From contig JAMWBK010000010.1 in NCBI GenBank assembly GCA_029953675.1, positions 434,001 through 498,000 on the forward strand: a DNA stretch of 64,000 nt, read 5' to 3'. The notes under the pieces were generated by a model, which made no database searches, had not been told where the DNA came from, and worked only from the letters and a program-made list of their open reading frames with translations. Below, piece by piece: positions 1-64,000 of the stretch (the first letter of the stretch is position 1; each line of letters begins with the position of its first letter). This DNA comes from Rhodosorus marinus CCMP1338. Taxonomy: Eukaryota; Plantae; Rhodophyta. Made by a program: the position numbers and the translations under genes.

Positions 1-692
1 CCTTTCAACTGCCTGACGCGGATGGAAAGGTGTGGTCCCTGGATGAGCTCGTTGAGCAAAACTCCGTACACCTGATCTTCCTTCGTCATCTGGTGAGCAG
101 TCTCGAGAAGCGTTTTTAGTTGTTTCGCTTGTGTTTTTAGGACTGTCATGCCCTGTTTTCGGGAATTTTGACGTTTTAGTTTCTTCGCCTATTTCTTGAA
201 CAGAGCTGACTGCCATGACAGCGGCATGTCCTTCGGATCTGGGAGCACAGGGAGCACTACGAAAAGGTGAATTTGAGGCCAATCTTGGTCTCCTTCGTGG
301 CATCGGGGAGAATTGGCTCGTACTTGGAGAGCATAAGCATTCGTTCAGACGCTTTCTTGATACTAATAGACAGGGCTCGAACTGTCTATGCTTCGTATGG
401 GATGGGAAGCTCGTTGGGCGGTTCTTGGTCCCCGCTCACGCTTGGCTGGTATGGTAGAGAGATTTTGCGCGGAAGGCTCCCTCAAAGGATCCAAGAAGAT
501 CCAAACCAGCTTGGAGGAGACTTTGTAATCAACCACCACGACAGGATAATGCTGCTTCACCACCCAAGCAGGACTCCCATCGATCGGCCGAGCGTTCACG
601 ACGTGCTCCTGTCAGTTGACCCACATCTTGATCTTGCAGGTCATGAATTAGGCGGATCAAGTGAAGATCCACCGGATGCATGTGCCTTGTAG
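1..692 (+). CDS. SELENOL: Selenoprotein L-like peroxiredoxin-fold (AhpC/TSA-like) protein, 5'-partial, with UxxU motif
   Basis: Exon 3-92 (FQLPDADGKVWSLDELVEQNSVHLIFLRHL), GT-AG intron 93-203, then exon 204-692 reading S-TGA-L-P-TGA-QRHVLRIWEHREHY in frame with the 267..692 ORF. That ORF carries QLGGDFVI and HPSRTPIDRPSV, typical of SelL/FAM213-type proteins. The TGA codons are at 207-209 and 216-218. Confidence 0.9.
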
Positions 693-755
693 ACCCTGAT
701 GAGTCTCAAAACCCCCGAACGGAGAGGAGAAAAACTACTACGGCCTCGTTGAGTT

Positions 756-823
756 GAAGGTTTCATATGACGACACCGCACATGAAACCCAAGCGGGACA
801 GCGGAAGTCTGATCAAATCGTTC
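756..823 (+). promoter_or_regulatory. SECIS element (type II) in the 3' UTR of the SelL-like gene
   Basis: Folded by hand: helix I GAAGGUUU/AAAUC(G)UUC; core A-UGAC (767-771) opposite UGAU (810-813); helix II GAC/GUC, CCGC/GCGG, UG/CA; unpaired AAA (785-787) followed by ministem CCC-AAGC-GGG. Confidence 0.8.
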
Positions 824-1241
824 TATCATCGAAGCAGAATAGCACCAAAACTAACGAGATCCAAACAATGAAAGAAAGCAAGTTTCTCGTCATAATGCAT
901 CCTGTCCACACTCTCAAACACCAAGCCATGTACACCTGCTCAGCGAACCCCGAAAGATGGAACATTGGTCATATTGAGCCACATTGGCCCGAACGAGCTA
1001 GGGCCAAATGAGCCAATGTTCCAGTTTTTATTTTTTTTGTACCATTGGCCATGTGAAGATGTCCACCTTGGCCCCAATTATTCTAAGAACATTGGCCTAA
1101 GGTACTACCCAGTTTGGCCCGGGCCAGGGGACGGATGTTTCATGGTGGAAGGTGTCTGCTAAGGACCTGACGGAGAAGGACGGGGCGTATTTTGTATAAA
1201 GGAATTTACTATTTTTGGTCATGATTTGACGATTAAATAGG

Positions 1242-2075
1242 ATGAAGTTTGTGTTGTCCTATGGTAAAGAGCGATGGGACGTTGACCTTGCTGAAGGATC
1301 ATCTGTGGGTGATCTCCGGTCGTTGGCGGTGGAAAAATGTGGTTTGGCTGAGGGCGAGTTTTCGATGATCTGCAAAGGCAAACGACTTCTCGATTCTGGA
1401 GCGCTCCCTTCCGCAAACAGTAGGATCATGATACTGTCAAAGAAAGTGGGGAGTACTGCCGAAAAGCCCAAGACGGAGGCAAACACACAGACGTTGTCGG
1501 AGCTCCTGGAGGAGAAGAAGTCAGAGGAGTCGGGAGAGCGACAGGCTGCAGAAATTGCTCCGGAAGGTTTTCATGTGGCTCTAACAATGCCAAAGGCGAG
1601 AAAAATTTACGTAGTTTGCGAGTTGTCGGACTCCTATGGACATCTTCGCGACAGGGCTGGGAAGGAGCTAGGCGTCAACCCGGCAAGCTTGAAGCTAATT
1701 TGGAAAGGGCGGGCGAGGGGGGACACAGAGACTCTAACATCCACGGGAGTGTCAAGAACGGGCACTAAGATTCTCGTGCTTTTCAGTGAGGGCTACTATG
1801 ATCAGCAGGAACGAACCGTCACTGTCGAGCAGCTGAAGTCAGAAGCCGCCAAAGCCGTGCAGAGCTCTTCCGCACTCCTCCGACAGTTCTCAAAGCGCCT
1901 TGTCGACAAGGAGGAGCTGCTCATTAGAACCCATGAAATCGAAACAGATCTGGAACGGCTATCCGATAACCTCAAACACAGCGATCCGGCCACAGCGGCT
2001 CCCCATCAAGCCGAAATCGATGGGCTCATGAAGGAACTTGAGACCAACATAGATAAACTTAGACGCTCAAACTAA
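1242..2075 (+). CDS. Protein with two ubiquitin-like domains and a C-terminal helical (BAG-like) region
   Basis: Intronless 277-aa ORF. UBL-type patterns at aa ~1-66 (SVGDLR...SMICKGKRL) and ~110-185 (LKLIWKGR...GTKILVL), followed by a helical acidic/basic C-terminus. The BAG call is inferred from architecture only. Confidence 0.7.
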   Translation: MKFVLSYGKERWDVDLAEGSSVGDLRSLAVEKCGLAEGEFSMICKGKRLLDSGALPSANSRIMILSKKVGSTAEKPKTEANTQTLSELLEEKKSEESGERQAAEIAPEGFHVALTMPKARKIYVVCELSDSYGHLRDRAGKELGVNPASLKLIWKGRARGDTETLTSTGVSRTGTKILVLFSEGYYDQQERTVTVEQLKSEAAKAVQSSSALLRQFSKRLVDKEELLIRTHEIETDLERLSDNLKHSDPATAAPHQAEIDGLMKELETNIDKLRRSN

Positions 2076-2262
2076 TTAACGACAATCTTCTCAACTAGGA
2101 TTTTAATATAGGCAGGCATTGCCAGTACAGCACTGCGTTTACATCGCAGAACTGTCTCTGTTCGTTGGCCAACCACCAACAGATGACCTCTTTCTCAGTT
2201 CTCGTCCTATCGTTTCTTAGTAAGATATTAGTACGTTGCTAATAAAAGTTGAACATAGATAA

Positions 2263-4201
2263 TTAGAATACCCGCTCTCCAGTTCCGAGAGCATTGTAGA
2301 CGATCGTGCCGAGGGCATAGAAGCCAATGGCGAGGCCGAAAACGAGATCCCATGATCCTGTTCCTTCCAGGATGAATCCCGTAAGGGCAACTCCTATAAT
2401 TCCTGGTAAAGCGGCGAATGTATTGCTAATTCCCAACAAAATTCCGGAGTATTCGGGACCGATGTCTTGATGGTTGGCGTACACCCCGCTCTGCGAGAAG
2501 CTTCCAAGGCCAAGGGCCAGCGTCATGAACAGGACTCCGAGGATCGGGTCCGCGGTCCTTGCGGTTAGGCCGAGGAACACAGCTGGACCCATAAAGCCAA
2601 TTGTTTGCATTAGCTTACGTACTTTCGTCAGGGTCAGTCCGTTAGCATAAAGAAAGTCAGCGATGAAGCCTATTGGTGACAGGTTCGAAGGGCAGAAAAC
2701 GAGAACATAAAACGACGAGCAGAAACAGAGTGTCAGAATTCTCGCAGTCAGCACAAGGGAGGGGGTGACCGTCAATAGCACAACCCAAACCCTGCAGGAC
2801 AGCTTAGAAATACGACAAGGGTGTGCTTTGCTCTGGTAGCACGTACCTCCCGCGTTGGCGAAAGTGAACATGGAAAGCCATGGAAGAATAGACACGAAAG
2901 CGGATTTGCCAAAGTCAAAACCCAGCTCCAAGTTGAAGTAGGTTGGCAACCACGTCAGAAAGACGAAGTAGCCCCAAGTACAGCAGAAGTGAGCGACAAT
3001 TATAGCCCAAGTGTGCTTTGAGCTGAAAAGCTTCTTCCATGGAATGTCCGATAGCTTATTAAGCTTCTAGACGTTTGCAAAGTCAAACACAAAAGGGCGC
3101 TTTGAGCCTTGACACCACCTCGGGGTGAAAGGGGGCGCGATGTAGGCAATGCTCACCTTGTTTTCCTTCTTCGGAATGCGATCGAGGATGTACTTCCTCT
3201 CGCTCTCAGTAATCGTCTTTGATTCTTGCGGAGACGGAGATATGAAAATCTGCCACAAGCCATACCATCCTATTCCGATGAGTCCGAAAACGTAGAAAAC
3301 CGATGGCCAACCGAAACTTTGTATTAAAAATGGACACGTTAACAGTCCAATCACGGATCCCATGTACATTCCAGAATATATCAGAGACAAGGATCTTGAT
3401 CGTTCCTACACAGCGGAGCCATAATTTTGCGTCCACGCAACTTAGTCCTCTGTTCACGAATGAGTAAGAAATTCTGCAAGTGAACGGGACTTCTTACGTT
3501 TGGCGGTATCCATGTTGAGATAATCGAGTTCATTGCGGGCATTGCCACCCCCTCTCCGATACCAAGGAGGGCGCGTGCGAGAAGCAATATAGGGAGGGAC
3601 GCAGACGCTGCCATTGGAGTGATGAAAGTCATCAGACTCCAAGCTACGACACCGAAAGATAGGACCTTTTTTCCACCATATTTGTCTGCCAAGTATCCGC
3701 CAGGAATCTGTAACTCAAAGGCAAAAATCTGTTAATGCATGAATGTGATTCCTGTGCATGTAGCACTCTCCAGTAGCCACGTACCTGAGTGAGAATATAG
3801 CCCCAGAAGAATGCGCTTTGTATAATACCAACCGTGCCTTGACTCCATCCATAATACTCTCGCATGGGTAGGATCGCGACTGAAACATTGATACGGTCCA
3901 TGTTGCATATGATGAAGCTCAGAAATGTCAAGAAAACAACGCTCAGTCTCTCTGACAGTCCAGATGGTTTTTGCAACGATTTCGTGATCTCCATCTGCTC
4001 CTCTACCTCCGGGAACTGGACTTCACGCTCGAAGGAGTTGGATTCGTCTCGGTTCAGCTGATCATATGCGACGCATCGTCTCCATTTTCTCGAGAGGACT
4101 CTCCCCGATCCCGGGCATGTTCTGCACTGAGCGGCACCAGACCTCTCTCTCGCAAGCGCGGAACTGCCAAGCCCCGCGACTTGAAAGCCTATCACACCCA
4201 T
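2263..4201 (-). CDS. Plastid PHT4/ANTR (SLC17-like) anion/phosphate transporter, 5 exons
   Basis: Spliced exons give MDRINVSVAILPM, SAFFWGYILTQ|IPGGYLADKYGGK, GIGEGVAMPAMN, PWKKLFSS...AHFCCTWG and NHQDIGPEYSGILLGISNT. N-terminal transit peptide MGVIGFQV. Confidence 0.92.
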
Positions 4202-5320
4202 CTCTGTTCACCGCGATTGGACAAAACAAAACCGGAACAGTATGCTTTCAATCTCAACTCTACAACCTCTGAGGAGCTAGCAAACTGGTCAGTAGCTCTA
4301 CCACCAAGTTAAGTTTCCTCTTCTGTACCAAACCAAGCCCGGAAAGTACTCCAGCGTGCTCCAGCCCGCTCCCACCTTTCAGATCAGCAACCAATGCGCC
4401 GTCCCACGACAAGATATACAACACTGCCAGCCACCGATCGCCAGGAGCGCGATCCCGAAAACTTGCTACGTGCAGAGGGCTGGCTTCTTGACTTTCCCTA
4501 ATCAGCCACTTACAGATCTTCAAAGCAGAATCGAACCCTAAAACCGAAAAACACCGCCGCCTCCCCGTCCCGAGACCCTCTACCAACTACTTGCGTTTAC
4601 AGTCCACAAACACTTCGTATCAATACCCGCATCCCCTAGATCTTCCCTTACAGCTTATCCTACCTCTTCCTTTCCTCCTCCCTCCCCCTCCCTTTCCTAC
4701 CCGTCCAACCCCCGAAAACCTTCCTCCTCCTCCGTTTGATGCCCATTCCAAAATGGCATCAAAAATTTGCATTTCAGTCTACTTGTTGATCAACCATCAG
4801 AGAAATCGAAATCGATGACAAGAAACTCCTCTTCAGTACGAAATATTTAAAATTTTATGAAATAAACAAAAATAGGGCATTCCGCCTCTGTTGGGCCCTC
4901 GCAAAAAAACATGCCGGCGTCCAATGGGTTATCCCATAGACCATAAAACTTCTTCCAAAATATCCTTTTCTGAATACGATCGGGGCCAATCCTATTCCGA
5001 TGTAAGATGTAATATCGTAATTATAAGTAAATAAGGGTAAAATTGATACAGCGGTGTATTTGTTTGTAAGAATGGCTCTATTTCCTGCGTCCGTTTCCCC
5101 GCTTTTTGCCTGGGACGCCGTATCGTATTTATTGGTATTGATGGATATCGTCACTTATTTTCATGAAAATTTGATATTGGAAATGGTTCTTGTATTCGCG
5201 AAATGCCCTGATTTGTTTCCAAATTTCAGTAATGCGAGGGCGTGTGGGTTTGTTCACGAAATGGTGTCGCGATGAGGGATGCTAAATATCGCAGGCTGGT
5301 GAAAGCTCGCACGGAGTTGG

Positions 5321-5970
5321 ATGAAACTTTTTTTTCGAGTTCAGTCAGGACTCGGGTGAATTTCTCCGGGTCTCTATGGATGGCCAGCAGCAGTCATGAA
5401 CGCAAATCTGTGTCCCAGGGGGGGGCGGGGTGTGTGTGTGTGTGTGTGTGGGAGGCTTGGGCCCGTTAGGTACATCCGCAAGTTCGCTCCGTCTAGACTG
5501 AATGTTCAGGTGAATAGTTGTCCTCCGGATCGAACACATGGAGTAGACTAATGAATGTTACCATACTGCTAGGCGCCCGAAGTCCGCGGCATTCGGTATC
5601 GTAGAGTGCTGTCTGCAAATGTAGGTCAGTCTCTCGGAGAAAGAAGTTCTTTCTTCTGCGATCGAAACCTTCGGACGAACAGGCCGGGTAACGCAGGAAT
5701 TTCCTTGCAAACGATGCAGCCATATGCTGACCAAGATCGCCGAGCTGAGCAACGTGCGCGCAGAGATAAAGAGGACGCTTTGGTAAGGTATTCTTGCGTT
5801 TGTAGCTCTGCGGGTGGATCAGTTCCGACCAGCCGCTTGTTCGGTATTTCTTCTCCTTGTAGCTAGAGACCCCCGGGAGCGGGATCAAGTCCTACCCTTT
5901 CAGTCTATATGGATCGAAGCCGTTCTTTTCTACAGAAACCACAAACCTGAGAGGAAGAAGGCCAAGCTAA
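5321..5970 (+). CDS. Predicted 97-aa five-exon protein of unknown function, possibly mitochondrial
   Basis: Exons 5321-5355, 5470-5509, 5573-5620, 5720-5782 and 5863-5970 are joined by four GT-AG introns with consistent phase and no stop. Product: MKLFFRVQSGLGYIRKFAPSRLNVQAPEVRGIRYRRVLSANPYADQDRRAEQRARRDKEDALLETPGSGIKSYPFSLYGSKPFFSTETTNLRGRRPS. Confidence 0.55.
5430..5450. repeat. (GT)n microsatellite inside predicted intron 1 of the 97-aa gene
   Basis: About 10 GT units read directly. Confidence 0.9.
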
Positions 5971-8900
5971 ACCGAGAGAGCGGGCCTCTAATACTTCAGG
6001 CATTGGAATGCTTCACATGCCAGAGAAGCCCCTGCTAGCGTTGCGCTGCATTAGACAGCTGCCCAGTACGGTTACACTCAGTCATTGATAGTCAGTCACG
6101 ACGGACAAATTGACTGACCCGATAGTTTTCTGGCTCATATCGAAAGTCGGACTAGTGCGTCTTGGAAGGTACTCACATGTTTGGCTCTCTCGGAGCAAAC
6201 TTGTGTATCATAGTGATACGAATAGGGCTAGAACTGGGACACTCATCACACTCAGTTTTCTGAGCTGGTGATCGTTGGGGGGAAGTGGATCTGGGAGTTG
6301 GGTGATGTACGACGTTCAAGAGTGACGCTCGAACACTTTAAAATAGCGGGAGAAGGGAGCGCAGTAGGTAAGGAGTTGTCGTTGCCGAGACACAGCAACT
6401 CTAAGAAACGCGGGGCACTCCCACCGTTGCCATGAGTACGTAGGTCGATTTTTTCAGATGCGTAGAGGGGGGGGAAGTGGCCCCATAAAGAAGCCAGGGT
6501 GTTAAGGAGAGCCAACGCCCACCGTACGGGACACATTCCTACTCTAGCCGCTGCCCCGTTTCCAGTCGCGGGAGAGAATCTTCTCCTTTCTATAAAAGCA
6601 TCACGTGCCTACCTAGAAAGTTGTCGACAGCAAGCGCCAGATGCCCCCTTCTCCAAGAACGCTCTAGCTTGTCCATCTCCCTTGACCTCAGCGACTATAC
6701 GTACTTTGATCACGCCACTACATTCCTTCCGTGCGCCACGGTATTTTTCACGTGGGCAAGTCCTGACCGGAGGAATCATAGATGCCTGCCACCAGCACCT
6801 TCCAGCAACCACCACCAACCGTGATGATGAATATTTCAGTCTGTCCTATGAAACCTCCCAGGCTATCCCTCACCTTGAACTGGAGCTCAAAGATATCCCT
6901 AGATGCACGGTCGTAACCACAGCATGAGCGATAAGATTCCTTTCGGCTCACGCGAAAAGGAAGAACTAATGAGGGTGAGCTTCTCCTACGCCAGAGAACA
7001 GGGAAGTCAAACGTGCGTGGATACTTCTGATTTACTGGAAAACGCGTATCACCCCGGGATTGGGGTGATACCTAAGGACTCCGAAAGGGGGATGGTCCTA
7101 GTCATAGTTCTTCCGGTTCTTAACTTCTGGTCAATTTCGGGGCGCACCATATTAGAGAAAAAAAGATCCGTGCAAAAAAAAAAATAAACATATTTTCATC
7201 TGTTTGCCTTTTATTAGCATGGAGAAGGCACGGCATAATTCACAGCATACACGGCACCACCCTTCCCCATTTTCCCTCTGCCTTCTCCACCTAACCCAAA
7301 TAAAGGACGAAATGACGAAGGCTTAAGGAAATAAAAAGTTTCTACCTTGCAGCAAACCGTGGCAAACGCGCACATTTTCTGCACCCCCAAGAAATTGGGA
7401 AAACTTCCTTACAAAAATGCAGTCCCAAAAGCCAAGTATTTTGTTTTTTTGAAAATATTTGGTACGAGGACGAAGAAAAGAAAATGATAGGATTACGAAA
7501 AACAAGCAAAAAAAGGCGAAGACCCGAAAACGCTGCTCTGCCAGGTTTTTTCTCGTATTCACCATAAACTTTACTTAAAAATACAAGGCTTCTTTGATGC
7601 GAACGAATGGTTTAATCGGAGGCTGAAAAAATGAACGTCGAGGGGAAAAAAAGACTAAGTGCGGCGAAGAACTCGCGCGAATGCAACGAAAGCCCTAGAA
7701 CAATCGAATACAAGAATAGTTTAGAACTAAAGTCCACAGGACTCTAAGGTTCACTTGAGGAAAGGGAGAATCGTCAAGGGAGAAGGTGTTTCTTTGAAAT
7801 ACGCAGATTTTGTTTCTAATTACAAAATAGTTTTGACCAATAATTAATAGCTTACATATGCTAATGGCCAATGAAGAATAACATACATCTCATACGAAAA
7901 ATCATTATGTATTTCAAGATATTTCAGAATAGCGGGATGGCTTTTCAACCTCTGCGCGGCCGTCTATTTTTTATAATATTGTTTTACAAAATATTGGGTT
8001 CTAATATAAGACTAAACCCACAAAGGTAAAAACAACGTAGTGAAATATTCACTTCGTCGCAGTGGAGCTGCAGCTGCCACAGTTCACCACCATTCTCCAC
8101 CCCCCCCCTCCCTCTGGGCCACGCTTTAAAGCGTGGCTCCAAAAAATGTACATGGCGCATCTGAATTTCTCGAAGCAAAGAAAAAAATAAGAAATTGCGG
8201 AACAATAAATGCTATCTGAGTTTAGGACGCGAATTTTGGTTGTGCGGGATCGAACCGGGACGACTCGCGCTCCCGCTGCTTTAGGGGGGTGGGGACGCCC
8301 CTTTCTTGTAGTTCCACAACAAAACGTGAATATACGAAACTTGCTGAACTTTTTTGTCTAACGGACGTCAGTTTTGCCTACATTGATTGGATGTATTTGT
8401 CTATTTAGACGCGTGTACAATTATAATTAGTTATTGACACTATCTTAGTCCTTCTACTTGTAGATTTCACTTTTATGTTGAAAAGGTTTGAGAAATTCAT
8501 GGTCTGTTCCGTCTGACAGGACGGGCCCTCGTTTGTGAGCTAAATTGACTAGAACGCACATTTCGTGAATGCGTGTGTTCCCTCAGATTCGTTTCCGTTG
8601 ACTGCGAACTGACTGGAGAGGGCTTTTGCGCTCTCAAAAGGCAAGGCGCACTTGATTACCTCTTCCTTCTGCGCTCCTTAGCAGGTTGAAAAGCTGCAAA
8701 TTCGACACCCGGTTTGTGTCGGTTGGGTATTTTGATCTTCTTTCGTAGGTCACGAAGGGACCAAGCTCGACTCTTAGCAGATCTGGACCAGCCACACTAT
8801 CTTCCTACTAGTGTGTAGTAGTTTCCTCTATCAACGTGCTAGTCATGTATCAACGGAGAAAAGGAGGTTGCCGAATCAAAGCAGATTGTGCTGATTCATC

Positions 8901-9418
8901 TCTCGAGAGACCTGGACGGATGCCCTCATTCGCAATGAGGGACTCTACGGCCGGGAGCTCACACGACAGTTGTAGGCATGTATATATCGTTTTACCATCT
9001 CGACTAAATCCCTTCGAATCTGCAAGAGTAATCCACCCAGACATTGATCAAGCCAGACAAGGTTCTTCTCTACATACGCGTCTACAATACAAAACTTTCA
9101 AAATGATACATAGCCCCATCCGTCCCCTTCGCTTCAAAGGAACTTAGGGTGCAATTTGACAATAATACAGTTAATCAATGTTTGCTACGCAAACTCTCGT
9201 ACGCTTCTCGTCGCTCGAGAACAAAGAGAACATGTCGCTAGTTGAGTCCAATATGCCGCAACTTTCCTGAGCGATCGAAATCAGGACATCTCTGCGAATT
9301 ACCGTGCGCGGAAAGAAGAGTACTTCCGGGAAAAAAACAAAAAAGCCTACGATCGCCACGCCTCATGTCCTCGGCGTCGCTTCCGTAGCCAATTAAAAGT
9401 ACTAAGATAAACAGATTT

Positions 9419-9967
9419 TCACGAAAACTGGAACTCATCGATGAAATCATCCAGTCTGGACGACGAAGGCCACGACATCTGGTCTTCGGCTCCGTAACTC
9501 CCGAACGGAATGTCAATAAGCATAGACATACTTGACTCGTAGTCTCCAACTTCCAGCATAGCATTTTGCAACTTCACTTGCGGCTCCGGATAATCTTCTA
9601 ACGAAAGCTCTTCCACAGCAACTCCTGTCGAGAGCGGTTCTTCTATCTTTTCAATCTTTTCAATCTTTTCAGCTAGTGCAATCTTCTCTTCTCTCTTCAC
9701 TGCTGCATTTCTCTTGCTCTTGGTCTTGACATCCTTCTTCTTGTTAACGTCCGCCTCAGCGTTGACAGCGGTTGAATGATATCTCAAGTGATTCGTCAAA
9801 GAGGATCTCCACTTGAAATTAAGACCACAGTCGCAGACATAAGGTCTCTCTCCCGTGTGTTGCCTCATGTGACTCTGCATGTTGTACTTCTTGTTGAAGA
9901 CTCGATTGCAACCCTTCATGCTGCACTCCCATATTCTCTCACCGTTCTCTCCTCGTTTCGCCTGCAT
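9419..9967 (-). CDS. C2H2 zinc-finger protein with two fingers
   Basis: CSMKGCNRVFNKKYNMQSHMRQH, TGERPY linker, CDCGLNFKWRSSLTNHLRYH; acidic C-terminus. Confidence 0.9.
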   Translation of the reverse strand: MQAKRGENGERIWECSMKGCNRVFNKKYNMQSHMRQHTGERPYVCDCGLNFKWRSSLTNHLRYHSTAVNAEADVNKKKDVKTKSKRNAAVKREEKIALAEKIEKIEKIEEPLSTGVAVEELSLEDYPEPQVKLQNAMLEVGDYESSMSMLIDIPFGSYGAEDQMSWPSSSRLDDFIDEFQFS

Positions 9968-12959
9968 TCTTACTTTCTCAAGACCCTCAGATATTCAAGA
10001 TGTCCCTTCTTCCCTCCCGAGCACAATTTTCTCTACCTCTCCTGAGATTCTCACCTTCTTCAAACGATAACCAGAACGCCTTTCTATTCCTCTCCGTACA
10101 AAGATGCCAATGCAGACTCTTTCACAGCATGTACGGATTATATGCTCACTTCCGAACAAAAGTTGATCGGAACTCCTGCCTACACATACGCTAAAGAAGC
10201 ACGAACTTATACTGAAATGATGAACGGCAACTCTCTCCCCCACACCTTATGTAACCTAGGTGAGACTGTAATAAAAATCGCTTGTAGCCGGAAACACCGG
10301 CACGATATGAGAAACTCTTTCCAATTGCTTCCCACACAAATACGTTTCCTGCGACAAGCACTCGCCCACACACGTAAATACCTTCAAAAATTAAGCGATT
10401 TCAAAATATAAATAAGACTTCGAAATAATTTACACGTTTTTAAAAAAGTCCCAGAAAACAATTCTCCGACCAGCCACTGCCCCCCCCCCCACCCTGCGCT
10501 CCTAACTTACCCCACCCCCCCTTCCAAACCTATCCGTCCCTTCTTTTTCCAACCCTCACCTACACTTGCCACCCTCTACCCCCTCCCCCACCCCTCCAAC
10601 CTCCCCTGACTATAGCTATAATCCCAAAAGGCGAAAAGCTAACTTTTTTGATCTATACCCAATCAACGATATTTATTCTCCCCGTAAACGAGATGCGGCA
10701 AGAAACAGAAAAATCCCGGGGGTTAGACGGGTGTTTAGAAACGATAGGTAATGGGTGAGGGGGGGTACTAGCAAGAGGTCTCTAGAAAAAGCAAAAATGT
10801 CAAACCAGATTCACCTCGCTGGAGTTATAAAACAAGAAGAGCAAAAAAAAAATGAAAAGCTGCCTTCTCGCGCCCGAATTTTTCCCTGTGTCTTCTTGGA
10901 CTCTAGTCAACTCCGTCCTGGATCTATTGTTTTTTCTTTAATGATTTGGGGAAAACTCCCCACAAGAAGGTGACTCCCGGCCCAACCCCCTTCCTTTGCC
11001 TTCCAAAACATTAATCACAACGGGTTCCATAACAACTAGAATCTTGCAATACGATTTCGCTCCGAGAAAACTGGCAAGGAGCGTCTTTCCTTTGTGGACC
11101 GCCACACAGGAAAAAATAGGGTTGAATTTTTCCTCTGTTGATAATATTATTCTATTATTCTACATTGATAAGCGAATCAGGTAGACGAAATTCTTCTGCT
11201 GATACTTTTTTATATGTGAAAAGAATCAAATCGTCTCCATTCAGGGTTGTTTTTTTAGTTTTTAAGATTTGCTTGGCACGGGAAAAATACGAAAACCCAA
11301 TCCATTTCGGCATCATCCTCCGTTTTTTGTACATGCTGGAAAAACCAGGGTGCCTGTCCAAATAGACATCGAAATCGTCGACACGCACGACCATGAATCG
11401 CCAAAAGAATTTTCTACTGCCGAGGGATTTGCGTGATTTCGTATATGACGGTAGTTTTTTTACTTCTGGAGAATATTATCTCATTCCTACCATTAGGAAA
11501 GAGGGATATGGGATTTTTTTGTGATTGATTGGCGGTCTTGGAGGTAGCCGTTGACCTTTTGCATTTTGCTAGTTGAGGCGACAACACGAAAAGGGTGTTA
11601 AAAAAGTCTGCGCACGGCTACTAGGGTGAAGGTATATACCAAACGACATGCTCACCAGAGTCGGATCTCCAAGGTAAAAGATCGAGGCAAAAGAAAAGGT
11701 CGATAAGGGGGGGTTATCTCCGAGTTTGCAATAGAATAGTATAATTTAGCTGACAAATCTAGAGCCCTTGGATGACCATTGCCCTTTTCGATTTCAAGCA
11801 ACCGAGCGATCATTAAGTTCTCCCCTGTCTGACCTTTCTATTCATTTTATTTTTATTTTTTCCATTTTGGGGCTGAATTGTAGCCAACCAGACGCGTTTT
11901 TCATTAAAATATGAAAACAATTTAAGAGGTTGCCCCAAAACAAAAGAAAAAAGGCTTTGAAAACGAATCCAAGGAGACTACTCGGCATCGATTCGCTAGG
12001 TCTGGACATCAACTAACCAAGCGTTTGCTCACGACGAGATTTTACGACTTGTTAAAGATAAAACTAGAAAAAAGGGGGCGATCCTTTACTCATATACGGA
12101 TGCCATCAAATATATATATTTTAAAAAAATATCTGTTGAAATTGGTCCCCGCATGAGGCATCAACCGAGATAAGAAATATCTTCAATGCAAGCAATTTGT
12201 AGGCGATCTAGATATCAGTTCTTATATGGAAGCGAGGTTGTATCCACAAATTTCTACAGTAATATATATATGTCCGGAAAAGAGCCAATTGGCACATCTC
12301 GCTTCACCTGTTGTGCCAGGCTTTTTTACCCTTCAGGCCTTGGGGATACAAATGTTGCTGTTGCACCAGACCTGCTTTTCAACCGGAACGAATGCGCAAC
12401 TGTTTCTTGCCTTCACTAAGATATTCCTTGACAACAAACGATGCTCGATGTGACCCCCCCCCCCCGGGGAGAATTGAGAAAAACAAGTGCAAATCAAAGT
12501 TTATGGTCCACACGGAACCCCCCACCCCCAACCACTTCTGAATCATTTTTTCTTTTGTTTTCTTACGCGGGCCAGTGGATGATGAATTTCACAGTAAGAT
12601 AAGCTATTTTTTCGAATAAAAGCAATTTTGATAGCCAATTGATAACTTCTGTTTCCAGCATCTGGAATTTATTCTGTAAAACTGGTTCTGCAGGCAGTCA
12701 ACCGCACTCGCCTCAGTGGAGCGCAAACTCGCCAACTTTAGGTTTTTCTAATACGAAAAAAAAGGAAATTGACTTTTACTAGATGCTGTTGTGTTTTTAT
12801 TGGTTTAGAGGTTTCCAATGGATTTTGAAATTTATCCTTTTCGTCCCCCTTCCGCAATTCACTAGCCCTTGAATTCCTTTAGAATTTAAAGGCAATTGCT
12901 TTGCAAAAAACTTTTAACGTTTAGGAACCCGATGTTCGAGGATCGTCTCTCCTGCTCCG

Positions 12960-13195
12960 GAGTTCTTTCATGTGCGCGGGATGGTGGGGATGCGTATGCA
13001 GGGTTTCTTTAATCGGGCGAATAGCCGAAAAAAAGGGGTTTCAAAAGAGCTACCAGTGGAAGGGGCCAGTAGAGGGAGGGTTCTTGAGATCGCGATCCGA
13101 AAAACTGCCTCCTCTTTGGATGTCGAAGCTGGTTAGTTGTGGAAAGTGAATGCCCCTTCTAAATGAATATGAGTGGAACACGTTCTAAACAGACC
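12960..13195. repeat. Diverged dispersed direct repeat, copy A (partner at ~15655-15920)
   Basis: Shares TAGTTGTGGAAAGTGAATG (13134 vs 15844) and AGTGGAACACGTTCTAA, plus weaker similarity upstream. Confidence 0.75.
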
Positions 13196-14682
13196 TCCGC
13201 GATGAGGCCAGCTTCAACAACGGAACTTCTTCACGATCTCGTACGTCAGCGCGCCAGGGTCCTGTGATACTTGCAAACTTCGCCTCCAAGAAAACGCGTT
13301 TCTTCAGTGAGTTTTTCTTCACCTGTTGTTCCATTTTGTGCGCGGCGCTCATGTGTGTACTACGTGCGGCTCTCGCAAAATAAAACGAGATGGTCGTCTG
13401 GGCAAAGAAAAGCCGTGGGACATCACAAAGCCTGGCACGGTGCTGGACGGGCGATGTTTGAGACTAGCCATTTCTTGTCTCTGGTGATGCCCGATTATTC
13501 ATATGATAATTATAATATCAAATAAATACATAATATATATAATATAGTTGTAATAATTATCACTACCATCGTTTTCCTTGATCTTCCTAAATATATTTTC
13601 TTGGAATGTAAGTGACTGTGTGGGGTGACCTGAACGAGGTGGCTTCAGCTCTCTTGTTCGCCGCGTTCAAAAATTAGGTTGGGGTTTGGAGGGTATCTCC
13701 AATTTTACTACAAGCGAACAATTTTGAAAAACTTTTGTTTTCTACGAATAAATTATTAGCTACTCCTTCTTGTTGCTTTTTTTTTTTACTAGGGGGGGGT
13801 GGTGAGGACCATTTTTGGAGGTTTTTTTTTTCAAAAGTATCATGAGGAGGGTGAGAGGATACTATGAAATCGGAGTCTTTTGGGGCCGTTTGGTAAAAAA
13901 AGGAAGATGGAAATTTACAACCTTCGTTTACCACTTGATTTTGGCGTGCTTAATGTAGCTCGAATATGATAGGACAACGCTGGGACGATCACAAAACCTT
14001 GCGTTTTGGAAACTTGAGAGTTGTGTGGAGTGACCCCGAGACGGCCTCCCGGGGGTGGGGGGGGGAGGGGGAATTTCACTTTGTATATTGAACTATTTTT
14101 GTGCAAAATTGTGCAGAAAAGTGGTCGTGGAGCTTTCGGGCACGGAGAAGGGTGGGGAGGGGAAGGGAGGGGCTAAGCGTATGGCTGGAAATTGGTGTAA
14201 ACGACGGGGAGGTGGTTGGCTCTCGCGATGGGAAGAAAGCAGGGTTTCTTTTACTGGAAAACGGTCACACGCTTTTGTTTTTCGAATGATTTTGAATCGT
14301 CTGGAAGCGAATTCAAAACGTTGGGGACCGAAAATCGCGTCGTAGCGATAAGCTGCTAGGGGGAGGAAGGGGGAGGGGGAAGGCTGTGGCCAATGGGTTT
14401 TATGTACCATCTCATCATCGTCATCATGCGCTTAATCAGTTGGCCTGTCGAGTTGGTTAAGTCTCACAGGTATTTTATTTCTTGCTTTTGGGTCCCCGAT
14501 TCTTTTCAGCTCTGATGCGATGTCGGTTGCCATTTCATTCATCGTTCCTGCGAAGACTATGTCCAATTTCAGTTGTTTCTCGTTCGGGACGCGAATTTCT
14601 TATAGAACGTATTCCACTTAGAGCTAGCTGGTGGATACCTACAATTGAATTTCCCCTGTTTCTCCCTGCTTGTTCTTGTATT

Positions 14683-14835
14683 GGGCCATGTTTCGGTCGT
14701 GCTCAGAGCATATTTGATTGACAGGTCTGTGATCAAAAACGCGCCCCCCGTTCTCCGCTTCTCGTAGCGGGCCATGTTTCGGTCGAGCTCAAAGCATGTT
14801 TGATCGACAGCTCTAGTGATCAAAAACGCGCCTCC
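14683..14835. repeat. Tandem duplication, period 86 bp
   Basis: GGGCCATGTTTCGGTCG...GTGATCAAAAACGCGCC begins at 14683 and again at 14769. Confidence 0.9.
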
Positions 14836-15654
14836 TGCAAGGAACACGCAGTCCGCTGTCGAGGAGCCATCGCCGGCCTGTTTTTGCAAGGCCCAAGTCC
14901 AAAAATACTATTAGACAGCGGTAATAATTTCCGCATGTTGTCATGATCGGGGCAAGACCCTGCTAGTTGAGAGGATACTGGGATCAATGTTCTGATCTCA
15001 TCGAGTTTTATTGGCCGTTGTCCGACTTTCAAATCGCTACGACTTAAAATAGTCATTATTCAGACGAAGGAACGGCTCAACCCCTTTTGGAAAAAGCTCC
15101 CTACCTTCCACATACGCAGTGCGTGTTCTTCTGGAACGCGGTCCTTGCTGTCATACCCAAGCCACCGAGGAGAAGTCGTGCTAGGTCCAAGCTCACCCGA
15201 GGTACACGAAGGCACTGTAAAGGAGCCACCGTCAACTTGCTTTGCAAGGTCCAACAAAAGACGTGAGATTCAGCGTTTCGTTCTTGCGTTCGCCGCACTA
15301 CGCGGCTCTCTCCATAGAAGAAAAATTTTCGCTAGGAGGATTGGAAGGGATGGCGAGTTCTGGGGAGCATTCGCCTCAAGTGACAAGGGCGGGGACAGAA
15401 ATTTGGACTTCGCCAAGCAGATCAATACAACCGTTGGAAAGCGTTCACAGCAACAACGCTACAAAAAAAGGCAAGAATTTGACCGCTAAAAATGCAGAAC
15501 GAGAAGTGGAGGGGCGACCAAAAACAAATTCTTGATAATTTGGCGTAATGCTGGCGGGGAGAGCGAACCATATCCCGCTCTCTCATCAGTCTCGACTTGC
15601 TTTCCGAAGAACGTTTTGCGCGTGCGCTGTCCGAGTATGGCCTGTTTTTGGTGT

Positions 15655-15920
15655 GGCTTCTTTCTGCATGAATGTGTTTGCGGGATGTATGTATGCGGAG
15701 TTTACTTGGATCGGGCTCTTACTATGAGCGCATAACTTAAAAAAGGCAGGGTTTCGAAATAGTTTGGTAACCCTGTGATTACAGTAGAGGTGGGGTTCTT
15801 CACTTTGCGAACCAAAACCTCTTGTTTGGATGCCGTCGCCAGCTAGTTGTGGAAAGTGAATGGCCCTTCTATACGAATCTAAAGTGGAAATCTTAAGTGG
15901 AACACGTTCTAAGCAGATGA
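15655..15920. repeat. Diverged dispersed direct repeat, copy B (partner at ~12960-13195)
   Basis: Same blocks as copy A, offset by about 2.71 kb. Confidence 0.75.
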
Positions 15921-16957
15921 ACGAGCTTTCAAATGCACTGCGACTGTCAACTAGCCGCTATTTCAGCGGGGTGGCCTCTTTCCGTGTGCCCTATGCTGTT
16001 CCTCTCCAAAGCAAGCACCCAGTTCAACGCAAATGAAGAAATTCAGGGCAAGGGATTCAATAATAGCAGTTTAGTCCCTTGGAGCAGCGCTCTAGATTCC
16101 GTGGCAGAAATGGCGCCTTCTGACTGTTTCCATTTTGGGTGTTTCTGTTCGCGACTAAAAGCACTGCGGAAGAGGTCGTCGGTGACGAGCTCAAGTGTCG
16201 GTTTTGGAGACTGTATCTCAACTAATGAGGCACACAATGTATCTCAAGAACTAGCTCAAAGTATTTCGAAGGTTCAATGACTAGTTCAAACCTCGCACGA
16301 CAGAGTCTGAGAGAACGAGAGCGGGCTTCGCTCTGGGCAATGCCAGTTTGGATGAGACTGACAGCGTTTGAAGCGAGATGATAGCACCAGCGCATCCAGG
16401 CGATTGGAAGATTTTTGCCGGAAGGTGCTCGGAGAAACTGTTCATGCGCTTTGATTCATTGTCGAATCACGCGGAATAGCGAAGGGATCGCAGCGTTCTT
16501 GTTCTAAGTCTTGCACTTGCTAGGTTCCAGTTAAGGATTGAGCTACGACCGATACTCTTATGAAATGAATCGGCTGGTCGTGAACGACCTTCTACGGTAC
16601 TGGAGCTCTGAGCGATTGTTCATCGTTATCAGAGGGAAGGCCTCGGATGAATAAGGTCCGACAGCGAATTTTCGGGCAATCATCTTGCCCAAGGTCCACC
16701 ACTCATACCGAAGCTTTTGGTTTGATGTTGACGAAAGTCAATAATACAGGAGGCAGATGTTGTGTCCAAAAAATTCCCGTGCATGGCTGCATTGAACCGT
16801 GCACTTAGTTCATCCCTCCTCGCACACCATTCCAAGACGGCCAGAAGGAGTTCAATTCCTGGAAATCTTTATTAATCATCTGTCAAACTTTTGCTATGTT
16901 CAGTTAAGCTCGCTCCGCAACCCTTCTTCCTGCCAAGGACAAGCAGGCGTCCGCATC

Positions 16958-17809
16958 TCAACTCAGGGTGTGTTTCGCAGCCGGAAGAAATGCCCCTGGT
17001 CCACGTGCAGTGCAGTAATCATCCGCAGGCATGACAAGCATAGAAAAAGGTACTGCAGGATATAACATCAACCCGTCCACGAGCACAGGGTTCTCACGGG
17101 GCCTGTACAAGGTGTGGTCCAAATCATGTTCACATACAATACCGTGCTCATTCAATCTGTATGTGGACATGCCGTCGAACACAACATCTGTGCTTTCCAT
17201 TGCCTAAGGAAGAAGATGGCAGTAAACCAGCTTAGATTTGGAGCTGCGAAAACATCCTATGGAGGAAGCAAATTATGGCGAGAGTTCTTACCACATCCGG
17301 CATGCGGAATTTTCCTGATACTCTCCATCGTATTCGAATCTCCAGAAGATCATCGATGAAGTACAAGCTTGTAACATCCATCTTCAGCTTTCTGAAAAGA
17401 AGATGGCCGTGAAACCTGTGTTACAAAGGCCGAAAAAGCTCAGCATGGGCGCCATGTTTGCCTTCGATTAAGGCCTCTTCGAAATTATTTACCTCAACAG
17501 CCAAAAGCACGTACTGTACGTGTCTTTTCCTTGCAACTTGAAGTTGTTCCCATCCCTCAGGATCACGTTGTCGGTGTATATATCAAGCGCTGGTGGTCGA
17601 TCAAAGATGTACAAGTAATCCTCCTCCAAAGTCTGCTTCACGTGTCCAACATTCGCATGAAAATCCCTCTCCAGTACCCCACTAGCAGGATCAACACGGT
17701 CACGGTCTAGCCTCATACACACCCTTCCAGGCTTGAACGGCCTCCGCTCAGACACCGCTCCATTCCTAAACCGCTTGAAACTTCCCGTAGACGACCCCAC
17801 AAACCCCAT
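16958..17809 (-). CDS. Plastid-targeted DUF2358 (SnoaL-like) protein, 3 exons
   Basis: MGFVG transit peptide; spliced product contains DIYTDNVILRDG, IRIRWRVSG and VFDGMSTYRLNEHGIVCEHDLDH. Confidence 0.8.
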
Positions 17810-20552
17810 TCTAACTACAATCCAGTACTCTTATCACATTACCCTCACCGCCCCGCCAAAACCCTCCCCAAGAACATCCTCGAGCAACATCACAAACACC
17901 ACCTCCTTCACCACTCCCCTCCTCCTCACTCTCCTATCGCTTACCTCCGCCTCAGAGTCAAAGTCACGTTTTATAGATATACTCCGATCCTCATTGTATT
18001 TTGCCAAACATCCCCCCCCCAACCCCACCCACCCAAAACCTCCACAATCTCGAACCATTCCCATCATCCAAAGAAACCTACTCCCAAACGCCCTCTTACA
18101 ACCGCCTCTGGAAATCAACCGCCTCCCGTAAAATCAGACGCTTCCACATTAAGAACCAAACACAAGAGATCTTCCGCCTCGCCGCCAGGATAAAGGGGTA
18201 CCCAAATCAAGGCCGTTCATGAAATATCTCGCATGTTGTTTCCAATGCATCTATAGGATTGGTCAGATTCTTGGACACACTGTCCTTTTGTATTTTTTTT
18301 GGATGAATTCATTTTCATGTACCTAATTATTCTTAGATTAGAAGACAAGGTTAATTTGGGTAGATATTTGACTAAATTTGGAACGCGGTTTATGGAAAGG
18401 ATTTGTACGGTTTTTCGTATATTTTGTGTACAGTAGTGATTTAACGCTGGGTGTTTGGCGTACTCCCTTTTTGGGGGGGTGAGCCTAACATCTTCCCAAC
18501 GACGCCAGATAGGAGTTCTTCGGAAAGAAGGAAAGGGGAAGTACGGCTCTCTACACTGACTGCAGCGGACTTCATCCGGTGAAGCGGAGCTCGCGCTACT
18601 TTTTACTGAAGATAGATGAACTGTTTGAACGTTTGAACGTCTGGGCGCAGTCAATGTGTTTCATTGAGTGGGATATCAAAATGTGGGTATCATCAGATTG
18701 GAGCAGAGGTCCCAAGACAGTTAGGGGCTACCCTTAACTGTGACTGCTTCACGGCTTCGCACTGGATTGTCTGTTCTGGATGGGTAGGATAACTCGAGCT
18801 GGACGATGCCGCTGGCTCCGTTAACTTCCTCGACTGCCGGCATCCCCCAATCCTCTGACGCATCGACGAGGACACGGTTGCACGTGGCGATGAAATTTGG
18901 TGAGACAATAGTAGAAGAGCTTGAGCTTACACGAAGTACTCTGGCGTATTCGTGCTAGCTCTCTAGGCCTTGACCGTCCTTCCTCTTTCTCTTCTCAGTC
19001 AACGCTCCTCTGACTTGGAGGACGTCAAGTCTGACAAGAAAGTCATCCACATTCACGAAAGGGCTTGGAAAACGTATAAAGGAAGAAGCTCATTATTCTC
19101 ATTTATAGAAGCTTCGTGAGCAGTCCAGTACGCGGTCGCTACGGTTCCCTCCAGTCAGCCGCACTGTAGGATTCGACTTTGGAAACGATCGCCAAACAAG
19201 GCACTATGATCAGTCCCGGCTCAACGCAAAAAGGCGCAGAAAGCGATGCGAGCTACACCTTTTTGTTGTAGTGTGTCCAGACGATGAAGCAGCTAGTCAC
19301 GTCCTATCGTATGCGCTCTGAAAGAGACCTAAAATCCCTTCCCTGTCCATGCAACTGGACTTCCCTGTCCCGGGCACAAGACGAATGCAATTCCAAAGAC
19401 CGACTACCAAAACGAGCACTCGATCTCACACATACTGAGATAGATATGTCCAGTCTGGGACATGGGACAAGAGTGTGGGACATTCTTCCAACAAGCATCT
19501 GGCCATGTGGCCGTTCTCAATTTGCCAGATCCAAGCTTCCCAACCCGGTCGAAAATAAATGCAAAAGTGAGCAAATCAAGATGAAGTTGATTGATTTTCT
19601 TCTTATAACGGATGCATGTCGAATCCGAAATCTTCTTAGACACTAATCTACCCCGGGGTTTCAAAAAGTAAACAACGCTTGTGTTTGTTCAAATAAATGG
19701 TAAATACAGATTGGAAATCGATGATCAAGGGGTAAAATCTGTACAAATTCGAGTCTGCCTGCCTTGCAAATACTTATGGTTGTCCTGATCCTCTGGAGAT
19801 CCGCAAATAATACGGAAGCAATGATTTGTACGGGGGGCTTCCGGAACAAAAAAAGGAGGTAATTTATTTCTAGGGGTTGAAGCCAAGTCTTCGCACAGTT
19901 CCTATAGTCGACTAATCAAATTTTTTGGAGTATTTGTAACTATTTCCTTCAAAGGCTCAACTCACATGGTGGGTTCGTTCCCGGCACCAGCATGACTTCG
20001 GTGTCCGATATTACAGGGGGTACGTGCTGACAAAGCAAATCTCCATGCCCGAAATTGATTGACCCACCCTTTTTCGAGGACCCTATTAGTACAGTCCACG
20101 ATTGCGCCACCCAGCCTCTACGAGGCCAAAATACAGAAAATCCATTAAAACATTTCTCACGATCCCATGCAATCAGAGGGGTAGCTTTCTTCCAACATTA
20201 AAGGCAGTTTGAATTTCTCCGTTTGAAAAAAAAAAAGGAGGCCCCTTTTTTCCTTACCATTAGCTCAGGTTTTCCGAACAAGGAAAACAAATTAAAAAAT
20301 ACACACCGCATTAGCTGGCTCAAAAACACCCCCCAAAGGCCAATGTTCTCAAGGAGATTTGTTTTATGATATAATTTCATAACTATGCATTTTTTTATAT
20401 GATTGGGCTATTTTGGACACTGTGCCCTTCCATTTTAAAATTTTGTTATGTGGAAAGTCTTTTCTAAAAAGCGGGAAAAATGAGGACATCGGTCTCTTGT
20501 CAGAAAAAACTAGAAATTTTGGAAAATAAAATTTACTTCGGGCGGGAGTGGG

Positions 20553-20580
20553 TGAGAGAGAGAGAGAGAGCGAGAGAGAG
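20553..20580. repeat. (GA)n microsatellite in the G-rich leader of the H+-PPase gene
   Basis: Read directly. Confidence 0.85.
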
Positions 20581-20889
20581 AAGGGGGTTGAGGGGAGATC
20601 TTAAGTTAAAGAGGAGAGAGAAGAGAGGGATTGGTGAGTGGCAAGAATTTTTGAGAAAGGGGGTGAGGGTAGAGAGGTTGTGTATGGTTTGTTTATGGAG
20701 GAGTGAGGTGGTGGGGTGGGAAAGAGGGAGGTGTGTTTAGCACCAGGAGGGGTTGCTTCCATTTTTGTTTTTGGATGTGATTTCGGCCCGCAGGGTGCTT
20801 GGGAGGAGACCTGAAGAGAAGCTCCGCTGGAGGCGGAGCTCATTTTTTCGTGGAGAGGAGGGTTGTGAAGGGTTCAGGATTTTGGGATC

Positions 20890-23800
20890 ATGAACGGCGA
20901 GGAGGGTGTGGTGAATGGTGGTCAGGTTCCCACGACCAATGGGAGGGTAAGTTTCAAGGGGAGACGAGATCTGGTTTCAGAGGGTTTGCTGTGTCTGACT
21001 GAGTAGGTTCCCTTTTTATTTTCTTGTGTTGGTAGGTGGTGAAGCCGCCCCTGATCGGGAGAGATGACAAGGATACCACCGCTTACAAGTATGATTTGGC
21101 ACCGGCGGATTTTCCACCTCCGCCGGAGCATGATGAAGCGGACTTTGAGGTTACCGTCCCGCCAGAGGATATAGGTGACAGTGCACATTATAGTATGTGG
21201 GTTTTTCTTTCGATGGTGTTTTTTTTCATCGCTTTCGTGGTCCTGTTAGTCTTGTCCGCGTTGGCTTGCAATACGCTTGACTGGTGTCAGCGTATAGACT
21301 ATAGTACGACTACACCTCTGTACGAGTTCCAGACGTTTCCATTCGTCAGTGAGTTGGGGCCCAAAATTGCTGTCTTGGCAGTAGCCCTCAGGGGCGATCC
21401 TCTCGGTATCGTTGTATAAAAACGAATGAGGTTTTACTCATTCGAAGTTTTCTTTCCCATCTCCGATCAGTTCCCACCGAGTGGATCCTCGGTGCCATGA
21501 CGGTTGGTGTTTTCGGGCTCTTCGTTGTCTCGTACTATGCATTGACGGTGATCAGTAGAGACTGTGGTACACCTCGAATGATTCAAATCGCGACGTATAT
21601 CAGGCAAGGATCTGAGAAATTCTTGGTCACTGAGTACACGTACCTGTTCGGCGCTGTTGCTGCGATTACGATCATTCTAGTTTTCATCAACACAGTCGAT
21701 GGAGTTGTCGAGTGGCGACTAGGAGTTTGCTATCTGATCGGAGCACTGCTGTCGGGAATTACGGGGTAAGTAGCGCTGCATGCAACCGAAAGTGCCTTGG
21801 CATGAAGTCTGACCCTTTCTTGATCCACTATTCCTCCTTCAGATACATTGGAATGTCAATCGCAACGCGAGGGAATGTGCGCACTACCGCAGCCTCTGAG
21901 CAGGGGCTATCTCTGGGGTTGAATGTTGCCTTCAGGAGTGGTGCTGTCATGGGACTGTCCGTTGTTTCTATTGGGCTCACGGGCCTTGGACTTTGCTATC
22001 TCGCGTTTGGAGATGTGCGAGCCCTAGCTGGATTCTCGGCCGGGGCCTCAACGATCGCGCTTTTTGCTCGTGTCGGAGGCGGTATTTACACGAAGGCAGC
22101 TGATGTGGGAGCTGATCTTGTAGGAAAGGTGGAAGCGTCCATTCCTGAGGATGATCCCAGAAATCCAGCCACTATTGCAGACAACGTTGGTGATAATGTC
22201 GGAGACGTCGCCGGAATGGGTGCAGATCTCTTTGAATCGTTTGTGGGCTCAATCATCGCCACCGCAATTCTTGGGGCTACGTTGCCATATTTCTACGAAA
22301 ACCCGTTCGCGATGTGTGTCTATCAGCATCTGAACATCGATCTCGCGTGCGGGTCCTCTGATCCACCGTTTAACACGTCGTTTGCGAACAGCATCTGCTC
22401 GACTGATGATTTTTACCTCAACTACCCATCTTTGGGCCGACTTGAGGGCCAGGGTTTGTTCATCCTGTTGCCGTTCGCGTTGGCAATGGTTGGAGTAGCC
22501 GCGAGCGCTTTGTGCACACAGAAGATCTTCTATTTTGGCGGTGAGGTCAAGGACAAAGCGAAGACGATGTCCAAGCTGCTTCAAGCCTTGAACATCAGCA
22601 TCTTCCTGGCAAGCTTCCTTATTTTCTGTGCTGCGTTTGGATTGACTTTCGGATTGTTCGGCGGCCCATCTGCATTCCTGGACAATTCAGGTTTTGGGTT
22701 TTCGAGCCTGCCGTATTATGCCATCCAGACGGGAGACAATATGTGTGAGCCGCGACTGGACAATCCCGATCTGCCGCTCGGGAGCTTCAGGATAGGATAC
22801 TACAGACCTACAGACGCCATCGGATTCCTCTTCCCGGTTCCGCTTGGAGTTTGGGCTAGATTGTTCGGTTGTATCGTAATTGGTCTGCTTCTCGGCATCT
22901 TCATTGGGGAAATTACCCAGTTTTTCACTTCCGGAAACAGCACGCCCACTCAGGGAATCGCTGCTTCTGGAGAGTACGGTGCTGGAGCGGTTGTTATTCA
23001 AGGACTTGGCGTTGGTATGGCTTCTGCTGTGCTCCCACTATTCCTTGTGTTCGGGTCTATTTTAGGCACGTACGCGTTGTTCAGTTCCTACGGAATTGGT
23101 CTAGCTGCTGTGGGTATGCTGAGCTCGTTGGGTATCACGATGGCAACAGATGCGTATGGACCAGTTGCAGATAACGCTGGAGGTATTGCAGAGATGGCGG
23201 AACTTCCGCCGCATGTTCGTGATACAACTGACGCCTTGGATGCGTTAGGAAATACGACTGCAGCCATTGGGAAGGGTTTCTCAAACGGTTCTGCCGTGCT
23301 TACTGCTTATGCGCTGCTGACTGCACTGATTCAGGATTCAGGCCTTATGCCTGGGCCGGTTTCGCTAGTGGCAGACCCACCAGGTTCGGAACCCGAGAAT
23401 TTCGTCTACTTTACGGACCCGATAAGTCTAGACGACGTGTATGTTATCACCAGTCTGTTGTTGGGAATTATGCTTCCTTTCCTGTTCGGAGCGCTTACCA
23501 TGCTGGCCGTGTCAAGTGCTGCCGAGGCCATGATTGTAGAAGTGAGAAGACAATTCCGCGAGGTTAAGGGTCTTCGAGAGGGTAAACCGGGGGTGAGACC
23601 TGAGCACGAAAAGTGCATCGCTATCTCAACCCAGTCTGCGCTGTGGGAAATGGTGTTACCAGGAATTATTGCAATCATGTCACCGCTCATCATCGGTTTC
23701 GGTTTCGGCCAGAGGGCACTTGTCGGCTTGCTTCTGGGGGCTATTGGATCTGGCTACATGCTAGGAATTATGATGTCGAATGCTGGTGGTGCTTGGGACA

Positions 23801-24454
23801 ATGCAAAGAAGCTTGTTGAATCTGGTTTCTTCGGCAAGGTGAACTCGAAGGGAAGCGAATGGCACAAGGCGACAGTAGCTGGAGACACTGTTGGAGATCC
23901 CTTCAAGGACACCTCAGGCCCATCCATGAACATTTTGATCAAGATGATGACCGTGTTTGGACTCGTGTTCGTACCCAAAATGACAGTTGGATTAGAGCAA
24001 GGTTGGATCGGTTTGGTATTGGGCGGAGCTACATTGCTGGTCGCAGCATTCTTTACGTATCTAAAAATTAGAAGCGGCGCAAGGCTCGCGAAGGAGGCGA
24101 GGAAAAAGACCACTGATGACGACGAGGGCGCACCGCTTGTGGCTCCTGATGCAGAGTCACCGTTCGTTGAAGCCGGGACGACCGTTCCCCTGTCACGGGT
24201 AAACCGCAAGTCAGCCCTGTATAGTGACAATGACGCTGGTGACGTCGTGAACCTCTCAGGTACGTACCATCTTCCAAGATGGCTTACGTGAACTTGAAGA
24301 TGGAAGGCGTAGTAGCCTCTTACCTCTCATTTGGTCTTTCCTATCTGTAGATGTCATGACTGGTACGAGGGAGGTTGTTGACGAGCTGGAAAATGCGGAT
24401 GACCTTGATGAAGCTCGTGGTGTTGGAGTCGATCCATCGAAGAAGGACGACTAG
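20890..24454 (+). CDS. Membrane-bound H+-translocating pyrophosphatase (V-PPase), K+-dependent type, 5 exons
   Basis: Exons approximately 20890-20946, 21036-21348, 21471-21765, 21844-24259 and 24351-24454. Motifs [61 protein letters not shown] (Ala form, K+-dependent) and GDTVGDPFKDTSGP. Confidence 0.97.
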
Positions 24455-25212
24455 GTGCCAGTTTTTTGGACGCCCAGTTCCTTTGTGTTCTCATTTGAAA
24501 AGTCATGTGAAGAAGCTTTGGAAATGTTCAACCGCGTGCAGTTGAGGAGTGAGGGCGAGGACGGATGTTTGGCGGTCCGTGGGCAACCCCATTTCGGGGT
24601 CGTTCCCTGTTTCCTTTACGAAAGCGTTGTCTGGTTTTGTGTTTTGCCCATTAGATTTTGCTCACCTAAGCAGAGGTGTGCATATGTTTGATGCAGTTTT
24701 CTGCTTTCAGATTGTCATGTAGGAAACAGCTCATGCTTTTTTTTTTGGTGTTAGTCGATGAGTAAAGAAGTTTTGGGTCCATCAGAGCTCTGGTACTGAG
24801 TCTACTCCACTCAGAAAGGTCATATTTGGCTTTGGCGCATGCCATCCAGATTGTATCCTACGGCACGCAGGCCCTCTTTGTTCTGGTTTTCTCGTTGGGA
24901 GAAGACACCCAGGTTCATTAGCTTCCCCCCGACTTGGGATTCGGGGCAGTGTCGAAGAGCTTGGCGCAGTGAGACTTGAGTGCGCTGTGTTGGACTCGGG
25001 CACAAGTGCACAGCTCAGGTCCGTTACTCAGTAAGAGTTTACATACTACGAGACAATCTTTACTTTGTAAAACCGGGCTTTCTTGACTAATTCATTTTTT
25101 CATACCCTGTGTGAGACCTTGTTCAAAGCCTCCAAATCAACAACATCGATCGACAGGAGCATCCGAGCTCCTTTTTGCAGAGAAATAGCTTGAAGTAGCT
25201 ATCGTACCTCTT

Positions 25213-26106
25213 CTAGCCGGCTTTAGCCAGAGCGCCGAGCACGGTACCCGAATAAGAAAATGCGAGCTGAGTTTCCTTAAGACAGTCATCCTTCACGTCT
25301 CGTGGCCAGTCCTTTGCAACGTCGTCAATGGTCTTCCGAACCTCAGCGAGGATCTCCTTCACGTCACGATCCCAAACGTAAAAGTCAAACTCAAATCTAC
25401 TCGTTAGAGAAACAATGACCACCTCATTTAGAAGAAGCCGAGGGCACTAGATTCAAGGGAAACTGTCACCAAGCAAAAGCGCTTACCCATCAAAGAGCAT
25501 GCTCGACATCATTCGGCCGATCATGCGGCCGCCGGCTGTATGTGCAAAATAGTAGTTGTACCAGTGGCACAGGAACGCGTTTGGTCGATCAGCAATAAGT
25601 TTCTCCAAATAGACCACATACTTCTCCGCCGCCTTTGAAGGGTCTGGGACGCTGAATCCTTGATCTGTGAACCACACGATGTCCCTCTCCAGCGCGTCGG
25701 TGCGTTCCAGCCCACTGTTCTTAAATCTCGCAAGCGTTTCATCATCCGAGCTCTTAATCTTCCCTTCAATGTACTCATAGACACACTTCGAGTCAACCAA
25801 AAACTGCAGATAATCCTCCTTCGCTGGCCTCCACTCGTTTATTGGCAGCGCACTCTCCTCCTGCATGCCCTCCTTCGCCTGATCCTTGGTGTGCAATTTC
25901 ATCGCCACAAACCTCATCTCCTCAACAAATCCCTTGTGCGAGCCAGGCCTCCTATCCGGATCAGCCTGTCGCGCCGGAGCTTCCGCTTCCCCGTGTCCAT
26001 GGGCCGTAGTCATCGACAGCCTCCCACAAGGACGACTGCAAACCCGAGGACTCCTATTCAACGCTCTCCCAGTTGACAAAAACCCACTCACAAATCCAGC
26101 CACCAT
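25213..26106 (-). CDS. Plastid heme oxygenase (plant HY1/HO1 type), 2 exons
   Basis: MVAGFVSG transit peptide; FVEEMRFVAMKLHTKDQAKEG, FLCHWYNYYFAHTAGGRMIG, CLKETQLAFSYSG. Confidence 0.93.
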
Positions 26107-26397
26107 CACGAGATATCTCTATCTTTCTATTTCCACCCTCTCTACAAAAATAACCAAAGAAAACCTTCCAACCTCTCCCTCCCCCGCCCCTCCCTGTCCC
26201 TCCCTCTCTGACCGAACAATACCTCGACCCCTATATATACTACAAAACCATAAACCCACCCTCCACTACCCCCCAAAATCCACGAAAACTCAACACCAGG
26301 AGATTTTTTTCTATAACAGATATCCGTTGGTGCGCCTCCTCTGAACAAAAAAATTCTCAGATCACAAAGCCCAATACTCTCTTATAATACATACAGC

Positions 26398-26482
26398 TTC
26401 TCTCTCTCTCTCTATCTCTCTCTCTCTCTCTCTCTCCCCCTTTCTCTCTCTATCGCTCTCTCTCTCTCTATCTCTCTCTCTG
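26398..26482. repeat. Interrupted (CT)n/(GA)n microsatellite upstream of the heme oxygenase gene
   Basis: Read directly. Confidence 0.9.
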
Positions 26483-27960
26483 TCTTCTTCATACACAAAA
26501 GTTACTGATCATCTCCCATTACTATAGTCCGTATTCTCATCTTCCTCCCTAACCCCCCCCCCCCCGCTTTCCATTGCTTTGCATGTAGGAAATATCTAGT
26601 ACTAAGAAATACGATATATATAAGTGTCAAAACAAATATCAATCACAATAGTAATATTTTAACATTTAGACAATATATTTGGTTTATATGGACTGAATTT
26701 AGGGATGACAGTTAAATTAGTATTAGAGGACGACTGAACTTGAACTGACCTCCTCGAAAAACGACATTGGAGGTTCTTTTGGGTTTCGTTTTTCGTTTAT
26801 TTGTTTGAGTTTCGATCTGAAAGTAGGTAAAAATTTATCCTCGTTAGCAAAGGGGTGGATGTATAAGGACTTGAGGTTTTACTTATTTGGTATTTTATAG
26901 GTTTTTGGTCGGGATGTGGAGACTATTTGCCTGTGCAAAGGGGGGGTAAAGTGCGGCAGTTGATCGTTGGGAAATGAGAAAGAAGAAAGGCGGAGGGGGG
27001 GGAAGGGGAATGGGGACGGGCATAGTTTGGATTTTTGTTCGTTTTTATAAAAAATATGATGCGATCTGCGAATGCAAGTCCGCACGAAGAAGGGGTGCTG
27101 ACGAGATTTTTTTGAGACATTTCTCACTCGGCGAGGAAAACGGAAGAAAAATTTGTCCGCGCGATGTGGTCTTTGGTTTTTCTTCGAGTTTTTACATTGG
27201 AAGGTCGAGAACATCGGCTCTTTTTTTGGCCCCTAGGGGGTGCGAGCGTTGCAGTTTGTCGAAAATAATTTCGACGTTCAAGACTTAACGACGAGAATCA
27301 AGTTTTTCTTAACAAAATAAAAGAGTTTCTTGTATTGTGTTTGGAAAAGACCTTATCCGACTGATCCTGCGATGGGGTACCATAGACGAAATGGATAAAA
27401 TATATACTGAAATATAACTATTTTTATAAATGTATTATGTAATAAATTAGGAATACTGTAAAATTTAAACAAATAGTCATTTGTATTATAATGTATTTAG
27501 CTAATAATTTTAATTGTCTCATCTAGGGGCATTAAAATAATAAATAAGATTGTTTTGAAAATATGATTAGTTTGGTTTTAATGGATCGGATAGGATTTGG
27601 TTGTAAGGTTTTTTTTTGGACAGATGAGAATGTCGGCTAAAAGGGTTTGGGAACCGAGCTGGTCAGAGTCCGAAGTGCTGGTGAGTGGCAGGTCGCTTCT
27701 CCCTAGTGACGCTCACGAGATAAGCTCATTATCTGTCAAGCCAAGGAGCGCTGCAAATCCGCGCTTCCGGGATTTTCTGGTGACGTTAAAGAATGGGTTG
27801 AATGCGATTGTTCCCGGCGATCTCAGTTTTCCGACAGCTATCATCTGGCCGTGGGGCTCTCTGCAACAGAAGGGATGCGGGAAATTTCCCTGCTACCGTT
27901 CTAGCTTACCGAGTATAGATTGGATTCCAGCTTCCAGCACTGCAAGTATTACGCTGATGG

Positions 27961-28151
27961 ATACTTACCTGGCCGGGCTGATCGCTCCTCACGTAAGAGC
28001 ATCTGCTTGGAAGAGAGTGAGCATAGCACGTCACTTTGTCTTTTCGGACAACTGTGGCAGTCTCGCTTGACTCCTACGAAGTCACCTCTGTGTGACTGTC
28101 GACGGCTTAATTTCTGACCATGGGGAGATTCGCGTTCGCGCGACCTCCCCT
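27961..28151 (+). ncRNA. U1: U1 spliceosomal snRNA sequence (191 nt), probably a retrocopy
   Basis: Starts ATACTTACCTGG. Helix H GCCG/CGGC; SL1 with CTCACGTAAG loop; SL2 with ATAGCAC; SL3 CGAAGTCAC...GTGACTGTCG; Sm site AATTTCTG; terminal SL4 GGGGAG-CGCG-TTCG-CGCG-CTCCCC. Confidence 0.95.
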
Positions 28152-28645
28152 AACTCCCGCGGTGGCATCGGAAATTGCTGATGAGAGTGACGCCCCAGCG
28201 GTACAGCGGGTGGCGGATCTCGTGAATGACCTCAAGGCGCGTCGCAGTGAGTACATTGACCTCTCCATCCCTTGTCCTCAGGCGACCAGGTACCTGCCTG
28301 CTTCGGCTCGGCGTCGAGGAGCTGCAGCTCGGTCCATGCGGCAAGTGAAAGATTCGCAGTACGCGGCAGCGATGTCAAACCCTACCTTGCGCGATTCGGT
28401 GGTGACATACCGGTTCGTCCCCCTCATTATTGAGTGCTTTGGCTTGATAGATAGTGTAGGTTCTCGCTGGCTGCGAGCTCTGTTTCGCAACGACCCAGGG
28501 CGTTTAGATAGTCTGCTCACGGAGCTTTCTTTGACCCTGTGGCGCTCCAATTCTGCTTTGTTTGTGGACGCGCGTCATCAGCGTTCTGTCTCTCGCTTCT
28601 CAGGGTAGTTAGCCTCTGAATAAACGGATCATCATCATCATCATC
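28152..28645 (+). mobile_element. 3' fragment of a restriction-like-endonuclease (CRE-like) non-LTR retrotransposon with (ATC)6 tail
   Basis: Encodes RVADLV...EYIDLSIPCP...KDSQY...FVPLIIECFG...LTELSLTLWRSN, ending at stop 28606-28608; short 3' UTR with AATAAA; (ATC)6 at 28628-28645. Homologous to the copy at 46872-47518. Confidence 0.85.
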
Positions 28646-29210
28646 GATGGTAAGTGATCGAGGAAAATGCGCCCACAGCACCATGCACAGTGGAAAATTG
28701 CACAGATCATTGGCTCCCATTTTACGTCTTATGTCTATTGCTTATCTGGTTTTTAGTTCCAAGGCGAACGCTATACACATCAGAGTCCTCATAACGCGCC
28801 TGTTCTGGGTGCTTGCGGAAGCAGCCTTGCTCCCGTCCTCGGCGTCTTTTTTATCGGTGAGGGCAATCCGTCCTTTATGTAACCTCCTCAAAAACACCAA
28901 TTTGCAACATTCTGTCTCGTACACTCTCAGCCAGGGTTAACTTGACATGACCGGGACTGCTCACAGCCTTTTGAAGAAGACCCTCGGCCCTAAGCACATC
29001 CAGAAAAACGAGCTGAATCTTTAGAATAGGCCCTCAGCTGAAAATAATGGAAAAAAAAAATTCAGCAGACGCTTTGGTAGAATGGTGGGCAGCGCTTGGC
29101 AAGTTCAGATCCCCCTCATAGCATTGGGACTTGCGTCGGAAATGAAATTTGTGCAAGAGTTGATCAGATTTTTATTACAGCGTAACCCCAGCTTAGTCAA
29201 GGGCACAACA

Positions 29211-32315
<3,105 letters not shown>

Positions 32316-33929
32316 CCCTCAGGCACTGCTCATACGCACAGAATTTCACTTTGAAAACTAGACCACGACCAGCTCCAAGTATTCACTGCCTTCTTCCTGA
32401 AATCGAACAACCACTGAAATGAGCCTTCTCTACCTTAGGAGTGCGAAGTCGATGTTTTCACCAAGACGAAACCAGCAAACGCTCGGACTATTGAGCAACA
32501 ACCTTCCACTGTATATATACATATGTCCAAGCGCACTGTCGGCAATGATAACTTCAGCAAGCACACAGAGACGGGGACTCTTGAGGGCCAGGCTTGCAGA
32601 GAGTTGTCTCCTCGTCATGTTGAATGCTGTGTCTGCGAGAGAGAGAGAGAGAGAGACCTCATCGATGCGGGAGAGCACGAACCGAGCGGGTTGAGGGAGG
32701 TCTGCCTCTCTGCACAATATAAAATCTCAACTCGAGCTATTTGCTTGTTCAAAACTGGCCAAAATCCAACGAAAACAAGCAGAAGAAAAAGGTTCAAAAA
32801 GGGGGGGTTTGGAATTCTTCGAACACAGAACAAGGATCAAGCGAGATCATCTTCTCATGTAGTGCGTGGACACCCATCCTCGCCAAGGACTTCAGCCCGA
32901 ACTCCTAGCTCTTCAGCCATAAGAAAGACAAGCCAAAACCAGCGGGCGGCGATTAAAATGCCATCTTTCTGGATATTGTTAACATTTTTCAAAGTATTTA
33001 ACTAGGGTAGTCATAAACCGTCGCATAAAACAAAATTTTGCGGAAAAATTATTGAATAAGTGTAGAAATGTAAAGGATGTTTGATAACAATGCTTCTAAA
33101 AAACATGTCCGATTTTACCGCTCCGATAAAACGTCCCATATTCAATCAAAACCAGTAAAATAATCAATCATCTACTGCCCAGATATTGAATCATGATTGT
33201 GACGTCCTGACATGACATCTGGCTAAACATATTGGTGAGCTAAAAAAATAACCCCCATGGGTACAAAATATAGTAAGTCTATGATGCGCCCAGTGGGCAA
33301 GATATTGTACGGACGGGGCTAATAATAGTAGTCTTACATACCCAAGTCATGAACCCGAAGGCTATAAATACGGAAGTTACGACCTTCCTCCTTAGGATTA
33401 GAGTAGAGGGAGGTTTCCAAGATAGAGAAAAAGATAAAAACATGAAAGGGAATTTGAACTATTTTGGATCACCAACACGCGGTTAATGGAGAACGTGTCA
33501 ATGACTACTTCTCGGGTGCCAGGCTGTCACCTTTGTATATTGAATTATGATTACTTCGGTGATGACAGACTGTCAGATAGAATCTGATCGAGTCATGTCC
33601 CGAAAACACAGGTTCAGAAGTACAGCTAGGCTAAAGTTAGAGAATCGTGATGGAATTTGTCACCATATCCTTATCCTGGCCGCGGACGCCGAGAGACGAT
33701 ACGTCTCTCCAGGGTCGACAATCGCCTCCCTCCGACCTTTTAAATCAAGAAAGGTCTCGACATGAAACGCCAGTGCCTAAAGGAAAGGTGTGACTCCTTC
33801 CCTCCCCTGAACACGGAGGGTAGCTTGAAGTCCTTGAGTCATCCGTCCTTGTCAGAGGCACTGCTCTCTCTGATAAACTGCTTAGAATCTGAATTCCCGT
33901 AGGAATTCGTCAGAGGAGTAAAACCTGAA

Positions 33930-35400
33930 CAGCTTATACCCATTCCGGAGTCAGATTACCGATAAAATGACCGGGCCCGGGAAGATTTGCAAGCTGCAGA
34001 GCAGGAGCGACACCGGGATACTCATGTTGGTCAAGAGATTCCGACGTGGCCAGAATTTATGACCCTAAGTCGAACGAATTTCGACAATCCCGACACTGGC
34101 GTGTGTCCGAGGATGTCTTCCCTGCGAAGGAGGTCAATCTGCGAAAACCAACCGATCAGCAAATTGGCATTGAGACCATGTTAGAGAATACGTGACCTCC
34201 GTTGTATTTCTCCAAGCTCCGGTGTCTTCTCTTACTATTAGTCGTGGGGGCCCTGTTCCGCCAACCCCCACGACTTGGGCTAAGTAATCTATTCGCACCT
34301 TTTGGGAGCCCGCGGTGATTCTACGTCAGGCTACAGTATACTATCCATACACCGGATATACTACCCAGCTACGCTTACCTGGTCTGACCTTCAAACCATG
34401 CCTACTGTGGCGGTGGAAAGCACAGTCAATGCCGGCCAACACATACCGTAACTATGACATCTCTTTCGGGAGTTCGCTCGAAGAGAAGGACAAGGAAAAA
34501 CCAGAAATTAGAAAAAAGAGGTTATATCTGAGACGCGACATTCCAACAGACTGGTACGCGCTGTATACGCTCTGTCCCGACGAGGGTAGTCTTTCGTTTG
34601 ATGGTGTAAAATTATGAGTCCTCCCTTCTGGTGGCTGCCGGATTGGGTCATCTGGTACTACACAACCGTTCTCCATCCGTACTTTGAGAACCTTGACTGC
34701 CTTCGAGGTGGCAACTGGTCAATGAGTAGTGGACGTCTCAAAACAAAAATTGCTTTGAACGCGGTGCTCTTTTCAACTGTACAAGTGAGGAGTATCAGCC
34801 CGGACCCTGCGTCAACTCTGATCGTGGTTCACTTTTGCTTTGCGAAACCCGAAAAGAATCATAAGGGAGGTAACGTGCTGGAGAGCATTGTCAGACAAGA
34901 AGTTCTCCAAGGATATCATTGTATACGTCAAATGAACATCTAAAGCTGATTCATACGTTCATCGCTACCCCCGCTGCGAGCTGATGTACGCGATAAGCTC
35001 ATCCTCAACCTCGTGAAGGTAACGTTGGTTCCTGCGTACGGAAGAAGCCCTATAATCTCGCCTTATACAGTAGAGTGATATGTACGAATGCGTAGGAAGC
35101 GTTCAACTACGCTTTATTCGAGAGCCCTATGGGAAAATTCAAAGCTAGCCAACTATCTTAATCTCCGAAGCAGGGAAGACGTATTTCACGCTCTCAACGG
35201 GCGGTTGAAGTAGGTCTTCCAGGAGCTCACCTATGTCCGGATGTGCATCGAGCTCTGGACCCAAGTGCGCATTGTTGATCTTTTTACGTACAAGAGGGTT
35301 TCTTAGTCTTTCAGGGTCCAGTGCATTCCTCGTTTTGGACTGGATGCATATCGAGATGCTTCTATCTGAAGCCTCCCAGGAGGGCGCGATTACAATAGCT
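33930..35400 (+). mobile_element. Highly decayed Ty1/copia retrotransposon pol relic
   Basis: Frameshifted fragments in copia order: KLQSRSDTGIL/GYSCW...ARIYDPKSNEFRQSRHWRVSEDVFP (integrase C-terminal region, ~33990-34120), IRTLRTLTAFEVATGQ*VVDV/KT..LNAVL (RT, ~34670-34780) and a weak LSEASQEG (RNase H-like). No LTRs found. Confidence 0.55.
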
Positions 35401-36486
35401 CAGCAAATTCGAGCGCGGGGAGCGAAGCGTTTGTTGTGGGTTGCGGTATTCTGGGTTTGAGCGTTTGCTTCGTTGAGTCTGACTCTGTGGCGCTGTAACG
35501 CCGCCTTAGTCCTGGAGGTGCGCTCTTTACGCACCTCGAAGGCTACCCCAGTCGGGGGTCTTAGCAGCTGATTAATACCGATCTTTAGTCCGAGGTATCG
35601 AGCCGATCGCCCAATACTTCCGTTAGCTAGTTTCAGACAAGACTCCTGGACAGATAGTCTGGGTGTGTTTACGTCGTACTAAGATTGTTTGTGGTGGAGT
35701 GCGTGTGGGTAGCTGCCGAACGAAGGCTACTAGTGAGTCCTTTAGTAAAGCGTTCATGGTTACCTTTCCGCGATGCAAGGTCGTTAGGGTTTGGACAGAT
35801 AATGTCAATTTGTCGTCAAAATTAAGCAAGATTATAGGCTGGATATATTCAAAATATAGAAATAATAGACTAAAGTTTTCGCGTTTTATCGGGAATTCGG
35901 GGTAGAAACGGTGGAAGATAAAAAGCTCTCAAAAAAATCAATCCCTAAAATAAGGATATATTTTGTAAATTAAGAAAAGCCGGCGACCATGTAAATTAAA
36001 AAACAGAGCTAATGACAAAACACCGCCAAGTCAGAAAAAAAGAAGTTTCTTGTTAGCCAAGATTTAGCGCACTTCTGAATTGACGAATTTGGGCATTGAA
36101 TGAGGTGGGGATCCAAGACTAGCGTTTTCTATCATTGAACGATTTGGGATGACCACGAGAGGTGCGCGTTTTCTATCATGGTGGGATGGATGATCGCGGG
36201 CTTGATGGGTTGCCTATAAGATTGGAGGTTTTGAGGTTTGGAGGTGTTGGGGGTTGGTGGGAGGGGAGGGAGGTAGAATGGTTGGTTCTTCTGTTTGTGT
36301 TTTTGTTGCTGAGGTGGGAAAGGCTAAGAGTTTTGTGTGTTTTTGGCATTGTGCTTTTTTCTTTGTGGGTGTTTAGATTAGATAGGGTACAGATCGTCTC
36401 GTTTCTGTGAGGGGAGGAGGGGGATTAGTACTGGGGGCCTTTTCTTTTTTTTTGTTTCCAGTGGGTAACATACGAAAGTGAATGAG

Positions 36487-37047
36487 ATGCCTAGTGCAAT
36501 TGCGCTGAACGGGGAAGGGGTTTCGAGATGTTATCCCTTCTGGTACGACTTTGTGAAGGTGGGTTAGGGCTAGTCGAGTTCTTGTTTCTTTTGTTCTTAA
36601 GGAGCTGTTGTACGTTAGTGACTTTTGCTTACGTGTTCTGTCTTTGCTTCCCATTCTTTTTTGCTTTGTTTCGTGTTTGTACTGAACCACGGTCGCCACC
36701 TCACGCTTGATCTGCCAGTGCATGTATGTACATGAAAATCATCAGGAAAGAGTGGAGAACTGCACTGCATTCAACCACGACTATTATGAATGTATGCACG
36801 GCTTCAAAGCGGTAAGTCAGAAGATCTTTCCCTGTCTGTTTGAAAACCTCTGCACGGTTAGGGAGCGTTGACATTGCTCATTGCTCCATTGTTGCTTTCG
36901 TCTCACCAGAAACGAAGGCAAGCTGATCTGTATCGAGTCGAACAAGCAAAGAGAAACGGCACTTGGGATCCGGTCCATTATCGATCCCGCATGAGACCAG
37001 AATTTTTAGGTACCCCTTATCATCACCCACCGGCTGAGGAGGAATAA
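36487..37047 (+). CDS. NDUFS5: NADH dehydrogenase (complex I) 15-kDa subunit, 3 exons; absent from the ORF track
   Basis: Exons 36487-36558, 36719-36811 and 36910-37047 give MPSAIALNGEGVSRCYPFWYDFVK|CMYVHENHQERVENCTAFNHDYYECMHGFKA|KRRQADLY..., a twin Cx9C pattern with RCYxFW and DYxECxH. Confidence 0.88.
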
Positions 37048-37504
37048 TGCCGAGACGCTAACATCTCTCGGCATAGCATTGCGACTGGGAGATGTGGGAC
37101 TATGACACAGGGTTGATGTTATCTGTCAGTGACATTGTTCTACGCGCATTTGATGCTTCTTGTTCAGAGAGCAGAGCAAGCCTAATTTAAAAATTTAGTT
37201 TCAAGGAAGCGATAAACTGTGATTCTTGAAAACCACTCCCCAATGTGGATGGGGTTTTTAACGCAGCTTGAAGCTCGTATTATTGATCCCTCGTCGGTGG
37301 GGAAAGTCCACAGGTGATAGATTTTCTAGGTTTTACTTTTAAGTCTGATCAAATGCATTGGGTCTTAGGGTTCTACCCCCAGCAAAAAACGGTGATCGTG
37401 GGCACACGACGAGTTGAGCCAAAGTTCTCCGAGGACCTCCAGCACACTCCACAATATGAACAAAATCCCAAGCTAGCCATTCTGCTATGTTCACTTGCTC
37501 CTGG

Positions 37505-38034
37505 CTATGGCCATCCCGCCTCTGCTTGTTCAAGAACGAATTTCGCGACAGCCTCAAGCTCTTCATCGCCTAGCTTCCCCGCGTAGTTTGGCATCGCTCC
37601 CTGCGAATTTTTCATACAGTGTGGACTCTCAGAACTGGATCCGATTTCTCGAAACCTCAAAACAGAATGGTTACAAAACAGCAAGAATCTTGCATTGGAA
37701 TTTAGCTCACTTTGCCGTTCCTCATTAGTTTTACGATGTTCTCCGTCGAATCCATTTTGTTCTTCGCCAGCGCCTTCTGCTTCAACGTTTTCCCCCGCGC
37801 GTACGGAATGATGTTCCCGCCGCCCAGATGGCATGCTGCACACTGCGCCTTGAAGATATCCTCTCCCTGAGAGATGACCTGTTCCGGCGCAGCCCAAGCC
37901 TGGCTGAAACCTATCAAACACACCCCAATTGAAGCTGCGGCAAAGGTTTCGAGACGCCCAGAGCAAATCACGCGATCAGCACGTCTCGTTCGATACGCGC
38001 CGTTCCCCACCACAAAACCCACGCACGATTCCAT
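37505..38034 (-). CDS. Nuclear-encoded, plastid-targeted cytochrome c6-like protein (c6B/C-like), 2 exons
   Basis: MESCVGFVVG bipartite presequence ending AWA; CAACH haem site; NGK|GAMPNY with axial Met; C-terminal EQAEAGWP. Confidence 0.9.
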
Positions 38035-39645
38035 AGTTCCAAGGTCCCTCGAGGTTAATGTCAAAAACAGAAACAGATCACTAACAGCGCTTAGAGGTTA
38101 CGCTTTTGTTCCTCTATGATCGTGCTCAAGACCGCTCAAGAGCCTGCCGCCCCTCATCCACTAATGCAAAAATGTCGTGATGTCAATCTCCCGAATGGAC
38201 ATGCGCATCCGGGTGGAAAACACCGTTGCACTTACTCTACTTCCAAGGCGTTTATGGGCGAAAGCTACGAGATCAGAAACGTCCTAGTGAGGATCCGAAA
38301 CTCGTGACCGTCTGTCAAAGCAATGGAGGCTCGTCCTCGGCCACTTCGTCTTCCCCAAGGGCTTCAACGATTGCTCTTGAGAATTGGTGCGCGGGTGGAC
38401 CTCATTTTGAATCCGCACAGTGAGCCTATTTTCCACTCCAGAGTTATTGTTCGAGTAAAACCTTCCAATATCATGTGGTCTTTACTCTCGAGATCAGACG
38501 GTCGCATTTTTGCGCTTTTTTGCCAAGTCCCCCCCCTCCGGAGGATGGCGCGACGTCAACAAAATGAATAGGACCAAAAGCACAATTTAGGTATGTGCGT
38601 AGTAGAGAGCTGAGATTTATATTTGTTATATTCAATATATCTGGACTGTATTTTCTAGATCTGGAAAATATGCGTTTTTAATTTTGTGCGGTAGAGGCCT
38701 TGATCGGTCATCGCATCTCTTGCTGAACTTGAGCGCTCTTGCCGGTGAATTCGGACTACGATTTTCTTCTCGTCTTCGAGAGTAATGAGTGCTCTCCAAG
38801 GTGAGGATCGCGATTCGGTGACGTATTTCAGCTACATACCATGGTCAATTGCCGTGCAACTTCCGCGCAGATCGCTTTGCTGTTACTATGCTCTACGGGC
38901 ATTACTTTTATTCTCCGTAGCCGTGGGTGAGGCCCGCAGTTTACAATGTGTGGGCTGCTGAAATGGCGGACGGAATTTAGATTTACAGTGGTGCGCCGTC
39001 GCTTCACTACAAGATTGATTCGGAAACGAGCCCTAATGGGCACGGATCGTGGCCAGTAACCTCATACTGTGCTTCCCAACAATAGATTCTAACCCTAGAA
39101 GTTTGTAAATCAGAGTACAGTACACCTCATGATGTCGCAAAGCACACCCACCTTCATCGTCTGTTCCCATCCAGCAGATGGCTACCAAACCCTGCCGTTG
39201 ACAGCAAACCAGACGAACCCTAATCCAGAAGTTTCTAAATAAAAAACACGACAGCTGTCTATTCTTGCTATGAATTTTAATTCGTTTAGAACGATTGATC
39301 TTAGACAAGCAAAACTCGGTCATCAAAACCTGTTAAATTAGTTCTCAGAAATAAATAGACACACGGCGGTCTATCTGTTTTTTTAATTTTACAAAACAAC
39401 ATTATTGTTCCTGAAAAAAAATAAAAATAAGAAACGATCAAAGCGTTTTTTTGATCAGCCTCAAAGGTTTCACGTTTTCTCTCTTTTTTCCAAAAAGTTT
39501 TTTTTTGTCTGATAGATAAAACTTCATGGTGTCAGCCTCGCAAAAAAGGGTCCATTTTGTTTACTAAAATATCGCTCTAAAGAAACAATCTTCTCGTAGA
39601 CCAGAAAAAAAAACGAATCTGCCAACCGACCAATGTCCTTCAAAG

Positions 39646-40095
39646 TTTGATTGAACAAGGACACGTGGGTAATCATAATTTCATAACTCAAATTTGTTTC
39701 TCTATATAGTAAAAGTTATCTTTCAAAACGTCGGAAAATCTAAAATATAATTAGATAATAGGAATCACATCATATTTAAGAATAAAATAGATACACTACA
39801 GAATATTTTTGTTCTTATGAAATTATGAGAGGTTTGTATCCGAAATATAGTTTTTGGGCTTATTTTTCACTCAAATTCCACAAAAGACGGCTGGTCCCAT
39901 ATTTTGATTGGATAAAGACACGTGGATACTAATGATTTAATAAAATACAAACGTTTTTCAATATAATAAAAGTAATCTTGCTAGACGTTCTGTGAAAAGA
40001 ACATGATTGGATAATAAACGTAATATCATATTTAAGAATAAAATAGATACACAATTGAAGTTTTATAAATTTATGAGAAGTTTTGATCCAATTAC
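39646..40095. repeat. Diverged AT-rich tandem duplication, period ~257 bp
   Basis: ATCATATTTAAGAATAAAATAGATACAC at 39769 and ~40026; GACACGTGG in both units. Confidence 0.8.
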
Positions 40096-40817
40096 AGGTA
40101 GGATTTCCTTTCGATATGTGAAAAGAAAGAAAGAAAGAAAAATTGTATGTTTATTGTTCTGTTTGACTTTTTTGTGGGGGGGGGGGGAGTTCTTGTTTTT
40201 GTCCGGTGAGGAGGCCGAGCATTGAATTTGTGGTCGTGGCGAGGGAAGAAGGGCCCAAAAAGGGGTTCAATTCCCATTGTTTTACCTTTTTGCTTAACGG
40301 AAAGGGTCAACAATGAGGAAGGTGACACAGAACAAAAAAAAAATTGTATGTAAAATTTTATTTTTTCCAGGTTTCCTGGAAGATTGAGTTTTTGGTTTTT
40401 TCAGCTAGAGCTTGTTAAAAAGGGTCTCGAGCTGATAAGCAACCGTAGAGACGAGGGTTACTTTGGGAAATTTGTGTGCGGAGGTTGTGTGGGAGGGAGG
40501 TGCGAGCGTATTTGATCAGGTGAAGAGGTGTTTTGTTTTCTGTTTTTCTTTGGTCTGGAGGAGGGATTTGGGTATCAATATTTAGAACGTTTCTCCCCCT
40601 TTTCTTGGCTTGCGGGGCTGTTGCAAGTAGTTCCATCGCTCTCCCTGTGTCATTCTGTATTCTGAGGAGACGGTATGGGCCTTCCTTACAGGTAGTGGGA
40701 GCGGGATTGGGTTTCGGTCTGAAATCTTGAAGATTGGTGTTGTGCTGAGCTTTATTGTCACGGAGTTTCAAGGGGAAAGGGGTGTGTGCAGTGAAGCGGT
40801 TTTCTGGGTGACAAGGC

Positions 40818-41808
40818 ATGCAGGAGGTGAGTAGATCCTCCCAACTGTTTTTGTTTCATATTCAGAGTTTCAATTTTTCTGTATAATAGTGGCTTCGTCT
40901 TTGGCGGGCTGTTCGCGTAGAATTCGTGGGCTGTGCTGGAGCTGCTTGATGACATACTGGTAGCAGTAATAGGCCATTTGGGTGAGGCTCGGCATTTGAT
41001 GCGGATGAGATCGGTCTCGAGTACGGTCAAGAACTTAATTGACCAAAATCCAATCTTGTGGAGAAATGCAAGGTTTGATGGTGAGCGGTTAGACCATTGT
41101 TTACTGAGCCTCGTTTGGAGAGTGTTTCAAATGCCTGAGCATTCGGTTCTCTTGGACTCGAACAGGCGTTTCCTTTACTCCAAAAGTGTGTTTGGATTCA
41201 CCGCAACATTTATCCCTTAAGCACTCTGACCGCAGATCGATTTGCGAAAAGGCTTCTTCAGCTGGAAACGCCTATGCCCGCCTGGTTGAGAGAATAATAT
41301 TCCAAAAGCAGTCGCTCTATTCCCTAACTGCACCGGAGTCGCTTTCTGTGGCGTTAATAGAAAATCGAAGAAATGGAAACTCTCAAAGTCCCAGGAGACC
41401 CTAGTAGAAATGAGTTGCTAAAACATCACTCGATTTTCTTTCTATGCTCACTAGATAGTCATCTCCGCTCAAGGTTTGGAGCTTCCGATTGATGGCAACG
41501 GCATGTAGACCGGTGTTCGTTCAGCCGCATGCCTGGCAACAGGGGCCGATGGTACAGGCTCCACCCAACCACACAATATTATACGGGTGGACGGCGAGTG
41601 CACGGTCTGCATCCCTACGGGATCTGTAATAGGGTTAGTGCACGTCGAGGAGGTTGTCAGCCTGGAGGGTCAGCAGGGTTCCGCGTGGGTAATCAGTCAG
41701 TCCATACAACTCCGAAAACCGATACAGTGTGCAGGTTTCGACGGCATTTGGAAGATGTCAGAGTATCTATCCGAGGTCATCCTAAGGGGAACGCAAGCAT
41801 TCTCTTAG
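40818..41808 (+). CDS. F-box protein with a C-terminal ASCH-like domain; splicing of the 3' half uncertain
   Basis: MQE|NSWAVLELLDDILVAVIGHLGEARHLMRMRSVS...LW (F-box-like); later LIENR and PTGSVIGLVHVEEV...AWVISQSIQLRKPIQCAGFDGIWKM (ASCH-like). An in-frame TAG at 41506-41508 needs a non-canonical intron or marks a pseudogene. Confidence 0.6.
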
Positions 41809-42039
41809 GGAGCTCACCTGCTAACAGCATTTCCCACCTTCTGACTTATTTCTCTTACTGCTAGAGGCAAAACCGACCCTCTTTCTTAGTACGTCCCGAA
41901 TGAACGTCTCGGGCTTAATACAGTAAAGATATATGGATCTGCTATACCCGCTACGCATCGCTGGTATAGACTTCTTTCGAATGGAGAAAGTCAAGTTGAA
42001 CTCGACTCCCAGCCCGCTTTGGCACTCTTGTCTTTAGGA

Positions 42040-45000
42040 CTAATACAGACTCGGAGAGTCTTTCCAGTCCTGCGTATTCTTACAAGACCAATACTTGTTC
42101 GTGAACGCGTACATGGTTTCCTTTGTTGCGGGGTCTCGATACTTCTTGAACCACCGCGATGTATGAGTTCCCGTTGTTTTGTCCTGGAGGAGGGGGGCAG
42201 GATCACGGCAGGGTGTACATTAGCGAAAGTAAATGGACCGGGATCCTGCGGAGGTTGCTACGTACGTTCTTTTCCCTGAGCTTTGTCCTTATCTGATCGG
42301 CCTTCTTGAAGTCCCCGACCTCGTAAGCACGAATATCTGAACGGAATCGGCTGTCCGTTGGTGCAATGCGCCGTCTTTCTTCTTTTGGGATTTCGTTATT
42401 CAGTTGCAGGGCAAAGTAGGAAAACTGGTACCCGTGAGTGGCAGCCTGCGGTGCCCTAGGCTTGGTCTTCCAGACCTCCATTGGCGGTTCTTTTCGCCCA
42501 GCAGAAAGAGTATTGACGATACTCAGAAGGACGGATCACACAGGCGATTCCGGCAACAAAGTTACTAGGTAGCGGGGAAATTTTCTTACTTCCTGGGCGC
42601 TTGTAGTGCATTTCTTGTTTCCAGTTACCGCCGATTTCACCCTTCAGCACCTGCTTTGAGTCCAAAACTACACCGCGAACACTCCCGACATCGGATTTGC
42701 TGGTTTTCCACCCTGACTTCTGAAGCGTAAATAGGCATCTTTCATTTTCGCAAGAGTGCAGACGAAACTCAACATGCTTAGACCCGCATCCCCTCCGCAG
42801 AATCTTTGCCAACCAATCCAACTCACTTGTCCCCAGTCGCATGGTTCTTAAACTCGAGATCTCCGTAGTTTTCTACCCACATCTTCCCGAATACGATATT
42901 GTGTACGCAAGTTGTGGGCTGTGCAAGTCCATAAGTGAGCAATAAAACTTTGATTTTAGCCCCCAAATTCTGGAACTGCTCCTAAACACGCTTCGGTTTA
43001 TTCCTCGGCGGTGGTCAACTCACCAAGGTATAGGTAATATGATCACCATATTTTGGGAACTCGATGTGTAAAGACCCTTTGCTTACGAGCTCCATCGACT
43101 TGCCATAAAACGCTTGCTCGAGCTCTATAGAATAGTAGTACTTCCATTCCACACCGATTCCCAGACTCTAAAGGACGACACAGTCCGACGGTCAGATATT
43201 TGCGGAAAGCCTCGTTGTCGAGGAGCAAACCCCAGCATGTGCCACGGAATCAGCAGAGCTGGTCTCGTGTTCTGAGGCGTGCTTCAGGCAAGGAATGGCC
43301 GTACCTCAGCATGCAACGCCACTTGCGCAGGAGCTTTCTGTAAGCTCTCGATTACAACTCGGAAGCCTTCTCCCTGACGCTGATTGATCATCTCATAGGT
43401 CTCACCAGCGAAAGATGTGAAAGGTTTGTCTGGCCAATGTTGTCGTTTGTATTTGAGTTGAGCACGAAGGCTGCTGTTCCTAAAGAGACGAGAGGTTTTC
43501 TGCTTACCAAATCGTTCATCCGAAGCAGCATAGTGCGAAATGGCAAAGATCGCTGCCAGTGCCAGGCGAGTATGAGGATCCCCGGTTTCCGCCGCACTAT
43601 CGAGGATTTCCTGTTCACATGGGGACATTTTGCTTCAGCCGAAAGTTGCCCAGATCATTGGGAGTGTGGCTTCCATAGCACCCAAAAATTCAGTCAGGGG
43701 GAAGACCGACACACCGAGTACTCTAGATCCTCACAATTCCTCTGCAGTAGAGAAATCGGTTCGCTCAAGGTGATCGGCATATCGACGGTTGCAAGGTCCT
43801 GCCCAACCGTACTGCTGACTAGTGACATAAGACTCGGAGGAAAGCGCTCTTCCTTTTGCGGAGGAAGCTGAGCCCGATATCCGAGGGCAGGTCCCTTCCG
43901 GCTCCATCCTTGCTTCTGTTTAGAGCGCGATTGTGATCCCACGAGGGGGGGGGGGTTGTTATTGTTTAAGGTCCACATCGGTTCCTCCTGGAGAACGGCA
44001 GTATGCTGCCTCAGGGCACGAACTTACAAGTGCGTCGTTTTCCATTCCTTCTGACCCGAGGGGCTTCTTAACAAGCGCTTGAGAAGCATCTGTAAGTTTG
44101 ATGCCTCGGAAGGATGTGACTGGATCGAAAAACTCCATCTCAGCCAAAAAATCTGAATCTTCGAGGTCAATGTCCAGGATCTCAACAACCTTCTCGCATT
44201 CGTTCACGAATTCGCCTGATCAAAGTGCGTTTCGACCATTTGTTAAGTAGAAGAAACTGGGGGGAAGTGGAATCTCGGCAGCTGGCGCGTGTACAAGTTC
44301 GGAATCCCCATCGCTCACCTTTATCGGCTGTTCTGAAAGCCTCTTCGGTCGTCTGACCACTTCCATCGAAAATTGACGCTTCTGGGTTCATAGGCTCAGC
44401 CGGTATTACACCCTCGGCCTTGAACTTGCGCGTCCAAAGACTTTGTTCAGAAGTCATAGTGCTGATTCCGAAGGAAACCATGTCAAGAACCCCGGCAAGA
44501 ACCCTGTCCACGTCAACTTCCCCGCTTCTCAGATACTCTGAGAAGCAGAACGAACCGAGATAGATAGTAGAAGACAATAATGAAACGAAAAATTCAGCTT
44601 CTACTATTGTGCTCTGATTTTATGGTGATTCTTGTGCCTCACCCTTCGGAGCGAATGCATCCATCAAAAGGTCGTTAAGCGTTAGCATCGGATCGACTCG
44701 CCGCTTTTTCTCGAAAAGTTCAACCTTGTCCCTCATCAAGTGCAAACTCGTGAGATACTGATTATGCATCTTGACCTGTTCTTCGAGGCCATCTCCATTG
44801 TAATCGTTTTCAGAAAGTTCGACAAATCCGGGTTTGCTATGGTCTTCCTCGTCGCCTGGTCAAAATTAGAATGGCGTATAGTCAGAGACCCTTCAATCTC
44901 ACATGTAGCCCTCTTATTTTGCTTCGAGTCCAGCTTGTACCTGCTCGCTCCTGGGCTTTTCCGTCTACAATTCTCCGTAGCTGCTTCTGAGAATTGCGTA

Positions 45001-45396
45001 TCGCATCTACCCACTTGTCCCTTATAATGGAGGAACTCACTCTTACGTGAACGATGTGCGTCCCTGCATCCAATATGAAATCCGTTGGTTCTTGTTTGTT
45101 TTTCTGAACGGAAAATGTTGAAACCTAAGCAGAATCCAGCCATATACCAATCTGAGAACAATGCTAGCCCCCGCCGAAGCACGCTTTTTCGATTTTGGTT
45201 TTGCATGCAATACACTTATTCCTGCGCGAAGTTTCGTTTCTCCAATCTTATGATAGGACAAAACCCCTTCCTTAATTATTAAATACCTCGGACGCCACCC
45301 CTTCAACACCCCACAATATTGCAGAACTTTTCCTTCCACGTCGGTGAGGCGCTGAGAACCCACGGCGGGGCTCTCATCGACCTTAAACTCCTCCAT
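42040..45396 (-). CDS. Oxysterol-binding protein-related protein (PH domain, FFAT-like motif, ORD), multi-exon
   Basis: PH start VEGKVLQYCGVLKGWRPRY; EMEFFD; MPITLSEPISLLQRNCEDLEYS; KPFTSFAGETYE; APTDSRFRSDIRAYEVGD; last exon ends YWSCKNTQDWKDSPSLY. Confidence 0.9.
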
Positions 45397-45764
45397 AGCC
45401 AAAAATTCCCCAACCACAAAACAAAATCAACAAAAAAATCCCCTTCAAAACCCCGCTGTCGCCTTCCAGCCTCCCAACCCCACCCCACCCCCCGCCAAAA
45501 AAAAACAGAACAACCAAACAAACCAAAAACAAAACAAAAAAAAAACACCGGAAGAGAGTAGTTTCCCACAGCAACCCAATCAATCACAACAACACACACA
45601 CACACGTCACCTCCCTAACCTAATAAAGGGTGTTGCTCAGACCAGATCCATCCCCTTCCAAGGCTCTTCCTCCCAACCCCACCTCCCTCCTCCCCACCTC
45701 TTCCCCAATCCAACAGCAACCCAAATCCATTAAGTAAGAAAAGAACTATCTCCTCGTTTTTCTC

Positions 45765-46220
45765 AAATCCAATGGATGTGGATACAAAGGACAGCTTGTC
45801 TCTTTCAAACAAAAATTACACTTATATTTAGGCAGACCACGAAAAAATGAGAACAAAAACCCAAAGAATCAATCAAATTCAATGGAAAAGTATAATCGTT
45901 TTAAGAATTTTTTTGTAATTTGTATTGGGATCGGGAGATGTTGATTGGTTCAGTGATATATGATCTTTTAGTTTAATAATTTTTATCAACCCCAGATCCA
46001 ACAGGTATGGATACAAAGGACAGCTTGTCTCTTTTATACTAAAGTTTTCATTTGTATTCAATCGGATCTGGAAAAAATAAGAACAAAAAACCTAAAGAAT
46101 CAATAATATTCAATTCAGTTAAATAATCGTTTTAAGAATTTTTTGTGGAAATTTGCGCTGGCCAGCGGATGTTAATTGGTTGAGCGATCTAAGTTCATTA
46201 ATTCAATAATTTTATTGTGG
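45765..46220. repeat. Diverged AT-rich tandem duplication, period ~229 bp
   Basis: GGATACAAAGGACAGCTTGTCTCTTT at 45780 and 46009; ATAATCGTTTTAAGAATTTTTT in both units. Confidence 0.85.
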
Positions 46221-46860
46221 CACGAAAGATTGTATTTTTCTTATATTTAGCTGTTTGCCTGTAGCAGTCTTAAATTCTGAAATTCGATATCTATGTATGG
46301 AAGGCGAGCCCGGAGATAGTGTTTTTTGGAATAGTTTTCTGAGCACTGGAAACGGGACGACATTTGAATACACTATAACGAGAATAAATATTTAAATTTA
46401 TTGTTAAATTCAGATTGATTCAAGGTGGGTTCTAATCTGTGCTTGGGCGACATCCCAGTTGGCTAATTGAAGCTCGCTTTAGAATTGTGCGGGCGAAGAG
46501 GCGTTGAGGAGGTGGTGGATGGCTTGTTCTGGACTACCTAGAATCCGGAGCGAGTGCTGCGAATTTGCGCTGCTAAATTTCTGGAGCGTTGGACGCTTAT
46601 GCAATCGGGGTGAACTCTGTTGTACGAGCAGCCACTCCTCGACAGCCGCTTTCACACAAGCTCGCCTGATCAAAGCTACCAGGAGGGTTTCTCCAGATCA
46701 TCCGCTATCAGTAAAGGACCCCGGAGAAACGAACGCCGACGTCGTACAGACCCACACACCAAAGCCGCGGCTCAAGCCACACAACCTAGTCGAAACTGAT
46801 TCGGCTGAATACACTAGCTTACGTCTCCCGTTAGCGCCGCGTCTTGCTCTGATGAACTCC

Positions 46861-47529
46861 TTTACAAATCATCATCATCAGTTTATCAGAGCCTAACTAC
46901 CCTGAGAAGCGAGAAACAAGACGCTGATGACGCGCGTCGAACAATAAAGCCGCGTTGGAACGCCATAAGGTCAAGGACAGCTCCGTGAGGAGGCTAGCAA
47001 GACGACTTGGGCTGTGACGAAAGAGCCCACGAAGCCAGCGAGAGCCGACACAATCAACTAAACCAAAGCACTCGATGATGAGTGGAACAAACCCGTAGGA
47101 CAAGGCCGAATCGCGGAGCGCAGAGTCCAACATAGCTGCAGCGTACTGGGACTCCTTCAGTTGCCGCATTGACCGAGCCGCAGCGCCACGGCAGCGTGCA
47201 GATGCGGGTAGGTATCTGGTCGCCTGAGGACAAGGAATAGAAAGGTCAACGTACTCACTCCGACGGGCGCTGAGATCGGTCACCACTAGATCCGCCACCC
47301 GCTGCACCCCTGGTGCGTCAGCCGTATCAGTAATTGTCGTGGCCACGGGCGGAGGGACCTCATACTCCACCTCCCGGTCCGTGCACAGCATCTGGGAACG
47401 AAGATAGCGAAACAGCAACCGGTTGAGCCGCGTATGGCGACGAGTCCGGGCCCCCTGGACCTGCGGACAGGATGCCAACAGGCGTCCACCGAATTCACCG
47501 CACGGCACGTCGCTACCGTTTACAAATCA
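46861..47529 (-). mobile_element. 5'-truncated CRE-like RLE non-LTR retrotransposon copy with 11-bp target-site duplication
   Basis: TSD TTTACAAATCA at 46861-46871 and 47519-47529; (TGA)3 tail on the element sense strand. ORF 46897-47508 has a degenerate zinc-knuckle region, RRH, RVADLV...YVDLSIPCP and KESQY. Confidence 0.92.
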
Positions 47530-47779
47530 CTGTTCTATCTGAAATCGGTCAAAAGCCAGCTTTACCAAAAGAGCGACGAGATCACAACGGCCTGTCCCAA
47601 TTTCAGTTTGGGACAGGACAGCACGTGGGACAGGTGATATTTCTATTGGTTACGAGGAACGTCGATCGATACCACTTCCGAATACGGAGAGTGGGTAATT
47701 ATATTCAACATCCAAAGCTCTGGGATTGTGTTGATGGTAAATTTTGCTCTTCTGTTGGATCTGAAGATACAGGAAGCTT

Positions 47780-48430
47780 ATGCTGGCGTGGTTGAAGGAT
47801 TTTGGTGGAACAATGGCGAGAATGGAGATGATTCTGTTGGGTTGTATTGGAGTCTATGGGAGCGGTATTGCGGCCGAGCTTGTGAGACGTAAGAGGAGCG
47901 GAGAGCGGTTGTTTGGAGTTCACGGAGAGCACGACGCGCAGATTGAGGAATGGACGAAGAAGAAAGAGGAGCTGAAGGTGGAAATGGAGAAGGTTAATTC
48001 TCCGTCTACGTTTGTTCAGTATGCAAAGTTGCAACGCCAAGCTCAAAAGTACGAGAACGACATAGAGGAGTTGAAATGTAAGACCGCCAGTTGCCCCTAA
48101 TTCGAAATGATCTTGTTACTGTGGATCGTTCTCAAAGCCAAATCTGTTCTTCTCTACTCCATAGCTGCGGAAAGCAAACGAAAGAAAACGACGAAGTCCA
48201 AGATTCTTCACTGGACTACCCGACTCATGTTGCTGATGTATATAGCAGTCTTCATGACGGCGAAAAAAACCGCGATGGATTTCGACTGTAGTCTCGTCTA
48301 CCCTCTCGGAAAGCTTCCACTAGTATTCCGCGGCTCCTCCGATTATATCTGCGGTCTCTCCGAGTACTCTTGGCTAGTTCTATGCGGTGGGGTGCTCAAC
48401 TACATAACCACGATCTGTTTTGACCTGTGA
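47780..48430 (+). CDS. GET1: GET1/WRB (CHD5-like) tail-anchored protein insertase subunit, 2 exons
   Basis: TM helix, coiled coil with NSPSTFVQYAKLQR, intron 48078-48164, then two further TM segments with YPLG. Start codon uncertain (47780, 47813 or 47822). Confidence 0.8.
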
Positions 48431-48864
48431 TGAGCGGAGCTTTGCGTTTTCAAGCGCTCTCACGTCGCAAAGCCCATATTCGGAAGTTGGTTCAAATGAG
48501 GCTCTTCTTGGTAGAGAGCAGCCGATCGCTACCTGCTCTCCACTTATCGTCGAACCTGATCCCCCAGAAGATTCAGTGACTAGTGGCTCAGCTTTGAAGG
48601 CTCTTGTCAACACCAACCGAGAGTTCGCCAAATGTGCAACTCATCCGGGATGTATCGGGTTGGCAGATGGTTTTTGAGTCATATATTTAAAATGGTTTGC
48701 AGTTCGCCACCTTGCTTCTTTGTACGTACCTAGGAAATAGCATTGCCAGCAAATCTGTGGATAAAAGAATGTAGCTAGTTCGTGTGGCATCACTTTCTTT
48801 TTCCTTTGTCTGAGTGCGCTCTCAATCATATAACAAAAACTGTTCTGGGCATAGCGTCTTTTAC

Positions 48865-50001
48865 TTATACTTCAACGTCGTAGTGCTCTAGCATTCTGTT
48901 ACATATTTCTACCATAGTTTTCGGGTCAATACTATAGTGCGTATACCATGGTTTTCCCGTCTCAGGAACTTTCTTAAGCTCATGGTTGCTGTACAACATC
49001 GCCAAATGGAGTGCTGCTGTGGCGATGTCCATTTCCTTGTATTCCATATGAATTGAAGTAAGCAGCGAATCGTTGACAAAGTTCCACGCGTACTGATGCA
49101 CACGATTAAAAAAGGATTTTTGCTTGCTTAGACTCTAGCGTCTCCATCCAATTTCGAACCTGCTCCAAACTCCTTTCGCCGTGGAAAAGCATTGCGGGTT
49201 GAGCCTTGAAAGTGCTTACCTGGATCAAATCCTTCTGTTGTTCAGCACTTGTGCCGTAAAGCTTCACAAGCTGAATGATGTACTTGAAAGGTAAGTCAAC
49301 ATCATAGTCGAAGTTCAAGACTCTTAGAACATCCCGTTCCTTCAGCAAAACCAACTTCTTCTCGGCTTGAAAGCGACTCGACTCTTCCAGTAGATCCTCG
49401 CCCCGTGGGAATTGCTACACCGTTACAACAGCAGAAGCGACAATCTTGAGCAGGGCTGCCACATAGCGAGCTCACCAGCTCAGGGGACTTCCTACCTCGC
49501 TCCGAGTTTTAATCTTTATACTCCAGTATATTACATCGCGAAGTCTCTTCACACATTCTTGAACTTTACAGGCAACGAAGAGACATGCAGAAGCCACAGC
49601 CGGCGGTGAATGACGCGACATACTCTCCATCAGGTAAAACCGCTGCATGAGCTTGATCGCCGCGCATCTCGTTAGCTGGGGGACCTCAAGCGCAGCTCCG
49701 ACCTCCAGTATAAACCTTCGATGAGAAGGAATCCCAAACAGCAAGACGAAAAATCCTCATCATCAGCTATCAACTCGATGTCAACTCGGAGTATGCACTG
49801 CAAGCAATCACGAGAGCATTGAAACCTCTACGCAAGAATTCGGTCTCAAGTCTATGCAACTCACCGCGCACAGCTGGCGATTATCCTTCGCTCAGTGCTG
49901 GACTGAATATTTTTCTCCCTTGAGGGAGAGTTTTCAATGTCCTCCTTCCCAAATAACCAGAGCTTCTCATCAGCTCCGTTCAAGCTCTCCAATTCATCCA
50001 T
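48865..50001 (-). CDS. Transcriptional cyclin (cyclin T/K-like), multi-exon
   Basis: WLFGKEDIENSPSR; MQRFYLMES...ACLFVACKVQECVKRLRDVI; ERDVLRVLNFDYDVDLPFKY; AWNFVNDSLLT. Confidence 0.85.
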
Positions 50002-50986
50002 TGTCCCTTCGACTTCCCCGCTCAACTCAATCACAAACACCTGGACCCATAAAAACTCAACTATCGGAACTCCTCCGAAAGCAAAGCACCAAAAAACGGA
50101 ATACACGAGAGCGATCTGGTAGAAATACTACCAAACAAAAAAGACTCAAGTCCTTCAAAACGTTGTTATCTTAAAGAGGCAACGAGATCACCCCTAGGTC
50201 CTCCTCCTTCATCAACAAGGACCTCACAAACTCCACTTCCAAAACTCAATGTAGACCTTCCAAGCAAACCTTAAAAACCAACTTACAACTGCTTCCTCAC
50301 ACCTCAGAACTTGATAAAAGCTAGTACCTCCTCCACGAGCCTCTACAAAAACAGAACAAAGTTGGCACACCAACATCACATACCAGAACGTCTGCCTCCC
50401 TCCCAACCCAAACATTCCGAATCCAACCATTCTTAAATACCTTCCACATCTTAGAATTTCAAAACTTTTTATCCGGCCAAGGTTATTTGGCCTATGATAC
50501 AATTTGCAAATTTGCTTAGTATCCTAACCTAGGACTGATTATTTAGGATACTCTCACAATCTGAGCTTGGATTCTTGATGAAGAACAATAAATGAATACA
50601 TAAATGGAAATACGTATCAGATTTAGAATATATCTGGGCTTATGAGTCATAATCGTCAAAGAGAGAATTCAATGGGTGAGTTGCTCGGCATGTTGACCGA
50701 CTCCAGGACGTTGTTGCCACCGGTCATCAGTTTCTATTGAAATTTTTCATGTCTTAGGAACATCCAATGCAGAGGCGAGCTTCCCGGCTTAAACATCGCT
50801 CTTCACTTGGAAAATCTGACTGTCCACGCTGCTGCTTTTGGGGGATGCTCAGTCCAACGATCCTCCTGCCGGCCGATTGACGAACGCAAACATTTCCTCA
50901 TCGCTTGATGTAGCGCTTCGTATCTATAACGTTCATCGCTTCGGAAACCACGATATCCTCGTATTGAAAACAGTCTTTTGGCTGTA

Positions 50987-52448
50987 CTACGTACGAGCTC
51001 GACCTGGTTTCGTCGCAAACAGGCCGAGGTTTCTTGGAGAACACACCGGATCGAAGATCGCTCTGACAGATGAGTTCTCCTTGCCGACGCTATCCTGGAG
51101 AAACTCTAGTCTGTCCAGGACAATGACGCTCTCGATGACTGCGGCTGTTAGCAACCTGCTTATAAGCGCTTGGATCAGGCCATGCTCATTCGAGGACGAG
51201 AGACGGAACCTCGACGGGTCGCTTTCGCGAGTCGCTTACCTAAGAGCATACACACATGCGGACGATGGAACGACGCGTTGGCTCCTTTCCGAACCGGAAA
51301 TCAAACGCTCATCCGAAGGTGGGGTCTTCAGGTCAGGCAACCGGGATAGAACTCTCCTGGCATAGTCTTCAAACAAGTCAGTGGGTTGATAGCGAATCTT
51401 CAGTCGACCCAGCTGCACTGATTCTTCCACTCCACATTCTTCTAAAATTTCCTCTAGCAAAGCTCTGTATCCATGCTGTCGAAGTCTCCTGGTTGGAATG
51501 GGAAGTTTGGTGCTGTGAGACATCTGGAGCGAGCTTTTCTTTGCCCTAGTTGCCTCACCATGGCTCCCGTTTGGACCATTCTTCAAGTGCATGGCACCCT
51601 AATTCACCATCAAGCATTGGTTGAATGGCACTGCTGCGTTCGCGAAGAGTCGGCCCCATTGGGAAGCAGTCGGAGGTGATCCGGTGATAACAGCATCCGA
51701 ACAAGACCAAAGCGGATGCCTCGGTTTTAGCAAAGAGTTGCATTGCCGTTGGTGTTAAATCGCCACATGCATGTAAGGCAACGATAACGGCGTCCTTGCA
51801 TTCCTTCTGCAGCTCAGCGTTGATCTCATCGGCCGTGTTGATCTTGCGTGTCAGGGAGCTTATGGTTCCGTTTCCACGGCTACGTTTCAGTGCTCTTAAT
51901 CGCTCAGTGCGCGTCTGAGATGAAGCATTGTGCAACGATTGAGCCTCCAGAGCAACCACGTCGAGTCCATGGTGGAGGGCGAGAACTTGACCGAGATAGC
52001 CCTTTCCAGATCCGATATCGACAACCTTTTTTGAGTTCACGCGTTCGGCCAGGTCTGCAACTGCGGCGGACAGTCTCGCAACTTCGTGCTCCTTCTTCAT
52101 GGTCAATCCGATTCTCATATCCTTGGGGAGGGAACACGTTCCCGAAGAGGTAACAGGGTCTCTCGAAACGGCTAAGGACTTTGCTTCTTTCACAAACTCT
52201 CTCAAGCTCAGCGGACTCCAAGACGGTACGAGGCCTCTAGAGAGAGCCTGAGCGTCCTCCAAGGTTCCTTCAAAGAAAGCTCGCATCCATTCGTCGGGGA
52301 CAATAGGACCGTCCACCAGCGACCGTGTCATCTTCGCACGAATCAAACGACGGCAAGTGCTGGACGAGAGGAAGTTCTCACATGCTTGTATTCTCCGCTT
52401 GACGTTCTCGCTTGATAACTCCGGGCCAACAGCCATATAGCAGCTCAT
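50987..52448 (-). CDS. METTL25/RRNAD1-like SAM-dependent methyltransferase, 3 exons
   Basis: KEHEV, VVDIGSGKGYL, IVALHACGDLT and FGCCYHRI; after two introns LRLLTAAVIESVIVLDRLEFL...IFDPVCSPRN. Confidence 0.88.
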
Positions 52449-53282
52449 CTTCTTCAACAGTGAGCACACCGGCTCTGCGGAGGTCGAACGCTCCCTTTGA
52501 TGAACGCCCTGTCGCCGAGAACGTTGGTTCCTTAACAGGAGTCACGATTCTTGTCTACCTTACCAACATCTTCTTTCGGCAAAGGCTTGCTGGCTTTGGG
52601 GTTCTCCAGCCTCCGCCAACCGGCCTCCGTACGCTTGTCTGCGAGGGATGCTTTGGCTTTGGCCCTATGCTTCTTAACTCGGATGATCGTCTTGATCCTT
52701 GGCGGGACGCAAAAATTCTATTTGGCTTGGCTTTTTCCCTCTTAACGTTTATTGTCTATGAAAGAACGGTGCTGTCAATTTGCGACATGAAGCTTCCTCC
52801 TATTTCGTGCTGAATCATCAATCATATCGGACTTGAAGCACGGAGGGAGTTACTGCTGTGTGGTTTGATAGTCGCGAAAGGCTCGGGGTTCAGGAACTGT
52901 GCTCAGTCGAGCCGATCAGTGTGTCCATTCATCCGTCCTTAGGATCCAATCGCGAGCGTAGCTAAGCTAGCTATCCTGTAAACCGAGAAAACTGCAAATG
53001 CGCTGATTTATCAGGAGGCTAGATATATTGGATGGCATGCAGATCTTTACTATGTTACCGCCGTCGACTATGGGTACGGAAAGAAGGCATTCGTTTAGGA
53101 GCGTTGGATAACAGAAGGCTGCGAAAAGATGGTGAAGACAAAATGGTGGCCTACGCAAAATTTTCGAAGATGACTAGCCTGAAAACAGGGTCCCCAGATC
53201 GGAACGCCAGAAGCGCGGGTATACGGTTGCTCGGGACACGAGCATCTTGCTTGAGGAGGTTGTGATTAGTTCCAAGATTGCC

Positions 53283-53594
53283 TCAGGAAAGAGAGCTTGT
53301 TGGGGAAGGATCGACGTCAGCAACCCTCCGGTTTCGGGTCTGATATCATGTGTCCCGGTAGTTTGGGTGTAGGAGGATGACAACGAACCAAAACCGAGCA
53401 ACAGAATGACAACTTGTTCCTGTCCAAGGAAACGTTCCAAAATGTCATTGATAAGAGGAATCTGTGGTTCTATTGCTTCTCCTGGGTCGTTGTCATCCTC
53501 CTATGCACAAACTACCTGGACCTTTCTGCTTGAAAGCACAACGCGTGCAGTTCGTGACGTCGATCCTACCCCAAAGGAGCTCTCGCTGTCCTAG
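53283..53594 (+). other. Long imperfect inverted repeat (~300-nt fold-back), candidate hairpin RNA or decayed MITE
   Basis: 53291-53319 pairs with 53555-53584; 53357-53386 pairs with 53487-53516 (27 Watson-Crick, 2 G.U, 1 mismatch); inner GAGCAACAGAA/TTCTATTGCTT pairing continues the stem. Confidence 0.8.
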
Positions 53595-53790
53595 TACTCA
53601 TCCATGTGGCTACAGCAACTCTTCGTGCATTCGGCTTTGATGGCCCCGAACTCACTGTCGTAGTCTTTGAAATATCCCAAAACGTCCGATTCAAAAGGAA
53701 TAACGGAAGATGACCAGCGCCTGGGGGCATTGGCTAAGTGTGCGGGAGCCTTGAAGTTGATGAGCAAGCTCTAGGCTGGAAGACCCGTTT

Positions 53791-55032
53791 ATGAGCCGCA
53801 TAGTAATGAATCAGGTGATCGTTCGACTTGCTCAGCGTCCTCTTGGAGAGATTGTCATCGGGGAGCATCTCGTTGTCGATCGGGACGTCCCGGTTAGGGA
53901 GCAGCTCGAAGATGGCGAGGTCCTCATCCGAGTCATGTGGCTGAGCGTCGACCCTGCGATGAGAGGATGGATGTCTAGCGCAAAGTCTTACCTACCTCCT
54001 TCCCCACTGGGAGAGCCGATGCGCGCGAACGGGGTTGGCAGAGTGACCCGTTCGAAATCAGATAAGTTCGACGTAGGTGCGGTGGTGTCTGGCTTCCTTG
54101 GAATGCAGGAATACTCCATACTTCCAGAGAAGAAGATCAGAAAAGTTGTTGTCCCGGACGGGGTCTCTCCAAGGCTCGCTTTGGGCGTTCTTGGCAACAA
54201 TGGCCTAACTGCCTATTTTGGGCTATTTGAGGTTGGACATCCTAAACCTGGAGATACCGTCGTCGTATCAGCAGCAGCGGGGGCAACTGGATCAATTGCT
54301 GCTCAGATTACGAAAGGCGTCCTAGGATGCAGGACAATTGGGATTGCCGGTGGAGAGGAGAAGAGGTTGTGGCTCTCAAACAGTCTCAATCTGGATGATG
54401 CTATTGACTACAAGAATGATGATATCGGGAAAGCGTTAAAGAGAACATGCCCAGATGGTATCGACGTAAGGAACGCTTCAGAAACCAGTCCCTGCAGCTG
54501 TGCATGTTCTCTTTACCGTTATGCTTCTTCTGAAGCAAGTATGGTCGGAGAGAGCCTTTGAGTTCTCACTGACTAAAATAATCCATCGCGCTCATCGATC
54601 TCTCCCCTCCTGCTCTTCTGTTGCTCATCACCCCCCTCCAAAAAGGTATACTTTGACAACGTAGGAGGCGTCACCCTGAACGAGGTTCTAAAACGACTAA
54701 ACCGAGGCGGCCGAGTGGTGCTCTGCGGAGCAATTTCCTCGTATAACACACCAGGTAGTCCTGGACCTTCCAACTACGTCAACCTCATTTCAACGAGATC
54801 CAAAATGCAGGGGTTTATCGTCTTGGACTACGCCAAGCAGTACCCAAAGGCTCTGGCGGATCTTACCTGCTGGCTTCAGGAAGGCAAGATCAAATATGAA
54901 GAAGATATCGTCGATGGTATAGCCAACACTCCCGAGGCACTTCTTCGACTCTTCAAGGGCCAAAATTTGGGCAAAGTAGTCGTCCAGGTTGCCGGCGACG
55001 GCGACTTGCAAGCCTTTCGAAGTTCGCTTTAG
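53791..55032 (+). CDS. NADP-dependent oxidoreductase (PTGR/CurA-like MDR family), 2 exons
   Basis: LSVDPAMRGWM, GLTAYFGL, VVSAAAGATGSIAAQ, GID|VYFDNVGG, GRVVLCGAISSYN, NLGKVVV; intron 54466-54645. Confidence 0.93.
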
Positions 55033-55185
55033 ATTGTTGGTTCGCTCCCTGCCATTCACTCTCTCCAAGAGCTTTTTCAATGGGAAAATATTTTTTACTG
55101 GTAAATAACAAACTTTTTTTCGTCTGCGGACTGATCTTTCGATCCTCAACTCCCAAAGGTCCTCCTCGGCGTGATGAGCTTCTTT

Positions 55186-56166
55186 TCAGCTCAGACCTGT
55201 CCCGCGCTGAACCATTTGGATCAACTTGAGATCTGGTTGGATGCCAGTCCTAGCGATGTGATCGGCATCGAGAGAAGGTAGATCCTTTCCTGACGTTGTA
55301 AACTCTCTCCTCATCGTTTCCATGTTCCTTTGCACGGCTTCGATGTGTGTGTTATACCCTTGAATCCTCTTCGCGATCGATTCCTGTGTAGTTTTTTCGA
55401 AAGAGAGGAAGAGGCACACACAAAAGATCAGTCTTTTCAGTTGTGTTTCGAGACTCCTAAATGGACTCTAAGAACCTCGCGCTCTTAAGTGCGGGTCCAT
55501 GATCAGTCCGGATGTGGGTCACTGGTTCGGGCCGAAAGGGATACAGAATACTCTGGCTGATGTTCGGAGTGACAGTGCCTTGGACATAGCTCTGGGATAA
55601 ACACTGAAGGAGCTACAAAGGACAAGTTCAAGGGAGAGAAACGAAAAGAACACACCTTGTCCATCGACTCCAGGTCCTTCGTCTCTTCCTCTTCGGGAGA
55701 TTCAGGTATATCGATCTTTGTCCGAAGAAGCTCGGACACAACCTCTGGATCGCTAGGTACCGCTTTGGGTACCAGTGCAAAGTCCCCTAGGTTTGCACTG
55801 GTCATCGCTTGAATAAGAGTCTGAGAGAGTGCAAGATAAGTCTTGGAAACGACCTGGAACTTTGCTAGAAGCTGGGGCCTGTTTCCAGTACGCCAGAAAA
55901 TGGGAGATTTGAGTGCTAGATTAGAAGGATGACTATTATGAGTGGAGATAGCAGATCCACAGTGCATTCGCTGCCGGACCTTAAACTCACCAAACGAGTT
56001 CCTTCGAAGGTCCAATCCCCTCCCTCAAGTTTACAATCGCTCTTCTCAGATCGTCCAACCGCTTCAGATTATCCATTGCACATCCTTGAAGCTTCAACAG
56101 AGATGCGTCGAGCTCAGGGTACTGACTCTCAAAGCTTCCCTCGCCACCCTTCTCACCACTTTGCAT
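55186..56166 (-). CDS. MED8: Mediator subunit 8-like protein, 3 exons
   Basis: LDDLRRAIVNL...W|PQLLAKFQVVS...FALVP...ELLRTKID matches the Med8 pattern (W..ll..f; LLRTK). Confidence 0.75.
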
Positions 56167-56344
56167 CGTTCCAAATCGCACCCAGAGACGAAACCAAGAA
56201 CCCGCAATACTCCTGACCTCAGTAAATCCAAGAGATCTTCACAAATTCCTTCAACGTCTCTTCAAAGGACATAAACTAATCGGCTTCAACCAAAACCAAA
56301 GCTGAAATTTGAGCCAGACTCGTTCATCTTCCTCCCCTGATTCA

Positions 56345-56760
56345 AAACCTCTATGAAACGTGCGACGAATTTGCTCAGCTTAGGCGCTAAAAAGCGATTT
56401 GGTGACAATGACAAACGTTAAGTCTTTTGTTGGGACTCTGGCTGAAGCCGAATCAGTTTAGAAGAACGGATTAGCTGAGAAGAATCAGTCCACTAAAACC
56501 TAGTCTTCTTATCGCCAGCAACAAAAGAACCATAAAACCTCGAAGCCATTGCTCAGCTTTGGGAGGTAAAACGATTTGTCGTCATTGACTAACGCTAAGC
56601 CTTTTGTTTGGACTCTGGGTGACGCCGAATCAGTTAAGAAGACGGATCAGCTTAGAAGAATCAGTCCGCTGAAATCTAGTCGTCTTCTCCGCAGCAACAA
56701 GGCCTTATTTCAAACCCAGTGCAGAGTCTATGCGGTAAAACGATGTGGTGATATTGCCAT
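56345..56760. repeat. Tandem duplication, period ~178 bp (about 2.2 copies)
   Basis: TTGCTCAGCT at 56371 and 56549; GCCGAATCAGTT and AGAAGAATCAGTCC in both units. Confidence 0.85.
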
Positions 56761-57411
56761 GTGGTGGGGCACACAGCCTTGCTGAAGCCAGAGCATTTGA
56801 GAGGAGAATAGACCATGCTTCTAGTAACTTGCAGAAACCCTGTCCTCCAAACCCTTCTGGCACAGCTAACGTGATAAACCCTGTCCGTTGCGGGGACTAA
56901 ATGAGAACGACCAGTTTGAAAAAGGGAGACAGTCATGAGAAGCTAAATGAAGAACTAGACCGCTCTTTTAGCGCCTCTACTGTAAATTTTACAAACTCAA
57001 AAGGCAGTTGAGCAGAAGCAGGTCAAGTGTCCACAGGACTTCAGGATGCTTTGAATAAATGCTAGTCTTTCGCCGCTTTCTCCCTCTAGATTTGATCAAA
57101 AACCTTCTCGCGGCCAGACCCCTCGTGAGTCTCTAGCTCCGGTCCCGGTTCTCACATGACTGCCGGAAGCGCTCAGACAAGGGCAAAACTGTATGGACCA
57201 ACTTCAACGAGTTGACGTACTTGCCTGCCTAACTGGGACTCATCTTGCGACAGTCCGTTCATAAAGAAGGTTAAGGTCAGCGGCGAGCCACTGCGTGAAG
57301 GCAGCCTGCAGAAATCCTCCAGTATGACAAGGAGCTGCGGCTTCCGTTCAAAGATTATCAACGACTCGCGATCACCTCTATGTGCGCTGCGGAGACGACA
57401 ATTTCGTTCGC

Positions 57412-60400
57412 TCAGGTTATCCTTGGTCGCTTTCGGTATCGGCCTTCTCTGCGGTCAGGACGATCGTTTCCCTCAGACTCCCACCCTCCAGCACTTCTTC
57501 TTCCAGGAGAATCGATTTCCGACTGTTCGGATCGCCATCCTCCCGCACTGTGACGTCCTGTATCGATTCCGCCAGCAGATTCTTCACCACCAACACTGCC
57601 TGTCATGCTCACCGCCCCTGAGATGTCCGAACTGCGCCTCTCCAGGATCCGTGACGAGTTAGATTCCTCACTGTCAAAGCCCCTCTTGCGCAAGCTCCCA
57701 GCGGACGACTCTGTCGCTTCGTGAGACCTCATCCTAAGATAGGGCCTGTCGATCCCGGCTTCATAGGCTTTTCTCAGGTCGTCCATGACTTCCAAATTAA
57801 TAGTAGAAGGCACAATTTGGCCTCGTGAGTTGTCCTGTGGTTCAAGGCCCTCGCGGCAGAAGAGTATGTACGCGTAATAGGCGGCCTCTCCAGACTTAAT
57901 TGCCTTCATCGGCATTGACGCGGCCAACTGGTGCATCGCATTGAACACGTAGGGCAAGTTATCCCCAAAATGATTTGTTAAATACACTTTTACATATCTC
58001 GCAGAAATGATGCTCCCTTCAGAAAATACAGCAAACCCTTTCTTCCCCTCCCCATCCAACATGAGGGTTAAAATTCTGACTCCCAAGAGCTCCAAGACCG
58101 AAAATGTGTAGCCTTCCTTCTTCGCCTTTTTCGGCTTGAATCGCCCCGACCTCTTCTCCAGCCCGAGCCAAGTAGCACATCCAAACCCTAGCGACATGGA
58201 GGATGTCCAATCGAATCCCATTTTTTTGGCAACCACCGCTCCCCAGAGAACAGTCATAGCCAACCTACTCGCCCTCACGTTCAGCTTCAGCACTGCTGTG
58301 GAGACTAGTCGAATTGTGGGAGACTCGAACAACCCCTGCTCTTCCTCGGCGACCTCGTACCCAGCCAGCGGAGGGAAGCCAGGTCTGGTGCTTGGAAAGT
58401 CGATACCCTCCGTGGACCTCCCGCCGTCAAGAAAGTGGTCACGAAGTCTCGCCAGGTACTCCGATCTCAGCCAAGGAGCAAAACCCTCTCGCACACTTTC
58501 CGAAGCAACATCCGGTCGAAATAGCAGGTACGCGTCGTATGTAGATTTTTCATCCTCGAGCAAGCTCTCCGGCATCGCTGAGGCTAACATCCTCATTGCG
58601 CTGTACGTGGTGGATAGGTCCTTCCCGAAAGCCTCCAGCAAAATCTTGTACGCAACGGCAGGCAGAACGTCGTCGGTCTCCAAGTCTATAGCCCGAAGAT
58701 TCTTGTAGTTGTTAGCATCTTGCGTGAGAAAGGTTCTCGCCTTAATCCTCGCTCCCACAATATGTACCTCCTTGTAGCCCAGCCCAGCTTCGCCATCGCG
58801 CTCCTGCTTGTCAGGATCTGAGAGGACGCTGAACGGGTTCGCAAGACTCGTAGCTATGAGGGTCTGTCCATGGAAATAACCCGCTGCCAACGCCAACGAC
58901 AGGGACGAATTCCAATCAAAGCCACGCTCCATTGCAACGGCAGCCCCCCACAGAATCAAAACGGCAGACCTCTTTGCCTGAACCTTAAGATTCACAACAT
59001 CAGACTTGTAGAGTTTTCTCTGCCCAGGTTCCCGCGGCAACTGAACGTCGATATGGTCCATTCCTCGTCGCGGTTTTCGAGCTGGATTGCTTGAGTTTTC
59101 TTTCCACACCACTGAGGAAAGTCTTTCCGCTACTCCAACTCCTTCGCTATCCGAAACAGCTTGACGCCTTAGAGCTACTGTGCGGCCGTCAGATAAGGGC
59201 GACTCCGGTAGCTTCCGCATCTGGACCCTGCCCGGAGCAGTTTCCACGCTGTTCGCCTTCGACGACAACCGTGACGGCGACAGCGATCGGCTTTTGTTCT
59301 CAGTTTCCTTGTGACTCAACTCAGCGCTACTGTCCTGAGCAATTTGTTGGATTTTAGATGCCGTTCTCGATGCTTCCGTTGCTGTTGGCGCTCCGGAAAG
59401 ACGTGCTGGGGAGACAGGACCTCGCGCATGCATCACTCGCACCGCGCGTTTGGCTTCATCGCTAATCTCTGGATTTGAGCCCCGGGAGTTATTTGCACTC
59501 GTGCCCTTGCCTAGTCCCGTCTCCTTAGAATTCCGTCCCGACTCGTCCTTATGGGACGCTCCAGAGATGTTCTCGACCGGTTTCTTAGGAATGCTGGAGC
59601 TGGCAAGGTCATTCTCTATTTTCAAGTTCAAGGACCCTTTAGGTTCTCCCCGAGCTGCGGCCGGCCTACTTCGTCGTGAAATCCTCATCCCTCCCTCGCT
59701 GAACAACAGCGGCCCAGACGCGCCACTTGACTCTGCTCCACCTGTCTTATCCTCCACCGCTAGCGTCAAGCTTGAGCCGGCATTGGATGCTCTACCGGAG
59801 CCCCTTGGGGTGTTTTGTTGCCGTTGCCGTACCTCAACATCTCCATCGCTGAGCCTTGTCAATGGTTCTCGCTTTACCTCTGCTTGCTCCCTCTCACCAC
59901 CCTTATGCTCGAAGGGAGCACCCTGCATTTCTGCTCCCCTCCGAGCAGAGCCACCATCTAGAGGAGGAGTTCGCCTCCGCTTTTCAGGACTGTTTGATCT
60001 GGATTCGACGCCAGCTTCCACTCGACCAGAGTCCTGCGCAATTGTCGGAGCATCTGGGGGCTCTTGACGAGCCTCAACTCGCTCAGTTGTCGGAAGTTCG
60101 ATCTTCGATTCCTCCCTTGCTGGCTCTTCGGCTGATTTTCCCTCAGGCGACTTTCCCAACTCTTCTCGCGTGGCTAGAGTGTCCTCTGCTTTCGTCTCCG
60201 AACTTGGGCGAAGGTCGTCTCTTGGCTGTTCAGGGGAAACCTGTTGGTCAAGCATAGGCTGCAATCCCATCTGCCCGTCCGTTCGTCCCCTGCTACCAGC
60301 CGAAGCGGTTGGCTCTCGCGACTCCTGCAGACCATGTACAGTTGAGAAACTCGGAACAGTTTGGCTCCGCCCTTGTCCGATACTCGTCAAACCTTTGCTC

Positions 60401-62223
60401 GTTGTTGGTCCACGAGAGTCAGATACTGGCTGGTGCAAACCGGCCGCTCTGGTGGCTCTCATGGAGCGTTCCCGTCGAGAAGACTTTGACTCCTCCGATG
60501 CTGCCTGATCTCCCCTTTGTGCGATGTCAACCCCTGTTCCACCAGGTACTAGCCCGACGGAAGGGTGGTCTTCTCGCACTGACGTGGCCAGATTGGTTTG
60601 GGAGTTGATCCCGCCCTCCGTTGCTGATCCCGTCTGCCCCGGTTCGGTTGGAGTGATATGTCCTGGCTGCATGGCTGGTTGCTCATTCATCCCGCCGGAA
60701 GAGTCCGTTTGCCCGATAGTCGCTGAGGTTCTAGCCCCATGCTGTTCTTCCGCACCTCCAACATTGGTAGTGGTACCCTCCTGGATCGACATCTCAGCAG
60801 GCCCCGCTGAATAAGTCCCGGAGATGGTCATTGAGGAGGCTGGGCCATGATCAGCAAGCGACGACAACGGAGGTAGCGAAGAGCTGGCACTCTGAGCTGG
60901 ATCAACAGCTGCAGCCTCGCCTGTCAATTGCAACATAGCCTCAGGCAAGTTCAATGTCTGCGTCGTTCCAGGCGGTTCTGACTGCTCAGGAGGCGCTCTG
61001 TGAACCTTTGTCAGGTATGAGAGCTGATCTCGTACGGTTAGTATTTTTGCAATCTTCAGCATACCAGCACCTCCTCGGGTCGCTGGCGGGCTGAAATGAT
61101 GGAAAGCCGAGTACGTTGACCGCCCTGAATTCAGAGTTGAACTAGGCCATTTTTCTAAGCACATCATCATCGTATCGTAGACCATAGGCAGTTGATCCCC
61201 AAAGTTGATTTTTATGAAGTTGTCAACCTTTTTAGCTGTCACGCGTCGGCTCAAGTGAACGACTCGGTAGGTGGTGTGGTCGACAAAAGCGGTCTTCAAG
61301 GTCTTGACCGGTATTCCCATGATTTCAATGAACACGACCTCACCGACGGCCCTCACGCTCGGATCCACTTTGAACTGATTGCATTCATCAAGCGCTTGCT
61401 GCCTTGCACCCGGGGTCATGACATGGAACAAGCGTACACCCTCCGCCAGGTTTAATGCAGAATACCAATCGTATCCTCTTGTCCTCGCGACAGCGGCTGC
61501 CCATAGCAACAGAACGGGCGCTTGTTCTACACAAACCTGAAGTTTCCAGAGCTCTCGGTCTGGCTTCCTCTCGCGGCCGGGTTCGAGGGACAATATTCTT
61601 TGGTAGGCTTGCAACTGCTTCAACTCCTCCGCATTTAGTTCCGGTTTCGGGTTTTCAGTGGGGCTTTCTGCCGCACCTGGTTCTGTCTTTGCCGTGCCCA
61701 GTCGGGCGTCATACGATAACGGCTGTACCGCTGACATCATCTCTGCTTTGGGCACATGTGTCTCATTTGAGTTTGGGGCTTCGGCCTCTGTTGCTCCCCC
61801 AGCACCACTCAATCTTCGCTCTGGTGCTGGTGGCTCAGCATGGTTTGCATCGGTTTTGTGCTGGTTCGGCTCTCCGCCGGGTTCGGTTGCTTGGGTCATT
61901 GTGCCCAGGAGCTTGTCCATTGTCCGAGTTGCGGCCCCGTCCGCTTCTTGAATATGCTCTTGAATTTCCTCGCTATGTGAGAGCATTCCTGATCCGGACG
62001 CGGGCCCAGGATCGTCCGCTAGTGGAGCCGACCGCTCTCCAGGATCGGCGGGGGTTGAAGGTTGCAACTCCGACGATTCCTGTGCCACATCTCGCACATC
62101 CTCACCAACCGAAGCTGAACGCAAATTTTCATCTATTTCACCTTCTTCACCCTCCGCATGAGACTCCGCGTCGTCGAGATTGTTCCTCAGATCGTCCATC
62201 TCCGCAGTCTCCTCATCTCTCAC
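57412..62223 (-). CDS. 1603-aa intronless protein with three copies of an uncharacterised ~170-aa domain in low-complexity linkers
   Basis: Uninterrupted ORF. The repeated pattern LW(A/G)AxVAxx.G(F/Y)DWxSxxxL...FG.xL...Y.A(F/Y) occurs at ~61545-61010, ~59000-58440 and ~58290-57780. Confidence 0.85.
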   Translation of the reverse strand: MRDEETAEMDDLRNNLDDAESHAEGEEGEIDENLRSASVGEDVRDVAQESSELQPSTPADPGERSAPLADDPGPASGSGMLSHSEEIQEHIQEADGAATRTMDKLLGTMTQATEPGGEPNQHKTDANHAEPPAPERRLSGAGGATEAEAPNSNETHVPKAEMMSAVQPLSYDARLGTAKTEPGAAESPTENPKPELNAEELKQLQAYQRILSLEPGRERKPDRELWKLQVCVEQAPVLLLWAAAVARTRGYDWYSALNLAEGVRLFHVMTPGARQQALDECNQFKVDPSVRAVGEVVFIEIMGIPVKTLKTAFVDHTTYRVVHLSRRVTAKKVDNFIKINFGDQLPMVYDTMMMCLEKWPSSTLNSGRSTYSAFHHFSPPATRGGAGMLKIAKILTVRDQLSYLTKVHRAPPEQSEPPGTTQTLNLPEAMLQLTGEAAAVDPAQSASSSLPPLSSLADHGPASSMTISGTYSAGPAEMSIQEGTTTNVGGAEEQHGARTSATIGQTDSSGGMNEQPAMQPGHITPTEPGQTGSATEGGINSQTNLATSVREDHPSVGLVPGGTGVDIAQRGDQAASEESKSSRRERSMRATRAAGLHQPVSDSRGPTTSKGLTSIGQGRSQTVPSFSTVHGLQESREPTASAGSRGRTDGQMGLQPMLDQQVSPEQPRDDLRPSSETKAEDTLATREELGKSPEGKSAEEPAREESKIELPTTERVEARQEPPDAPTIAQDSGRVEAGVESRSNSPEKRRRTPPLDGGSARRGAEMQGAPFEHKGGEREQAEVKREPLTRLSDGDVEVRQRQQNTPRGSGRASNAGSSLTLAVEDKTGGAESSGASGPLLFSEGGMRISRRSRPAAARGEPKGSLNLKIENDLASSSIPKKPVENISGASHKDESGRNSKETGLGKGTSANNSRGSNPEISDEAKRAVRVMHARGPVSPARLSGAPTATEASRTASKIQQIAQDSSAELSHKETENKSRSLSPSRLSSKANSVETAPGRVQMRKLPESPLSDGRTVALRRQAVSDSEGVGVAERLSSVVWKENSSNPARKPRRGMDHIDVQLPREPGQRKLYKSDVVNLKVQAKRSAVLILWGAAVAMERGFDWNSSLSLALAAGYFHGQTLIATSLANPFSVLSDPDKQERDGEAGLGYKEVHIVGARIKARTFLTQDANNYKNLRAIDLETDDVLPAVAYKILLEAFGKDLSTTYSAMRMLASAMPESLLEDEKSTYDAYLLFRPDVASESVREGFAPWLRSEYLARLRDHFLDGGRSTEGIDFPSTRPGFPPLAGYEVAEEEQGLFESPTIRLVSTAVLKLNVRASRLAMTVLWGAVVAKKMGFDWTSSMSLGFGCATWLGLEKRSGRFKPKKAKKEGYTFSVLELLGVRILTLMLDGEGKKGFAVFSEGSIISARYVKVYLTNHFGDNLPYVFNAMHQLAASMPMKAIKSGEAAYYAYILFCREGLEPQDNSRGQIVPSTINLEVMDDLRKAYEAGIDRPYLRMRSHEATESSAGSLRKRGFDSEESNSSRILERRSSDISGAVSMTGSVGGEESAGGIDTGRHSAGGWRSEQSEIDSPGRRSAGGWESEGNDRPDRREGRYRKRPRIT

Positions 62224-62476
62224 ACTTCATCTTCTCAAAACACCACGTCTGCTCCCACCAAGTCTCATTGAATACAACCTTCCGCTTTCAACACAGTTCA
62301 GATCAGGGTTTTCGAAAAAACTACCCACAGCTAGAGAGGCGTCCACAAACCAAAGAAAGAGAAGGCTATCCCGCCCTTTCAATCTTGAGACCATTCACTT
62401 GTCCATTCCAACCTCTGCAGACATTCTGCAAAGGGCAAAAAACCCATACTATCTCCTCAAAAACCTCTGAAATCCT

Positions 62477-62806
62477 CCTCTTCAGGCGCTTCAATTTGGA
62501 TACTCAGCCTTTCCAATTCTCGTCGTTCTCATCTCATCCTAAAAGCCTTCCAACCCTAGCTAGTTCACGTTTCCATTCAAGCCTCTATGGACTCTTCAGC
62601 CAAGTGAGAAACCACGACGTCTCCCCAAAAGACAATGTGAAATTTCGTCCTCTTCAGGCTCTTCAATTTGGATACTCTGCTTTTCCAATTCTCGTCGATG
62701 TCATTCAATCCCAAGCCCTTCCAACTTGAGATATTATCACATTTCTTTTCCACCCTCTATGGACTCTTCATCTTAGTGAGAAACAATGGCGTCTCCCCAA
62801 AAGACC
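62477..62806. repeat. Tandem duplication, period 172 bp
   Basis: CCTCTTCAGG-C-CTTCAATTTGGATACTC at 62477 and 62649; CTCTATGGACTCTTCA and GTCTCCCCAAAAGAC in both units. Confidence 0.9.
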
Positions 62807-62913
62807 TTCTGATCATCTGCAGTCACAACTCTTGGGCCTCTTGTCGTTGTCATCTTGAAACGGTTAAGGTATCGTCTTCCAGAAAGGACCTCACGCCTGT
62901 TATCTACCTTTCT

Positions 62914-63150
62914 TGAGTTGAAAGCGCTACTCTTACAACTGAAGTCTACAGGGTGCTGGTCCGTCTCATCAACAATGTAACGAATCTCTTGCTGAGTTGA
63001 AAGCGCTACTCTTACAACTAAACTCTGGCAGGGTGCTTGTCTGTCTTATCAACAAGCTACCACGAAGCTCTTCCTGAGTTCAAAACCCCTACTTTTACAG
63101 TCAATCTCTCTGCAGGGTGCTAGTCCTCAACAATGTAACGAAGCTTTCTT
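62914..63150. repeat. Triple tandem repeat, period ~80 bp, overlapping the stop codon of the BFA3-like gene
   Basis: TGAGTT(G/C)AAA...CAGGGTGCT...CAACAA at 62914, 62993 and 63075. Confidence 0.88.
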
Positions 63151-64000
63151 GAAAACGGAATGATAAGAGGTCTTCTTGACAACTCTGGGGCATAGTAAAC
63201 ATCCGCAAGGCTCATTCCGAAGTCTCCCGCATAGACAGTCGCCAGCAGCTCTTGCCCGGGGTAGAGGAGGCTCACTAGTGATTTCGTCTCAAGCGTATTC
63301 AACACGAAGACCAAATTGTTCCTTGAACAGAGCCACAGTGCGTTTCGAAGAGGATGGAATCTAGTCTTGCTTTGCTCCTGACAGAATCCCAGGTTGAAGG
63401 GAAATTTCTTATTGTCAAAGGCTGGATACTCACAACTGCCAGAGGAAGAAGACGTTCAGCGAGAGGGCGCGTCGACAGCGGGTCCCGTAAGGTTCCTTAC
63501 CTATGGAACAGTATACCCGGACCATGCTCTGCTGATGAGAATGCATGTCCATGATGTAGATCGTATCTGTCAAGTGTGCAAGGCCTGCCTGTGTTCACGA
63601 CAGCCTTTTGAACTGCTTTAAACAGAGCTTTGATATGGGCATTGGTGTCACTACTCTCGAAGCTGAACACGTTTTCCTCGCGTGGAAGTGGTCGGCATTT
63701 TCCAAACTGACGCGAGCTAGAAGGCGACTTTTGGGAACGAGAAAAGCGTTCTCGCCTCATCAGATCTTGCAGGTTTCCTGAATAAGAACTACGCTAGCTT
63801 ACCAGAACAGCCTTTGAATCGAACCGAAGCCAGTCCGCTAGGAACGTTGTGTCCCAGCTGGGAATTCCCTTCTGGATCTGTACACACGAAGCGAATCCGT
63901 CGAAGCTCCGTTCACTGTAATTTGGGTGCTCTTCGGCTGCCTTCATCACTCGCGCAGCGACTCGAGCTCGAGCTGCTGAGTTGTCATGTTCCGACTCGTA
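63120..64000 (-). CDS. BFA3/CGLD11-like chloroplast ATP synthase (CF1) assembly factor, 5'-partial, at least 3 exons
   Basis: Spliced product has RYDLHHGHAF...GILFHSCEYPAFD...FPFNLGFCQ...RNALW and TVYAGDFGMSLADVYY. As I recall it, this matches the YDLFHGH/GILFHAKEYP/GYCQ signature of the family. Confidence 0.75.

Follow-up and report, generated by a model that had tools for sequence, protein, structure and literature searches.

We identified, in the red alga Rhodosorus marinus CCMP1338, a composite insert in which a complete U1 snRNA copy is joined to the 3' portion of a non-LTR retrotransposon of the RLE type. This insert is best explained, with a probability of about 70%, as a single retrotransposition product, a snRNA/LINE chimera formed through template switching or through prior RNA ligation. 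The insert is located on contig JAMWBK010000010.1 (assembly GCA_029953675.1), in the 64-kb stretch of DNA analyzed here (hereafter, the window); altogether, ~130 kb of R. marinus DNA were examined out of a 31.2-Mb genome. Its components follow one another in the order GATGG, complete U1, TAA, 3' part of the RLE-type LINE, (ATC)5 extension, and GATGG. The features discussed below are as follows:

27956-27960, forward strand: 5' copy of the target-site duplication (TSD), GATGG, an exact 5-nt right-anchored match with 28646-28650
27961-28150, forward strand: full-length U1 snRNA copy, probably a retrocopy (RF00003, 84.4 bits), with a 30-nt expansion in stem-loop II
28151-28153, forward strand: junction TAA, between the end of the Rfam model match (28150) and the start of clear LINE homology (28154)
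28154-28630, forward strand: 3' part of an RLE-type non-LTR retrotransposon, defined by copies of 77% and 94.5% identity, by tblastn and by a common 3' end
28631-28645, forward strand: additional (ATC)5 microsatellite tail, past the element's own GGATC end
28646-28650, forward strand: 3' copy of the TSD, GATGG, partner of 27956-27960
28650-28756, forward strand: putative 107-nt GT-AG intron of a disrupted host transcript, proposed from donor and acceptor scores
27624-27959, forward strand: putative upstream exon or open frame interrupted by the insert (open frame 27597-28070)
46871-47518, reverse strand: control copy of the same LINE family without U1, with a 10-bp TSD and a (GAT)n tail

Anatomy of the U1/LINE insert

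The U1 copy is the only match above the Rfam gathering threshold that cmscan detected in the window, with a score well over the 69.5-bit cut-off (E = 1.8e-19) and an untruncated alignment to positions 1-166 of the 166-position model. Besides this score, the copy has the sequence hallmarks of RF00003, including a 5' end that begins with AUACUUACCUG (positions 1-11) and contains ACUUACC, and a Sm-like site (AAUUUCUGA) that precedes stem-loop IV; all four stem-loops are retained. The first 17 nt of U1 occur only once in the window, and U1 lies on the same strand as the LINE ORF, i.e., in sense orientation.

The LINE part (28151-28645) corresponds to the 3' ~495 nt of the element and ends in (ATC)6 at 28628-28645. 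It covers the C-terminal half of the endonuclease domain up to the stop codon at 28606-28608, and the short 3' UTR behind this codon has AATAAACGGATC as its end. Homology to other copies of the family is clear from CTCCCGCGGTGGC (28154) onward, and the preceding TAA is ambiguous: it may belong to U1 as a 3' tail, belong to the LINE, or have been added without a template. No clear microhomology was found at the U1/LINE junction.

GATGG occurs only twice within 27900-28700, in both cases at an outer end of the insert, and the empirical probability of such a flush 5-nt match arising by chance in this window is 0.0012. This single TSD encloses the composite of U1 and tail, not its parts, and no duplication of 4 nt or more was found around the tail alone. 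The original prediction placed U1 flush behind GATGG and described a retroelement tail closing with (ATC)6 and followed flush by a second GATGG, and we observed precisely this arrangement. The final G of the 5' GATGG could alternatively be untemplated or cap-derived, which would make the TSD GATG. At 5 bp, the TSD is short.

The insert therefore has the anatomy of a snRNA/LINE chimera, namely a full-length sense snRNA at the 5' end, a snRNA 3' end joined with at most 3 intervening nt to a 5'-truncated LINE that keeps its own 3' terminus, and one TSD bracketing the composite. A different origin, which we regard as highly improbable, is that a resident, functional U1 gene received an unrelated LINE fragment directly downstream. 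The intact state of U1 and its high Rfam score would agree with a functional gene, as would the lack of a second U1 in the sampled DNA: we found no genuine U1 gene of R. marinus in the ~130 kb examined, and no U1 in the ~70 kb of R. marinus DNA from outside the window. Against such an origin, the sole duplication encloses both U1 and tail, LINE sequence fills the position expected for the 3'-end processing signal, and upstream of U1 an open frame leads into it, with no recognizable snRNA promoter. U1 genes rely on external promoters, which a retrocopy would not bring along.

For the formation of the chimera by retrotransposition, we infer the following order of events and favor template switching over prior ligation. 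The RLE-type LINE would have introduced a nick into the bottom strand, just upstream of GATGG, and target-primed reverse transcription would have started from this nick at the 3' end of the element RNA (...AAACGGAUC), with slippage lengthening this end to (AUC)n. Some 495 nt further on, inside the endonuclease-coding region, the reverse transcriptase would have left the element RNA and resumed at the 3' end of mature U1 snRNA, copying it to nucleotide 1. A second nick in the top strand, 5 bp downstream, and fill-in would then have generated the GATGG duplication around the whole unit. Alternatively, the U1 and element RNAs may already have been joined before integration.

The LINE family and its other copies

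The RLE-bearing group of non-LTR retrotransposons comprises R2, NeSL, CRE, R4, and Hero elements, for which site-specific insertion is typical but not strictly defining. Membership of the present family in this group was judged on a longer relative (L001, 10102-12636), which encodes a reverse transcriptase (Pfam RVT_1, E = 2e-11) and, behind it, a CCHC motif and an endonuclease of the PD-(D/E)XK kind. The CCHC/RHN motif of this relative, C...HLLASCPAVKGARTRRH, matches residues 944-983 of the R2 protein 9nl2_A (E = 7e-4), and together with RVT_1 it upholds the label of RLE element that the insert had first been given. The narrower label of CRE-like, also given at first, is a candidate placement, which would group the reverse transcriptase with CRE, SLACS, and CZAR and predict N-terminal zinc fingers. 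The tail itself aligns by tblastn to RLE residues 158-307 of the L001 ORF, and it shares 77% identity with a second copy in the window (46868-47354, reverse strand) and 94.5% identity with three copies on another R. marinus contig.

Five other copies of the family were found in total: the one in the window, the three on the second contig, and one that comes from a transcript. The JGI contigs include at least two, L002 and L003, that are transcripts carrying this family. All copies seen lack the N-terminus, the five others have five distinct 5' truncation points, and none of these five carries U1. Clear TSDs flank three of the five, at unrelated targets (GATTTGTAAA, 10 bp; AAGTGGA, 7 bp; and GCTGG, 5 bp). 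In the control copy at 46871-47518, the 5' truncation falls inside the CCHC motif and the two copies of GATTTGTAAA are located at 47519-47528 and 46861-46870.

The 3' ends of the six copies have ...CTTCTCAGGGTAG..AATAAA.. in common. Elsewhere in the family, the termini are ...GGA or ...GGATC with no repeat, the exception being the (GAT)n of the control copy. The family is not site-specific, as six 3' junctions border six unrelated sequences and the four TSDs (5, 5, 7, and 10 bp) all differ in sequence. The five other copies are inserted at unrelated, non-donor sites, which shows that splice sites are not what the LINE itself targets. In its common 3' ends, varied 5' truncations, and TSDs, the family behaves like an active LINE. 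Copy 1 and the consensus drawn from its three closest relatives differ by ~2% (hand count on the alignment), pointing to a similar age. Targeting of microsatellites by the element was considered and rejected, because the repeats are confined to the 3' end, and so was targeting of the U1 gene, because the other copies are not at U1.

These copies also bear on the possibility that the unit is a U1-headed SINE or a 5'-transduced copy, in which a master locus, with a truncated LINE tail directly behind a U1 gene, would have been read from the U1 start through the tail and its RNA repeatedly copied by the LINE machinery. The unit does open at U1 nucleotide 1, the transcription start of U1 genes, and close with the 3' end of the LINE, and excerpts of PMC4494074 describe U1-headed SINEU families for which template switching was proposed as the origin. 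We nonetheless consider a SINE quite unlikely. Neither the junction 20-mer nor the U1 5' 20-mer is matched in the JGI contigs (transcriptome only for this genus), among which are the family transcripts L002 and L003; U1 occurs in one of the six sampled family copies and is absent from all three of the closest; and a ~690-bp unit with an open LINE frame resembles an ordinary truncated LINE copy. More generally, ~130 kb of genome and the JGI contigs contained no SINEU-like copies sharing the junction. Of the two origins first put forward, a template-switch chimera or a U1-headed SINE, the former is favored by the anatomy and the single TSD; for the latter, the DNA sampled gave no support, either from the junction 20-mer or from the five U1-less copies.

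Comparison with known chimeras and snRNA-associated elements

To our knowledge, nearly all described snRNA/LINE chimeras derive from mammalian APE-type L1. Such chimeras are a record of the RNAs that a reverse transcriptase encounters in the nucleus, and they are the proposed seed of snRNA-headed SINEs. Judging from the insert described here, the same chimeric product arises in vivo in a red alga through a LINE of the RLE type (R2-like), so that the template jumping seen in vitro with R2-type enzymes extends to a natural insertion in a lineage far removed. Mammals and fungi have already provided examples of this kind of event; in the present one, the LINE is of the RLE type.

Chimeras of like anatomy are described for L1 in excerpts of four reports (PMC4494074, PMC11838501, PMC4476161, PMC6789731), and U6/L1 chimeras are attributed to Buzdin 2002 and Garcia-Perez 2007 in the excerpts of PMC4494074. 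As in the mammalian U6/L1 chimeras, a full-length sense snRNA occupies the 5' end, its 3' end is fused to a 5'-truncated LINE, one TSD surrounds the composite, and formation is attributed to template switching or prior RNA ligation; each junction of the mammalian snRNA/L1 chimeras is unique. Unlike L1 chimeras, the LINE here is of the RLE type, with an R2-like endonuclease, and not of the APE type, the tail is (ATC)n instead of poly(A), and a red alga serves as host. U1, the head found here, is rarer than U6 among L1 chimeras, and the heptamer at the target resembles a splice donor and is complementary to that head.

Like the crocodilian SINEU, which has U1 or U2 heads, the insert carries a U1-derived head on a 3' body mobilized by retrotransposition. 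According to the excerpts of PMC4494074, SINEU is multi-copy, with master copies, poly(A) tails, and no known LINE having a common 3' end, whereas the present insert has an evident LINE partner, and its junction did not turn up a second time in the DNA examined. Outside animals, a fungal LINE produced a tripartite chimeric pseudogene in Magnaporthe grisea, which excerpts of PMC2104539 explain by template jumps. That chimeric retrocopy involved another LINE type and other partner RNAs, and the same excerpts note no relation between partner RNA and target site.

A tie between an RLE element and a spliceosomal snRNA sequence is also known from Utopia, a group of RLE LINEs that target U2 snRNA genes. 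Both Utopia and the Dada DNA transposons occupy a fixed position in snRNA genes and have snRNA on both flanks (for Utopia, excerpts of PMC4640811). In the present case, by contrast, the duplication encloses U1 as cargo, and no snRNA lies near the other copies of the family. The sequence 3' of the insert, GATGGTAAGTGATCG, is not U1, which sets the insert apart from these snRNA-gene-targeting elements.

Finally, the family resembles R2 (PDB 9nl2) in its domain order, with a CCHC motif and a restriction-like endonuclease behind the reverse transcriptase, and in the target-primed reverse transcription with template jumping (model in PMC6895275) that we propose for it. End-to-end template jumping is a property of APE and RLE LINE reverse transcriptases alike (PMC6895275). 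R2 uses one site only, in 28S rDNA, whereas the six copies of this family examined have variable targets and TSDs of 5-10 bp.

The putative splice donor and its complementarity to U1

Removal of the insert and one GATGG restores ...CGCTGATG|GTAAGTGA, so that the donor reads CTGATG|GTAAGTGA in the reconstructed empty allele. We predict that an empty allele at this locus would read CTGATGGTAAGTGA or, over an alternative stretch, CGCTGATGGTAAGTGA. The pre-insertion GGTAAGT is complementary to nucleotides 3-9 of U1. In a model trained on 27 inferred introns, picked partly by donor score, this donor scores 11.0 bits (training median 8.0), a value matched by 14 of 6886 GT sites (top 0.2%), and the acceptor 107 nt downstream scores 8.8 bits (top 0.6% of AG sites; training median 3.7). 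An acceptor of this strength is found 65-150 nt past a random position with a probability of 0.032. The detector returned 16 donor/acceptor pairs in the real window and 10 in reversed-sequence controls, corresponding to ~60% false positives. The putative GT-AG intron at 28650-28756 is species-typical in donor, acceptor, and length, as the 27 inferred introns measure 65-149 nt and three DHX15 introns measure 142, 115, and 98 nt.

The original prediction held that the insert sits exactly at a 5' splice site, with a donor complementary to U1 nucleotides 3-9 and an intron of normal local size. The complementary donor was recovered at the reconstructed empty site and 107 nt falls within the local range; the consensus donor sequence is thus confirmed, and the part of the claim that implies a gene using it found no backing in homologues or annotated products. 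The joined product of the two putative exons had no homologue at E ≤ 0.01 among 5.8 billion proteins, a Pfam search of the putative host protein gave no match, and the ORFs at the locus are not annotated products, annotated genes being listed only for 1-12 kb and 47-64 kb of the window. Neither are seven of ten contiguous ORFs, nor two heme-oxygenase splice variants, exact annotated products, and a DHX15 query returned only proteins of at most 528 aa, none from the R. marinus genome. The host frame has the best codon-usage score of the six frames (0.02), a measure that does not discriminate, since antisense ORFs of real genes score 0.08-0.2. As judged from sequence, the site is a consensus splice donor and may be a genuine one. 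In that case, the insertion would have shifted the donor 690 bp downstream, and a stop codon would have entered the extended exon. A candidate cryptic donor lies at 27993.

The complementarity between captured RNA and target is the one unusual point of this insert. It raises the question of whether U1 took part in choosing the site, for example if the target GGTAAGT (top strand, melted in the course of target-primed reverse transcription) or the donor of a nascent pre-mRNA paired with U1 nucleotides 3-9 and thereby made U1 the closest template for the switch, or if an RNA that already had U1 at its head brought the complex to the donor. We consider such guidance or tethering unlikely. In its favor, seven consecutive complementary bases and a G·U pair lie right at the insert boundary, in a 64-kb window that contains only 15 GTAAGT on both strands. 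For a distance of ±3 nt from such a match, the empirical probability is 0.0015 if only the sense orientation counts and 0.0036 if either strand does, and for ±10 nt it is 0.003 and 0.007, respectively. None of the five U1-less copies is at a donor-like site. Second-strand cleavage by RLE elements reportedly follows local single-strandedness and branched intermediates (PMC6895275), where a bound RNA could matter in principle.

Several points weigh against it. This is a single case, spotted after the fact, and the effective probability is nearer 0.02-0.05 given the other coincidences that could have been flagged. GATGG shows no microhomology to the U1 5' end, excerpts of the L1-chimera literature (PMC4494074, PMC11838501) do not mention such a site bias, and the donor is a putative one. 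We worked through several strand geometries for U1 pairing and none fixes either nick; therefore, we claim no mechanism for guided nicking, and nothing here shows U1 guiding the insertion. The match between donor and U1 5' end most probably reflects chance, or at most the local availability of U1, and on present evidence it is a single coincidence. That the site coincides with 7 nt complementary to the 5' end of U1 (0.0015-0.007) is a point against pure chance.

Guidance by U1 predicts that U1-headed insertions cluster at donor-like sequences. If the complementarity recurred genome-wide, RNA-DNA or RNA-RNA pairing would be able to bias the site of the LINE product or the RNA captured, which would be of interest for research on the evolution of introns and exon boundaries and on R2-based genome engineering. 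It would then be the first snRNA-linked, RNA-guided bias in LINE integration, and a possible route for aiming insertions at exon-intron boundaries.

The downstream GTAAGT was also considered as a piece of an inverted U1 and rejected, as the match is only 7 nt long and stops before the U1 end. Upstream of the insert, a further intron-like segment is possible at 27681-27791, with a donor of 10.0 bits and an acceptor of 7.7 bits, 111 nt apart.

Structure of the U1-LINE unit

Our analysis of the unit, a U1 snRNA followed by the 3' part of a LINE with a restriction-like endonuclease (RLE), found the coordinates and sequence statements of the original prediction for 27956-28756 to be correct throughout. 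Its parts are as follows (record coordinate in GCA_029953675.1, JAMWBK010000010.1 = window + 434000):

27956-27960 (+), GATGG, 5' copy, directly 5' of the first base of U1
27961-28150 (+), complete U1 snRNA (Rfam, 84.4 bits against a cut-off of 69.5; model 1-166 of 166)
Directly 3' of the U1 3' stem-loop (+), retroelement part of ~495 nt, whose 3' end is AATAAACGGATC followed by five further ATC units (28628-28645)
28646-28650 (+), GATGG, 3' copy, then TAAGTGA

U1 was the sole RNA family above the Rfam threshold in the 64-kb window. The composite carries the full-length snRNA at its 5' end in sense orientation, joined through its 3' end to the 5'-truncated LINE; the junction falls at 28150-28154, where three bases (TAA) are left unassigned, and alignment of the family copies revealed no clear microhomology. 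GATGG occurs within 27900-28700 only at the two outer ends (an exact flush match of 5 nt, empirical chance 0.0012 in this window), and no repeat of at least 4 nt was found around the 495-nt part alone. As predicted for a chimera of full-length U1 and an RLE retroelement tail, a single GATGG duplication encloses both parts, and 27961-28645 integrated as a single piece. A resident U1 gene with an independent LINE insertion downstream, a pattern that this duplication does not fit, is very improbable.

The unit is probably a one-piece chimeric retrocopy, formed by template switching or prior RNA ligation and with unguided target choice (joint probability about 0.7). The reverse transcriptase would have left the LINE RNA and carried on along a small RNA close by, U1; alternatively, both RNAs would have been ligated before integration. 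U6/L1-type chimeric retrocopies have the same anatomy and are explained by one or the other route (PMC4494074, PMC11838501, PMC4476161, PMC6789731), and end-to-end template jumping has been reported for both APE-type (the L1 kind) and RLE-type LINE enzymes (PMC6895275). By the features tested, the U1 chimera is a member of the U6/L1 chimera class and works like one, although the enzyme there is APE and the tail poly(A), whereas here they are RLE and (ATC)n, the head is U1 and the host is a red alga. It would extend the snRNA/LINE chimera phenomenon to RLE LINEs in vivo. A Utopia/Dada-type element targeting snRNA genes was also considered and rejected for this unit.

The LINE family and its other copies

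Its relatives identify the 495-nt part as the 3' terminus of a non-LTR retrotransposon of the RLE type. One relative lies in the window (46868-47354, -; 77% identity), three lie in a second R. marinus contig, L001 (94.5%), and one in a JGI transcript contig (76%), which shares 90% identity with the window copy at 46868-47354. L001 also holds a longer, decayed relative (10102-12636) that encodes a reverse transcriptase (Pfam RVT_1), 3' of which C...HLLASCPAVKGARTRRH aligns (E=7e-4) to the CCHC/RHN motif at the start of the restriction-like endonuclease in an R2 protein (9nl2_A); the window tail aligns with the C-terminal half of this relative's endonuclease domain.

The 3' ends of all six copies have ...CTTCTCAGGGTAG..AATAAA.. 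in common, and the sequence beyond them differs in each case. In the alignment, the five copies besides the chimera begin at five different internal points, and clear target-site duplications (TSDs) were recognised for three of these (GATTTGTAAA, 10 bp; AAGTGGA, 7 bp; GCTGG, 5 bp). Such a pattern is characteristic of a LINE integrating via target-primed reverse transcription, with frequent 5' truncation, a 5-10 bp stagger and no fixed target. The copy in the window comprises:

46861-47528 (-), headless copy (without U1), 5'-truncated inside the CCHC motif, with a (GAT)n tail
47519-47528 and 46861-46870, its TSD, GATTTGTAAA, 10 bp

This copy lies ~300 bp upstream of an annotated CHD5/Get1-like gene (47813-48430, +).

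None of these five copies carries U1. A U1-headed SINE or a 5'-transduced master copy would have the same anatomy as the chimera, but would be expected to repeat one junction across several copies; neither the junction 20-mer nor the U1 5' 20-mer had a match in the JGI contigs, a transcriptome-type collection, and no U1 was present within ~70 kb of other R. marinus DNA, which makes such an origin unlikely across the ~130 kb of genomic DNA and one transcriptome-type collection examined. The U1-bearing copy differs by ~2% (hand count on the alignment) from a consensus drawn from the three copies closest to it and is therefore of similar age.

RLE-LINE fragments of at least three subfamilies are densely packed in L001 1-22636 (JAMWBK010000013.1:827723-850358): one copy sits inside another's antisense reverse transcriptase, and the annotated 163-aa "gene" (P0002) is what remains of a LINE endonuclease. 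Positions 8118-8935 of L001 form a perfect tandem repeat that encodes the 9-residue unit APVTKAAGS ~20 times and is open on both strands.

Target choice and the candidate splice donor

The target GGTAAGT is complementary to nt 3-9 of U1, and the top-strand nick lies inside this heptamer. Of all positions in the window after removal of the insert, a fraction of 0.0015 (sense) or 0.0036 (either strand) lay no more than 3 nt to either side of a stretch of at least 7 nt complementary to U1 nt 1-11; for a distance of up to 10 nt the fraction was 0.003 or 0.007. Such complementarity (0.0015-0.007) is uncommon enough to note, and U1 might have been held near the enzyme as template-switch partner, either by the donor-like top strand, once melted at the nick, or by the donor of a nascent transcript. 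This effect is conceivable because second-strand cleavage by R2 is reported to follow local single-strandedness and branched intermediates (PMC6895275), and this version, in which the donor captures U1, is the most defensible form of guidance. We nevertheless consider it improbable: it concerns a single event noticed afterwards, where other "meaningful" coincidences could equally have drawn notice, and none of the strand geometries worked through lets U1 pairing fix either nick. No headless copy lies at a donor-like site (0/5), which leaves one informative case for pairing and rules out a donor preference of the LINE endonuclease itself.

The original prediction placed the insertion exactly at a 5' splice site. 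The reconstructed empty site reads ...CGCTGATG/GTAAGTGA (the slash marks the donor boundary). We scored it with matrices built on 27 R. marinus introns, drawn from those inferred from annotated gene ranges and product lengths plus four defined by homology, so that inferred introns form the training basis. The candidate donor reaches 11.0 bits, against a training median of 8.0, and is one of the 14 best of 6886 window GT sites. The acceptor 107 nt downstream reaches 8.8 bits (median 3.7; top 0.6% of AG sites), and an acceptor of this quality follows only 3.2% of random positions at a distance of 65-150 nt. A second pair was also found:

27681-27791 (+), donor/acceptor pair, 111 nt, donor CTG/GTGAGTGG 10.0 bits, acceptor 7.7 bits

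It lies within the putative upstream exon and hints at an unannotated, multi-intron transcript in the interval from the heme oxygenase gene to the DHX15 gene. At the same thresholds, however, the real window yielded 16 pairs against 10 in reversed-sequence controls, several of the real ones antisense to known genes, and GTAAGT was not enriched (15 against 19.9 in dinucleotide shuffles). The upstream open frame had no Pfam match, no exact annotated product and an unremarkable codon score; a search of 5.8 billion proteins gave no homologue for it, either alone or together with the downstream exon. A real donor at the empty site is plausible, at roughly even odds or a little better.

Within U1 stem-loop I, a donor-like CAC/GTAAGA (27993, +; 7.0 bits) is in the reading frame of both the upstream ORF and the exon after 28756; its use would add 11 codons rather than truncate the putative host protein. 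The heme oxygenase intron donor (~25481-25494, -), TTTGATGG/GTAAGC, lies in a GATGG-GTAAG context almost identical to that of the insertion site and carries no insert. Three of the four GTAAGT sites inside annotated window parts (4513, 10510 and 50286, all -) precede a start codon by 285-550 nt on the strand of the gene concerned, which suggests that 5'-UTR introns may be common in this window.

Neighbouring genes

The CCMP1338 assembly comprises 31.19 Mb, 8392 genes and 24,821 introns (PMC10250338). Three ORFs of the window match annotated proteins of a single NCBI contig exactly. Immediately downstream of the unit lies:

29211-32315 (-), DHX15/Prp43-type DEAH helicase gene, convergent with the putative host transcript

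The helicase is itself a splicing factor, and its gene has several introns (98-142 nt in the three read directly). The chimera lies ~560-1250 bp past its stop codon on the opposite strand, and this proximity is probably coincidence. Two Logan contigs from a related organism (SRR22824290, SRR22824282) carry DHX15 with 83% protein and 71% DNA identity to the window gene; both end ~100 nt past the stop codon and are therefore uninformative on the empty site. Upstream of the heme oxygenase start, 26150-26500 is a GA-rich low-complexity stretch that translates as RERE/GGGG runs, and 26500-27590 is AT-rich and free of long ORFs.
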